Of a DNA stretch of 64,000 nt, positions 1 through 64,000 are shown piece by piece (the stretch's first letter is position 1; every line of letters begins with the position of its first letter). A program made the translations under genes and the position numbers. The DNA is taken from the NCBI GenBank assembly GCA_026026165.1, contig JAPEUD010000031.1, positions 1 to 64,000 of the forward strand, written 5' to 3'. The notes under the pieces were generated by a model. The model worked only from the letters and a program-made list of their open reading frames with translations, ran no database searches and was not told the DNA's origin. Origin of the DNA: Sarea resinae (lineage: Eukaryota).

Positions 1-2
1 TC

Positions 3-3
<1 letters not shown>

Positions 4-34
<31 letters not shown>
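4..34. repeat. poly-C homopolymer (31 nt)
   Basis: Uninterrupted C run read directly from the sequence. Confidence 0.95.
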
Positions 35-540
35 TGCTACCCTTGCCATCATCATCACCATCATCACCCCCCACCCCCACCACCATACCCATAGCCATAC
101 CCATAACCATACATACGCCATCCCATGCCATTCTACACGCCTACACGCCAGGACCTGTAATACATCCCGTACTCCGTCCCAGAGCCAGCCTGTACCATAC
201 CATACATACGTGCACCTTTGTTTTTGGCTAACAGGGGGTACCCAGGGATGGCGTGGGTCTGGTTTCCTGGCTTCCCGACGCAGTGAACAGATGAATAAAC
301 AGATAAACAGATAAAGGAGTAAAGGAATGAATGAATCAAGGATCTAAGCACCTGAAAAGCAGTACGATCCTGTTTCATCTATCCTTTTTTCTCACGAGAC
401 TGCCACGCACATACACAGATACGCACAGCGACCAGCCCAAGCCGTTGGAAAGAAAAGCTCGAGATGCAGACCACTGACGGAGAAGGAGCAGGAGAAAGGT
501 TAAGGACAAGGAGAAGGAGAACTAGAAAAGAGAGAGGAAG

Positions 541-3534
541 CTACACCGCGGCCAGCACGCCTGCCACGTGTTCCAGGAAGGCGTTGAAAGCTTTGACGCG
601 CTGGAGGAGGCCGAGTGGTGGAGTTGTCGCTTCTACTCCTCCTCCTGCTGCTGCTGCTGCTGCGTCTCCTTTGTGCCCGTTGACATCTACGCTGCTCTCG
701 TTTTTGATGTTTGCGCCTCCAATGGCGGTGCTAGCGGTTGTGGTGGCGGACGACGAACTCACGGCCTCTGCTACCTCTCGCAGACGGGTTTTGAGCTCGG
801 TGGAAGAGTCGGCTTGGTGCATGTCAGTGGTGCTAGTAGTGGTGGTGGAAGCACGACCTCGTTGAACGGCGAGGGAAACGTCTTGGATGAGCGTGTTGAG
901 GGCTGTGTTGGCCTGTGGAGTAGGCAGGTTGTCGAACTCGATTAGCCTTCTCGTATATGTGTGTGGAAAGGGCAGATTATGAATGAAGGTGGCAATGTTG
1001 CGTGTAATTGTTCTCGTGTTTTCATGTCATGGCGTGTGAAGGAGAGAGAAGAACAAGGGCGGAGTTGAAAGCGGAGATTAAAACAGGCATGAAAGCGAAT
1101 ATGAGATTCAAGTAAAACAACAAAAGGGAAGATAAATGGCCACTCACATTAGCAGCCTGACTCTCCCTCTCATGCCTGATGCGGATGTCGTCCATGCGTC
1201 GGGCGATGAGTTCGCGTTCGGCGCGGATACGGAGGAGCGAGTCGCGGAGGGCTAGTTTCTGCTTGTTGGCGAGCCGGAGGCGCGTGCTGAGCGTGAGATG
1301 AGCGTCGAGAGTCTCGGTCTGGTATTGAGAGGAGGCCGAGTTAGAGAGAGCGAGTAGAATAGAGTCTACTTTGGGACAAATGCTGGAAGATGAAGACGAG
1401 CTAAGAGGGTAGGACAGGACATACCATCTCAAACAACCTCGCCTGCAATTCCTCTCCAAACCGCTCGATGATGTCCCTCTTCCATAACATCTCCTTGCGT
1501 ATCCGTTCATCTCCTTCGCGCCCGGCCCTTCGCTCCGTGGCATATGTTGCGTGCTCCACCATCTCTCGGCAGATCTGCGCGAGGACGTCGATACCGTTGA
1601 CGCCGTTGCGTTTGGGTGCAGGAGCTGTGACGGCGAGGATGTCTTCGTCGTTAGAGTCATCGTCGTTGGGATCGGCTGGGAGGGTGTGCTGGGTGCGTGG
1701 ATGCGAGAGGCGTTGAACGGTGATGTGAAAGGGGCCAGGACGGTCGGTTTCGTCTGGCTGCTGGGAGCGGTGGGAGGGGCGTTTGCGGGGTGGTTCTGAG
1801 GCCGCTTCTGCTGCTGCTGCTGCTTCTGCTTTCCGACGAGGGCGGGAGGCTTCCTGGATGGTAGCTAGGGCCTTTCGAGGACGACCCTTTCCTCGGCGGA
1901 GGGGGGATTGTGCTTGTCTTTCTGAGACTGTTGTTCGATGCTTATGAGCTTCTTCGCGCCGAGGCTGTCCTTTCTGTCGTTGTATAGTCCCTAAGTCCTG
2001 AGATCTGGAGACCCGGCCTCCCGCATCACTCGCCGTCGGCTTGTCTTGCGCAACGTCGAAAGATCGATGAGCTCTCCGAGTCGCGTCGCGAGTGGCTGCA
2101 TCTGGCAATTCAGAAGTTTCTTGGTCGTCTTCCTCGCTCCTGATCTGGGGATCTTGCAAGGATTTGGGCGGTTGCCTACGAGCTTTTCTTGAAGTACCCG
2201 GCAGTGCATGACCTGATCCAGCTTTGCCAGCGTCGACAGCGTTGTCCCTATCTGACATGGTTTCTAGAGATTGACGAGCTCGACCATGAGCCTTCCTGAC
2301 ATTCGAAGCCGTTTTCGGAGGTGCAGGGCCGGACTCGATTTCGCCCACATTTGGCCCGTCGTCCTTGATTAGAGCACTTTCCAAGGACTTGCGAGGCCGT
2401 CCACGAGGCCTTCCAGTATTTCGTGGCAGAGCAGGTCCAGGTTCATCACTGTTAACGTCAACCTCGTCGTTCTTATCTTGAGTAGTGTCCAAGGACCTTC
2501 GTGCTCGTCCCCGGCGTCTCTGCGTATCCGGAAGAGACTGTGGAGCAGCTGTGGGCTCATCTTCATCATTGTCGACCTCGATGTTTGGTGCTAGATCTTG
2601 GACAGCAGTTTCTTGACTCCTCTTACGTCTCACAGTCTGTACAATACTCTTCCTCTTTTTCCTCCGTGTTTTAGGCAAGACAGTCGGCGCATCTGCCTGG
2701 TTCTCCACGTCGTACAAATCGCCTCCGTTACGACCAGTAGTTGTCACCGAGCCCTGAGGGGCTTCTTCCGAGACCGATATTCCCCTTTTTCTCTTCTGGG
2801 AGGGACTTGACGACGCTATCTGGCCTTCACTGCTAGTATCTGGGCGCTGCGATTTAGTACCTGATTTGACGTCAGCTACCAAGGGAAGTGAAGTATGATG
2901 GTCGACTGACTTGGAATGGCGCTTCTTCCCGTAACACGACGTAGGCTGCCTCGCCGGGAGCTGCCAGCTTGCGCATCTTCAACTAGAGAGCCACTTTCTC
3001 TTGCGACTCCTCCGATAGGTGCCTGCGAGATAGGAGATTGTGCCCGGGATGGCCGTTGCTCTGTAATGCTCTCCAGTGGCCGCTGGACAGCCTGATCGCG
3101 TTGGGTTTCTGGTACGAATGTACTGGCGGCGGGCGTCCTCCGAGAAGTTCTCCGCGCTGAAAGAGGCTTTGGGGTCGTCCGTGACGACCTCTGCGGCGGA
3201 AGAAGTTGTGGAGTTCTCCTTGATGACCTCTGCGGCGGAAGAGGCTGTGGTGTCCTGCGCGATGATCTCTGGGGGCGCAGAGCAGCTTCAGGAGCCACGG
3301 GGAACGTAAGGCCGAATTCCGTGTTCTTCAATTTGTGGGTGCTGCAGAAATCCAATATCAGCGTCTACCATCTCGAGCGCATCGTCTTCAAGTGCAATGT
3401 ATAGATGTATGGGTGTTGTTTACTCACCCCGCTCCACGCTGTCGCATCAACAGGCGTTCCTCGCGATCTGATCATCATGTCAGCTATGATTGTGCTCAGG
3501 AATGATTCATCATAGTCTGCTCACTTGAGGCCAT
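541..3534 (-). CDS. AME1: Inner kinetochore protein, Ame1/CENP-U-like, with AT-hook-like repeats (multi-exon)
   Basis: Spliced start MAS/NREERLLMRQRGAG (ATG 3534; intron 3468-3524). Long basic disordered middle with GRPRGRPRK. C-terminal coiled coil with NGIDVLAQICRE, LDAHLTLSTRLR..LRDSLLRIRAER, DVSLAVQRG and GLLQRVKAFNAFLE. Family assignment is by recalled resemblance. Confidence 0.7.
3131..3276 (-). repeat. Coding 39-bp tandem repeat (PQRSSRRTPQPLP, ~4 copies)
   Basis: GACCTCTGCGGCGGAAGA recurs at 3186 and 3225 (period 39); the translation shows the 13-aa unit. Confidence 0.85.
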
Positions 3535-3840
3535 ATTGACTGCGCTTGTTTAGTTGCCAGCGCGGAGATGATGGTTGATAGCTAGGTACTTGATACGGCA
3601 TGTCGCGTTGTAGAGCTTGGGGACGTGATTGTTTTGGCGCGACGAGGAAGATCACGGAGATTGCCGTCGATATCACCAAAAAGTCATCATCTTTAATGCC
3701 ATCGTGAATCGCCAATACCGTCAGCATTATTAGCATCACCGCCGTTTTTCACATCACAGACGCCTTGAGAATCTGCCTGCGAGATAATACTTTCCAAATC
3801 TACGACCATCTCCGCATTGAGTCCAAACAGTCGACCCGAA

Positions 3841-5127
3841 ATGGGCTGGTTCTGGGGCTCCTCATCCTCTGACGATTCATCATCATCCTCATCCACAACC
3901 ACGAAGACAACCACGAAGACAACCACGACCTCTGACCCCCTCAGCGGACTCGATCCCAGTCTACGCACATTCCTTGAAAATGAGTCACCCGTAAAATACA
4001 CTTCCAATCCAAATAGTTCGCCTTCGACACAGCAGCCATCCTACCACGACCAAATAACCCCCTCACCCGCCACCTCATCGTCATCTGCATCCACCACCTC
4101 CGCCTCAAGCCCGGCAACAGGAGTGCCGCCGCAATCTCTCTATCCAGATGGCCGCTATGCCGACATCTGGCGCACATATCGGCCGCTCTCGGAGGTCGAA
4201 AACGCCTCGAAGACAGAACAAGACAAGCTGATGGACGTGCTGGAGGGCTACAAGAACCGCAAGGCGGAGATCGGGCGGGCGGCGCTCGAGAACTGCGCCC
4301 TGGAGCAATGGGCCGTGAATGACTGTTTCCGGAACGGCGGCTGGAGATCACGGGTGGCGTTATGTCGGACGGAGAACCGAGAGATGGAGAGGTGTTTTCT
4401 GATGCAATCGGTACGTTTTTCTTACTTCCTTATCTCTAACCTTTCCCTCATAATGGCGGCTTTCCCCTCTGTCTTCTTGATATGTCATCCAATCCATCCT
4501 CATCATCATCACATCTACATATTTAGATCTCCATGTCTTGTCATACTGATCCCGAAACCCCAGAAATTCCTCAAAGCACTGGGCTACCTCTCTACGTACG
4601 ACCGGTCACCGGACACCGACGAGGCAATCCAGATGCACGCCGACACGCTGTACCACCGAATGCTAGACCAAGAAAAAGCCATTGAAGAAGCAAAAGCAAA
4701 CGACCTTCCGATCCCGACCTTCCCACCCATCATCCCACAGACAGCCCAAGGCGAAACGCTCTCTCCCTCTCCCTCTCCCTCCGCAACACCCCCATCCGCA
4801 TTCTCAGCCCCAACCGAATCCTCTCCCTTCCCGTCCCCCCAAACCCCCGCCCCTCCCACCACCACTGCCCCAGAGACCCCAGACAAACTCACCCTGCCCA
4901 GCCTCCACCCCGACATCCAAGCCCAACTCCTCAAGCGCCTCGACGGCCTCAGCCCGCTCGAGCGCGAAGTCGAAGAAGCCGCCATCAGCAAGGAGATAGC
5001 AGCAGGCGAGCACCTGAGCCGCCAGATCGGCGCACAGTACGCCGCCAAAGAAGCCGCGCGCAAGAAGAGGCGCGCCGAGGGGCAGGAGACGGTCGCTGAT
5101 CGCGTGAGTGGCTGGTTTGGGTGGTAG
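3841..5127 (+). CDS. Fungal protein with twin CX9C motif (candidate mitochondrial intermembrane-space protein); intron 4411-4563
   Basis: ATG 3841 MGWFWG; C-ALEQWAVND-C and C-RTENREMER-C; GTACGT...CTGAT...CAG intron; ends VSGWFGW. Divergent from AME1 across ~300 bp. Confidence 0.75.
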   Translation: MGWFWGSSSSDDSSSSSSTTTKTTTKTTTTSDPLSGLDPSLRTFLENESPVKYTSNPNSSPSTQQPSYHDQITPSPATSSSSASTTSASSPATGVPPQSLYPDGRYADIWRTYRPLSEVENASKTEQDKLMDVLEGYKNRKAEIGRAALENCALEQWAVNDCFRNGGWRSRVALCRTENREMERCFLMQSVRFSYFLISNLSLIMAAFPSVFLICHPIHPHHHHIYIFRSPCLVILIPKPQKFLKALGYLSTYDRSPDTDEAIQMHADTLYHRMLDQEKAIEEAKANDLPIPTFPPIIPQTAQGETLSPSPSPSATPPSAFSAPTESSPFPSPQTPAPPTTTAPETPDKLTLPSLHPDIQAQLLKRLDGLSPLEREVEEAAISKEIAAGEHLSRQIGAQYAAKEAARKKRRAEGQETVADRVSGWFGW

Positions 5128-5739
5128 GATGGCAGAGCGGGTTGTGGATTGCGTGCAAGAGGTGGGGATGAATCGATGGGTGGATGGATGGATGGATGGA
5201 TGGATAGATAGATGAGGGCACAACTGGTTTGAGGATATGGCTCAGCGCAGAAGAGAGCAACTCGAGCAGTCGAGGAGCATCACCGCTGTATCTGTAAATC
5301 ACATGTATAAAAGCGAGAAAAACATAGCTAATAACCGCCATCAAACACAAACACAAACACAAACTCATCCCGTCATTCGCGACCCCCCACACTATCCTAC
5401 CTATCCTCACGACCATGCCTTCAATCTATCATCATCATAGGGTCTTCGATACCTGACTCCGCCCCGTTCCACCCCGGCCCGCCCCGCCTCGTCCTGCCCC
5501 GCCTCGTCCCGTCCCGCAGAACGACACCCACAGCACATAAGTCAGACACAACCACAGCCATAACCATAGCCAAAGCCGCAGCCCTAGCCCTAGCCATAAT
5601 GCTATCTAATTGCATACCACCCAAGAGGCACACACACACACACATATTTACATATATGTGCAGAAGACTCAGCGTTTTTTGTATGATTTCTACCTACTAC
5701 CTACCTTAGGTATGGCTGGGCACTGATTCATGGAGGGAG

Positions 5740-5763
5740 GAAGAAGAAGAGGAGGAAGAAGAA

Positions 5764-5795
<32 letters not shown>

Positions 5796-5797
5796 AG
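5740..5797 (+). repeat. (GAA)n microsatellite, imperfect
   Basis: Read directly. Confidence 0.9.
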
Positions 5798-5972
5798 TAA
5801 TGGAACGGTTCGTTGACGATCAGTATATGTATTTCTTGCGCCTGTGATCATGTCTGTAATCGCGCCCAAGGTCCTATGAGAATCCTACGCTTTGCGGAGT
5901 AAGCCCATGCGTACGCCAAGGAACAACGCATCTCCCTACTGCGAGCCAGCTTCGCATAACCCTCTGTCTCTC

Positions 5973-5973
<1 letters not shown>

Positions 5974-6019
<46 letters not shown>
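5974..6019. repeat. poly-C homopolymer (46 nt)
   Basis: Read directly. Confidence 0.95.
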
Positions 6020-7234
6020 TTTCTCTTGCACACACAGTAAGTGCCAGCCCGCTCCTTCGTGCATCTCAAGCCTCGACTTCTTTCAGATCGCCCTGTTCAA
6101 AGATCCTGCACGTCAAGCTTCTGCCGCGGCTGACTAATCGAGCTTCTCCCTGCACGCCTCGAATTCGATTGTGTTTTTTTTTGTCTCCAGCTTCCATTTC
6201 AGAGTCGAATCGGCATCCTTCACGGGAAAGCGAGCTATTTTGAGCCGCTTCTCGTATGAAAACAGTGGGACTTCGAGAAGGATGAGCTCGTGGATCTAGA
6301 AAACCGTGCTAGCGTGCTTGAGTAGTAATTGAGAATTGATATCGGAGGGCATGTTGGAATTGTGGCCCAAGGGCAGATGTTGTAGCAGACGCGCTGGGCC
6401 AATGTACGTGCTTGCTTCTTTCTCTTCCTTCTCCATCTTAGCCCCCTATTCAAAGTCGCTGCACGCGTTGACCTCCTTTGACTGCCTGCTCGCCCAATCC
6501 CTTCTCTTCTTAGATAAAGTCGCTCATCATCCCTCTCCTCCCCGAAGGCAAGACGGATATTTCAGTTGCATGGATTTTCACCAAAGAATGACGCCGGCGC
6601 GTCCAAGACGTGTTTGTAGATTAAACACTGCAGGCGTACCGCGGGTGCGACGGTTGAGACGGCGGGGCTAAGAGCCTAAAGCGCGGACCAGCTGAGACAT
6701 TGGTTTCAGGCCCGTGCCTAGGCACGCCAGGACGGGGCAAGAGCAGGAGCAAACATAGATCAGATACAGACACTCAATGAGGGACTGAGAAATGACTGTG
6801 ATGGTACACGAACGGAAAGCTTTTAGTGCGCTCGAGCTCCATTGAGCCAGTCGGATTCGGAGCCGAAGGAAGGCACGGTCTCAGAACTACGGCGACGAAA
6901 GAAACAGGTGGACGGATAGAGCGTGTTTTTGTTAATGATGCGCGGAGGAGGTAGAGATGAATCTGAGAGTGACAGCGGAGAGCATTAGTCGGAGATTACA
7001 ACTATGTGGAACATGTTGGGGCAAGAATGCCTGATAAGGCGCTTGGTCTTCCAAGCGAATCGGAGAAGACAAGAGAAGGAGACATATTCTCCCATTTGTT
7101 GAAGTGGTTAGGGAGGTTGATGATGTCTCATCATATTGGAGGTCTTACATAGGAAGAGTCTACTCTCATCTGTTGTCTCGAGGAAAGATAGACCGCCGTC
7201 CGAGCCAATCGAAAGGAGATATCTCTGAAAATGT

Positions 7235-8633
7235 CTAAAACCTACCGAGGTCCTGATCGGTGACTTCATCGGCGGCAGCGGTGGGCACGGCGCCCGTCAT
7301 GCTTAGGCCCGCAGGGTCGTAGGAGGTGGTCTCTGAAGGAGGAAGATTCTGGCGAGTATAAGTATCAAACATCAGTCGGGGTCATGCTCAAGTTCATAGT
7401 CTGAAGGATCACATCCGAAGACTCGACAGCGGATCCAGTCTAGAGGGGGACTGTGGAGGTGACCGCTTTCGTGTGCCTGTCGTTGGGAGGACTGGAGCTG
7501 GTCTGATGATGGGACTGGACTTCTTAGAGAGGAGAAAAAAATACTAACATCGACAATCTGATCGCCTTCGACACGGACTTCGCGGTCTCTCAGCCGGCGC
7601 ATTAGGGCCATGAAATTGCTCTCCTGGAACTTGCGGCTGGTGTCATCCTCCACGCTGTTGAGAAGTTGGCCTGCTGTTCGAGCAAGCTCATCTGCGTCAT
7701 CTTCGAGCGGATGCTCTCGTTGTTCCTCTTCAGCCTGGCTGGCCTCGTGAAGAATTGCGTCTGCGCCTATACGCCCTCGGAGATTGGGATTGAAATTGTC
7801 TCTATGCATCGGTGGGTCCGGGAATGCTTCAGCAAAGCTGTGAAGATATGGGCGCTCCTTCTGTTCGACTCCCTCCTTCTGTTCGACTCCCTCTTTCTGG
7901 TCGACTCCCTCTTTCTGTTCGAATCCTTCCTGTTGTTCGACCCCATCCTCCTGATGGCTGAGCAGTTCCGACCTTGCAGCTTCGAAGGCCTGTTCAAAGG
8001 CTCTATCATCGAATAGTTCCTCTTCAGGTTGAGTGGCTTGCTTCTGTTGTGCTATGGAAGGGGTCTGCATCCCTTGCCCCAGGCCTGCATTCATCATAGG
8101 CCCTTGCATACCATACCCGTTCAGACCACCACCGAGCATCTGCGTAGGTGCAGGCTCATGCCTGGACTGCATCGCAGATGGACTTTGCTGCATAAATTCC
8201 TGGTGCCATCCTCCTGATTGCAATGGTGCTTGCGCTCTGAGGTGTTGTTGTGGAATGGGGGAGTGAGAATCCGAAAGATGAAGTCGCTGGAAATCCGAAG
8301 CCCATGCAGAGCCACCTGGTTGACTTTGAGCGTTTGAAAATGGCGAAGGGGTTTGGTGAAAAGGATGAAAGTCCGGTGGCGGTAGCCTCGGAGTGACGCC
8401 GGCTTGGAAGGCCTCAAATTCGGGGTCTAGTGCCCCTGCATTACGCCCGGGACCGGAACGGAAACCCTTGAATTTCGAGTTAGCATGTAGGATAATGCTA
8501 GGATGGATCACACTCTTACCTGCGAGGGGGATTGTCGGGAGGAAAGATGGTCTTGCTGAAGGGTGCGATCGACAGAAGTATGCTTCTGGAAGTTCTGGAG
8601 GGCATTTGACGGGCCGCAAAGAGCATCGGCCAT
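7235..8633 (-). CDS. PEX20: Peroxin 20, PTS2 co-receptor
   Basis: N-terminus MADALCGPSNALQNFQKH with the conserved Cys; WxxxF motifs WASDF and WHQEF; Pex7-binding segment KFQESNFMALMRRLRDREVRVEGD. Introns 8467-8519 and probably 7349-7548; the last exon is uncertain. Confidence 0.85.
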
Positions 8634-9439
8634 GTTGAGTGTTGTGTGAAGGATCGAAGAGGAGCTTTCTCACTCAGTAGGAGGCTCTGTCAATATATGC
8701 AAGAGGTACAGTAAGGGACGATGGACTTCTTTTAGGGATGAAAGATGAAGATGAGAGATGAGAGATGGTTGATACGGTCGATACCGAGGCTCACTCATGG
8801 TCAATTGCCGAACCGATGTCGTCAACTGTCCGCCGAACCCCACGATCAGATAATAACAGCCGATATGGCATGTAAGGAGTACCGTACTCACACAAGTACT
8901 TTGTACACGCGAAGCTCCACTCATTCGTACACGGCCTGTAACCACCAACGTTATTTGGTCGTTCCGAGAGCCAGACGTCTATGCTTTTAGACATAGATCA
9001 TTCATTCGAGTATCGTTTGGATTCTCTAAGACGTAGCACATAGGGTACCACTACTCTTCACCGTCATTACAGCTATTATCCAGCACTATCATCCGAGCTT
9101 CAGTCTTTTCCGAATACAAAGAGACTCGCAATCTCTCTCAATACATGAAAGAGGGGCTGGGGGGCGTTGGAAGGTTGTGGGGAAGTGATAGTATGGCGGA
9201 ATGAGAAGGCTATGCTGTAGAGATACAAGAACGTGGCAATGAAGAAACAGAGACACAAACTGGGGGAAGAGGCACGGATAGATAGACAGATGAAGAAATC
9301 CAACGCCCGCTAAGAAGAAAGGATGAATTTTGCGCACAATGGGAAAAAGCAGAAGCACAACAAATGAGGGAGAAGAAGGGCCGTTGATGGGGCGAGCGAA
9401 GGACCCTCCAGACACGCCATCGCGAATCCTATCCGTGTA

Positions 9440-11718
9440 TCATGGCCACCCTGGCTGTTGCTGCTGCGGCTGTTGACTTTGCGGCTGGCCCGGTCGTGGG
9501 AAGACAGGAAGAGTCGGCAATTGCTCTAATCCACCCATAGTGCCCTGACCTGCTTGCCAACTTTGCCCGGTCTGCTGGTTGTGAAAGAGACTTTGCCGGA
9601 AGGGATTGGTGCTCCCAGTCTGTTGGATAGCGATACCAGCCTCGGATGAAGGCGTAAATGGCTGTGTCTGAGCGGGAGAGCTGGCTTTCGCAAACGGGTT
9701 CACGCCCGTAGCCGACGCTTGAAGAGGTTGTGCTTCGGGTGGGTGTTGGAATGGCTGTTGGGATTGAGCCTGGATCTGCGGGGATGCTGAAAATGGGGTG
9801 CCTTGGGTGGGGGGAGTTGATTGTGCTGGAGTATGTTTGGCGAAAGGGTTGGTAGGTTGTCGACTGATGGAGGGGAGCGACGGCGTGCTGGAGAAGGAGG
9901 ATACGGTGGCACCCGTTGCATGAGGCATCATCGATTGGCGGAAGGGGTTCGAAGCTTGTGCCTGTTGGCCATTACTGATATTATTAAATTGGTCTTGCGG
10001 CGGCTGCTGGAAAGTAGATGCATTATCCTGAGGTAAGCCGGAACCAGGAGTTTGCTGTGGACTGAATGTCTGTTGCTGCTGTTGAGGCGTATAGCCCCCA
10101 AACCCAGCTCCAGTAAAGTCTTGCTGCACGACGGGTTGTTGCGGTGGTGGGGCAAATCCAGCCTGACTTTGCTGCTGGGGTTGGAAGTATGGCGCTGAAT
10201 CAGGTTGAGCAAAGGATGGATTGAACTGCTGTTGGACTTGTCCCGTTTGCTGCGTGCCATATACTGGCTGTTGGAAGGGCTGGCCCGCTTGCTGACCGGG
10301 TACTTGACCTTGCGCAAATTGAGGTTGTTGCAGAGGAGCTTGGTATCCAAGAGGCTGCTGGTTTTGCTCTATTGAGTCGAAAAAGTCAATTAGATCAGGG
10401 GCTGGGCCTTTCGCCGGCGGATTTGATGGTGCTGCTTGGCTAGCCTTCGGAGATGGAAAGCTCTGGCCTGTTGCGGCTTTTGACTGCAGAGGCCTTGAGT
10501 TCCCAAAAGGTTTAGCTGATCCATTCGTGGCGCCGCGTGCTTTTTTGGCTTCTTGTTCAGCCAGATACTGCCGTCTATTGACTTCAAAGTCGGGATCATG
10601 AAGGTATTCCTCGAGCGAGTTGGTGAGGCCAGTCGGCGCGTGCTTCAACTTTGGAATCTCGAGCCTCGTAGCGGTTTCGTAGAGCCTGGCTATACCCAAG
10701 AACTCGACAACCAGATTGGTCTGTCTGCTAAAAGTCCTATAGATCTCTAATGCTCGTTCGGCGTCGAATTTGGACATTTCGAAGTAGTGTTCTAAATCAT
10801 CTTAGCTCTTTAGCCTCACTTATTGATCGTAAGACCATACCCAAAACATTGATAGTCCCTTCATTCATGACGTGAAATAAAACGAGAAGATCCATCGTCA
10901 GCAGTCTGTATGCAGTCAAAGTGATCTCATTCTCCGGCTCGTTCGTCAAAAGCTGCAGATGGAAAAATTAGTATTCACTCGGAAATTTCAGATGATGTTT
11001 GCAAAACGCACATCGCACTTCAGTAAAGCCTGAATTTGATCCTGCACGCATTCGGTTTCTCGTAGCAGTCCTTTTTCTACGGAAATCCTTTTCAACCTTC
11101 CTTCCCCATTTCGAACAAAATCTACCTTGGTCAGGCCAAAAGACTTTGCTCTCTCCTGCAGGTATTGCGAGTAGCATCGGATATTTCTCCCTTGGACCTG
11201 GACTGCTCCGCAAATTCAATCAGCGAAATGCCCTTGAAAGTATTCTAGCACGTGTCTTTTCAAGCCGCATCTTGTCCATGGCCGCAAATCTCCACTCAAC
11301 AACAGCGATCCCATGATACACGATGAAGGAAACCTACCGTCCGAAAAGTTGCTTATGGCCAGCTTGCGAGGCGAGTTCGATAGGTATCTTAGTGTTACAT
11401 CAGGCTCCCCCTCCCGGATCATCAAATGCACAATGATTAGTGATTTGAATACGATGGTCCATGTCGAGTCGCGAAGTCGGTTCTGCAGAGCGCGAAAGAT
11501 CTCGGCCACACCGGATTCGCCGGCATGAGTCGCGACAAGTATATGCTCGACATACTTGGACTTTGGTGCGGCAAGCTGTCGTCGAAGAGTGGTCAATAGT
11601 GGCTCTCTACAAGCGGTCTCACGGCACCTCAAACGTGAAGGGTCAAGAAGAGCGGAAGAAGCATGCGGACCTTGATCTTGGTGCCCCCCTTCACCGACTT
11701 CTCAAAGGAACTCGACAT
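9440..11718 (-). CDS. ANTH-domain clathrin assembly adaptor (Yap1801/2, CALM/AP180 family)
   Basis: MSSSFEKSVKGGTKIK/LAAPKSKYVEHIL..WTIVFKSLIIVHLMIREG (ANTH); clathrin-box-like DLIDFFD; several NPF motifs and QxTG repeats in a Q/P-rich tail; four canonical introns. Confidence 0.92.
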
Positions 11719-12238
11719 GGCCCGGCGATGCCTGACCGCGCTAAAAGCCGTGGTTGCTCCACGGCCAGCGGAGGCTGGCTATTCGCAGCTTGGAGAGCAG
11801 CTCGTTCTCGGCGACAACGGCGGTCCGGCGTGGGTTGCCTCTGGCCAGCAACGCCGCAGGATGATGGTGGAATGGAGGTTGTTGACGGTGCGCTGGTGAC
11901 AGCTGAATTGGAGGTCTTCCCACAAGGACAAGGGAAGGTAAGTCTACGGCGCGGGTGGCTTTCCCGAATCGGCTCAACCAGGCCAGGACAACCTGTCAAC
12001 CGAGAGCAGCGACGTCAGCGGTCTCGGCGGAGATGACGAGCTGGCATGAATCAATCGGGCGGTTAATCATCCAGACAGCCACGGCGCATTGATATCGTTC
12101 CCCCTCATCGCGGTTTGGAGATCACAACATGATGCATTGGGTGCATGATATCGACACGCAGGGCAAGAGAAAGTGAGAGAAGACCTCGTGATAGAGGGTG
12201 TGGGTGCTTAGAGGTTGGAGAGAGGGAGAGTGACAGTA

Positions 12239-13092
12239 ATGCCGCTGCTACGGTTGTGCCGCTCTGCATACGAATGTGTAACTGATACTTTGAGGGCGCG
12301 TGGGCGATGGCTGTGGCGCGCAAGTATAACTACCAGAAATCTATCAAACGAGGTACACGTGCACCCCATCGTCCCCATCTCCAGGCAGCGTCCCATCTCG
12401 GAAGATGATTTCTGCTCCCTCGGCCCTCGATGGAATGAAGACAATGCGGCTGATGGACGCTGTAGCACTGTTGTTACATCCCATTCCTATGTAAATGGCC
12501 CACACGAGGCACGAGGAAGTAGACTGTTGACAATGCAAAGATTCGGCTTGTTCTGTCGCGCAGCGAAGTGGAAGATGAGGATTGTACGAAGTACTCCAAA
12601 CATGCCCACCACGCTTGCGAGGATGTCACCGTTCAAGAGTCAGGCACGCATGGGGGAAATAAGCTGAATATCGTAGATGCTGAAAGTACGTGGGAGAGAG
12701 CTGGTGTTAGATACATGCCACTTGGGTCTCCTCCGTCCAAGCGGTCTTTGTCCAGAGACAACAGAAAACAGATGGAAATGCTGTCGCTGCCAACAGTCTT
12801 CCTGCGAGAACAGCTGATACACCTCCCAAGTCTTGATAGATCAGAGATGCCTTCGTCGCGCCCGTTGGTTAACAAGGTATATGTGCCGGACGGAGATTTC
12901 ACTCTCCCTCGAATCCCATCATCGAACCACTTGAGCCCGGTGAAGGGAGAGTTCGATGACCGGGAGACGAGAGATTGCTGTCATATGTCACACACTAGGC
13001 TTTCATCATCTGTCGAGTCCAATGTCAGCAATGAAAGACCTCAGAAGGTTAGGAAGCGGATATACGAACATGTTCAAAACTTGGAAGGATGA
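12239..13092 (+). CDS. Hypothetical orphan protein (~267 aa), two exons
   Basis: ORFs 12215-12667 and 12568-13092 join in frame through a 50-nt GTAAAT...TTGAC...AAG intron (12491-12540). No recognisable motif. Confidence 0.4.
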
Positions 13093-13329
13093 AGAAGAAA
13101 AAGAGAAGGGAAGTTCGCGAAAGATGCGTCTGCGTTAAGTAATCTACTTCTAGCTCCTCCGCTTCGGTTGGACTAGCCGTCTTGGGATATTCTCGAAGAG
13201 CTCAGGCTAGAGTAGCTAAACATCGCTGAGCAATTCGAGCGATGTGCTACTATTGAACTCGCAATGTCGACGACTGCAGCCATGGCCTCGACATTCCTTT
13301 GATCACCAAAGCCCGAGACCTGCGCAACT

Positions 13330-15699
13330 ATGCTTGCTAGTGCCTGTGCGAGGAGGCTCTCGTCGCGCCACTCGACATGGAGAAGCTACGTCGAAATATC
13401 TAGATTCATGCGCTCCTCTGCGGCGCTTCCTATAAGAGCATGTCCTCTGCTCCAAGGACGGGTTCCGCGTAGTGCCATCGAGGGCCAATGCTCTTCTTTC
13501 CATACCAGCGTATCCTTTCACCAAGAGAAACAAAGTCTGGACTTCCTGGAAGCTTATAAGAAATCATGTAGGCCTACCACGTGACAACTAGAGCCTTGGA
13601 GCCAACGCCCAAACTTGTCAGAGCTAATTAAGGCATAGTCAATTTCCCTATTGCTACGCATGGGATTCAGGAGCTCTCAGCTCTGGACCCATCGTCAGAA
13701 GCCGAAGTGGTCATTCATGGCTACTTGGGTTCTCGCGCCGATATCTCAAAGAACCTATCTTTTGCCTCTCTCATCAGTAAAGAGCTGGACTGTAGTGTTC
13801 AAGTCGTATCAACTGCAAAATCTCCCGAAGGGCAGCAGAAGCCTGCGCATGGACAATTAAGATCCCTGGAAGAGAACAGCCCAGTAATTGTCAGAGGACT
13901 CATCAAAGGGCGGGAGCCATCCAAGGCTGATCAGGACGGTCCTGGCACGTTGAAGACCTCACTTGGAGAGGTGCAGAAGATCCAGAATGTGGAAGTATTA
14001 CTACAAGATATCCAGTGTCTCAACGAGTTCCCAAAGGACATCATCCTCACTGAGGATACCAAGTTCCCCCCCGAGCAGCGTCATCTACAGATCAAGACAG
14101 ACAAGAGTGTTCGCGATGCATTGACTTTCCGAGCAAAAGCTGCCAACCTCTGCAGAGATGAATTGAGCAACCGGTTTGGTTTCGTGGAGGTGGAGACTCC
14201 GCTGCTCTTCAAGTCGACTCCTGAGGGCGCTAGAGAATTCCTGGTCCCTACTCGGCGAAAAGGCTTGGCTTACGCACTGCCGCAGAGTCCTCAACAGTAC
14301 AAGCAGATATTGATGGCCAGCGGGATACCGAGATACTTCCAAGTTGCAAAGTGTTTCCGTGACGAGGATTTGCGTGCAGACAGGCAGCCGGAATTTACTC
14401 AAGTATGATGACTTTTAATAATTTACACCATATGCTTACACATCTTCAGGTCGATCTAGAAATGTCGTTTGCAACCGGCCAGGATGTCATGGACTGTATG
14501 GAAGAAGTCATCAAAAGGCTATGGGCTGAATTGCTAGACATCAGGACTCTACCAGATACTTTCCCCAGAATGTCTTATGAGGAAGCCATGTCGCGATATG
14601 GCTCCGACAAGCCCGACATTCGACTCGGCATGGAGGTAGGAAGTCTAAATTCATTGAGCATGCTTATACTAATATCATTTATAGATACATAAAGTAGATT
14701 ATCTGCTTCCCGTAGATCTCGTCAGCAAAATTACGCCGCTTCCAGCACCGACCGTAGAAATCCTCAAACTGCCCCTTTCCACCTCGCCATCCGAAACCCG
14801 TGACTTCATCAACTCCTTCATGGGTTCCCCTGAAGCTATTCCGTTTAACGAGAACCCTGATGGCCAGCCCGGTATCTTCGTCGTCGATTCTCGCCGCCCT
14901 TTATCTGGCCTGCAAGCTTTTGGCTTCGAAGCCGCCGAGCATCTAGAGGATCTCCTGTCCCTGGAAGATGGCGATGTGGTAGTCCTTCAAGCTCGAAAGC
15001 AGGCCCCTCACTCGGGCGGCTCTACCGCCCTCGGAAATTTGCGCTTGGCGCTTCATCGCGCGGCTGTCGCCCAAGGCCGGATTCCGGCCGCCAAGGGCTT
15101 CGAATTCCTCTGGATTGCCGACTTCCCGCTCTTCTCGCCTACCGTGGCTGACGAGCCTGGCCAGGGTGGTGCTGCGGGGCTTGCATCTACGCATCATCCG
15201 TTTACAGCGCCGAAGACTGTCGAGGATGTCGATTTGCTTCTGACAGACCCGTCGAAGGTAAAGGCAGAGCATTATGATCTTGTGGTCAATGGCGTTGAGC
15301 TAGGTGGGGGCAGTCGCCGTATTCACGACGCCCGAGTTCAAGAGTTCATCCTTAGAGATGTCTTGAAGGTATTTTACCTATTTTTTCTCCTTTCCCCTTT
15401 CCTGAAATGCCAGGGCCCATTGCCTTGTTCCATTACCGGCTGACACATATTATCAGATCTCACCTAACCGTCTCAACTCATTCTCTCATCTTCTCTCCGT
15501 CTTGCGATCTGGCTGCCCACCTCACGCCGGCATCGCACTCGGATTCGACCGGCTCATCACAGTGATGATGGGCCGTGAGTCCGTGCGCGACGTCATTGCG
15601 TTTCCCAAGAGCGGGAAGGGCGAGGATTTGCTTGTCAAGAGCCCGAGCATGGTTGACAAGGAGGCATTGGAAGTTTATGGGCTGAAGTTGATCGAATAA
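13330..15699 (+). CDS. MSD1: Mitochondrial aspartyl-tRNA synthetase
   Basis: Arg/Ser-rich presequence; [32 protein letters not shown], motif 2 [24 protein letters not shown], motif 3 [13 protein letters not shown]; four introns. Confidence 0.95.
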
Positions 15700-16210
15700 G
15701 ATGTATGGAGTATGATGTACTATACTAGCATGAGATGGATAGTAGGGTAGGTTAGCCGGAAGGAGGGGTCTGATGGAGGGTTGAGAGCATGCTAGACTTC
15801 TTTTTCGTGTCATAATAGATATATAGAACTGTACCATTATCTGAACTATAATATCAGCATCTGGATGAATCCACGTGGAGTCTCCTGCGTGCGATTGCTC
15901 TCGCCTCGCGTCTTGCATCGGTATCTGTAAGAGCTCATAGCATCTCACAATATCTTTGATTGCCTGCCCATCCACCCGACTCATACTCTTCTTCAGCGCA
16001 GCCAGTAAAGCGTAGCCTGCTATCCTTTCAAAGCCATGACTCCTGGGTAGCTATATGTGATCTTTGTACCCGACAGGGGACAGCGGGGCGGGGCGGAGAT
16101 GGTGGGGAAGCTGAACTTCAAGCGAGATCGCAGAAAGTCATATCGAGCATGCCGCCTACCCACTTCACCTGCCGCCAACAGCCCCACGACAGCACGACAA
16201 GCAAGCCAAG

Positions 16211-17738
16211 ATGAGGTCCTCCAGATCCATTGCATCCGTGGAGCGCGCCATTGCCAGGCCTAGATCCTTCTCTACATACAATCTTCCCCTCACCGGCTCC
16301 ATCCGCAGTCAATTGCCCCGAGTACATGTATCAAGCGCCGCAGCTGCATCCTCCGGCTCACGCTTACCTCTCAGCCCCCGCGCATGGCAACGACAGCCCC
16401 TCCAGACACGCCAATGCGCCCGTTATGCTTCATCCGATGCGGGCTCGAGTCTCAAGAAGACGCCCATGTATGATCTCCATGTCGCGGCCAAGGGAAAGAT
16501 GGTCCCGTTTGCTGGCTACTCCATGCCGGTGCAATACGGCGATATCGGCGTAGGCGAGAGTCATCGGTGGACGAGGGAGAAGGCGAGCTTGTTCGATGTG
16601 GGACATATGTATGTTTGCAATGCCCCTTTCAGTCCTGTTTCCATCTACATCGAGCTATCCATCTGTCCACCGGTCAATCACTGATAAACGCTACAGGGTC
16701 CAACATTGTTTCTCCGGCCCCGGAGCAGCAGGCCTCCTCCTCAAACTCACCCCAGCATCAATCAACACCCTCCTCCCACATCGCTCCACGCTCTCCACCT
16801 TCCTGCACGAGAACACTGGTGGCATCGTCGATGATACAGTCATCACGCGCCTGGGCCCAGAGTCCTTTTACATCGTCACCAATGCCGCCTGCCGCGACAA
16901 AGACCTGCCCTACCTGTCCTCGCACATCCAACAATGGCACGAAGCCGGCGGGGCAAAGGTCGACTGGGAAGTGCTGGACAACTGGGGCCTCCTCGCCCTG
17001 CAAGGCCCACTAAGCCAAGATATACTATCTCTGCTCCTCGCGAACCCCACAAATGAAGAGGCAAACCTGTCGACGCTGACCTTTTCGCAATCGCGCTTCC
17101 TGCAATTCAACCTCCCTGGCTCCCCCGAGCCTACCATCCCCATCCATGTCGCGCGAGCTGGCTACACGGGCGAAGACGGCTTTGAGATCTCGCTGCCCCC
17201 CTCGCTCGCTGTGCCCTTTACCACTGCCCTGCTCGACGCAGCCACGCCGTCGCGCCTCCAATGGGCCGGTCTCGGCGCCCGCGATAGTCTGCGCCTAGAG
17301 GCAGGCATGTGTCTCTATGGACATGATCTAGACGACACCACGACGCCGGTCGAGGGTGCGCTGGCCTGGATCATCGGCAAGGACCGCCGCAGCGCGACGA
17401 CGGGCCCGGACGCCTTCCTCGGCGCAGACGTCATCCTGCAACAGCTGCTCCCGGCCAAGCAAGGCGGTGGCGTTCGCCGGCGACGCGTGGGTTTTGTGGT
17501 TGACGGCGCCCCGGCGCGCGAGGGTGCCGAGATCGTCGACAGCGAGTCCGGCGACGTGCTGGGCCACGTCACGAGCGGCTGTCCTGCACCGTCGCTCGGC
17601 AAGAACATCGCCATGGGCTATGTGAAGCAGGGATTCCATAAGAGCGGCACCGAAGTGCAGATCGTGGTGCGCGGCAAGAAGAGACGCGCGGTTGTTACTA
17701 AGATGCCCTTTGTCGAGACCAAGTATTTCAGGGGATAG
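16211..17738 (+). CDS. GCV1: Glycine cleavage system T protein (aminomethyltransferase), mitochondrial
   Basis: Presequence, then [56 protein letters not shown]; one intron at ~16609-16697. Confidence 0.96.
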
Positions 17739-18946
17739 GTTAGGTAGATGTCGGTGATTTAGGGGGGGAAATAATCCATCCACATCATCCCATGCGAATG
17801 TCTTTTGTTTATGTCTTTGTTTGCTCCATGAAATTCTTTTCTAGGACTGCTCATCTTACCTGCCTACCTACCTGCCTGCCTGCCTGCCTCTCTTGCCTCT
17901 CTTTTCCCCCTTCCAATTCTTAGCCGCTCCCCAGCAAGCCTACCTGGGCCTCCGCCTTTGCCTGTGCCTTTGCCGTTGCTGGTAGCTGCTTTTTCACCCT
18001 CACGTTTTTCAGGGGTAACACGCACATACATGTATTTCACACCAAAAGATAGAACCATAAAAATCGAAATGAACACAGACAGGACAGGGGGAGTCTCAAC
18101 ACTCCAGAAATTAATGAAAGCACTACCTACTATATGTATCCTCTATCCTCGATTCTTGGTTCTCTGTTCGCTGTTGTCCGTTCTCCCATTCCGTCTCCCG
18201 CCACACAACTCGAGGGTGCCTGACCAACCGAACCTCTGTTTAATTCCTTGCTTGCTTCGCTTTAAGAAAGTGCAGAGATAGAGGGATAGAGGGGTTGGTG
18301 GATAGAGAGATGGTGGATAGAGGGTTAGTGGATGGAGAGATAGAGGATAGAGGATACAGCATACAGCATACAGCACACAGCATACAGCATACAGGACAGT
18401 GGATACAGGACAATGGATAGAGTAATAGAATAGTAGTAATAGTAGTAGTGGATATAAGAGGACAAGACTGGAATAGGATAGGATAGATTAGGATTGGTGT
18501 AGCTGTTCTGCTCTGCCCTATTCTATTTTATTTTCTTTTTTTTTTGGGGGGGTCGGTCTAGAGATTTGTCTACTGTGTGTGTCTATCTAGCTATCTGGCG
18601 ATTTGTCTATTTGTCTATCCTGTCTATCGTATTTTTAGAATATACTATCTATCCAAACAACCTGACCTGTCTCCGTCCTGTAGACTTTTCTACCTCTTCG
18701 TCTATCTCTTTGTTGATCCAGTATCCGGTCTATCCGGTCTACCGTGCTCGTCTGTCTCGGAGACAGCTCAAGTCATGCTCGATCTCTAGAACGAAGATAG
18801 AGAGGTGAGGGTGGGGTGGGGGAGGGGGGAGGAAATTCGTCTGCGAGGACGAGATTGCGAGGAAGCAGATTGGAGGACGAGATTGTGCCGAGAAGAAAAG
18901 GGAAAAGGAAATAGAAAAGTGAGATGGAGGTGGTGTTCACGCTTGT

Positions 18947-19015
18947 CCTCTCCTCTCCTCTCCTCTCCTCTCCTCTCCTCTCCTCTCTTCTTCTCTCCTC
19001 TTCTCTCCTCTCCTC
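18947..19015 (+). repeat. (CTCTC)n pyrimidine microsatellite
   Basis: Read directly. Confidence 0.85.
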
Positions 19016-19262
19016 TGCTAAGATCGGGCCATCTCCACCTCCTGCTCCGCCCAACCCCTCCACTGGGTTCCGCTTTTTAATGTTTTGAAGCTCCACGGCA
19101 CCACGGATTCTCATACGGGGCTCCATGCTCGATGCCCGATGCTCGAGGCCCCTGGATCAGTAACCCCCTCTCCCCTTTGCTCTTCCCTCTTCCCTTTTTC
19201 GGCTCATTGGCCCCGGAGGTCCTTGTGCCGTTTATGCGTATACTTTCCTATGAGTGGGGTTC

Positions 19263-20612
19263 CTAGATCGAGTATCCCGGTTCCTGCTGTGTGAAGAATG
19301 CGTGGTGTGCTAGAGAGGACACGGAGATGGGGATTGCGCGCGTGTGGGGGAAGCGTGGGTCGAGTGGTTTTGTTCCTGGGTCGCCAGAGTGGGGAGGGGT
19401 GGTGGGAGGGTGAGGGGGTGAGGTTGAGAGAGAGGGAGAGGGAGAGGGAGAGGTTGATGTAGGAGCGGGAGTCGCAGCAGAAGCAGTAGTGGTAGGAGCA
19501 GAAGTAACAGCAGAAGTAGAAGTAGAGGTAGAGGTAGACCCATCATCGTCATCTCGATGTAAGTAGTAGACGGTCTCGATGCCGCAGGTCTTCAGATGCT
19601 GCAGGACGCGATGGTAATTGAGCCCCACCTGCTCCGGCGCGTGGCTATCGTCCGACAGCGTGAAACGTCCGCCCAGATCTCGGAATGCCTGTTGAACCGA
19701 GAAAATCAGTATTTGCCTTGAGCCACAAAGACCGCGTTTCATGTCGTTGGAGAGGAAGCAGTATAGCACCGATCAGAGAAAGAAATACCTCGCAGATCTC
19801 CCGCTTGGGATACGGCTCGCTCATGCCCTTGCGCACCGCGCTGGAGTTGATCTCCACGATGCCGCCATACCCAGCAACAAGCTCCAGGTTCCTGAGCACG
19901 CGCTCCCAGACACCCTTGAAGGCCGTGAAGCGGCGCTCCGGGTCGTCGCTCTTGAGCCGGATGAGGTCGAAGTGGCCGACGACGGGCGGGCGCATCTGCT
20001 GCAGCATCTGGTACTGCTCGTCGAAATAGTGCTCGAAGAGGCGCTCGTCGGAGGCGTCGCTACCGGATACCGCCGCGCGCGCTGCCTGGTACAGCGGCGT
20101 GTCGTAGTCGATCGGGATGCTGTGCACGTGGTGCAGGCTGCCGACATAGAAGTCGAAGGCGTGCAGCGAGAGCAGTGACGATATGAAAGCTGCGCTCGTG
20201 GGCCGCGGGAACCAGTCTGCTTCTAGGCCTATCAGCAGCGTGATTTGGCCCTCGTAGAGCGTGCGGAGACGGCTGGCTTCGGCGTGGTAGGCGGAGAAGA
20301 TCCGGAAGAGTTCCGTGGAGTTGAGGGAGAGTGCGGTCTTTTGTCTTTATCAGCTTGGTGGTTCGATGGTTGGCTGGCTGACTGATGGCGAGACTGGCTG
20401 GGGAGGGCAGGCGAAAGAAAGGGAAAGATATGCGGGTTTCAGATAGCTGGACTGACCTCTTCCGGATACAGATCTCGGTCCTCCCGCGGCATGTGCTCGG
20501 TCAGGCAGAAGACAGACATCTTGCGCACGATGGCCGTCTGGATCATGTCTTCGAGTGTGCCGGTGGCATGGCCGCAGAACTGGCCCGAGTGGCTGTGGTG
20601 CGAGAACGGCAT
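19263..20612 (-). CDS. HIS2: Histidinol-phosphatase, PHP family
   Basis: MPFSHHSHSGQFCGHA, CLTEHMPR, VGSLHHV, VVGHFDLIRL, EINSSA, FTLSDDSH; two introns. Confidence 0.93.
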
Positions 20613-21164
20613 GTTGTGTCTCACAGGCGACGGGCGGTCAACCACTTGCCACTGGCCCTAAACAATGAGCTATAGAGTAGGATGGAGAGTCAGGAGTAGT
20701 AGTTTGTAGGAGTGTGTAGGAAGTTGTGGAGCTGTGAGAATGGGGGAGGCAAGTTGCGGTGACTGCTGCCCCGAGTGTAAGATGCGATGCGACGCGATGC
20801 GATGCGCCTCAGCAATTTACGGGTGCCAACATCAGCTTAAACCCCGTTTTTCAAGCAGGTTCACAAAATAACTGTCTTATCTCTATTTCCAACACCACTC
20901 AATTTCTATTCTCCATTATTGATTCGCGGCTCCCCTTCACCGCAATCTTGCTTACACTCGCCTTGGGGAGATCTAGAACAATAATTCGTCAACGCGAGAT
21001 TACCCGGCAGCACTCGCCAATGATCGCCATCCAGGTTCCAGACCCCTCCATCCCTCTCCCCTCTCTCCTCCCACCGTCGAACTGCACCCCACCAAACCGC
21101 AACAAGCCTCCCAGCGCAACACGCAGCAAAACAAGCAGAGCCCGTCCTTTTCGATATTCAGACA

Positions 21165-22073
21165 ATGTCATCCTCACCCACGCCCTCGGAGCGCGAACGC
21201 TCAGACGCCGAACAGCGGGCCCGCGAAGCCGCCGAGCAGGCCGCACTGCCCTACAAATGGACGCAAACGATTGGTGATGTGGACGTCACCGTGGCCGTGC
21301 CGGGCCATCTCAAGGGCAGGGATCTGGACGTCGTGTTGACGCGGACGAAGGTCAAGGTTGCGGTCAAGGGCCAGTCGCCTATTCTGGAGGTATGATGGCT
21401 TTTGTCTACTAGAGCTTTTCCACTGTTGATGGCGGGGCGAGAAGGGTGGGAGGGAGAGTTCTTTGTGGGTAGAAGGAGATGTTTGAAGTATAGTGGTGGT
21501 GGTCGAACACAGAGAAGCGTGAAAGAGAGCGCCGACATCAAAACAAAACCACCTAAACTAACGCGCATGCGACACGTGCACAGGGCGAGTTCCCACACCC
21601 GATCGACACGGAAGACTCAACCTGGACGCTCGAGCCGACGCCCTCGTCCGGCAAAGAAGTCTCTCTGCACCTCGAAAAAGTCAACAAGCTCGAATGGTGG
21701 GCGCACGTGGTGACGACGGCGCCGAAGATCGACACGTCGAAGATCACGCCCGAGAACAGCAAGCTCAGCGACCTGGACGGCGAGACGCGCGCCATGGTCG
21801 AAAAGATGATGTTTGACCAGCGCCAGAAGGAGCTGGGGCAGCCGACCAGCGACGAGGCCAAGAAGCAGGACCTGTTGAAGAAGTTTCAGGAACAACATCC
21901 CGGTGAGTTAGTTCGTCGTGACTCTGTCTTGTGTGGTTGAACCAGAGAGGATTGCGTCGCGTTGCGTTGCTTTGTGTAGCATCCTGTTGTTTTGGTTGTT
22001 TGGTTGGCGCGTACAGCATGCTAAATTCTTCCCTCGAGCAGAGATGGATTTCTCCAACGCAAAAATGGGATAA
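21165..22073 (+). CDS. nudC: Nuclear movement protein NudC (CS/p23 domain)
   Basis: [63 protein letters not shown]; two introns. Confidence 0.95.
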
Positions 22074-23028
22074 AGGGGCAAAAAGGAAAACCAAAAGAAA
22101 CAACGTCTCCCGTGCACCGAGTGCCACCTAGAAGAGAGCAAACAGACAGACGAACAAAGGAATATGCTAGATCAAAATACAGGGGTTCAGACGCCATCCT
22201 AGCCCACCGTAGGTAGCTAGGTAGGTCAATCGGTCGGTAGGTAGGTAGATAGATAGTCAAGTGCACCACGAGGCTGATCCAAGGGGCTACAAAGCAGAGA
22301 CAAGCAAGGCAAAGCAGAAGCAGAGGCAGCAGGGCAGGCGAGTGTTGTTGTTTGCTTCAGAAAGAAATACCATGTCTCATGTGATATTACCGCTCGAATG
22401 CTCTGCGATGCTCGGATGCGCAGCGGTGGCGTTGGTTGGCGATATAAGGTTTGAAAGAAAGACTTTTGGCACGAATAAAGGACGTTCTGCCAATCAGACT
22501 AGCTACACACCTAGCAATTCGCTGTTCCCCTCCCTCCTTCAAAAAAAATCAATACTATACTATACTATATCATTCCTTTTACATATACAATTTCAATTCC
22601 CCCCTGACTCAGCGTAGATTTTTCAATCTCAAGTGCAAGGAGGAGAGGTGTCGTCGTCGTCGTCGTCGTCGTTTTTATCTGTTGACTCATGCATGCATGT
22701 GTACTCGGAGGACACACACACACACACATCAACTCACGAATGCAGAAGCCAAGATTAGAAAGGATTCGGAAAAAAGTCGAAGAAGAGATGCACCGAGTGA
22801 GAATCGATTGAGATTTATGAAGAGAATAAGAATACACAAAGTAGAGAGAAGAAGAGAAGAAGGAAAAGAAATGAAGAACGCAGAAAGGATGGAGGTTTGC
22901 AGTTAGGTAGGCAGATAGATAGATGCCCGCATTCAAAGTCGGGTGTACAGTTGCTCCCGAATCCAGACGTATCAGGAGAGGGAGAAATACCGATTCTATA
23001 CAAGGCACTCTCGCCATCTCATCTCGTC

Positions 23029-24669
23029 TCACCTTACGGGCAGCTTATTCGCCCCAGAACTAGAAGATGCTGAGCTGCCTTCGTCTGCCACCGCTACTTG
23101 TCCGTGTCCGCGTCCTTGCGCCCGTACTTGCTGGGGCTGCACCTGAATATCCTCATCCTCATCTACATACTCCCAGTCCCCATCTTCCTCGTCGGCAGGT
23201 GCGCCAACGATGCTCCTCCACACGCCCTCCCACAATCGCTTCTTATGCACGAGGGCCAGAACCATGACGATAGGCAGATGCCAGACGCTCGCCCAGAACA
23301 GAGCGCGTGCCGAGCCCTTTTGGCCCTCGTACTTCCAGAACCGCCACGCCTCGCGCGTCATCCATGCGTTGACGACCGAGCTCGTGATGACAAAGTACGG
23401 GTCCGTGACGCCGACGGCCCACAGTCCGATGCAGAGGGGAAACATGGCCAGGGAGTAGCGCACGGCGACGCGGGCGTTCATGCGCGGGTTGATCCACGCG
23501 AGCATCTTGTATCCAGCTTGCTTGTACTCGTCGCGAATGGACCAGCTCAGCGCATTGAAGTGGGGGAATTGCCAGGCGAAAAGGAGTCCGCCAAGGAGCC
23601 AACCGCCGATGCTCTGCGGAGTGAGGAGGAGCTCTTGCCAGCCGCCGGAGTCGGTGGCGTAATGGCCTGCGGCGGCCGCCCAGCCCATGAGAGGGGGGAT
23701 TCCGCCCACGATGGCACCAACCCAGGTGTTGACGGGATGGAGGCGCTTCATGGGGGTGTAGACGCCGGCGTAGATGATAATATTTAGTGCGCCGAGAAAG
23801 GAGACGGTCGGGTTGACGCCGTAGTAGAGGGCACCTACCCCAGTGAGGCCGGTCAGAACGGCAAAGGAGAGGGCGCCGCGGGTAGAGATCAATTTCCGCA
23901 CCAGGGGTCTGTTGCGTGTACGGCTCATCTGAGCGTCGTACTTGGGCTCGTAAAGCATGTTGAAGGCATTGGCGCTAGCGGCGGAGAGGGCGGTACCGGT
24001 AGTGAGGAAGAGGAGAGTGAGGGCCGAGAGTGAGGGGGACGTGGTTGTGGAAGGAAGAAGGAGGTCGGGGGCCGGGTAGAGACCGTAGGCCGTCGTGCAT
24101 GTGAGCACAACGAGGAAAGAGAGGCGCGGCTTTGAGAGGGAGAGGTAAGTCGTGAAGAGTCTCTTCAAGGACCGCTTCGGGAGAGTCGATGAGAGGGTGG
24201 AGAGTCGAGCAGACGCATCGAGCGGGATCTCGTGTTCGGTGTCAGGTCGGGGGTGAATCGAGGAGGCCGAGGGAGTTTTTTTTATGGGTAGATCTTGCCC
24301 TTGGGAGGTCGGCGATGCTTCTGGCATCGAAGATGCCTTGGAAGCAGTTGATACCGGCTCCTTTGGATGTTTGGATGAGGATCCCGCGACAGCCCTCAAG
24401 TTCGACTCACTGGCCGTATAGCTCGACACATGGTTCTTCGACGAGGGGCGCAAACCCTCCAAAAAGCTGTTGGAGAGGAAATAGCCCTTCCTGAAGACGC
24501 CCTTCTGTAGCACGCTTGCGAGAACAGCATGCTTCGGCTGAGAAGAGCTCGTAAAGGCTCGATGTGCCGTTCTCGGGGCTGGGCGCGATAGCTTCAGCAG
24601 ACATCGCGGACAGATGACATGCGAGGTCAGCGACTCGGCCAGTCTGATGCCATTTGATCGAATAATCAT
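23029..24669 (-). CDS. COX10: Protoheme IX farnesyltransferase (heme O synthase), intronless
   Basis: LSKPRLSFLVVLT, ANAFNMLYEPKYDAQMSRTRNRPL, YTPMKR, NTWVGAIVGGIPPLMGW, WQFPHFNAL (UbiA family). Confidence 0.96.
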   Translation of the reverse strand: MIIRSNGIRLAESLTSHVICPRCLLKLSRPAPRTAHRAFTSSSQPKHAVLASVLQKGVFRKGYFLSNSFLEGLRPSSKNHVSSYTASESNLRAVAGSSSKHPKEPVSTASKASSMPEASPTSQGQDLPIKKTPSASSIHPRPDTEHEIPLDASARLSTLSSTLPKRSLKRLFTTYLSLSKPRLSFLVVLTCTTAYGLYPAPDLLLPSTTTSPSLSALTLLFLTTGTALSAASANAFNMLYEPKYDAQMSRTRNRPLVRKLISTRGALSFAVLTGLTGVGALYYGVNPTVSFLGALNIIIYAGVYTPMKRLHPVNTWVGAIVGGIPPLMGWAAAAGHYATDSGGWQELLLTPQSIGGWLLGGLLFAWQFPHFNALSWSIRDEYKQAGYKMLAWINPRMNARVAVRYSLAMFPLCIGLWAVGVTDPYFVITSSVVNAWMTREAWRFWKYEGQKGSARALFWASVWHLPIVMVLALVHKKRLWEGVWRSIVGAPADEEDGDWEYVDEDEDIQVQPQQVRAQGRGHGQVAVADEGSSASSSSGANKLPVR

Positions 24670-25156
24670 CCTCAAACGGCCAGTATGAGGGTGATTGAGG
24701 ACGACTTGGGGATTTGGGGAGTCGGCGTTGACACCTTGGGGATCGATCGCCTCGAGTCTTGTCGACTTTGATTTCGATTATCATCGGCTCATGTCAACCG
24801 TTACGTCAGCCGAGACTGGCAGCCGCGCAGAATCCCCGTGCCCCGTTCCCCGGATTCCCCGGAACAAGAACAGCAGCGATACATCGCATCCAATGGCAGT
24901 CGCCGAATTACAAGACAACACGGAGAGATGTCAAAGATCGTGTAAACACCAAACACATTACGCTGGGCGGTATCCGCTCAGACAGATATACTGCCCCGTC
25001 GGGAGGGAGAAATAGTGTACAACGCGGTGGAAAGAAAAGATCTATGCCTGCTCGGTCCCCCTTGCTGCGCTATGCTAGATTGCCAGCAAGCAACCCCATG
25101 AACCAGGGACGAGCTGGTGGTACAATGCACGCTCAACGCCCGCCCGCCTTCCCCAA

Positions 25157-28100
25157 TCACTCATCCCCTTCACCGTCATCGTCATCAGAGTGATAGTCGA
25201 ATTCCCTCGGCAATTCCGCCTCCTCGCCACCTTCGTCGTCCTCATCCATGGCGGTCAAAACACCGGCGGCTTCAGCAGCACCTTGATGATCTCGAAGATA
25301 GCTCAATGGGCCACCGGCCGTCTCGGCCGAGCTCCCCGCCGCTTCACTGCTCCGACCCGGGACAGCTTCTGGTGCCGTGTCTTGGGCAACCTTCTTCTTG
25401 GACTTCAGCTCGATTAGCGTCTTGGGCTCCGAAGGCTGATTGTCAACGAGAAGGATGACGCCACCGGTAGGCTACAAGAACGGACGTTGTCAGTATATAT
25501 TGTTAGACGTGATTGAAAAGGAAACTCACCTTCTTGACCGGCTCGTATCTGCCTTCAGGGAAACTGATGTATTTCAATTGAGCAGGCAACACTCTCGACA
25601 TGTTCTCCAACTCGTAGCCGACTTTCTCCTTCTCCAACTTCTTCTTGAGGGTCTCTGGCGCAGGAGTGCCTTCCTTCTCTCCATCTTTTCCATCCTTCTT
25701 ATCATCACTTTTGTCGTCCTTGGCCTTTGCTAGCTCGTCATCGGTATCCATCTTGTCCCCAGCAGCGTTAGAAGTCTTGGGAGTCGTTGGCGTTTGATCA
25801 ATGTCCATACTTTCACGTCGCTGTTGCTTCTCCTTCTTCTGAGCTCGCCGTTTCGCTTGAGCAGTCGTAGAAAGAACGGCTGTCTTCACCTTCTCGGGTG
25901 CTTCATCGGCTTTCGCTTCTTGCTCTGGCGGGTAATCGAACATGCTTGGCCGGGTGGCGCTGTGAAACTTGAAGCTTGGAACCTCGAGATCTTGGTCCAG
26001 ACCGATGACAGCCGTAGGCGTGAAGCTGAGGGCCAGGAAATGTGTCAGAGGGAACCAATACCAGTACTGAGTGAAGACCGCCATCCCAACGATTGCAGCC
26101 ATATTGAGGTTGCCTGTCTGCGTCTGCAACCCGATCGTGCAATTTCTGCCACCAGCATCGATGATTCCAAGGGCGATAGCACAACCGAACTTTGCCATTG
26201 CATCTTCGTGTCGATCTCCAATTATCTTCTGCAGTGTCTTGCGGATACTGCCGACCTTCGGATTCATAGCTTCATTCTGCTGAACCATGATCATGGCTAG
26301 TGCGATTAGGGAGCCCTGCCGGACGAAATCGGTTGGATCCTTGAGCATGGGCTCTAATAGGTCGATTGCTTCGTCAAGTCCAGTTCCTGCGCAAGATATT
26401 CCAAGAGCCATAGCAGCACCATAACGCACATGCGGGTTGTACGACTCCGAAAGCAATTCAACCATGCGAGGTACACTGGTAGGCTTCCGGAAGAGGATAA
26501 ACCCTAGACACATGACGGCGGCTCTTCGAACATCGTCGCTGACATCGCTCACGGCCAGATGCAATAGCTTTCGAACGGCTTTGTTGCTCCCGGTTCCGCA
26601 ATACGCCATTGCCAGCGTCATTATGCCTCCGTATCTGAGTGTTGGATCTGGATCATCCAGAAGCCCATTGATCAATTCATCGGCAGCTTCTTGTCGTCCG
26701 TACATGATCAAAGCCATCCCCATGGACAAGCCTCGAACAATCTTCTCATGCTGTGTATCATGAGCATATTGTATCATATCCTCGAGCGCCTTGATGTTTC
26801 CTGTTCCTAGCATGACAAGTCCCATGGCAAGGCCAACTGCCTCGCCGTTGAGGGCCGAATCGGTATACAGAACGGCCTTGAGATCTTCGTAGATGTCTTC
26901 CGACCCTGTGGCCATACCCGCGACGCCAAGACCCAACGCACCACCATGCTGCACCACCTCCTCAGTCGCTCCCTTGAAATGATCTCGAAGGTAATCGAGG
27001 ACATGTGTTCCATGATTCGAATATATCAGGCCAAGAGCATATAGTGAACCGCCTTGGCTATACACCGAGCCTGACACAGGGGTGTCTCTTGGCAGATACG
27101 GCTCGAGTAATTTCTGACCTTGCCCAAGATTGCCTTTGTGAATGACTCCAAGGGCGGCGGTAGCGGTAAATTTGGACCAATTAACCGCCTTTCCAAGCCA
27201 CTCGAGATTGTCTCTGAAAAACGAATCGTTCGTCGTGCCGGCATTCATGAAAGCATTCGCGAATGTCACTGAAGTGTGGAAAATGGAGTTTCTCGCTTCC
27301 AGACTGTCCCGCATCTTGCTCAGGGTATTTCGATCTGTGTGGTTGCTGCGGTATAGGAAATCGAGGTTGAGCTCAATCGTCGTAGTACCTCGGAGTATCT
27401 TCGTTATTGACTGGTACGCTTGCTTTTGTTCGTCGGGTACCGAGGTCTTCTTTTGGGATATACTTGTCGAGGGAGCATTAGAGCGATCGTCCAGTTCGGA
27501 GAGTAGCTGATCCGTCTCTGCAGCATTTTCACCATCGCGCTCAGCTTCATGGGTCGGTTCGGACGGCTTTGACTCCTCCTCGGACTCGGGAAGGCCCTCG
27601 GAAACACGGGCTAGGAATTCCTGGGTACCATTGTCGTAAAGATCAAAAGAAATCTGATAGGCTACCGCAAGGGATCGAGGGTCACCCTTCTCAACCAATT
27701 GTCGAAGCATATCCGAGGCCATAGAATGTTGGTCGAGATATACGACGCATTTCGCGATGGCGAAATAATCAGGAGTCGGGATCTCGTTCAGGAGGTCGAG
27801 GACGAGCTTCAGAATCTGTCATAAGACTTTTGTTAAATATCTCCCCGGCCACGGGAAGGGTTGGATACATACCTCATTCCTCAGGCCTCGCTCCTGAACA
27901 ATGTCCATACAGATGTCAAGAACATACTCCATCAACTCCTCGCCTCTACCAGTTATCCCGCCCACTTGCTCGTTTGCCTCTTTCCTCTCATCCTCACTGG
28001 CTCTCAAGATTGCCCTTCGAAAGATGTCCAAGTTTCTCGCCTCGACAGCGATGCCAATGACTTGGCGATATCGACCTTGTTGGAAGCATGTCTCGAACAG

Positions 28101-28900
28101 CTGCTCGATGACAGACTGAAGGTTCTTCTGAATGCCTCGTTCAAGTGCCAAGGGAGAGGGATGCGCACCGACTACACCCGCGTTGCCACCACCTGGTAGC
28201 GACGGGTCAAAGGTTGACGAGACCACCTGGCGCGACAGAAGGGACTTGGAGGGCAACGTAGATTGTGAAAAGGGTGTTATCGGCGACGTGAGACTTGCGG
28301 ACGTGTTGGCGCCACCGTTGGCACCTTGAGGGAAAGCGGTCGCTAGCTGCAACGGAGGCTGATTTGCCGTGCTCGCTGGAACGGGAGGGTTGTGCATAGC
28401 AGAGAGAGCGATGTAGGTATCAACACATTTTGCTGCAGTTACAGGTCAGCAGACATCGGGGGACAAAGGTCTCGAATGCGGCCTCGGCCGACTCGACAGG
28501 GGAAGAACATACAGACTATGGTATCTTCAAATTCGCCCCCGTTGTCCAGGTTGAACAGTTTGCCAGCCCCAAGTGCAAACACCATGCTCTCGTTGTATTC
28601 CTGTAAATGGTAGTATACCTTTGCAGCGACGAGTGCGGCAAGCTCGCGCTCGGGAAAGCTTTCATCTTCGTAGAGGGCTTCACTACACGACGACATGCAT
28701 TAGCATCTGCAATAAAGAGCCGCGACGCGGGACTCGCATGAGGGGAGGGTCTTCTCGTGCATTTGTCCTACACTCCCTGCAACTTCGGTCCAGAGCAGAT
28801 CGATCTCCTCATTCAGCCTCCTCAAAGCGAACACTCTCAGCTCTGGGTCCGGCTCGGAAAGGAAGCCGACAAGACCGGCTGCAGACGTCAAGCCAACCAT
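25157..28900 (-). CDS. RPN2: 26S proteasome regulatory subunit Rpn2
   Basis: MVGLTSAAGLVGFLSEPD; AAKVYYHLQEY; PC repeats (NWSKFTATAALGVIHKG, LHLAVSDVSDDVRRAAV, YNPHVRYGAAMALG); C-terminal PREFDY; four introns, the first GC-AG. Confidence 0.97.
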
Positions 28901-30247
28901 GCTGGTCCAGCGTCTGTGGGACGAAACAGCTTAGCTGGATAGGCTTCTCGATGAGACTGAGGCTATCACAAGGCGTGGCGCCGACAGAGCTTCACGAAGG
29001 GGTACGTGCACGTTCGATGACCGAGGTCGAAAGAGGGAAAGGTGTAGATGGTCTGTAAGACTGCACCGGGCGAGGAGACGGAGACCAGGACAGACGAGGT
29101 GGATATGGGGGTAGACAAGGTAGTCAAGTGGAGGGGGAGGATGAGATGGATGAGCTGGATGAGAGGGCAATGAGCAGTAGCAGGAGCATCAGCATGTAGG
29201 TAGACGAAGCTCTTGATCATCACTCATCACTCAGCACTCAGCACTCAGCGCTCATCAGCTACGCAGTACTGCATACTGCGCAGTACAGAGTACCTTGACG
29301 ATGTACCCCCGGCGACGTCTTACTACGGGGCGGGTAGGGGCGGCCTGGTGCATTTCTCTACGGAGAGCGGCGAAGACATTTGCTGCTGTGAGTATCGTCT
29401 CGGTGAGCGTATGATTGCAGCCATCAGAGTGATCAAAGGAAATCGGCTCCAAATCACATCTTTGATGATCTTTGATGATCTCAATCGTCCCAACCGCTGC
29501 CACGACGACTGCCACGACGAGTGATCAGAAGAGACCTCTCCGGGGACGTGGCAGCAGTCTGGGAGGACCTGGGTCCTGGACGTGTATCTCTCGGCGGTGT
29601 TTCCCATACAAAAGAGACTTGTACCAATCCGGTAGGGTCCACGATCACCGATCCCTCACTACCTGACCTTGCCGTGCAGTACTCACGGCATCAATAATAA
29701 ATTACTACTTCATACAGTACGACTGACTCTACTGCCATGTATGGCCGTACACCGATGGCATGAGTCCTCACACACAACCACCAGCTCCCCCCGACAGCTT
29801 CCATCCCATTGCATCGCATCCCATCCGAGCCGCTCACTTGCACAGATCAAGAGACATCTATAGCCCGTCCTCTGTCACTTGCGACAGCCTCCATCCTCTT
29901 TGTTCGATCCATGATATACAAATCTTCGAGGTCGAGGCTCCAACCATCCTACGCGCAAATCCCTCTGTCTTCGGCCCCTTGTCGTCTCCCTCATCTCTTC
30001 TTTTCACAGGCTCGTCGAACCGCGCCTTCGAGTCGCTCTCGATAGAGAGGCACTGGTTGGGGTGTTTGGATTGATTTGCCCTGTCTTCGACGTTGCGCTG
30101 GGAAGTACGCCAGAGTGAGCAAGGTCCCCTCCCTGGTGTAACGCGCACAGAGATCTTTTGACTTGATCGTGCTTCGTCTCTTGTGCAATGACTCCTCTGG
30201 CAGATTACTGACGTCGCGCGCACAAGTCTACCGATTAGCATTTGACG

Positions 30248-33195
30248 ATGGATCTGCGCTCCATCATCAATTCAGAAGCCTCCAACGCAGCTCAACCCGG
30301 ATCGGTTGCGTCGCAAGCTTCTCCGGTCGGTCGTGGATATCCCCCAAACCACCGGCCGTCTGCGTCGTCATATCCCGAAACTCGCCAGGATAGGCCAGCC
30401 GGGCCTCCGCCGCTACAAACGGCAGTGCCAGATGGCTTTCGCTCGCCGGGTCCCTCGTCATCATATCCACCAACACAATCTCCATACCAACGCACGCCGT
30501 CGTCAAGCCAAAATACTGGACAATATCCATTCCCACAACTCCCTATAAAGAGCCCCAGTCAAGGCCATCATCCCCCAGCATATCCTCAACGCGATGGTTA
30601 TCCTTCTGCAACGCCCTCTGGGCAGCCCTTGACGTACCATCCAGCCCATGGACAAGTATCGCCGTCTCAATATGGCCCCGCGGTAACTACGCCAGGTAAT
30701 GCTCCACCTTACTCTCAGCCTCATCCGCCGCAGTCCTCTCATTCGACACCAACTCCGACCCCAGTCTCAGCTCAGAGCTCCACTCCATATCCTTATAGTG
30801 GAAGTCCGATGTCAGCGAGCTCGCAATCATACGCCCAGTCGCAACAGTATCAACGCCCACAGTCCCAACCTGGTACTCCTCTTGGCCCACCCGCGACATT
30901 CAACAATAGACCAATTGGGGGTAATTCGCGCGACCCCCAGAGTCCGTACGAGTATCCGCAAAATCAGGCTGGAGTAGCACATGCTTTACCACCACAAGCA
31001 ATCGCAACCTCAGCGCAGCCTCCGATCCAAGGCCAAGGCCGACCAACAATCTCCCCCCATCATTACAGTCTATCGCAGCCAGCGCTCAGTGAGACTGAAA
31101 AGAATGTGAGAGATTACTTGACCGATCGGGATAGAGAGAGGAGTCTAAGCGTGAGCCCGAAGACGCGCGTTCCTAGTCAGGTTAGGCATGAATCCATCGA
31201 GTCGAAGGCCAGTGGTTCGGCAAATTGGAATGGACGAGTTCCCGCGAAGCGAAAACAATCAGATGGACCGCGATACGAAGAGCAAAGGCCGATGGCAGAT
31301 CAGCCTATAATATCGGGAGCTCCGGATCGCAGAGAGGGAGAGTGGACCGGCCAACAGCCTCTCAAACCATCATCTCAATCCGAGCCGACTGCCCCTGGAT
31401 CCTCATCTCTCGATGGGCGGTACGTAAACGAAAACGGCGTGAACAACTCGTTTCCGCCGCCTCCTGCCCATCTCGAGCAGGTAAGGACCAACACGCTTTC
31501 ACCACCAGCTTCCTCGGCGTCAAGACCGCCACCTTTTTCGAGGGACCACAGTAGGCCTGACTCTCGCGGTCGAGCCACACCCGCTTCCTCGGAATCCGCA
31601 GGGACTCGGCCTCTGACTCCGAGAACAGGTCATCGAGGAAACTCGGCAACGCAGCCTACTCCAGAACGCAGCATATCTCAGCCACGAGGTTCATCTCTAG
31701 GGCCTCCACCCATTCCCGCATCGGCTCTAGAACAGCAGTCGGCAGCTGGTCGAGATCACGAGTCGAGCTTCAGTTCAGCCAACTCGCCGCATCAGCCGAT
31801 GAGGAAACGACCCCGCTACGATGAGCCACCAATCTTTGCTCGAAAAGCTAGTAGAAGCACGAGTAGTAGCCCACTCATGTCGAATCGACGCCAACCGGGT
31901 GCATCATCAGCAGCAGCTGCGGGTGTTCCAGCAATCAAGCAGGAGCCCCGAGATGCGAGGCTTCCGCCACCGCCAAGCTCAAGCCCTCCAGCCATCAAAT
32001 CCGAGGCAAATGGTCACCCACCTGCTCAGCCTGCCCCGCCCGTCGCGCCTGTCCAGCCTACATCATCCGTTGCCCTTCCGCAACCACAGCCAGTACTTGC
32101 AGATGTTGGACCACTTGGACCTTGGGAGCCTAGTATCACCAACGTCTTACCCTACGAAGAGATCACTCGTGTTATCTCGGACTTCCTTTTCACTCAGGTG
32201 GTGTTGAGGGAGGACGTTGGCACCGGACAGGCGGGAAATGTTCCAGGGCAGGGAGCACAGCTTGAGATTGAGGCTAAGATTGGTCAGCTCATCGATAAAA
32301 ATACCAACCACCGTCTGAGCCTGCCCGTGATGACGGAATGTGTCATCAGTCATGACGACCCTCATCTGCGGGTCAACTTTCAAAGTTCTATGACAGAGGT
32401 TTGTCGACATTGAGATTTTTGTTTGGTTTTTTTTTCCTCTGCTGACAGAATATGCAACATAGGCACAGCATCGTACGCTGAACGAGTTCTTGAACAAGGC
32501 ACTTATCAATTCGCAACCCCCAAAAGCCACTCCTGGCTCATCTGAACCACCTCCCCCGAGGACCCGAATGCCCATGAGATACGTCCACACTCACGAGCGG
32601 GACTCTTTCTACGAGCTCCAGCCACACGCATACTCCACCTTACCACCCTCTATCCGAGCCCAGCTCAATCCTCGCCACAAGGTCAAGGTTCGCGTCACTA
32701 CAGATCAAAAGACCAACAAGGTCCTCGCCAAGATCGTCAAGGCTAGGGTCGCAGACTTGGATGTGTACAGTCCTCGAACGGCTTTTGATTGGCGTGTCAG
32801 CGTCAATCTTGAAATGAACTACGAGGGTGAGATTGAAGACTTGGTGGAGGGCCATGAAGGTGGTAGGCGGACGGCGGATAGGAACAAGGATCGTATGAGC
32901 TACAAGCATCTGGCCTACCAGGTTGACCTAACGCAGGTCACACCGAACGATGTAAGTCTTTCTTCTCCAGATCTTCTGCGCCGAGGAAGTGAATGGTCGC
33001 TAAGTAAGCTTCTAGCCTGCAAATAAAATGGACAAGGAACATGAGTTGGAGATTGAGGTCTCCTCTGCAGAAGTTCGTCGGCAGGGTAATCGGGCACGTA
33101 ACAATGAGGTGTCGCAGTACGAGGACCTCGTCCGTGGATTCGTCGACAATGTGAGGGTGCTGGCGCGGGCGATTAATCCCATGGACGGTCGATGA
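30248..33195 (+). CDS. CET1: mRNA capping enzyme beta subunit (RNA 5'-triphosphatase, CYTH/TTM family)
   Basis: Long P/S/Q-rich N-terminus; PPIFA; WEPSITN; motif A EIEAKIG; KVRVTTD; KDRMSY; motif C EHELEIE; two coding introns. Confidence 0.92.
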
Positions 33196-33776
33196 GGTTC
33201 CAGAGACGAAGTTGTTGAGCCTCCAGGACCATGCGATAGCTTTGAATCTTTCGAAGAAACGTTTCATTCCATATACATTACCTTTTTTGTTTTTCCTTTT
33301 TCTTTCCAATTCTTTGTAGGGTTTAGGGGGACTGGCGGGAATTTACTAGTTAGTCTGATGGGACCAAGGCACGACTGGGCATACCTGGGCTTTTGGATGA
33401 CTTTAAAAGGTAGTTTGGAGCTGAGAATCTTCTGCAATTTTATCTATCATTAAGAGTTTTGTGGTTTGAGGTTCAGAGAGCTGCCGATATTCTCTTAGGA
33501 GAAGGCCTCCCGTGTTGTCTTATCTTTGATGTAGATACTGGCATCAGATTAGATCGTGAACTACCGCACGGACCATCCACCGTCGGCTTCCACCGTTCAA
33601 TATCCAGCCTTCGTTCACCTCACCATCCATCATTGAACATCATACCCCAAGTATCAAAGCAGATCCGCCTACAAGGAAAGTGCGCGCATAAAACCAATTC
33701 CTGGTCACTTCTGGGTCTATCCTCCTGAGCCCACACATACATACATCCTAGCTACCTGAAGCTCGCCCGACCCGCA

Positions 33777-34814
33777 ATGGCCGCTCTGGATTCCGGGGAT
33801 CTCAAGATCCTCGAACAAACGCGCCAGCGCCTCTTCCAGCTCACCAGCTCCCTGGCTTCTCTGCAGCAAAACATCCAACGCAGTGATCCTCTGCCGCCAT
33901 GGTGATTTCCCCCTGTACCCCGACTCCTCCATCCTCCTCCAAAGGGGCCCCACGACCGCGGCACAAACATTCAACCAATCATTCACTGACAACCACATCA
34001 CGGCAGGTCCTCGTTCCAGACGCTCTCCCTCCTCCTCTCGGGACATCTCACATCACTCTCGACGCATCTCACGACGCACAGCAACTTCTTCGCCGCCACG
34101 ACCGCCTACCCGCTCCCCACCTTCCCCGGCCGCACAGAGGAAGTGCTGCTCGGGCAACTCTTGCGGAAGAAACTCGAGCCGGACGTCGAAGATTGGGTGG
34201 AAAAAGGGCGCGCGATCACGCTTGGCGCTGGCGTCTTGGGCAACGGTAGCAGTGGCGGCGACTCGGCGAACGTGAATGGGGGGCCAGCAGCGACGGGGAC
34301 AACAGTACCAGAGTCAGCCACACCCTCTTTGTCGCGCTTACCGCTCAGTGAGGGCGAGCTCGCGCTCCTCTGGTCCTGGGCGCCCATTGCCGCGAACGAG
34401 GAAGCGAAGCGCAGGGACTGGGAGGACGAATTCACGCTCGAGGAGCGCGGGGCGGGCATCGAGAACGTGGTGACGGGGCTCTTGCGGCAGCTTGACGACG
34501 ACGAAGATGAAGACGACGACGACGAAGACGACGACGACGACGAGGGTGGCCCCGATGAGGCAGACAAGGATAGGCTCGAGGATGGAAGCAAGGCTGGGAC
34601 TGGGCAGGGCAACGGGGCCGGAACTGGGACTGCAATACCAACACCAACAAACCCTCAGTCTCAGCCTCAGCCTCAGGCCGTCGTCGAGATCAACCCGGCG
34701 CCCATGGAAGACTACTGGCGGTTCCTCAGCACGGGGACCGAGCCCACGCGCCCAGCCGCAGCACTCGCAGCAGCAGGGCCAGGATGGATAGGAGTAGGAG
34801 TGGCGCGACGGTAA
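33777..34814 (+). CDS. MED8: Mediator complex subunit Med8
   Basis: KILEQTRQRLFQLTSSLASL..DPLPPW/, AYPLPTFPGRTEEVLLGQLLRKKLEPDVEDWV, FTLEE..GIENVVTGL, acidic tract, RFLSTG; one intron. Confidence 0.88.
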
Positions 34815-34821
34815 TATGAGT

Positions 34822-34907
34822 CACGGCGAAGCACGGCGAAGCACGGCGAAGCACGGCGAAGCACGGCGAAGCACGGCGAAGCACGGCGAAGCACGGCGAA
34901 GCACGGC
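34822..34907 (+). repeat. Perfect 10-bp tandem repeat (CACGGCGAAG) x8.6
   Basis: Read directly; starts 8 nt after the MED8 stop. Confidence 0.95.
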
Positions 34908-35621
34908 AATGTAAGGGGATGGTAGGCGTGGGTTTTTCTCTATCATCCATCTCTTCTGTTCTTTATCTTATTCAGAGAGTCAGGATCACTTCTTCCCGTA
35001 TGCATCAGAATATATATACCCCTTGGCGTTCCTGTTTTTTTTTTTTCTCTTGTTCTCTTGTTTCTTTCGGGAATTATGCTATGGTATGGTTCAGTACGGT
35101 ACGGTATGGTATGAATCGGGAATAGGTTGGGATGATATGCTGCTGTACTCGAGATCCTCATCGCAGTAGTAACACCTTTACTTCCCTCGAGCTACTATCG
35201 CCTCCAGCTACTATTCTCCGATTCCCATGTAATACCCAGTCGCAATCGCAATACACAATCGCCCTTTTCTGTCCGGGACGCACGGGAAGGAAATAGGATG
35301 GCATGAGATGGCATGGGGGCGGAGGCGGAGGCGGGGAGATTCCTTTCTAGCTCGATGATGGATAGCATAGCAGGCGGGCGGGCGGGCAGACGGGCGGGCA
35401 GACGGGCGGATTGTCGGGGGAAAAGATAAGGTGTGAAGGTGTGAACGTGTGAAGGCGGTTACGCGTGCACGGGTGGTCTGGTCTGGTCTGTTTGGGGGTG
35501 GGGTTGATTGATTGATTGATTGATCTACGGACAGACGGACAGACACACAGATAAAAGGACCCTTTAGATCGCATGACTGGAAAACAGAAAAAAAAGAAGA
35601 AAAAAAGAAAACGGCCATAAT

Positions 35622-36705
35622 CTAGCCTCTCCTCCTAGTACTGGGGCTCTTCCCGCCCTTACCGCCTTTCCCGCCCGCGGACGGAGAAGGCGAAGACGTA
35701 GCGCTGCGCGTCTTCATCGACGACGTCGACGGCGACGCGGCCGCGGCCGAGATCTTCTTCGCCTTCTTGCCGGACTTGGACTTGACCGTCGTCGCCGCCG
35801 GCGCGTTCCAGTACCAGACCATCTGCAGCGCCAGGACCAGGTTGAGCGCGAAGCCCGCCAGGTAGCCGTACAGGATCAATGGGTCGTCGACTTCTTGGAG
35901 CGTGGTGAAGATGCGCGCGAGCGAGCCGGCGAGGTAGTTGAATACCTGTGGGTTTTGGGGGGTGAGGTGTTAGCTCATGTGTAAGGGGAAAGGGGTAGAA
36001 CGGATGCCGTGTAATTGGATGTAAGAAGATAAAACAGGAAGCAGATGGAAAAAAAAAGGGGGCAGTATAAGAGTTATGCACAAGGGAGGTACATACTGCG
36101 AATGCGCTCAGCTGCCCCGTGCCTCCCTGCTTCCAGATCGTGTAGATCTGCGGCGCCTTGCTCGCGATGCCCAACACGCCCGCACCCGCCTGCGCATACG
36201 CCAACATATCGCCATTCACGAGTTCGGGCTTAAACAGCGCATATCCGGCACCCGCGAGCCCGGCCACGAAGACGCCGGCGGCGGCGCTCTTGCCGGAGAA
36301 ATGCAGCACCAGCACGGCGATGACGACGTTCTGGACGGCGATCAGGGCCGTCTCGCCATAGGTGCTGGCAGGGAATCCCTGGCGGACGTTGTAGGCCAGC
36401 GTGATGAGGTAAGCGCTCGTTTCAAGCAGGTAGGAGAGAAACGAAACGCCCTGCGAGGAATGCGTCGAGAGCAGTTTGAGGAGTTGCGGGAGCTTCACGA
36501 TCGACGATGCCGCGATGATGCCGAGCCCGAGCCCTTTGGAGATGCCGAGCTTGACGCATTCCGTGTGCGTGGGGTCGAGCTCCAGGACCAGCGTTTTGTA
36601 GCACTCCGGCCCTAGGAGGGAGATGGCTGCATCTTGAACCGGAGGGGGAAGGTTATGGGTGAGAGGCGCCAGGCGCTGGAGCTGTTCACGGAGGGTTTCC
36701 ATCAT
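35622..36705 (-). CDS. MPDU1: Mannose-P-dolichol utilization defect 1 (MPDU1/Lec35) PQ-loop membrane protein
   Basis: ECVKLGISKGLGLGIIAASSIVKLPQ, YNVRQGFPASTYGE, SKAPQI..GTGQLSAFA/VFNYLAGSLARIFTT; one intron. Confidence 0.9.
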
Positions 36706-37134
36706 TGGCTGAGTTGGTGGTCGTGCAATGAACGGATAACTCGTTGAGGTTGTTGTTGGGGTGGAAGAGGAATGAAATCAAAGGGCGTCGAAGGAGCGTT
36801 CGAAAGGTGAAGCAGTGAGCGTCAGACAATGGAGATAGATGGCGCGTACGACAAGGAAGAGTAGACGAACAGAAGATGAGAAAGTAAAGAATATAGGTGT
36901 TGTTTTGGTTTCCTCCTGGTGGCCTGTCTGGTCTGGGGATATCGACGGGAAGTGCCGTGCCGGTGGGAGTTGGAAATCCGGCCGAGATGAGACGACCGAT
37001 GCGGATCAGCCCTACACTAATGGAATCAATCATGGTACGACCCTCCGAAATAATTCGATACGACACGTAGGAGAGGAGAGCTCGGGGCATTTTCAACGCT
37101 CTAGTCTCAACGACTCCACTCAATCACAGTTGAT

Positions 37135-40100
37135 ATGCAGCGTCATGATCAAAATTCTTGGTTTCGACAAAGCAAGAAAGAAGCACTGCATCTTAGTAAA
37201 CAATTCAAGGAAGATTGGGACCTACTGATATAAAAGCAACAAGGTGACTACCCTCAAGAGATATCAAGGAACTTGTGCAAACTGCCAAAGAAAAGAGACG
37301 ATATCGCGGCTTTGATGCGGCTGAATAACCCGTTTGTTTTATTGGATATGTTGTTCCTTGTGAGGTAGTATACTGAAAATTGTAGCAATGAAAATTCAAT
37401 ATCAGTGTCAACATGCAGGCTGATTGTTCCGCCTATCCTTTATTTTAAATAAACACTTACTCGCAATTCTGGGCCACGTCCGTAGAGAATCCGAACTTCG
37501 GCTACCATTCTGACGATGTTGACAGACAACTACCCCTGGATTGTAAGGTCTACTTCATCCCGTGGATCCTAGAAATGGCGCTCAACAGCAAAGTCAGGAG
37601 CTTTCAGTGTGCGCAAACTAGCGAGTTGGAAGTAATTGCAGGTAAACATCAGTCGTGGCTTAGATCAATCGTCCCAAAGACATATAGAGGTCCAAAGAGC
37701 AAGCTTCCACCCGTAGCAGAAAGGCATAACAGTGATTAATGACCAAAGGGCATGCACAACTGCATATTTCCATAGGCAAGCTCAGTATTCAGTCAAAACT
37801 GCAAGATCGGGCCTTGCACCCAGCCCAAATGGAAATGGACAGACTCATTGTTCCGCGACCCATATCTTGCTTTGCATAGGCCACTGTATACTCAAGTGAG
37901 TCTGAATTGTTTCCCATGACCGAGAGAGCGTTCATGCTGGGGCTACAGCCGAATCCAACCTCCCACAACAAACAGCTTGTCAAATGACACGTAGTTCCAC
38001 CTTTAACCCCCCGGGTCTGGAAGATACCCGTTCCTTTGGGCTTGTTTTCCATCTGCCAGGTTATCCATAAAGGGGGGCGTAGCTGGATCGCAACGGTACC
38101 GGCGGTGCTGTAAAGCCAACAGGAATTCCTTATGAAAGGAGACAGGTCTAGAGCCTGTTTCCATGGACGTCTCAGTTCTCGTCCGAAACTCGCTCCCCAT
38201 TTCTCTACAGCAACCGTTGGCACGACGAGCACTTGCTGTTGTTGGCTTTCCTGGCCACGACACCCAATTCCATGGCATCATCCCTGTAAACCTCCCTGTA
38301 AAGACCTAAATCAGACAACCGCCCACATTCACAGGGAACTCTCGAAGACTTCAGATACCAAGCCCACATTTGCTACACCAGCTGGAAATTCTGGACCATC
38401 CAAATTGCAGCATCATAAGTAGAATTTGAAAGATAATGTCCATTTCGTGCTCCTGATATGGGTCTCGGCATCCCAGAACTTGGCAGTATGTCCGCTCGAG
38501 TCGCTCTCGGGCTGGAAACAAGCACATCAACAGATTAATTCGAAAAGTCTTCGTATGATGCTCAAAGTGCGGCCATATTTCAGCTTCGAAATGACGGGTG
38601 AGCTCCCTTTAGATATGAGAATCATCGTCCGTAGCCCTGCATGTACCTATCAAATCTTCCTAATGGAGGACAAAAGGTGCTTAGCCTCGTAACGGCCTAT
38701 GCTACTGAAGTGCAAGGTGTTCTGTCGACCAAACGATCCGCGGGCGACGAGAAAACGGCGATGTGATGCAGCCCAATTTGTGCTCATCCGCCACAAGTAG
38801 CCTCGAATATTGCCATTCGCTTCCCTGGCAGCGCATAGGACGATGATTTAACCATGCAAGAGAACTCTAAAGGAGACAGATAGAGCGGAAAAGGTGGAGG
38901 TTTCAAAGAAAACTTTCACAAAGCAAGGCTTCCCCAGCTACCGACTGGATATAAACGACCATTATATCTTCTTCGTTGGGAGACCAAATAAAGACTTGTC
39001 TGGTCAAAGAAGCTATCAACATTCGGAATGCCGCAAGAGATTATTCTCAATCTCTCGACATTGGGAGGCTGAAAGTCAACAAGTTATACGACCTCTTTTG
39101 GAAGCCGGCCACGAAGGTCAGGTCATCGGAGGCACTGCTCCTTACTAGAGTACCCTTCTCCGTTCTGTTGCTTACTTCATCCGACCAGAAAGGCCACTTC
39201 TAGAGGACTTGACCAATCTCGTTCACAGGTCCTGCTCGCTCTTCGTGTGACTTTCACCGGAAATAGCATTACAAATGAACACTCCTTTCCTTCACAACAC
39301 TGTTCTGGTCGAACTCAATTTTCCTCCACTTTCATTGCATAAGAGAAAACAATGCAAAATGTCAACCTAATGCTTATTTGACGATTATTGTTTCAGCATA
39401 ACGAGTCCTTTATACTGTACCATCTTGCGAAGATAAGTCAGTCGGGTCTTCCTTCCGGCTCGCTGCGCAAGATCTGGAATGGCCTTACTTCGAGAACATG
39501 CAGTCTGGTATCTTCTTCTTCCTAACAGCCTGGGGAGAGCAGCTTATCCCATCGTGGTACCTGGAATGGCCCGGGCCTTCCATAGAGGAACTCTGAATCG
39601 CTATACAGAGCTGCCATTGCTAGAAACATCACCACCAATACATCGCATGATACGAGCGCGGTCCTTGAGCGCGTTGAGAGCATTCGGCGCTCGAAACATG
39701 ATGGTATCACACTGGAAGGTTGATCACTTGGTCCTGCCTAATTTCGATAAGATGGGAAGGCTGGTCTTCTGCTATAACGCAGATGTCGTGACGGTGATCG
39801 TCAAGTCGGTGGGTATTCTGTTGCCTACGGACAGAATGTAAGGCCGTTGGAAAGGACAGGAGCACAAGGGTTGGCGGTGCAGAAATTTTCAGAAGGAAAA
39901 TGCGGATCACGATTTCGACACCTCAATCTTCCGGCGCGACCATATGCTTTGGTGATCGAAGATCTGGTCCAGGTCGCTCCAGAGATGTTCCGTGAGATAA
40001 TGTTGTCCGAGACATCTCGAGAGAAGTCTTGGATGCGTGGGCATGGACGAGCCAAGGAGCTGGGAAGTGCGGATCCTAACCAGCACTGCAACCCATATGC

Positions 40101-41300
40101 AGGAGAACGGCAACCCTAAGACCGTTTGGATGAGCTTACTGCGACGGAATCTCCCACGGTAGGGACCCTTGTTCCGATGAAATTGACGCCCTCAACCGTC
40201 TGGCTAGGACGCTGGGAAGCCAGTACACCTGTAAACCGTAGTAATTGGCATTGACCTTGATCTTCTTCAACTGGAAAAGCAAGGAAAATCGGTGGAGTTG
40301 ACAGGGAGAAGATAGAACGAGAGTCCCAAGAAAAGAACGACGGCGCATAACAACCTAGCACAACAAAGACCGTATCCGAAAATAAAGATCGACCATAAAC
40401 CACCATCCCAAGAGGAGTTTTTCTAGATCGCCTTCAATCATAGGGCGTATGCGTGTTGAGACTAGATTTGCAAAAGTCACAACAAGAACACGAGGTTCAT
40501 TATGAGTCAAAGCTCGTCCTCGAGCGGAAGAGTACTTTCTCCGCTCGAGACGACAGCCTCACTCTCGGGCTACCTCCGGATTGTCTATCGGAGGTCAAGT
40601 TCGGCATTTAATGCTGAATCAAGATGTAGATGCAAGTGAAATAGCATGTCCGAGGAAAAACCCATCACCTATCTCGAGCTGTGACAGGATCTCGAACAAT
40701 GCGACGACGACGATTGTCGATCGATTCGCCTCAGCGGACATTGCTTCGTTGATCACTGCCAACAAATGAGAAAACTCTTGCTGCAGTATAAATCCAATGA
40801 GGATCTGTGCGGGCATGACTCGGATCTCGGGCCTTGTGGGACGTTATTTGAGCGAAATGATACGGTACACGAAGTGATCCTAGACGAGAATTATGAATAA
40901 AATGCATTGACGGGGCTGCTCTGCGCGTCATCCTACCACCACCTGCCTGGTAAATGGTGGAGAGTCTCCAGTATCAAATGAGGTGGTAAACCGCGCCGTC
41001 GGATGGGGTTTCGTGGCGTGGCTTAGAGGCGCGAATCATCCCGCATATGGTGTCAGTCGGATGAAATCTACCATGTATGTCACGCCCATAGTCCGGAGTA
41101 GTCTCAGCCTCCGTCTGGTATAAAACCCGAACGCGAGGCGTGGAACAAATTGAAGATCGCCGAATAGAGCATTGTTCAGCTACTCGTTGAGGCTGCTTCA
41201 TCTTCTCGAGCGATATCACGTAGGTAGGCATGGAGGCGTACCCAGAGTAAAAGGTAAGGCGGACTCTTGAAGACCCTGAAGAGAGATCTAGTGTGACCTC
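37135..41300 (+). pseudogene. Decayed gene-like block of unknown family (boundaries approximate)
   Basis: About 4 kb of complex, microsatellite-free sequence with successive short protein-like + strand ORFs broken by stops and frame changes. No family motif recognised. Confidence 0.3.
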
Positions 41301-41500
41301 ATCGTTACCTCTTGTTGTTGTTGTTGTTCGTACCTGCATACCTACCTTACCTGACATGCCTTACTTACCCACCTACCAATGCATAGCTGACGTGAGGCCG
41401 TCTCGACCACCGGAGTTGAAGCCGAAGAAGAACAAGACCAACAATCGAAACCATCATTGATCGCAGGCCTTGGACGGACTCTACACCGCCATCTACCAAC

Positions 41501-42653
41501 ATGGGTGAGATACAGAGATGGACGGTGACCGAGGTGCGGTGTGAACCCCAGACATGCCCTACAGACACGCGGCTGATGCCTTTGTACCTGTGCAGCCTTA
41601 TCTGAAGATTGACTGCGGATTGGGTGAAGCACCTTTTCACGAGGAGAAGACCAACACCCTGCGCTTTGTAGACATTATCGGGAAGAAGATTTACGCCATC
41701 GACCTCGATCGGGGACCAGGGTCTCTGGCGGTGTTGGGAGACCTTGACGTTCCCGTTGGAGTGACAGCAGACATTGAGGGTACCGACGCAGACATTCTGA
41801 TCGCGGCGAAGACTGGCTTTGCCGTCTTCAATCGAAAGACACAGGCTTACAGGGAGATCAATCGAATCTGGGATGAGAGAGATGGAGACGTCTCCAGCAA
41901 AGAGAAGAGGTTTGACGTCCAGTCGTTCTACTTTTGAGCTCGACTGATCAATTGGAAGGATGCGCTTCAACGATGGCGCCGTAGATAGTCATGGCCGATT
42001 TTGGGCGGGTGCTATGGATGACCCAACTATCGTAGATTCTACTGATGAAGGTATGCAGCCATTCTCGCGGCGCATGGATGCTTGACCCGATCTTCTTCAA
42101 CTTCCCCCAGAACTAAGTCGCTATCGGAAAATACTAACCTCGGTTTGAAGGAGTCCTATTCCGCCTAGATCCAGACGGTAGTCTGCATCGAGTCCTTGAA
42201 GGTGTAACAATACCGAATGGCATTGGCTGGTCGATGGATGACAAGACGATGTACTTCACCGACTCGCCAACGAAGAACATCTTTGCCTTTGACTTTGACG
42301 CAGCTACAGGGGAGATCAGCAACCGGCGAGTATTCTTTCACGTGGAACACGAGGAGGCTGTCCCTGATGGCTTTGCCATCGACGAAGATGGCTACGTCTG
42401 GACTGCTCTCTTCGGTGGGGGTAGAGTCTTGCGTATCTCTCCCGAGGGCAAGGTCGTGGGAGAGATATTGCTACCAACACGCTGCATTTCCTGTCCCGGG
42501 TTCGCCGGAGACGAATTGTTCATCACAAGCGCCGCAGAAGAGGAACCCGACAAGTACCCAGAGTCGAAGAGGTATGCTGGCAGCTTGTTTCGCTGTAAGG
42601 TGGGGGTGAGAGGGCAATTGGTTCACCGCAGTAAATACCAGATCAAGACATGA
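41501..42653 (+). CDS. SMP-30/gluconolactonase/regucalcin-family protein
   Basis: MGEIQRWTVTE/PYLKIDCGLGEAP, RFNDGAVDSHGRFWAG, IPNGIGWS, PDGFAIDEDG, ELFITSA; three introns. Confidence 0.92.
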
Positions 42654-45600
42654 CGAGCGACACACATGAAGAATGTGGGTGGGTCACTGAAAGAAATGGG
42701 GCAGTCTTTTCACGAGGAAAAGCAGCAAATTTGGTTCATTACTTCAGTAGATAGATCGGGAGATGTCAGAGGAAGCCTCCAATATATTCGGGGATTCGCT
42801 CAATATTATCGTCTCTGACAAGAGGGGCCAGAGAAGTCTGACTAAGGCTTGAATGCGTCTGCACTGTTCTTCGGGCGAAAGTGTTCCTGGATGCTTGCGC
42901 CACTGTCACCTCAATTTCCTTCCTAGGCTCTCGGCTGATCAACTTTCGTCACCGGGTCGGCATCATCAAACATCCATGGATTCCAAGCCAGGAGCTCATG
43001 GGAGTCCCCCTCGGGCCCCATTCTCCCACACCAGCATCATCCGGTATCCTTCGTGCAAGGTAGGGAGGGAAGCGAGATTGGGGGTTTCGGTCGGAGTCTC
43101 AGCCCAGTCCTGCCCTGCTCACGATTATTGTGTATCGCGACAGGAGAATCAGATCGTGAGAAGGAATCATGATTCACCATCATCATCGCGAAGGCTTCTT
43201 CTTGCACTACTACAACGCAGTAGTATGACCTACCTTACTGTACCGTTGAGTCACTCACCACCTGGCCTTACTGCGAAGTAGTCCCGCGAAATACTCACAT
43301 TAGCCTGAGGTGGACATTGCTTTTGCCTTCTCTCGTGCGGAAACCTTCAGGTTCCACGTTGCTTTTGTCGAGCGGTGTGACGTATCTGTCGCTGGCGCAG
43401 CCATACGCTACTTCGTACCTACCTATCGTCCAACCAGCAGATGCGTCATGTCCATGAGGTGGCTACCACCTCATCCATCTCATGCTGTGCAGTGTCGCCG
43501 CCGCCGCCGCTGTCGCTAATGTTCCGGTGGCTGTTCTGATTTCCCCCACCACCCCAAGCCCCAATGAGAGCCCCGTGGATGCTACTCCGGAGTATCCTTC
43601 CTGACCTGGGCCATAGCCCTGACTTCCATACTCTACTCCGTAGCTCCTCGTGCCTTATGCAGCCTTGTATCTCGATACGGGCTGCCCCATCGAAGACGGC
43701 CGGGATACATTTATCTCTCACCGTCCAAATCCAACTCGCCCGCAGTGAAGCCGTGGCTGGTCGAAAGATGGCAAAGCGCAGCCAGCGTCTTTGGGGGAAA
43801 GCCTGGGTGATGGATGGCACCAGCAGCTATTATAAATATAGGTAGGTACCTTGTGTACCTTGATCTCGGCAATTTCAGTAATGACGCGGATGACCATAAA
43901 CGGTCGAGTCTACTCATCACCTTAAATTTAAGACAAATTAAAGTTTTGCGTAAGACCTTACCTAAACCCTCGACCAGATTGGAAACCAAAGGAACCCTGG
44001 TCCGTCGGCTCCAGAGTAAGACAAGATGGGTCTGCCCAGAAGACGCGCTCAAGACGGCACATCAACTGCTCCGATGTTGATGGGGCAAGCATGGGCTCAT
44101 TCCACTCCAAATTGCCTATCTGGTAGTCTCCATCCATCTGAATCCTGTCTTTGGCACCACCATCGTTACGCCGCCCCTCGTACCTCGGACAGGCTATCTT
44201 AGCCATGCCAGTCGGTGAGAGCTGAGAAAGGAAATGAGCTCGAGGGTTCCCTTCCCTGCAGCCGGGGCGCTCTTGGAACCGATGCGATGGGTGACAGAGA
44301 ACGGTTGCCCGAACGGTCAACACCTCCGCCAAGTCGGGAAGTCCTGCTGTAGCTAACCGTGGAATCCTCCGACCGCCAGGAGTCGCTTCCTCGTGCGCGA
44401 CTATCGACCTCCGGCTGTACGCTCCACGCCTTGATTCTTGTGGCTGCTTACGCGCAGAGTCACTACTACTCGTAGCCTGCGGTGCGAAATGCATCCATCT
44501 CTCGCCTCTCCCTCACCTCTCGAATCAGAGGGGCGGCATCTACTGCAAACTACATCCAAGCCACTAACTCCCTTAGACTTGCAATGCGAAATGCCCTATG
44601 GACCTAGGCTCTTGAATCCGGTCTCGGGCCTGCTTTCCGAAGCAGGGGATACCAGGGCACGCCGGGGCACACCACTTGCACCGACTCAGTACAAATCGAG
44701 ACCAGATTAACAGGCCAATTTAATCTCGAGCTGTCAAGAGTCCCGAGTAGAGTATGCCGTGATCAACCTTCGAGCGCCATCGATCGAAGCTAGCTGGTCC
44801 GTGGACCGGCTATCTGAGGCGGAGGTAGGGCACGAGGGCTCGCGCGCAACGAAAGGACCAATTGGAATACAACCGCCCTTGATTGCATGTAGCACGCAGT
44901 CTCGGAATGGGTCAATTTGGCAAGGTAACGATGCGAATGCGAATGCGAACGCGAATGCATACTACTGTAGGTAATGTGCTGTTGTGCTGGCACCCAAGAA
45001 GGAGTCCTTTGCCAGGGAGATTGATGGATACCTATATGGAGTGCTGTACTATGATCATGTATGAGGTGGACGCTGTCTGTCTGTTACTACTGTTGACGAC
45101 AAAGACGCATTGGTTGTGCTGCCAAAGGGATGATGGGTCAAATCCAGTCCATCCATACCACCGCCAACGCCATGCCATGCTATGCCATGCTATGCTATGC
45201 TCTGCACGGGCATGCACGGGCACGCACGGTACCACGCCTACCTAATGCCATGCGTGTGAATCATGGACGTCCCGAATGGACGGGGGCATATGCAAGCGTC
45301 GCGTCGCACCGTACCGGACCTGGTGCATGTGGATAACCGCGACACACAATGACACGCGCACGCGCACATGATCAAGATGCATGCGGCAGGGATATGTTCG
45401 CTGCAAGAGTTCCGATAGCAGACGCCTCACCGCGAGTCAAAAGCAACAACAAGACAGACGCTGGATAAGGCAAGTGACTGCCACTCGGTCCGTCAGGCCG
45501 ATGGTCCGTCTCATCTGTCCTCCATCAGTCCGATGTGGCAGGGGAATACATACGTACATTTGGGGCTAATTTCCTGCCAACCGCTGGGGCACGAATCGCC

Positions 45601-48278
45601 TAGGGGTTGCGATATGAAATCGAAGGATCCTCTCTCCTGGATGTACTCTGAGTAGAGAGTATTCGTACTCGGGCGAGTCAGGTACGACGATGCCGATGAT
45701 GGGCTGGCTCCGGAGTACCTTCATACACGCGTACGTACTTCGTACCTACTCTGTACATCTTTCCTCGAAGGAGCAAATACGAAGATCCCACGGACTGCGG
45801 CCCCCCTTACGACGTCCGTCGATACGTCTTCGTCCATCGATGAAGCCATCGGCCCACGGCCATATCATTGGAGACCCTAAGGTACGACACAGGCTTGGTC
45901 TACCAACCCCACGGTGTGCGCTGGTGGCAGGGTTTGGTGCAGGGACTGGCCGAGCAGGTCACGTAGAAGTACACCGGAGGCGTGTGATGGTCCACTTCAA
46001 GGTCGTGGAAAGGCAAATATTGAACGGATCCATGGATGGACGTCCATCAATTCTGCGCGTATCGTAGCACGGGCACATCGCTTGGCCTCCCGCTGGTACC
46101 ACGCCGTCCGTCCCGTCCCATGTCTGGCAGCAGGCAATGGACCGGAGCAGACCAGCTTCCAAGTGTATCTACTCTATCCATGAATACTCGACTCTACTAC
46201 GTACAGCATCAGCAAGCAACCTGAACCCAGCGACGCCGCATTCTCGGTGCCTGCAAGCCCGACGGCACTAGAGAGACGACGGGCTCTCCGCTTCCAACTA
46301 GCCACCACGCCAGTTGCGTCGCCGGTCGTCTTGCATATGTAACGGCAATGGCACTGGGACTGGTGTCCCCATGGATGTCCGGACATTTGGGATTGGCTCG
46401 CGCTGCAGACATGCAGCCAGACACATGGGTACGGGGTCCGGCAACAGCGAAGCGTCCGCTGCAATCACATTGTCCAAGCCCACATATCCGTCGGTGAACC
46501 GAAGATCATGGCCCGTTGCGGGGGGAAGCCCTCCGACAGATTGGTGCTGAAGTGACCACAAATAATGAAACGCTCTTCACCTGGGCGCCCTGTGCCGTAA
46601 CTTTGTAATGGAGTAGAGTACACTCTCCATGTCAGGGCAAAGACCGGTACAGGAGGGCAGTTAACTTGGTCAGTGTAGATCGGGCCAATCTACAGAGGCA
46701 CCTCTTCAGGTCCCGTCAATCAATCTGGACTGATCAGGGTGCATGAGGATTTATGTTCTGTGTTTCGTGCTCCTCCCTAGGAAAAGTGCATTGCTCTACT
46801 GCGAAGCTTCCACCGGGCTCTAACATTGAATGTTTTGGTCTTCCCGCTAGATCTGCCTGTCGATCCTCGCGCGAAACGGTGTCTTCTTCACGCCCTCTTC
46901 CGGCGCAGGCCAAAGCAGCGTCATTGGATGATGATGGCAAGCGCGAATCACGAGCACCTCGTCCATCAAATGCCGTCGCTATGCGCTTTATGCATCCCTC
47001 TTTAATTTATCCCCCTGAACGCCCTCTGGCACACCACAGAGCTGGAGGTTGCTTGCAAATTCCGTCACCGCCCGTACTTCTCGGACACCATGTACTCGGA
47101 GTACTATGCGATGCATCGGGCATGTATGTACACCTCACCTCGTCCACCTACTCGTACATACTCGGCCGCGTACAAAGTCGTAGATTGGGAAAGCAGGGTA
47201 TGGCGCTGCAAGGCAGGGTTTGCGACAGCCGAAGCATCCTCCCCCAGCCCGCTCATTTGCTGCTCCGACAGTCCGATGATGCACTTCCACCAGAAGGACC
47301 ACCAGTACTACCAGTACCGGCTGTTCCAGAATGCTCGAGAGCTGCTCTCTTCGTCAGAGGCTAAGCCAAATGAAGCTACGGAGGGCAATTGGGTCCTTCG
47401 GGAAGCCCTTGCGGTGAACGACACACACGCGCTCTCTTCTCTCGATGACTCCCGTGTACGATTATTCACAGCTCTAGAATGGTGCCATGGCACTGGCAGA
47501 TCGAGCTGGTATGTGCTCGGAGAGGTACTACTGCTACACTTGCTACGTGGTAACATCTGCTCATACCTACATGCTCAAATGGTATCCTTTCGATCTGTTG
47601 GATTCACATGAAGCTCTGAAAGGGCAGCTATACGAGGGCGTAGATCTCGGCGTGGTGCGGCTAGCAAAGGCCAGGCAAGGGTTTCCGTCGAAGAGGAATT
47701 GGAGGTTGCTTAGGGTCTGCTTTCCACCTCTACGATGTAGGTAGGCGTGTACTCCGTACGGCGTAGTCCCGGTACCTCATATCGAGCCATACTTCATACA
47801 CACGAGTGAGTACTTCCACCTTATTCGAGACGGCGGCACACATGGAATCCTTGGCTTGAAGGCTTGACGGGGGCGGGCGGGTTGGTGGTTGGTGGCCCAT
47901 GACGGCATGGACCGTGGGGTACCTGCTGGGACGAACCTGGAAGCCAAGAGGGAAAGGAAGAGCTGGCCGGGTCGAGTCCAGGAGTGTCCAGTGGAACGGT
48001 ATGGTAAGATATAGGTTGGATCTACAGTGCTACTACGGCGTCCTGAGCTTACCAAGGCGTGCCCACTGCGGTCCATGTACTGGATCATCACGATCATGGC
48101 GGTAGTTGGACGAAGACAGAGCACCCGTCAGGAGCACGGAGAGTGCCTCTCGAGGGTGATCATCATTGATACCTTTCGGGCCTTGCTGACCGTCCCTCGA
48201 ATGCGGAATAGTCACCGAAGATCGTCCTTTATCATCCATCACCTACGAGCCCAGTGTTGTACCGACGGCGACTATCCG

Positions 48279-48303
48279 CCCCCCCCCCCCCCCCCCCCCC
48301 CCC
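48279..48303. repeat. poly-C homopolymer (25 nt)
   Basis: Read directly. Confidence 0.95.
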
Positions 48304-49121
48304 TTGATCACTACTCACTTACCTATCAACCCTACCTCCTTAGTAAGTAACCTTACTTGCTCGTTCGTCTCGGGCGTGCCCTGATGCTGAATGAGTGGTC
48401 ACACCATTCACGTGGGTCGCCCGCTCAAGCTAACTTCCCTCTCTTCCCCCCGACCATCTCGTCTTCCCGTCTTCCGCGAGCCACCGCTTTTGTTTGGGGA
48501 CCAACTAGAGGCATGGGGGGCGAGAGGGCCGTCAGGATCATTGGGATCGTTGCCAGCTAGTGCGCAAGTCTACCATGCTTGCTCACGGTGCTAAGACGCC
48601 AACAAGCTACCTTGGTAACTATCCTGTGCGCTTACACCTGCACTTGGCAACCAGCATCTGTATTGCCTACCGCTAGGGCCTGTCTGTGCCTGTCCGTGCC
48701 TGTCGGTGCCTGTACCAAATGTCCCTGGTGGTCTCAATATTGGCTGTCAATCTTCCCAATGCTTACCGTCTTGGGTAATCTACTTTCTCCTACGCCCCGT
48801 ATCCCAGCGCGCAGTCCCGTACGGATCTCTCATGCTTTCTACTCTACTCGACTCGACTCGACTCGTACCTATGGCGCCAAGCACCAGCACCATGGACAGG
48901 CCCCAATAGCGTAATCACGGCAAGCAAGACAAGACAAGACAAGTCCCGAACGCTGTCATCATCCTTTCCTTCTTCTTCGCTCACCGCATCATCCTTCACT
49001 CTGTTCACCACTGTTATTTGTTGCATACCCGATCTGGGACTCATCTTTCTTCTCAGATATAATATCACTTGTGTCTTGCTTCCGAATTACAGGCATTGAC
49101 CTTTGTTGTCCTCCCGAATCT

Positions 49122-49282
49122 ATGTCTGGAGCTACTGTTCGGTGAGACGAACGGCTACCGTTCCTTCCTTGACCGGGGTCCCTGCTTCGATACCTCATCT
49201 TGCAGCTAGCTATGAAGCACTGTGTGCTGACCCTTTCCTGCTGCCTCGACTCTGCAGCGGAGATTCACACAATCAACTTTGA
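49122..49282 (+). promoter_or_regulatory. Candidate spliced upstream ORF (MSGATVRGDSHNQL*) in the bZIP leader
   Basis: ATG 49122; donor GTGAGA 49142; branch GCTGAC 49226; acceptor TGCAG ending 49257; TGA 49280-49282. Confidence 0.5.
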
Positions 49283-49331
49283 ACTTCACCAAAGGTCTCT
49301 GGCCTCGTGTCTGTTTGCCTAAACCGTCACC

Positions 49332-51125
49332 GTGGCTGCATCACCGTTTGTCGCTTGTTCCACGCCGAACCCTTTTGGTGGCTTTCCAGGCCCGTATCAG
49401 CTTGACTATCTGGAACAACCTCGTCACATCAAATTCGATACCACTTACTCTCTCCCTCAACTGCGACTCCCCGAGGAGCAAAGTCGCCGAGGGGGAGGGG
49501 GCAAACGTCAATGTAACAACTCACGAGACTCGATTTGCGTCGAGGACGAGCGCCCTATGTCGCAGAGGGCCTCTGTGCCCGGTCCCGCTGCCAGCTCGAC
49601 ACGAGATGATCCTAGCATCTCCCCTCGATCCACGACTGCACCAGCTCCATCTCAGTCACGGCCTGCTCAAGGCCAGGCACAAGAGAGATCACAGGAGACC
49701 GGAGACCGAAGAGCAAGAGCACCTGGAGATGGAACCCCCTCTGTGACAGTGTCGCCGGCGGCACAGGCGAGCTCAAGCAACGCAGCGAGCTTCTCACAGC
49801 AAAGACCCTCACGCTTGATTGGGGTTCACTCCATACTGAACCCCACCAATCCCGAAGTGCCCGAAGTGGCAGGCCGGCGGCGAAGTGCGGCACACTTCGA
49901 CACGTCTCCGTTCGAAGCGGCATCGAGGAGGCAATCTTTGCCCGCCAATGACCCGGCCTCGATAGCTCGTGAACCAGGGCCCGAGAGGACGCCGCCTTCT
50001 GCGGTAGCCTTTCCCGCAGGCACAGGTCAGGCTCCAAGGCGTATCTTGACGCCTCTGTCTCCAGCAGCAAGACGGACGGCAAGCTTGGGGCGAGTCCATG
50101 TGCCGCTGGCAACCATCGATGCTCGCAATTCTCCTTTTTTGTCTCCAAAGAGTAGCCGGAATTTGACGGCGGAGACTGGGTCTGCTAGGTCCGAGATGCC
50201 GCGGGTCCCTAGTCCTCCGTCGCGGCCGACTTTCCATTATTCTCTCCCGTCGGTTGCGTCTGGTCCTTTGCATATACGGCGGGAAAGTGGAGGAGCCCCT
50301 CCGGGATTGCTTTCACAGAGTGCAAGCCCTAGCACCTCTTACTCCTCTTTCAGTCAGGCCAGCATCGCATCCCCGGCCCCTCAGCATGGCTTTCTGCCCT
50401 TGCAACCGGGTCTGTCGTTCAGCGCCCCAGGAAGCGGGGAGTCTCACGGCCATGGAGAAAATCGCTTTGGTGCATCCGGACAAGGCAACATCCAGCTGAT
50501 GACGCTCGAGACGGATCAGGGTCCTATACAGGTACCCGTGGATGTACAAGCGGCGTCAAAGGTCGCAGACGAGAAGCGTCGGCGTAACGCTGGGGCCTCG
50601 GCTCGATTCAGGCAAAGACGAAAGGAAAAGGAACGAGAGTCGTCGCAGACAATCGCCAAGCTGGAACAGCGGCTCCGGGACTCTGCCGAGGACACGGAAT
50701 TCTATCGACGCGAACGAGACTACTTTCGACAGCTGCTGCTCAGCTTACCGGGACAAGGCCAGATTGCACCCCGACCACCCTCGCCACGTCTTCGGCGATC
50801 GTCGGTAACGCCCACGACTAGTTCCGTCGGACGACAATGGCAGGAAGCCGATGAACTCGACGAGATGGAGATGAACGTGCGGCGAAGTACCAGTGCTTAC
50901 TCGTATTCCTTTCCACCTGCGTCCGTGGGTTCGATGCCATCGCTGTCTCAGCCATACGGCCCGCTAACTCCATTGCAACCTCCAACCGAGAATCGGCCTT
51001 CTCCTAACAGCTTACCTCCTATGCCCAGTGGACCTCCTCCGCCGTCCAGAGGCAGTGGTCCCTTTGATCCCTATGGGGCCGAAAGATACGGTCGAGCATG
51101 GCCTCCAAATCGAGGCCCGCGATAG
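49332..51125 (+). CDS. bZIP transcription factor; candidate GUG start at 49332, first AUG at 49557
   Basis: GPIQVPVDVQAASKVADEKRRRNAGASARFRQRRKEKERE basic region followed by a heptad zipper; single long ORF. The start position is inferred. Confidence 0.9.
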   Translation: MAASPFVACSTPNPFGGFPGPYQLDYLEQPRHIKFDTTYSLPQLRLPEEQSRRGGGGKRQCNNSRDSICVEDERPMSQRASVPGPAASSTRDDPSISPRSTTAPAPSQSRPAQGQAQERSQETGDRRARAPGDGTPSVTVSPAAQASSSNAASFSQQRPSRLIGVHSILNPTNPEVPEVAGRRRSAAHFDTSPFEAASRRQSLPANDPASIAREPGPERTPPSAVAFPAGTGQAPRRILTPLSPAARRTASLGRVHVPLATIDARNSPFLSPKSSRNLTAETGSARSEMPRVPSPPSRPTFHYSLPSVASGPLHIRRESGGAPPGLLSQSASPSTSYSSFSQASIASPAPQHGFLPLQPGLSFSAPGSGESHGHGENRFGASGQGNIQLMTLETDQGPIQVPVDVQAASKVADEKRRRNAGASARFRQRRKEKERESSQTIAKLEQRLRDSAEDTEFYRRERDYFRQLLLSLPGQGQIAPRPPSPRLRRSSVTPTTSSVGRQWQEADELDEMEMNVRRSTSAYSYSFPPASVGSMPSLSQPYGPLTPLQPPTENRPSPNSLPPMPSGPPPPSRGSGPFDPYGAERYGRAWPPNRGPR

Positions 51126-52348
51126 GCAGACACTCTAATTTGCCACACATACGTACTCCTGGAACTCAGCTCGCAAAGCACTGCATCTCCAGCTCTCGCA
51201 ATACCATCACATTCCATGCATTCTCCCTGTTACAGGCTATCCGGCGTTACATTTTTGGGACATAGATCAAGCAAGCAATCATCATCTTCATCACCCTTTC
51301 ATTTACGGTCTTGTCTCCGACCAAACGATCAAATCAGTCGTTCCATCTTCCAGTCCGTTCAGTCGTTCTACAAATCGTGTCCATTGCAAAGCGTCGTTTC
51401 TTTTTTCAGTTCGTTTCTTTCTTTTCTGAATATATACCCCCGGGTGGCATCGTGATCCTTGGTTTTTCCTGTTGTTCCCAGCAGTCAGTTCATTCGCTCA
51501 AGATTTCTCGCGCAGCTCTTTTTCTCGACAGATTGTAAAGGTAGGGGAAGGGGGACGGAGAAAGGCGCATTGATGACTTGTAAAGGATGATTGATTGATC
51601 AAAACGGGCTCTCTCATCTCCTTTTCGTTGGTGCTGGAAGACTTGGGCGGCTGGAACTTCATCCTTCACCCTTTACACTATACTATACATATACCAACTG
51701 GATTAAAACATGTCTCCGCTACGATTGCGTCCCCTTTTTCCCATTGCTTGCTGCCTGGCAGACAGACAGACAGACAGACAGACAACCAGAATGTGTACAT
51801 TATATACCTACCTACCTTAGCTACCCTAGCTCTCTAGCGCAACGGCCGTGGTGGCTGGCGGTGGCGATAATGGCGTTTCTTTTGGATCATCCCATTCCCA
51901 TTCCCATTCGCCGCTCATACCACTACTGCTGCACCTGCTCTCTTTCCCGCTCGGTCCTTCTCTTTTTTGGCTGCCTATTCTCGCAACTTGCCCCTTTCGT
52001 TTTTGACTCTTCTCTATACCCGGAGCCCGGAGGCGTTGATTCTCGTATATACATTTGATTGTTCCTGTTCGCTTTCTTGGCTGTCGTTTTTTTTTTTTTT
52101 TTTGGAGGGGGGGAGTTTCTTTCTTGAGTGCTCGTGCTCGGCGCCACTAGTGTCGGGTGCATGCGATGTCCCTGGACTGGTCTACGCCTGGGCCTCACTC
52201 ACTAGCTTACGGACTCACTGGCTCACCGGCTCACCGACTCGCCAGCTAGCTAGCTGGCTGGGCTTTTTTCACCTATAGATAGATAGAAGATGAGAGATAA
52301 GACGTCGTTCGCGCGACGCGATGGAATCGGCAGGGGGCTGACTTTCCC

Positions 52349-52394
52349 TACTTTCTTACTTTCTTACTTTCTTACTTTCTTACTTTCTTACTTT
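52349..52394 (+). repeat. (TACTTTCT)n 8-bp tandem repeat, ~5.7 copies
   Basis: Read directly. Confidence 0.9.
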
Positions 52395-52696
52395 TCTCTT
52401 TTCCTCTTTTCCTTTTCTTGTAAGGGGAAAAGGGGAGAGAGGGGATGGAGAAGGGTAATAGGAGGGAAGGAGGGAAGGAAGAGGGTTACAGGAAGGGGAG
52501 AGAGAGGAGGGGTGTTGTATAAAATGTACTACTACTACTACTATTACTATTGTAATCTTCTTTTTTCGTGTGTGACTTGTCTTTAGGGTGTTTAGGTTTT
52601 TTAGATTTTTTAGATTTTCAATGTTAGATTTAGATTAATGTTTAGGATTCATGTTTACACCTACATCTATATCTACATCTCTATCTCTACACATAT

Positions 52697-52708
52697 TCTC
52701 TTTCTCTC

Positions 52709-52761
<53 letters not shown>
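52697..52761 (+). repeat. (CT)n microsatellite
   Basis: Read directly. Confidence 0.9.
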
Positions 52762-52764
<3 letters not shown>

Positions 52765-53186
52765 CTAGGTAGCTTATAAAGCTAAAATATAATAATAAAG
52801 AGAGAGGTAGGAAGGTAGGTAGGTAGGTAGATAGTTGAATGGATGGTCGGACGGATAGACAGGATAGATAGGTGTATAGATGTATAGATGTATAGTTGGA
52901 CGGATGGATGGATGGATGGTTGGAAGGATAGAATGGCTGAGTGGATGGATGGGGGCATAGTTGGAGGGATAAATGGATAGACGCATGGATGGCTCAAAGC
53001 AAGACCGATGATTTTTGGTTCGATTGATTCGTTTCTTCGTATATACATACATCCCCACACGCAGCCGGCGGCAGTCTATCTAACAGATGATATCATAACC
53101 CAGACAGGAACCATTCCCCCCAAAACCAACAAAGCATCCCAATGCCACTACGCATTCAATTCAATTCAATTCGATTCATTTCAAAC

Positions 53187-54996
53187 TCACAGCCGCGTGC
53201 CCAGGTTGACGTGCACGGCTTTGACGTTGGAATAGGCGCCCAGGCCGGCCTCGCCCAGCTCGCGGCCGATGCCGCTCTGCTTGACGCCGCCAAAGGGAAT
53301 GCGGAAGTCGGAGTCGTTGCTGCTGTTGACCCAGACCATGCCGGCCTCGATGTTGCGGGCCACGCGATGCGCCTTGGTGATGTCCTGGGTGAAGACGGCC
53401 GAGCCGAGGCCGTACGTGGTGTCGTTGGCGCGGGACACGGCCTCGTCCTCGGTCTTGAACGAGGCGATGACGACGAACGGCCCGAACACCTCCTCGCGGT
53501 AGATGCGCATGCTGTCGGTGACGTTGGTGAAGACGGTCGGCGCGATGAAGAAGCCCTTGCCGCCGACGTTCTTGTGCGGCTCGCCGCCCGTCGCCAGCGT
53601 CGCACCCTCGGACTTGCCCGCCTCGATGTACTCGAGCACGCGGTCGTACTGCGCCTTGGTCACCTGTGGGCCCTGGAACGTCGCGTCGTGGAACGGATCG
53701 CCGACTTTGGACACGCTCTCGACCTGGGCCGTGAACAGCTCGATGAACTTGTCGTAGATGGACTCCTGCACCAGGATCCGCGACGTCGCCGTGCACACCT
53801 GACCCATGTTCGACATGATGCCGACGTGCGCCCACTTGACCGCCTGGTCGAGGTCCGCGTCGTCAAACACCAGCAGCGGCGACTTGCCGCCCGTCTCCAG
53901 CGTGATGTTCTTCAGGTTCACCGCGGCCATCTTCATGATGATCCGGCCCGTCGCCGTCGAGCCAGTAAAAGCAACCTTGTCAATGTCCATGTGCGATGCG
54001 ATGGCCGCGCCGCAGTCACGGCCGTGGCCGTTGAGGATGTTGACCACGCCCGGCGGGAAGCCGGCTTCTTTGATGAGGTTGGCAAAGTAGAGGATCGACA
54101 GCGGCGTCTGCTCGGCCGGCTTCATGACGACCGTGTTGCCGCAGGCGAGGGCCGGACCGAGCTTCCAGGCCGCCATGGCCAGGGGATAGTTCCATCTGGA
54201 AGCAGTGTGAGCCGGGGCAGAGAGCGTGAAGGGAGAAGGAGCTACTTACGGGATGATCTGTCCGCACACACCGAGGGGTTCGCGGATGGTGTAGGCGAGT
54301 TTGGCGGGCGTGGTGTCGATGACTTGGCCGTGCAGCTTGTCGGCATAGCCTCCGTAGTATCGAAGAGTGCCGGCCACCTCGGCGAGATCCTCGTTCAACG
54401 AGACCGAATACGGCTTGCCTGGAAGCAATCATCAGTATCTTCTCGAAGCCAATGGATGCGGTGGGTCGTACCATTGTCCCAGGTCTCGATTGTCGCCAGA
54501 GTCTCGGCGTGCTTCTCGACCAACTCGGCCAGCCTGATCATCAGGATTCCTCGATCCGTCGTGGCCAGGTCGCGCCACGAGGGGTCCTTGAACGCCTTGC
54601 GGGCGGCCTTGACGGCGATGTCGACATCGTCGGCGCCCGCAGCGTAGACGGAGACGATCTCCTTCTCGTCACTAGGAAGCATCAGCACCGTCCTTCTTGA
54701 GTGAAGAGGCAAGAGCTCGCTCACGTTGGGTTGATGCTGGAGATTTTCTCTCCCGACTGAGACTTGACCCATTCGTTGTTGATGAAGATACCCGTGGGCT
54801 GGGTATATTTGAGGCCATTGGGCGCAGTCAATTCGACGGAGAGGTCCGACATCTTGGACGAAGGAGGAGTGGTAGGAGCGATGGAGAATCTTCTGCCAAC
54901 GAGGGTGAAGCTACACGAGAAAGACGACGTCGGTGGCGGGAATTGCGGGAGAAGAGGTCGTGAAGAGGGCAGAACACGACGAACACGATGGAGCAT
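53187..54996 (-). CDS. Aldehyde dehydrogenase (ALDH1/2-like); alternative starts at 54996 (with presequence) and 54852
   Basis: QPTGIFINNEW, GVCGQIIP/WN, KPAEQTPLS, FTGSTATG, LETGGKSP (catalytic Glu), GQVC (catalytic Cys), EEVFGP, PFGGVKQSGIGRE; three introns. Confidence 0.96.
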
Positions 54997-55057
54997 GAAT
55001 CGAGATGGAATCCGAGATGGAGATGAGAGGGTTAAGACGATGGGATTTGCAGACGCG

Positions 55058-55064
55058 TGAGTCA
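55058..55064. promoter_or_regulatory. TGA(G/C)TCA AP-1/Gcn4(CpcA)-type site upstream of ALDH
   Basis: Exact 7-mer ~60 bp upstream of the first ALDH ATG. The same 7-mer occurs elsewhere in the window, so this is weak evidence. Confidence 0.3.
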
Positions 55065-55963
55065 GCTGGACGGAATGAATAGGAGAGCTAGATACGCAAT
55101 GATGTCGCGCACGAGTTTCTATGACTGTCGGCGATGACCATGGTGGTCGTGGGGATGTCCGTCCAGACCGCGTCCAGGCCGTCGAGCTCCACACGCCCAG
55201 CAACAACGGGAAGCGACCCCTCGGCGACTCTGCGGGGCTGCTTGGGGTAGAGGGAGATAAGGTGTGTGGGGCTGCTGCTCCGTGCTGGTACTGCGTAGTA
55301 CGACGGCGTACATCATGTACATGGTAGCCCTCGACTGACTCTGCAGTACTCTCCTGTATCATCTAGTACTCTATACCTAGGAGGTCCCCGGCCTGCACCT
55401 CCACTCCGTTCCGATTGCCACCGGATTAATGGATGGAGCGGCCAAGCGTGAAGCGACAGCCGAGCCGCCACCAGCAGCGAGGGAGCCGTTGCGCCTGGAG
55501 GCCTTGACTTGAGCCCTGAGCCCTGAGCCCTGAGCGGAGCCCAGCCGGAGCCAGCCATCACCAATGACCAATGCCGGAGATCTGCCAGAGCCTAGGGTAA
55601 CGGTGCAGAGATTTCGAGATATTGCCCCCGCCCACAGCCCCGAAGAGTCATACAGATCTGCCACTACCCTGCCTTAGTCGGGGAGGCCGTCTGAGGCATA
55701 TTTCGTCGTCACTGAACCAGATCCTCTTTGACGGACTTATCATCAAAACCCCGAGCGGACCAAGCGCAGAAACTTCATGACGGCCCAAGGTCAGCCACCA
55801 TCCTGACGGAACCTGGCACCGAACGAACCCTGGACCCCGTCAGGGCTGGCCGTTTCATCGTCATCGTCTCAGCATCATCAGCATCATCAACATCATCAAT
55901 ATCATCATCATCAACGACGACAACCGACATCACCCAGCTGCAACCCCCCACCACCTCACCACC

Positions 55964-56761
55964 ATGGACGACCGGACCGTCCCCGCAGACGCCCACATCG
56001 ACCACTCCGCCGCCCTGAGCTACTGGAACTCAATCCCAGCGACTGTCAATGGCATGCTGGGCGGCTTCCCGCAGATCTCCCGCATTGACCTCCAAGGATC
56101 CGCCAACTTCCTCGCCAAGCTCCGGCGTCTGTCTCCGTCTTCCACCCCGCAGCTGCCACTCCCCCGCGCCGTCGACTGCGGTGCAGGCATTGGCCGGATC
56201 ACGCTGGGGTTCCTGCATAAGGCATGCCGGGTCGTCGACATTGTCGAACCCGTCGAGAAATTCACGAGGCAGATCGCCGAGGGAGACGCGTTCCAGCCAC
56301 TGAGGGAGGCGGGCAGCCTGGGCGAAGTCGTAAATCAGGGGTTGGAGCACTGGACCCCGGCGAGAGAATACGATCTGATTTGGAATCAATGGTGTGTGGG
56401 ACATCTCACCGACTCGCAATTGGCCGCCTACCTCGAGAGATGTGGGGCAGCTTTGACCGAGGGAGGATGGGTCGTCGTCAAGGAGAACATCAGTACCAAT
56501 GTGAACGGGGACGATGTCTTTGATGAGCTGGACAGCAGTGTGACGCGGTATATCCCCCCCCCCCCCAAAGACCCATCCTAGATGATTCCATCTGGACGCG
56601 TACGAGCCGTAGCCTTACTGACAGAGCGCAGCACCGATGCGAGTTTCAAAGCCATCTTTGACGCTGCCCACATGAAGGTGGTCAAGACCGAATTACAGCC
56701 AGGCTTCCCGAAAACCCTCTATCCGGTGAGATTCTATGCGCTCCAGCCAAAGAGGCCATGA
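55964..56761 (+). CDS. NTM1: Alpha-N-terminal protein methyltransferase (Ntm1/Tae1)
   Basis: YWNSIPATVNGMLGGF, motif I DCGAGIGRIT, DLIWNQWCVGHLTD, VVKEN, DSSVTR/; one intron; ends LYPVRFYALQPKRP. Confidence 0.93.
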
Positions 56762-56968
56762 GTCTTCTGCTAGGCCAGGCTACAGCCTACGTAAAGCATA
56801 CATACGTTTAGCAAGGAAAAACGCCAATTAGCCAGCAGAGGCCCAAAGCCAGACCTATGCCCGCCCGATCCAGCCCAGTCCCTCCCGTCCGCCCAGTCAC
56901 AATCCGTAACCGCCCTCGGGCAAAAGTACCCGATAAACAAAAGGAGATTAGAGCTGTGAACTTGGCAA

Positions 56969-58740
56969 TCAAGAATGAACGCCATTGACTTTGAAGAGAA
57001 CGCCATCCACGGTCGTATCGTTCATCTCCCTGGCATCGTCACCGTGGCCGTTTGCAGTGAAGATGGTCTCCTCGACTTGAACAACGGTCTCGGCTGGATT
57101 GCTGTGATGGATCTCAAGCCCGGGTTGCCCCGAGAACCCGTCATTCACTCCCTCTCGAGCCTGGGGTTGCTTCTCAGCGTCGTCGGCCGCTTCCTGCACG
57201 ATTTCCTCAAAGATGTCCTTTTGAGCTTCGTTGCTGGCTTCGTGCACGACGTCTGCCAAGAAATCCCTTTCGGCTTCGTTGGCGGTATGTTCCGCAACAT
57301 CGGTCATGATGAGATCCTCGACTTCGTCGGCGGCCTCTTGCACGACCTCTGTCAAGATATCCCTCGCGGCATCATCGGCAAGATCTTGTGCGACCATTCC
57401 TTGGCCATCCCTCGCTCCATCCGCAGCGGTGATGGCGTCGTCATCCTGTTGAGCTTCCTTGACTTCTTGTTGGGGTACATTTTCAGACTCCACAACAAGA
57501 GCACCATCGGGGGAAGACGCCGCTCGAGCAGTCGTGACTTCAGCTTGATCGGCCAGTCTGAGAATAAAATCCCACTGTTTCTTGGTGACTTTGGAAACAC
57601 TTAGCCTGCCCTGCTTCAAGAGTTCCATCTTTTCCAGGACCCCTCCAGGTTGTGCGTAAGTCCTCAATTCCGCAAGCGTGATCATCTCTGGGAATTTGCG
57701 CCTGAATTCGACGTGGACAAGCGACCACTTGGGATTCTCTGGGGATGACTTGGGGTCATAGTATGGATTGCTCGGGTCCAATGCAGTGTCTGAGGAATGT
57801 GTCAGTCCATGGTCGGTTCCAAGGGTAAGAGACTTTACCATCCACTGAATGTTCGCGTACAATCTCCATGAGTCCTACAATACCCGGGACCTTGCAATTG
57901 GAGTGATAGAAGAAGGCTTGGTCTCCCTTTTGCATGGCGCGCATATTGTTCCGAGCTGTTGTATGATTAGAAGCTATGCCGAGTAAAGTAGTTTCAAGTG
58001 AGCACTTGCCTACGTAGTTGCGAACGCCTTTAGACTGTCAGATCGAGTCGATTACAGGCTGAGACGGGAGGATGCGTTGACTTACCATCCCACGGCTGGG
58101 GTTCCGTAGATGCCTCGAGGTCATCAATTGAGAACTTGACATCGACGCCCTTTTCGATTCGCGACTCGGGCTCCGCCTTCATCAGCCAGAAGCAGTGGCC
58201 ATCTTCGTCGGCGATCTCTTCCTCTTCCTCGACGACCGGCTCCGTCTCGATCTCAACCGCAAGCTTTCGACTTTTCTTGACAGGAGGCATCGTCGCCTTG
58301 GTGCGGCGCCCTTTGGCGATCGTCTTGCGAGGCGTGCGAGCGGCAGTCTTCGAAGCGGCCGTCGCCTTTTTCGGTCTGCCCACCGGTCTGCCCATTGTGG
58401 CCTTTGCTGCGCGCTTCGGCTTCTCTGCCGTGGTTGATTTTGCCGCACGCGTCGGCTTCGGATCCGTCACGGGCTTCGCAGTTGATGCAGCGACGCGGTT
58501 CGGAGCCGATCTGGTCGAGGCGGTCTTCTTCTTTGCCGATGGCTTGGTCGCGGGCTTCGATTTGGGCGGTTTGGGCGGTTTGGGCGCGGTGGTCGTCTTC
58601 GTCTCGGCGCGGGCTGCACGAGTTGCGCGAGCGGTAGGTTGTTCCGCGACCGCGCGAGTGCTGCGACGAGGTCGTTTGGCGTCGACACTGGCAGGACCAA
58701 CGCCGTCAGACGACTGTCTCTTACGCTTGACTGGTGGCAT
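56969..58740 (-). CDS. THYN1: EVE-domain protein (thymocyte nuclear protein 1-like) with basic AT-hook N-terminus and acidic repeat tail
   Basis: FWLMKAEPE..FSIDDL..WDG/VRNYV/ARNNMRAMQKGDQAFFYHSNCK..YYDPKS..W..V..RLSVSKV; GRPVGRPKK; three introns. Confidence 0.88.
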
Positions 58741-59367
58741 AGCAATTGGTCTCGGCTTTGACGTGACAAATGTGATGGATGTGATGAACGACCCTAAGTG
58801 GTCGCAGAGGTGAAGACTGATCATGACCTCGAGAGCGAAGTCGAGTACCGAGTACGCCAAGGTTACCCGGCACCGGCGTCAATGACGACGACGTCGTCTG
58901 GAGGGGTGCACCTTCTTCCTGGCGGCGGACCCTCACACGCGCTCGACTGCAGTCGTCAGCCGCCTGCAATCGGGATGAGATGCATGCAAGGAGAGCATGG
59001 CACTGATCCTCCAGTCGCGGTGTCTCTCAGGTCCTCGATTGACCTGATGGGCCACGACGGCACGTTGGCAAAGGGCGAAAGGATAATGCAAGTGATTACA
59101 AAGGCTCCCCACTATCTCCGCCGCCTCAGTATCTCCGCCGCTAAGTCCGCCCCCGAACCAGCTTCATCTGATTGATATAAAGCTCGAGATGCACGCGATT
59201 CGCCGTATCATGCTGTTCTGGCACTCGTCTTTCAATTACTCGGCAATCTAGTTTCTCTGCAACCTCCCAGCCTAGACTCATTCCCTCTGTCTCGTAGTAT
59301 AACCTCATTTTCACACCCGCCTCCAGCAAGAACACCACTTCATCTCGCCACCAGTCCCACAGCAAAC

Positions 59368-60376
59368 ATGTCGACCGTCCCCCAAGATCTCCACGAAGCC
59401 GGTAAGTTTCTTGAGACCGCATCCCCGCCCTCCACTGACCCTCGCTCCGAGGCGTCGACTACACCGCCGCCATCCACCATGACACCTACTCCGCCATTTC
59501 GTCCCAGAACTCCTCGCACAAATCCCACCGCGTCTTCATAACCGGCGCTTCCAAGGGCATCGGCCGCGCCACCGCCCTCTCCTTTGCGCGCGCCGGCGCC
59601 TCCCACATCGCCATCGCCGCGCGCTCGCCCCTCGCGTCCGTAGTCAGCGAGATCCACGCGGCCGCTTCGTCCGCCGGACACGCGGCGCCGACGGTGCTGC
59701 CGCTCTCCATGGACGTGCTGTCGCGCGAGAGCGTCGAAGCTGCCGCCAAAGAGGTCTCGGCCGCCTTCGACGGCACGCTCGACATCCTCGTCAACAACGC
59801 CGGCTACATCGACCACTTCGTGCCGCTGGCCGAGAGCGACCCGGACGAATGGTGGCTCACGTGGACGACCAACATGCGCGGGCCGTACCTCGTGACGCGG
59901 GCCTTGCTGCCGCTGCTCCTGGCCGGCACCGCCAAGACCATCATGAACCTGTCGAGCATCGGCGCGCACCAGCGCCTCTATGGCGCCAGCGCTTACACGT
60001 CGGCGAAGCTGGCCCTGCTGCGCTTCACCGAGAGTCTCAACGTCGAGTATGGCAACCAGGGCATTCTGGGCCTGGCGGTGCATCCCGGTGGCATCCCGAC
60101 CGATCTCGCCAAGGTCATGCCGCAGGAAAGACATTATCGTGAGTGTTTTTTGGCCCTCTCCTTCTTTCCCCCCCCACTGGTGCTCCCCGCTCACGCCGAA
60201 CAGTCCTCATCGACACGCCCGAACTCGCCGCCGACACCATCGTCTTCCTGACCGCGGGCCGGCGCACCTGGCTCGCGGGCCGCTACGTCAGCTGCACGTG
60301 GGACATGCCCGAGCTGCTGTCGCGCGAGCAGGAGATCGTCGAGGGCGATAAGTTGAAGGTCAAGATGGTGCTGTAG
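59368..60376 (+). CDS. Short-chain dehydrogenase/reductase
   Basis: HHDTY, ITGASKGIG, NNAG, catalytic YTSAK, VHPG, WLAGRYVSCTWD; two introns. Confidence 0.93.
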
Positions 60377-60857
60377 CGAGGAAGATTTTAATGCTCTGGG
60401 AGGAATGGGCAGGGGATTGGATGGGATGGAAACGAAACGAAAGGAAACAAAAGTGGCGAAAGACGAGCGTATAGATCTATAGGTAGATCTCAGATGCGTA
60501 AAGACTAGATACGAAACAACTAGAAAATAGATCTCAGGTAACAGATCTTACATACCAACCACCAAGAAAACCTCACTACTCGGAGTACTCTCGTTCTGCT
60601 GATGAATGGAAGGTGGTAGGGTCGTCAACAAGTAGGCATATGACAGAGACGCTTCAAGTCACAGCCCGCACAACATACGGTACCTAGCACCAGACTCGTC
60701 ACTCGCCACTCGCTACTCGTCGCACGATACGAGTCACGATTCGGGATGTCTACGAGATATCCCACAAGCATGGCGAGAGTTTGGGATTCGAGATGGTTTG
60801 TTGATTTCAGTTTCTACCCCTGGGCCTTCTATCTTCGGTCATGTCACGCGCACTCCC

Positions 60858-60917
60858 TACCCCCTATCTGTACCCCTATTTGTACCCCTATTTGTACCCC
60901 TATCTCTACCCCTATCT
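60858..60917 (+). repeat. 12-bp tandem repeat (TACCCCTATYTG) x~5
   Basis: Read directly. Confidence 0.85.
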
Positions 60918-61481
60918 ATCTCGACCACCGCCATCCCTTTCAAGCCCCAACGCTTCACCACTCTCTCTTCTCCATCGCAGAAGCCAGGTGCAAGCCCCAC
61001 TCGCTGGCTTTGGTGACTGGCGCGATTGAGCAATTATGCCTTCGTGCATCTTTCCGCGACGTTGATGTGCATTTGCTTGTCGGTTCACCATCCTGCCAAT
61101 CCCATTTATCCGTTTCCCGTCTCCGTAATCCCTAGATCCCGGCCTGAGCGGCCATCCGACCACGAGGAGGGCTTATACACTCACGGTCGGCTTCCATGTC
61201 GGGTTTATATGCCCTTGAGTAGATTTGCTGCATGTGTCTGCGTAGGTGCGTCAGATTGCTGTCATGTGTAAGCGATGAGCAGGGGAGAAACGGACTTTGT
61301 AGCGGGCGAGGTTGAGCCACCATCGCGTTCCCCGGTCGATGGAGATGGGAGATGAAGACTGTGTGTGTGTCTTCTGGTGTGTGAGCCAAGTCGCCATGTC
61401 AAGTATGCTTACGGGGGTAAAAGCGACGAACCTCAGAACTGACAAAGACCAGCCACCATCGCGTAGGGTATGATCGTTCAC

Positions 61482-62314
61482 TCACTGGCCCGTTTGGGAC
61501 GGCAAAGGACCTTGGCGGTCAAGCTTGCGTAGACGTCGTCGAGCAGTCTGTCTCGATTGGGCGTAGGATAATTTGAGGCGAGATGCGGCCTCTTTTGGTA
61601 ATGCCAGGTTTTTTACTTGTGGTTTGGCGCCGTATATAGAAGGCGCAGGCGTAGATGCCCGACGATTTGGGGCCATTTTGGTGGGTGGTGGGTCGGCCAT
61701 AGAAATGGGAGGCGCGACCAAAGGTGGTCTAGCGCTGTTGTTTGGGTCGACCTGTATAATGACTCGTAAGGTGATTGTTGACCGCCCAATCTCGTCCGAC
61801 GTCCGAAAAGGTACAAGTTTCAGATCTGACTTGTAAGTAAGTACTTGAAGGACAGAAAGGTGACATCAACCATACCATTTGGATGATGCTTTTGAGAGTC
61901 AGGGCCACCGGCGTCTTTTTGGGTCCCGAGGTACCTGTGTGGCGACAAGGTTACTTGACCATTCCAGGCCAGGGAATTTCAAGGCCTACCTTAAGCAGTC
62001 TAATAGACGTGCCCGTATTCTCCATACTCTTCCAGCCTCTTCCGGAGGCAGGAGGCCTCGTATTCCTTCATGTGGTAGCTACGGAATACGTAGCTAAGTG
62101 TCCTGTAGCGGGTCTCGAGCATCTGTTCCCACTCGTCCCACTTTCGATCGCCTTTGGAGATGCGACCGGGTGTTTTGGTCTTCTTGGTGAAAATGCTCGA
62201 CATGCGCTGGGTGAGTGACCTCTTGGGCCGGTCCAGAGTGATGGAGAAAAGAAATGGGGTTCCGTTGGTGTAGCTAGGAGCCTCGCAGTGTTCGAAAACG
62301 CGTTTAGGAGACAT
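61482..62314 (-). CDS. Hypothetical or decayed small gene
   Basis: ATG in AAAATG context, TATATA ~165 bp upstream, intron-like segments and open frames. I could not build one unambiguous spliced ORF. Confidence 0.3.
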
Positions 62315-62526
62315 TTTCGGTTTTCGGTATGAACGATGCTTTCGATAGAGGGCAAAAGTTCAAGGACTAAAGCCCAAGAAAAAAGGGTTGAGAGGATCAA
62401 CGGTATTCAGATTGGAAGATTTGATATGGTAACGAACTCCAAGCAAGAAAGAAGAAGGAAGGAGGGGGAGCATCGCATATATAAGTCTATTGGGCACTTG
62501 TCGCCTTCTCGCATGCCCCAAGACAG

Positions 62527-64000
62527 TCATCCCATTATTTCCTAATCAAGTCTAGTCAGTATAGTGAGGACAATTATGGGCTTGATGTCAATCTCGGACT
62601 TACGCTGGCAAACTTGCTACGAGCTCGAATAGTAGGGCCATAGAGCGCAAGCACCCAAGGTACTGCCGTCAGGACGGCGCCCTGAATCGAATAAGTATAC
62701 GGTCTATCATCATGGCTGAAAACATACTAGTCCACCCAATAAACTCGATGCACCTTGGAAGGTCATCCCGCGGTACATTGCGTCAGTGAACAGCGGAATC
62801 ACACCGCCTAGCATATTACGGCCTGCGAACAAAGGTAAGCTAGATTGCTTTGGGCGATAAATTCTGCCGTACTCGAGATTTGTAGCTCCGAGCAGAAACA
62901 GTTCCAAACAAGGATTAGATGGGCATTTACGACAGAGGGATCACATGAAAATGAGGGATGACCGAAAATCATGAATGGGTACACAAAGGACTCTACGAAA
63001 AGGAAGGACTCACAAAAAGACTGCGCCGCTATTGCTGAGCTCGCATACCGATGATATGTGTCGGCCAAATAATTGAAGGCGGCGAGATAGACTGAATAGA
63101 TACCCATGGTGGCACATCCGATCCCTATCGCAGGCACAATCCACGGCACACTCGAGAACGATGTCCAGCCGAACCAGAATAAACCGATCGGCAAGAGCGC
63201 ACTTTCAACGCATGCAAAGTAGAGTCGTTCTTCTGGGGTGGAAAATGTCTTTCCATAGCGTAGGGCGAGCTTCTCTTGGCAAATGCTCAAGATTGTCGCT
63301 AAGCTGGCACCAATGCACATTGCTATGAGGGTATTAGTATCGTCCGATTGTCAAACAGATGGGATCGACTGACCCGCAAATACAGCTCCGGTCTGCTGAA
63401 GTGTAAAACCATGCCTCGTGCTGAAGACTAATGGTATCGCATCAAAGGTCAAATATAAGACAGCCCAGCTAAAAGCCACCCATAGCGAGAAGAAGAATAC
63501 CACGGGTTCGGTTATGAGAAGGTCTATCACATCAGAACTGGAGCTTGCACGTAGATCGAATGAGGTTTCTGTGGTGGAACTTACGGAAAGGTCGATACAA
63601 CGAGACCTTGATCATTGTTTGGATGCTTTCTCGTTCCTCATCGGACTTGACTTTCCACCGAATTCGCTGGCTCTCTGTTTTCTCCGAGTCGCCATTGATT
63701 GGCATATCAAAGCCTACGTATCCTAATTGTTCTCGAGCAGCATACCACTCATTCAAGGCCTTGGCCTTTCGACTCAGCAGAACGCTGCCGCGCGATTCTC
63801 GAAAGAACAGCAAGACCGCTAAAACCATCAAACTACAGTCGATGATTTGGACGTAGAAAATCCAACGCCAGGTTGTATTTTGTGCGATGAAGCCCGATAC
63901 CAGCGGTCCCAATCCTGTCCCGAAGAGAGCGGATCCGGAAAACAATGCCATTGGGGTATTCCGATCTGCCGTATGATAAATATCGCTAATGACTCCGCCC
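62527..64000 (-). CDS. MFS transporter, DHA1 drug:H+ antiporter-like; 5' part lies outside the window
   Basis: GVISDIY..RNTPMALFS, WRWIFYVQ, ESRGSVLL, PEERL, LADTYHRYASSAIAAQSF, RARSKFAS/EIMG*; several introns. Confidence 0.93.

Follow-up and report, generated by a model that had tools for sequence, protein, structure and literature searches.

Near-cognate initiation on a fungal bZIP mRNA is best approached through cpc-1 of Neurospora crassa, which encodes the GCN4 homologue CPC1 and for which a conserved N-terminal extension initiated at near-cognate codons has been described (Ivanov et al. 2017, mBio, PMC5487733); the parts of that paper dealing with cpc-1 give a dN/dS of 0.348 for the extension. 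A CUG start has also been proposed for the bZIP proteins IDI-4 of Podospora anserina, ZIP-1 (NCU08055) of N. crassa and JlbA of Aspergillus, in the sections of PMC5487733 and PMC10241597 that concern them. Here, we examined a 64,000-nucleotide stretch of Sarea resinae DNA (referred to below as the window) carrying a bZIP gene that, judging from its sequence and that of its relatives, is very probably translated from a conserved GUG located 75 codons 5' of the annotated AUG. The gene should thus also give rise to a longer protein, one overlooked by standard annotation.

The proposed initiation site (49323..49335, forward strand, as for all features below) reads ACCGTCACC GTG G, with the GTG at 49332-49334. 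Around this codon, position -3 is A, positions -4, -2 and -1 are C, and G occupies both -6 and +4. An in-frame TAA stop (49320-49322) lies three codons 5' of this GTG and is followed directly by ACCGTCACC, in agreement with the coordinates reported in an earlier note on this DNA. From 49323, the main frame is open as far as the TAG at 51123-51125, and its first in-frame ATG is the annotated one (49557..49559, MSQRAS...), which sits in the weak context CGCCCT-ATG-TC (C at -3, T at +4). The 75 open codons that the earlier note had placed ahead of this poorly situated ATG (CCT-ATG-T) are therefore present. They span 49332..49556 and encode an N-terminal extension (VAASPFVACSTPNPF...DERP) that is predicted to be disordered, and within them GTG 49332 is the sole in-frame near-cognate codon to combine a purine at -3 with G at +4. 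The annotated main ORF (49557..51125) encodes 522 amino acids, and the database protein of the gene (P0003, 522 aa) likewise starts at ATG 49557; hence, the annotation misses the 75-codon extension, as the earlier note had anticipated. RNA matches came from one run (X1, wood-decay metatranscriptome contigs, 5% of words shared), in which contigs of a relative (approximately 95% identical) covered only 51104-51718, corresponding to the 3' untranslated region (51104..51718). An open 78-codon frame arose in 5.8% of composition-matched shuffles (a chance of about 0.06). Because an open frame of this kind is unremarkable by chance, the case rests on the comparison with homologues.

The encoded protein belongs to a bZIP family whose members, among the homologues listed, carry no functional name; none is called IDI-4, ZIP-1 or JlbA. 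Its basic region (50571..50672; residues 414-447 of P0001) was matched by the PF07716 (bZIP_2) profile across the same residues with a score of 18.5 bits (E = 0.0022), which is below the curated cut-off of 22.3, and a precomputed PF07716 match was present in several homologues among the matches listed. The bZIP signature consists of N-x7-R in the basic region, followed by a heptad hydrophobic repeat. Here, N419...R427 is invariant (alignment A1), and I441, L444, L448, Y458 and F465 are conserved after it, constituting an atypical, partly aromatic zipper. The domain lies roughly 130 residues before the C-terminus of the window protein, and a PDB search with the bZIP region returned no matches at E ≤ 1; the PDB contains GCN4 bZIP chains. 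The two features expected of a CPC1/GCN4 orthologue, a GCN4-like bZIP sequence and a C-terminal position for it, were thus not found at that threshold. The closest relative among the matches listed was 44% identical, and protein atlas clusters were labeled only 'hypothetical' or 'BZIP domain-containing'. MeaB is a candidate identity that we offer as a guess. A full-text literature search with the peptide 'ASARFR' recovered unrelated words only, and a search for a non-AUG start in this bZIP family recovered only cpc-1, IDI-4 and general papers. A truncated, bZIP-only form starting at the Met that precedes the bZIP was also considered, and was dropped because that Met is not invariant.

To compare start codons, we used 24 loci, including the window, collapsed to 19 lineages (<85% protein identity). 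A further 21 divergent or interrupted loci and 12 contig-edge loci were left out of the assessment. The aligned start codon was GTG in 18 loci and CTG in six, and ATG in none of the 24; by lineage, this corresponds to 14 with GTG, five with CTG and none of the 19 with ATG, although these counts are not fully independent, as the lineages are related. A purine at -3 and G at +4 accompanied the codon in all 19 lineages. Among distinct contexts, C was found at -4 in 22/22, and C at -1 and G at -6 each occurred in 20/22, giving a family context of GCC(R)CC-NTG-GC. The third base of the start codon was always G, while synonymous sites elsewhere were saturated (dS 0.3 to >1). In an unsupervised scan with a profile, covering the window and 80 loci, the extension was detected in 45; at the profile start, 40 of these showed GTG or CTG flanked by a purine at -3 and G at +4. 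The window, L001 and L051 have their in-frame stop three codons 5' of the start; in most other loci, the distance is 8-44 codons. In 20/24 loci, the interval between stop and start holds no in-frame ATG; in L012 and L045/L048/L050, an in-frame ATG is found 94-147 codons upstream with no stop between. Database proteins that span the extension begin with V or with M, and in the one M-started case with available DNA (P0182, from locus L024) the codon is GTG. NCBI models of relatives start at MSQ, are flagged partial or begin at non-conserved, far-upstream ATGs. The near-ideal GUG context on which the earlier note was built is therefore shared by orthologues (GTG or CTG in 19/19 lineages, with purine -3 and G +4), and the proposed start is conserved as a non-AUG codon.

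As the earlier note had proposed, orthologues were also tested for purifying selection on the extension. The 75 residues of the window align with P0004 (45% identity, E = 9e-14), residue 1 of one pairing with residue 1 of the other, and pairwise Nei-Gojobori dN/dS estimates were 0.14-0.58 for the extension versus 0.06-0.25 for the main ORF. Across six independent pairs, differences at the three codon positions numbered 72/73/131 in the extension versus 32/19/29 upstream in the same frame. Indels were multiples of three in 11/15 cases in the extension versus 3/27 upstream, and in 4/4 versus 1/17 cases in pairs at ≥77% identity. By these measures, coding constraint begins at the near-cognate codon, with none 5' of it; this onset, like the anatomy of the sequence and its conservation, is directly observed. 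The extension varies between 56 and 79 codons in the family and keeps an N-terminal AA[ST], FPGPY, R-x-[CW] and a run into MSQ. A word-indexed protein search with residues 1-85 gave no match, and an exhaustive profile search with the extension alignment recovered only 15 representatives. In the L052/L053 lineage, a 1-nt deletion and an in-frame TAA interrupt the extension, and the GTG frame ends at the main ATG, so that the extension would be dispensable or lost in that lineage. AlphaFold2 predicted no fold and no secondary structure (mean pLDDT 59.6). We considered a nuclear-export-like reading (L-x3-L-x2-L-x-L) of 'SLSHLRL' and rejected it, since Dothideomycete-like loci do not keep the motif.

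Between the near-cognate codon and the main AUG, the window contains one out-of-frame ATG, followed at once by TAA (49511..49516), 46 nt before the main ATG and in a weak context (T at -3). An out-of-frame ATG occurs at the aligned site in 18/19 lineages, usually 46 nt before the main ATG, and is lacking in the L006 lineage. The codon preceding it varies (CAA, CCA, CGA, AGA, TCA, GCA, AAA) and its last base is always A. The internal uORF that it opens ranges from 1 to 113 codons across loci, and its stop, which falls before or after the main AUG, is not conserved. The 3,915 nt of extension sequence contain 20 ATGs, 18 of which represent this one conserved site, versus 41 in equal stretches of main ORF and 26 upstream. 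Alignments A1 and A2 show no variation at the Met encoded by the main ATG (Met76 counting from the GTG). Position -3 of this ATG is a pyrimidine in all 19 lineages, although the residue preceding the Met varies among P, H, L, S and F.

The leader 5' of the GTG contains a short uORF of seven codons (49122..49145, ATG..TGA, MSGATVR) in a weak context (tctATGt), and a uORF of 4-19 codons is located 120-170 nt 5' of the near-cognate start in most homologous loci; the short uORF is presumably functional. Its TGA overlaps a candidate splice donor (GTGAGA, 49142), and a hypothetical 5'-leader intron (49142..49257) can be read from the sequence alone, with a CTGAC branch site at 49227-31 and a CAG acceptor at 49255-57. 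If spliced, the uORF would comprise 14 codons ending at 49282, and ATG 49212 would be removed. This ATG opens a second uORF of 36 codons in the main frame (49212..49322), in the context gctATGa (purine at -3); its stop is the TAA located 9 nt 5' of the GTG, and this uORF is not conserved in relatives. If contained in the mature leader, it would be inhibitory and could intercept many ribosomes 9 nt short of the GUG. Most relatives carry a hairpin, GGGAC(G)/(C)GTCCC, 10-18 nt 5' of the near-cognate start. The hairpin is absent from the window and from L001: the pattern GGGAC-N3-16-GTCCC matched the window only at 46356 (1.3 matches expected by chance), and the RNA of 49258-49400 was no more stable than shuffles (z = 0.45).

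Other routes to a conserved extension deserve consideration. The extension could be coding and yet be reached by splicing from an upstream AUG exon, such as that at ATG 49122, with no non-AUG start; the GTGAGA donor following that ATG is plausible, and automated models of relatives (P0122, P0125, P0141, P0178 and P0180) join or extend to upstream ATGs. However, the N-termini of those models are not conserved with each other, and the GCC(R)CC conserved just 5' of the codon resembles a Kozak context, not an acceptor motif. AG dinucleotides within 49323-49420 occur only at 49388-49389 and 49399-49400. Since there is no AG from TAA 49322 to 49388, the first 19 residues, which are conserved, would be lost with any acceptor, and neither 49389 nor 49400 is in phase with the 20-nt exon, while the best-looking acceptor (CAG 49255-57) runs into the stop at 49282. 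In the window, the TAA three codons upstream and the lack of an AG in the following 56 nt thus make splicing from an AUG exon improbable, and the mostly frame-breaking indels 5' of the near-cognate codon (3/27 multiples of three) argue against it in the family. The statement in the earlier note that splicing does not readily explain the extension therefore holds, and we regard this route as quite unlikely. Readthrough of TAA 49320 from the in-frame uORF at ATG 49212 is more improbable still, to the point of being negligible: that uORF shares the main frame and has its purine at -3, but relatives have no equivalent in-frame uORF abutting the start, the upstream stop is 3 to 205 codons away among loci, and the upstream sequence is not conserved as protein. 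TAA is also generally the least leaky stop codon.

Two further alternatives question the role of the extension as protein. The region 5' of ATG 49557 might be an untranslated leader conserved as RNA or DNA, with an incidental open frame, an idea to which the roughly 6% chance of a 78-codon frame and the nucleotide-level hairpin element near the start in relatives lend something. Nonetheless, the frame is open in 19 lineages, differences concentrate at third positions, multiple-of-three indels prevail only 3' of the near-cognate codon and similarity extends to the amino acid level, making such a leader very unlikely. The GUG frame might instead be mainly regulatory, acting like an in-frame uORF that tunes AUG use, with the extended protein having no distinct function. 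The predicted disorder and lack of secondary structure, a constraint weaker than that on the main ORF and the broken frame of one lineage are consistent with this, whereas a dN/dS clearly <1, short motifs kept in distant lineages (FPGPY, R-x-[CW]S) and a frame still fused to the main ORF in 19 lineages are not what it predicts. We consider it unlikely, while giving it more weight than the other alternatives.

The explanation we favor, with a probability of about 0.8, is that this Pezizomycotina bZIP mRNA has two in-frame starts, with a long form from the GUG and a short form from an AUG reached by leaky scanning. Actual initiation, leaky scanning, the isoform ratio and its regulation are what we infer from the conserved sequence. 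Scanning ribosomes would reach GUG 49332 first, in its near-optimal Kozak context, and a minority would start there with Met-tRNAi, yielding a 597-aa form with the disordered 75-aa N-terminal extension. Having started at the GUG, these ribosomes would translate across the internal AUG and thus avoid it. Others would scan through the extension, which is kept free of AUGs except for the weak out-of-frame AUG at 49511 (AUG-UAA); this would divert part of them, and the remainder would start at the weak-context AUG 49557 to give the annotated 522-aa form. As all three starts are suboptimal in codon or context, the isoform ratio and total output should depend on start-codon stringency, as set by the eIF1/eIF5 balance and eIF2 availability. 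The picture drawn in the earlier note is supported, and the family comparison adds the GUG/CUG alternation, the conserved out-of-frame AUG and the hairpin, the last being a feature of most relatives and not of the window.

A broader reading, which we advance as a single and somewhat speculative proposal, somewhat short of an even chance, is that the family possesses a conserved multi-part translational switch that would predate the split of the lichen-forming and Dothideomycete-like lineages. From 5' to 3', it would comprise a short uORF, a hairpin (in most lineages, 10-18 nt upstream), a GUG or CUG in perfect Kozak context, an AUG-purged extension, a weak AUG lying out of frame at an almost constant 46 nt and a main AUG kept deliberately weak. 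Under the same proposal, the bZIP would itself report on start-codon stringency and would fix the proportion of two functionally distinct forms, as a fungal counterpart of C/EBP LAP*/LAP control, and the hairpin would be a new kind of near-cognate initiation enhancer that refolds behind the scanning complex.

If the two-start explanation is correct, the annotated protein of the window gene is without a conserved N-terminal region (56-79 residues in the family), and hundreds of orthologues in lichen-forming and Dothideomycete-like fungi, with models that are MSQ-started or flagged partial, miss the same region. Prokaryote-style gene callers, which allow GTG starts, would arrive by accident at the true N-terminus, which eukaryotic pipelines overlook. 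The stringency tuning of fungal bZIP factors is a long-discussed idea. The locus would combine a single start codon in an exact context with accessory elements that can be separated (internal out-of-frame AUG, weak main AUG, upstream hairpin), making such tuning directly testable with simple reporters.

Among described systems, C/EBP alpha and beta resemble the window gene in design. According to the portions of PMC5487733 that touch on them, and in part general background, these bZIP mRNAs have an upstream start (non-AUG or weak) for an extended isoform and a small out-of-frame uORF located between that start and the main AUG, and their isoform ratios follow the activity of initiation factors, as we propose for the window gene. 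There is no homology between the two; the length and stop of the internal uORF are not conserved in the window family (1-113 codons), and no conserved AUG further downstream that could give a truncated, bZIP-only form was found there. The IDI-4 group consists of filamentous-fungal bZIP proteins with a proposed conserved CUG start, and IDI-4 translation is sensitive to eIF2-alpha phosphorylation in the available descriptions. As described there, IDI-4 starts at CUG without an AUG start, whereas the window family keeps an invariant downstream AUG, making two forms probable. The layout of the window gene also resembles that of cpc-1, as far as the relevant sections of PMC5487733 describe it. Both are fungal bZIP mRNAs with a short upstream uORF and an annotated AUG downstream. 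They also share conserved near-cognate codons in near-optimal context, an extension under purifying selection (0.348 in CPC1, 0.14-0.58 in the window family) and an out-of-frame AUG inside the extension that near-cognate-started ribosomes bypass (in the window gene, presumably). The window gene differs in belonging to another bZIP family, without a PDB relative at E ≤ 1 and with a bZIP that is not C-terminal. By the same account of cpc-1, the window family has one conserved start (GUG/CUG) rather than several (CUG, AUU, ACG), an extension of 56-79 rather than approximately 180 codons, and weak contexts for the internal and main AUGs where the cpc-1 uAUGs are optimal; most of its members also have the upstream hairpin. 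Like CPC1, the window family combines an open frame, a conserved extension under purifying selection and a near-cognate codon at its 5' edge. Alongside cpc-1, it would be a second and cleaner example of non-AUG initiation that is deeply conserved on a fungal bZIP.

Comparison across relatives supported the earlier interpretation of GUG 49332 as a start codon, through a conserved near-cognate codon, its context, and coding constraint behind it, and we consider it likely (probability of about 0.8), on sequence grounds, that this GUG initiates a conserved N-terminal extension of the bZIP protein. The anatomy described in the earlier note was all present: an in-frame TAA at 49320-22 is followed by ACCGTCACC and by GTG at 49332-34 with G at +4, and 75 codons (49332-49556, the extension) remain open before the first in-frame ATG at 49557, which lies in the context CGCCCT-ATG-TC. 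The main frame stays open as far as TAG 51123-25. GTG 49332 is the sole in-frame near-cognate codon in the extension with both a purine at -3 and G at +4. Splicing does not readily explain the extension, as had been argued, since only two AG dinucleotides, at 49388 and 49399, occur from the TAA to 49420, and an AUG-bearing upstream exon cannot join the frame without loss of the first 19 residues. Annotation does miss it: the recorded protein (P0003, 522 aa) begins at ATG 49557. The open frame in the window alone is weak evidence (a 78-codon open frame occurred in 5.8% of composition-matched shuffles).

The product read from GTG (P0001, 597 aa) has a weak match to Pfam bZIP_2 (residues 414-447, 18.5 bits vs a cut-off of 22.3), and the basic region N419...R427 is invariant in the alignment of relatives. 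Of 8000 candidates scored in a protein database search, 848 were relatives at E ≤ 1e-3; among the best 120 of these 848, the closest had 44% identity, none carried a functional name for the family, and the named relatives were lichen-forming fungi (e.g., Candelina, Acarospora, Umbilicaria, and Xylographa). A search with the bZIP region also matched Dothideomycetes (Phyllosticta, Lasiodiplodia, and Cladosporium), and protein atlas and PDB searches returned no family name for this bZIP. Divergent related bZIP loci were also seen (L044, L061/L062, and L079, plus short-ORF loci L056-L060, L064-L077, and L080), several of which look interrupted by introns or decay. In L061, only about 48 open codons precede 'MSREP', the upstream stop reads ATG-TAA-GCT-GCC, and a VAA-type start was not seen.

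A metagenome scan yielded 80 homologous loci, and the extension was recognised in 24 including the window, some of them near-duplicates. The conserved non-AUG start that was looked for in relatives was found: the aligned codon is GTG in 18 loci, CTG in 6, and ATG in none (GTG 14 and CTG 5 when collapsed below 85% main-protein identity to 19 lineages). A purine at -3 and a G at +4 each occur in 19/19 lineages, counts that overstate independence because the lineages are related. Across 22 distinct contexts, C was found at -4 in all 22, C at -1 and G at -6 in 20 each, and C at +5 in 18, such that the start context, GCC(R)CC-NTG-GC, is the Kozak consensus. Flanking codons and V/L identity vary among lineages, whereas the constrained context bases do not. 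An unsupervised check, in which every plus-strand ORF of the window and the 80 loci was scanned with an extension HMM, matched 45 of 81 sources, and in 40 of these the first profile position fell on GTG or CTG with purine at -3 and G at +4; the remaining five comprised two with GTG and C at +4 (L048 and L049) and three partial matches (L044, L052, and L053). Sources without a match were cut by a contig end (12), divergent or interrupted (21), or recognised by eye (L016, L017, and L046, all with a GTG start). An in-frame stop precedes the start by 3 codons in the window, L001, and L051, by 8 in L037, and by 13-44 in most others. The stretch from stop to start is without an in-frame ATG in 20 of the 24 loci, the exceptions being L012 and L045/L048/L050, with in-frame ATGs 94-147 codons upstream.

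Purifying selection on the extension, for which the earlier note had proposed a check, was evident in several measures. Pairwise Nei-Gojobori dN/dS was 0.14-0.58 in the extension vs 0.06-0.25 in the main ORF, saturated pairs and the near-identical L045/L050 pair being left out of both ranges. Differences at codon positions 1/2/3 over six non-overlapping pairs numbered 72/73/131 in the extension and 32/19/29 in the in-frame stretch upstream. Indel lengths were divisible by three in 11/15 cases in the extension vs 3/27 in the 220 nt upstream (4/4 vs 1/17 in the five pairs of at least 77% identity). Coding constraint thus begins at the near-cognate codon. Moreover, the third base of that codon is G in every lineage while synonymous sites elsewhere are heavily substituted, a pattern that fits a start codon but would not be predicted for a sense codon specifying Val or Leu. 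The extension can also be lost: L052 and L053, near L051, carry a 1-nt deletion and an in-frame TAA within it, about 330 nt upstream of the main ATG. They retain the GTG and its context, and the GTG frame ends in TAATG, overlapping the main ATG; in this lineage, the extension looks to have been turned into an upstream ORF (uORF).

The N-termini of 41 related proteins illustrate that the extension is conserved, yet badly handled by annotation. NCBI eukaryote-style models mostly begin at a conserved 'MSQ' (e.g., P0007, P0010, P0015, and P0020), whereas some are flagged partial and begin upstream without Met (P0029, P0051, and P0076) and some are extended to non-conserved far-upstream ATGs (P0122, P0125, P0141, P0178, and P0180). 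Proteins from metagenome gene callers have their first residue exactly at the proposed GTG position, as V (P0004, VAAPEVS..; P0036, VAASQVF..) or M (P0005, P0011, P0013, P0030, and others), and in proteins whose frame continues through this position from upstream, V or L stands there (P0045, P0051, and P0122; P0021, P0039, P0044, and P0073). An 'M' in such records need not mean ATG, as M-started P0182 is identical to locus L024, whose DNA has GTG. The 75 residues of the window align with P0004 from residue 1 to residue 1 (45% identity, E = 9e-14), and an extension profile matched 15 proteins at E ≤ 1e-3 among 1.84 billion representatives, which start with V, start with M, or hold the region internally. 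Separately, the Saccharata proteae model P0178 has the N-terminus 'MAGDLDF...', spaced about 29 residues off from the V/L-A-A start of relatives (P0141, 'LAAPDL'); if the two are aligned, it might be a candidate lineage with ATG there.

Two further conserved elements, beyond what the earlier note had observed, are an internal out-of-frame ATG and a weak main ATG. The former occurs in 18/19 lineages (the L006 lineage is without it), 46 nt upstream of the main ATG in 17/22 loci, 43 in three, and 28, 49, and 55 in one each. The A of this ATG occupies the third position of one codon, and the TG begins the next, which encodes Cys or Trp; the codon that supplies the A is variable (CAA, CCA, CGA, AGA, TCA, GCA, and AAA), and its last base is always A, against a third-position A background of 0.32 in those codon families. 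Only in L046 does this ATG have a base other than a pyrimidine at -3. In the window, it forms a start-stop, ATG-TAA (49511-16, + strand); across lineages, the ORF it opens spans 1-113 codons. This ORF stops short of the main ATG in the window, L001, L009, L031, and L042, and continues past it in the other lineages. At the main ATG, position -3 is a pyrimidine in all 19 lineages and position +4 is T in 18 of them; the Met it encodes is invariant in alignments of relatives, and the residue before it varies (P, H, L, S, or F). With the conserved ATG set aside, 2 ATGs remain in 3915 nt of extension, compared with 41 and 26 in equal stretches of main ORF and upstream sequence. The weak main ATG, conserved internal ATG, and ATG scarcity are marks of a region that would be crossed both by ribosomes translating from the near-cognate codon and by ribosomes still scanning for the AUG.

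Upstream, the first ATG of the window has a weak context and opens a 7-codon ORF, MSGATVR (49122-49145, + strand). Most homologous loci have a uORF of 4-19 codons, placed 120-170 nt before the near-cognate start (e.g., L028, L035, and L038, where it begins 'tccgacATGa' and has 7-9 codons), and the MSGATVR uORF, at -210, may be its counterpart. A second ATG (49212, + strand, purine at -3) opens a 36-codon ORF ending 9 nt before the GUG. A candidate leader intron predicted from sequence (49142-49257, + strand; GTGAGA donor, CTGAC branch site, and CAG acceptor) would, if real, take out ATG 49212 and give a first uORF of 14 codons rather than 7. In 15 loci, the GTG/CTG start is preceded at a distance of 10-18 nt by a hairpin with a GGGAC(G)/(C)GTCCC stem and a loop of 3-9 nt (L009:3978-3994, and the corresponding position in L006, L015, L016, L022, L024, L029, L037, L038, L042, L045, L046, L051, L054, and L059). 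In the alignment of these loci, 85/90 cells pair, with two-sided changes in L022 (GGAACG/CGTTCC) and L024 (AGGACG/CGTCCT), and pairing falls to 38-52% when the partner is shifted by 1-3 columns. The spacing between hairpin and start is not divisible by three, and hence the hairpin is not coding. It is absent from 49272-49331 of the window and from L001. Possibly, it refolds behind the scanning complex, favouring the near-cognate start. Two contigs of a wood-decay metatranscriptome match 51104-51718, in the 3' UTR only; they differ from it at 14 and 10 letters and show 20 extra nt, made of TGATTGATTGATTG-like repeats, after 51587; at about 95-96% identity, they indicate a close relative in that RNA library.

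Under the proposed mechanism, part of the scanning ribosomes would initiate at GUG 49332 and make the 597-aa form, bypassing the internal AUG 49511. Others would scan past the GUG, some being diverted at the weak AUG-UAA 49511, and those left would initiate at the weak AUG 49557, giving the 522-aa form. Each start falls short of the optimum in either its codon or its context, and total output and the ratio of forms should therefore track start-codon stringency. That both forms are made and regulated seems probable, somewhat less so than GUG initiation itself. The extension is predicted to be disordered (mean pLDDT 59.6) and carries short conserved motifs.

A literature search found no description of the start site of this bZIP family. 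Podospora anserina IDI-4 and Neurospora crassa ZIP-1 are thought to start at CUG (PMC5487733, PMC10241597), and may belong to the same family; if so, a non-AUG start would already be on record as a proposal for the family, and, as far as those papers describe it, the dual-start architecture would not. The closest known system is N. crassa cpc-1, which (Ivanov et al. 2017, PMC5487733) has a short uORF, conserved near-cognate codons in near-optimal context, and an extension under purifying selection (dN/dS 0.348) with an out-of-frame uORF inside, uORF2, which ribosomes started at near-cognate codons are proposed to bypass. The two genes share the short uORF, a near-cognate start in favourable context, the constrained extension, and the internal out-of-frame AUG, whereas the present gene belongs to a different bZIP family, relies on one start site, has an extension that is shorter and two AUGs that are both in weak context, and, in its relatives, is accompanied by a hairpin.
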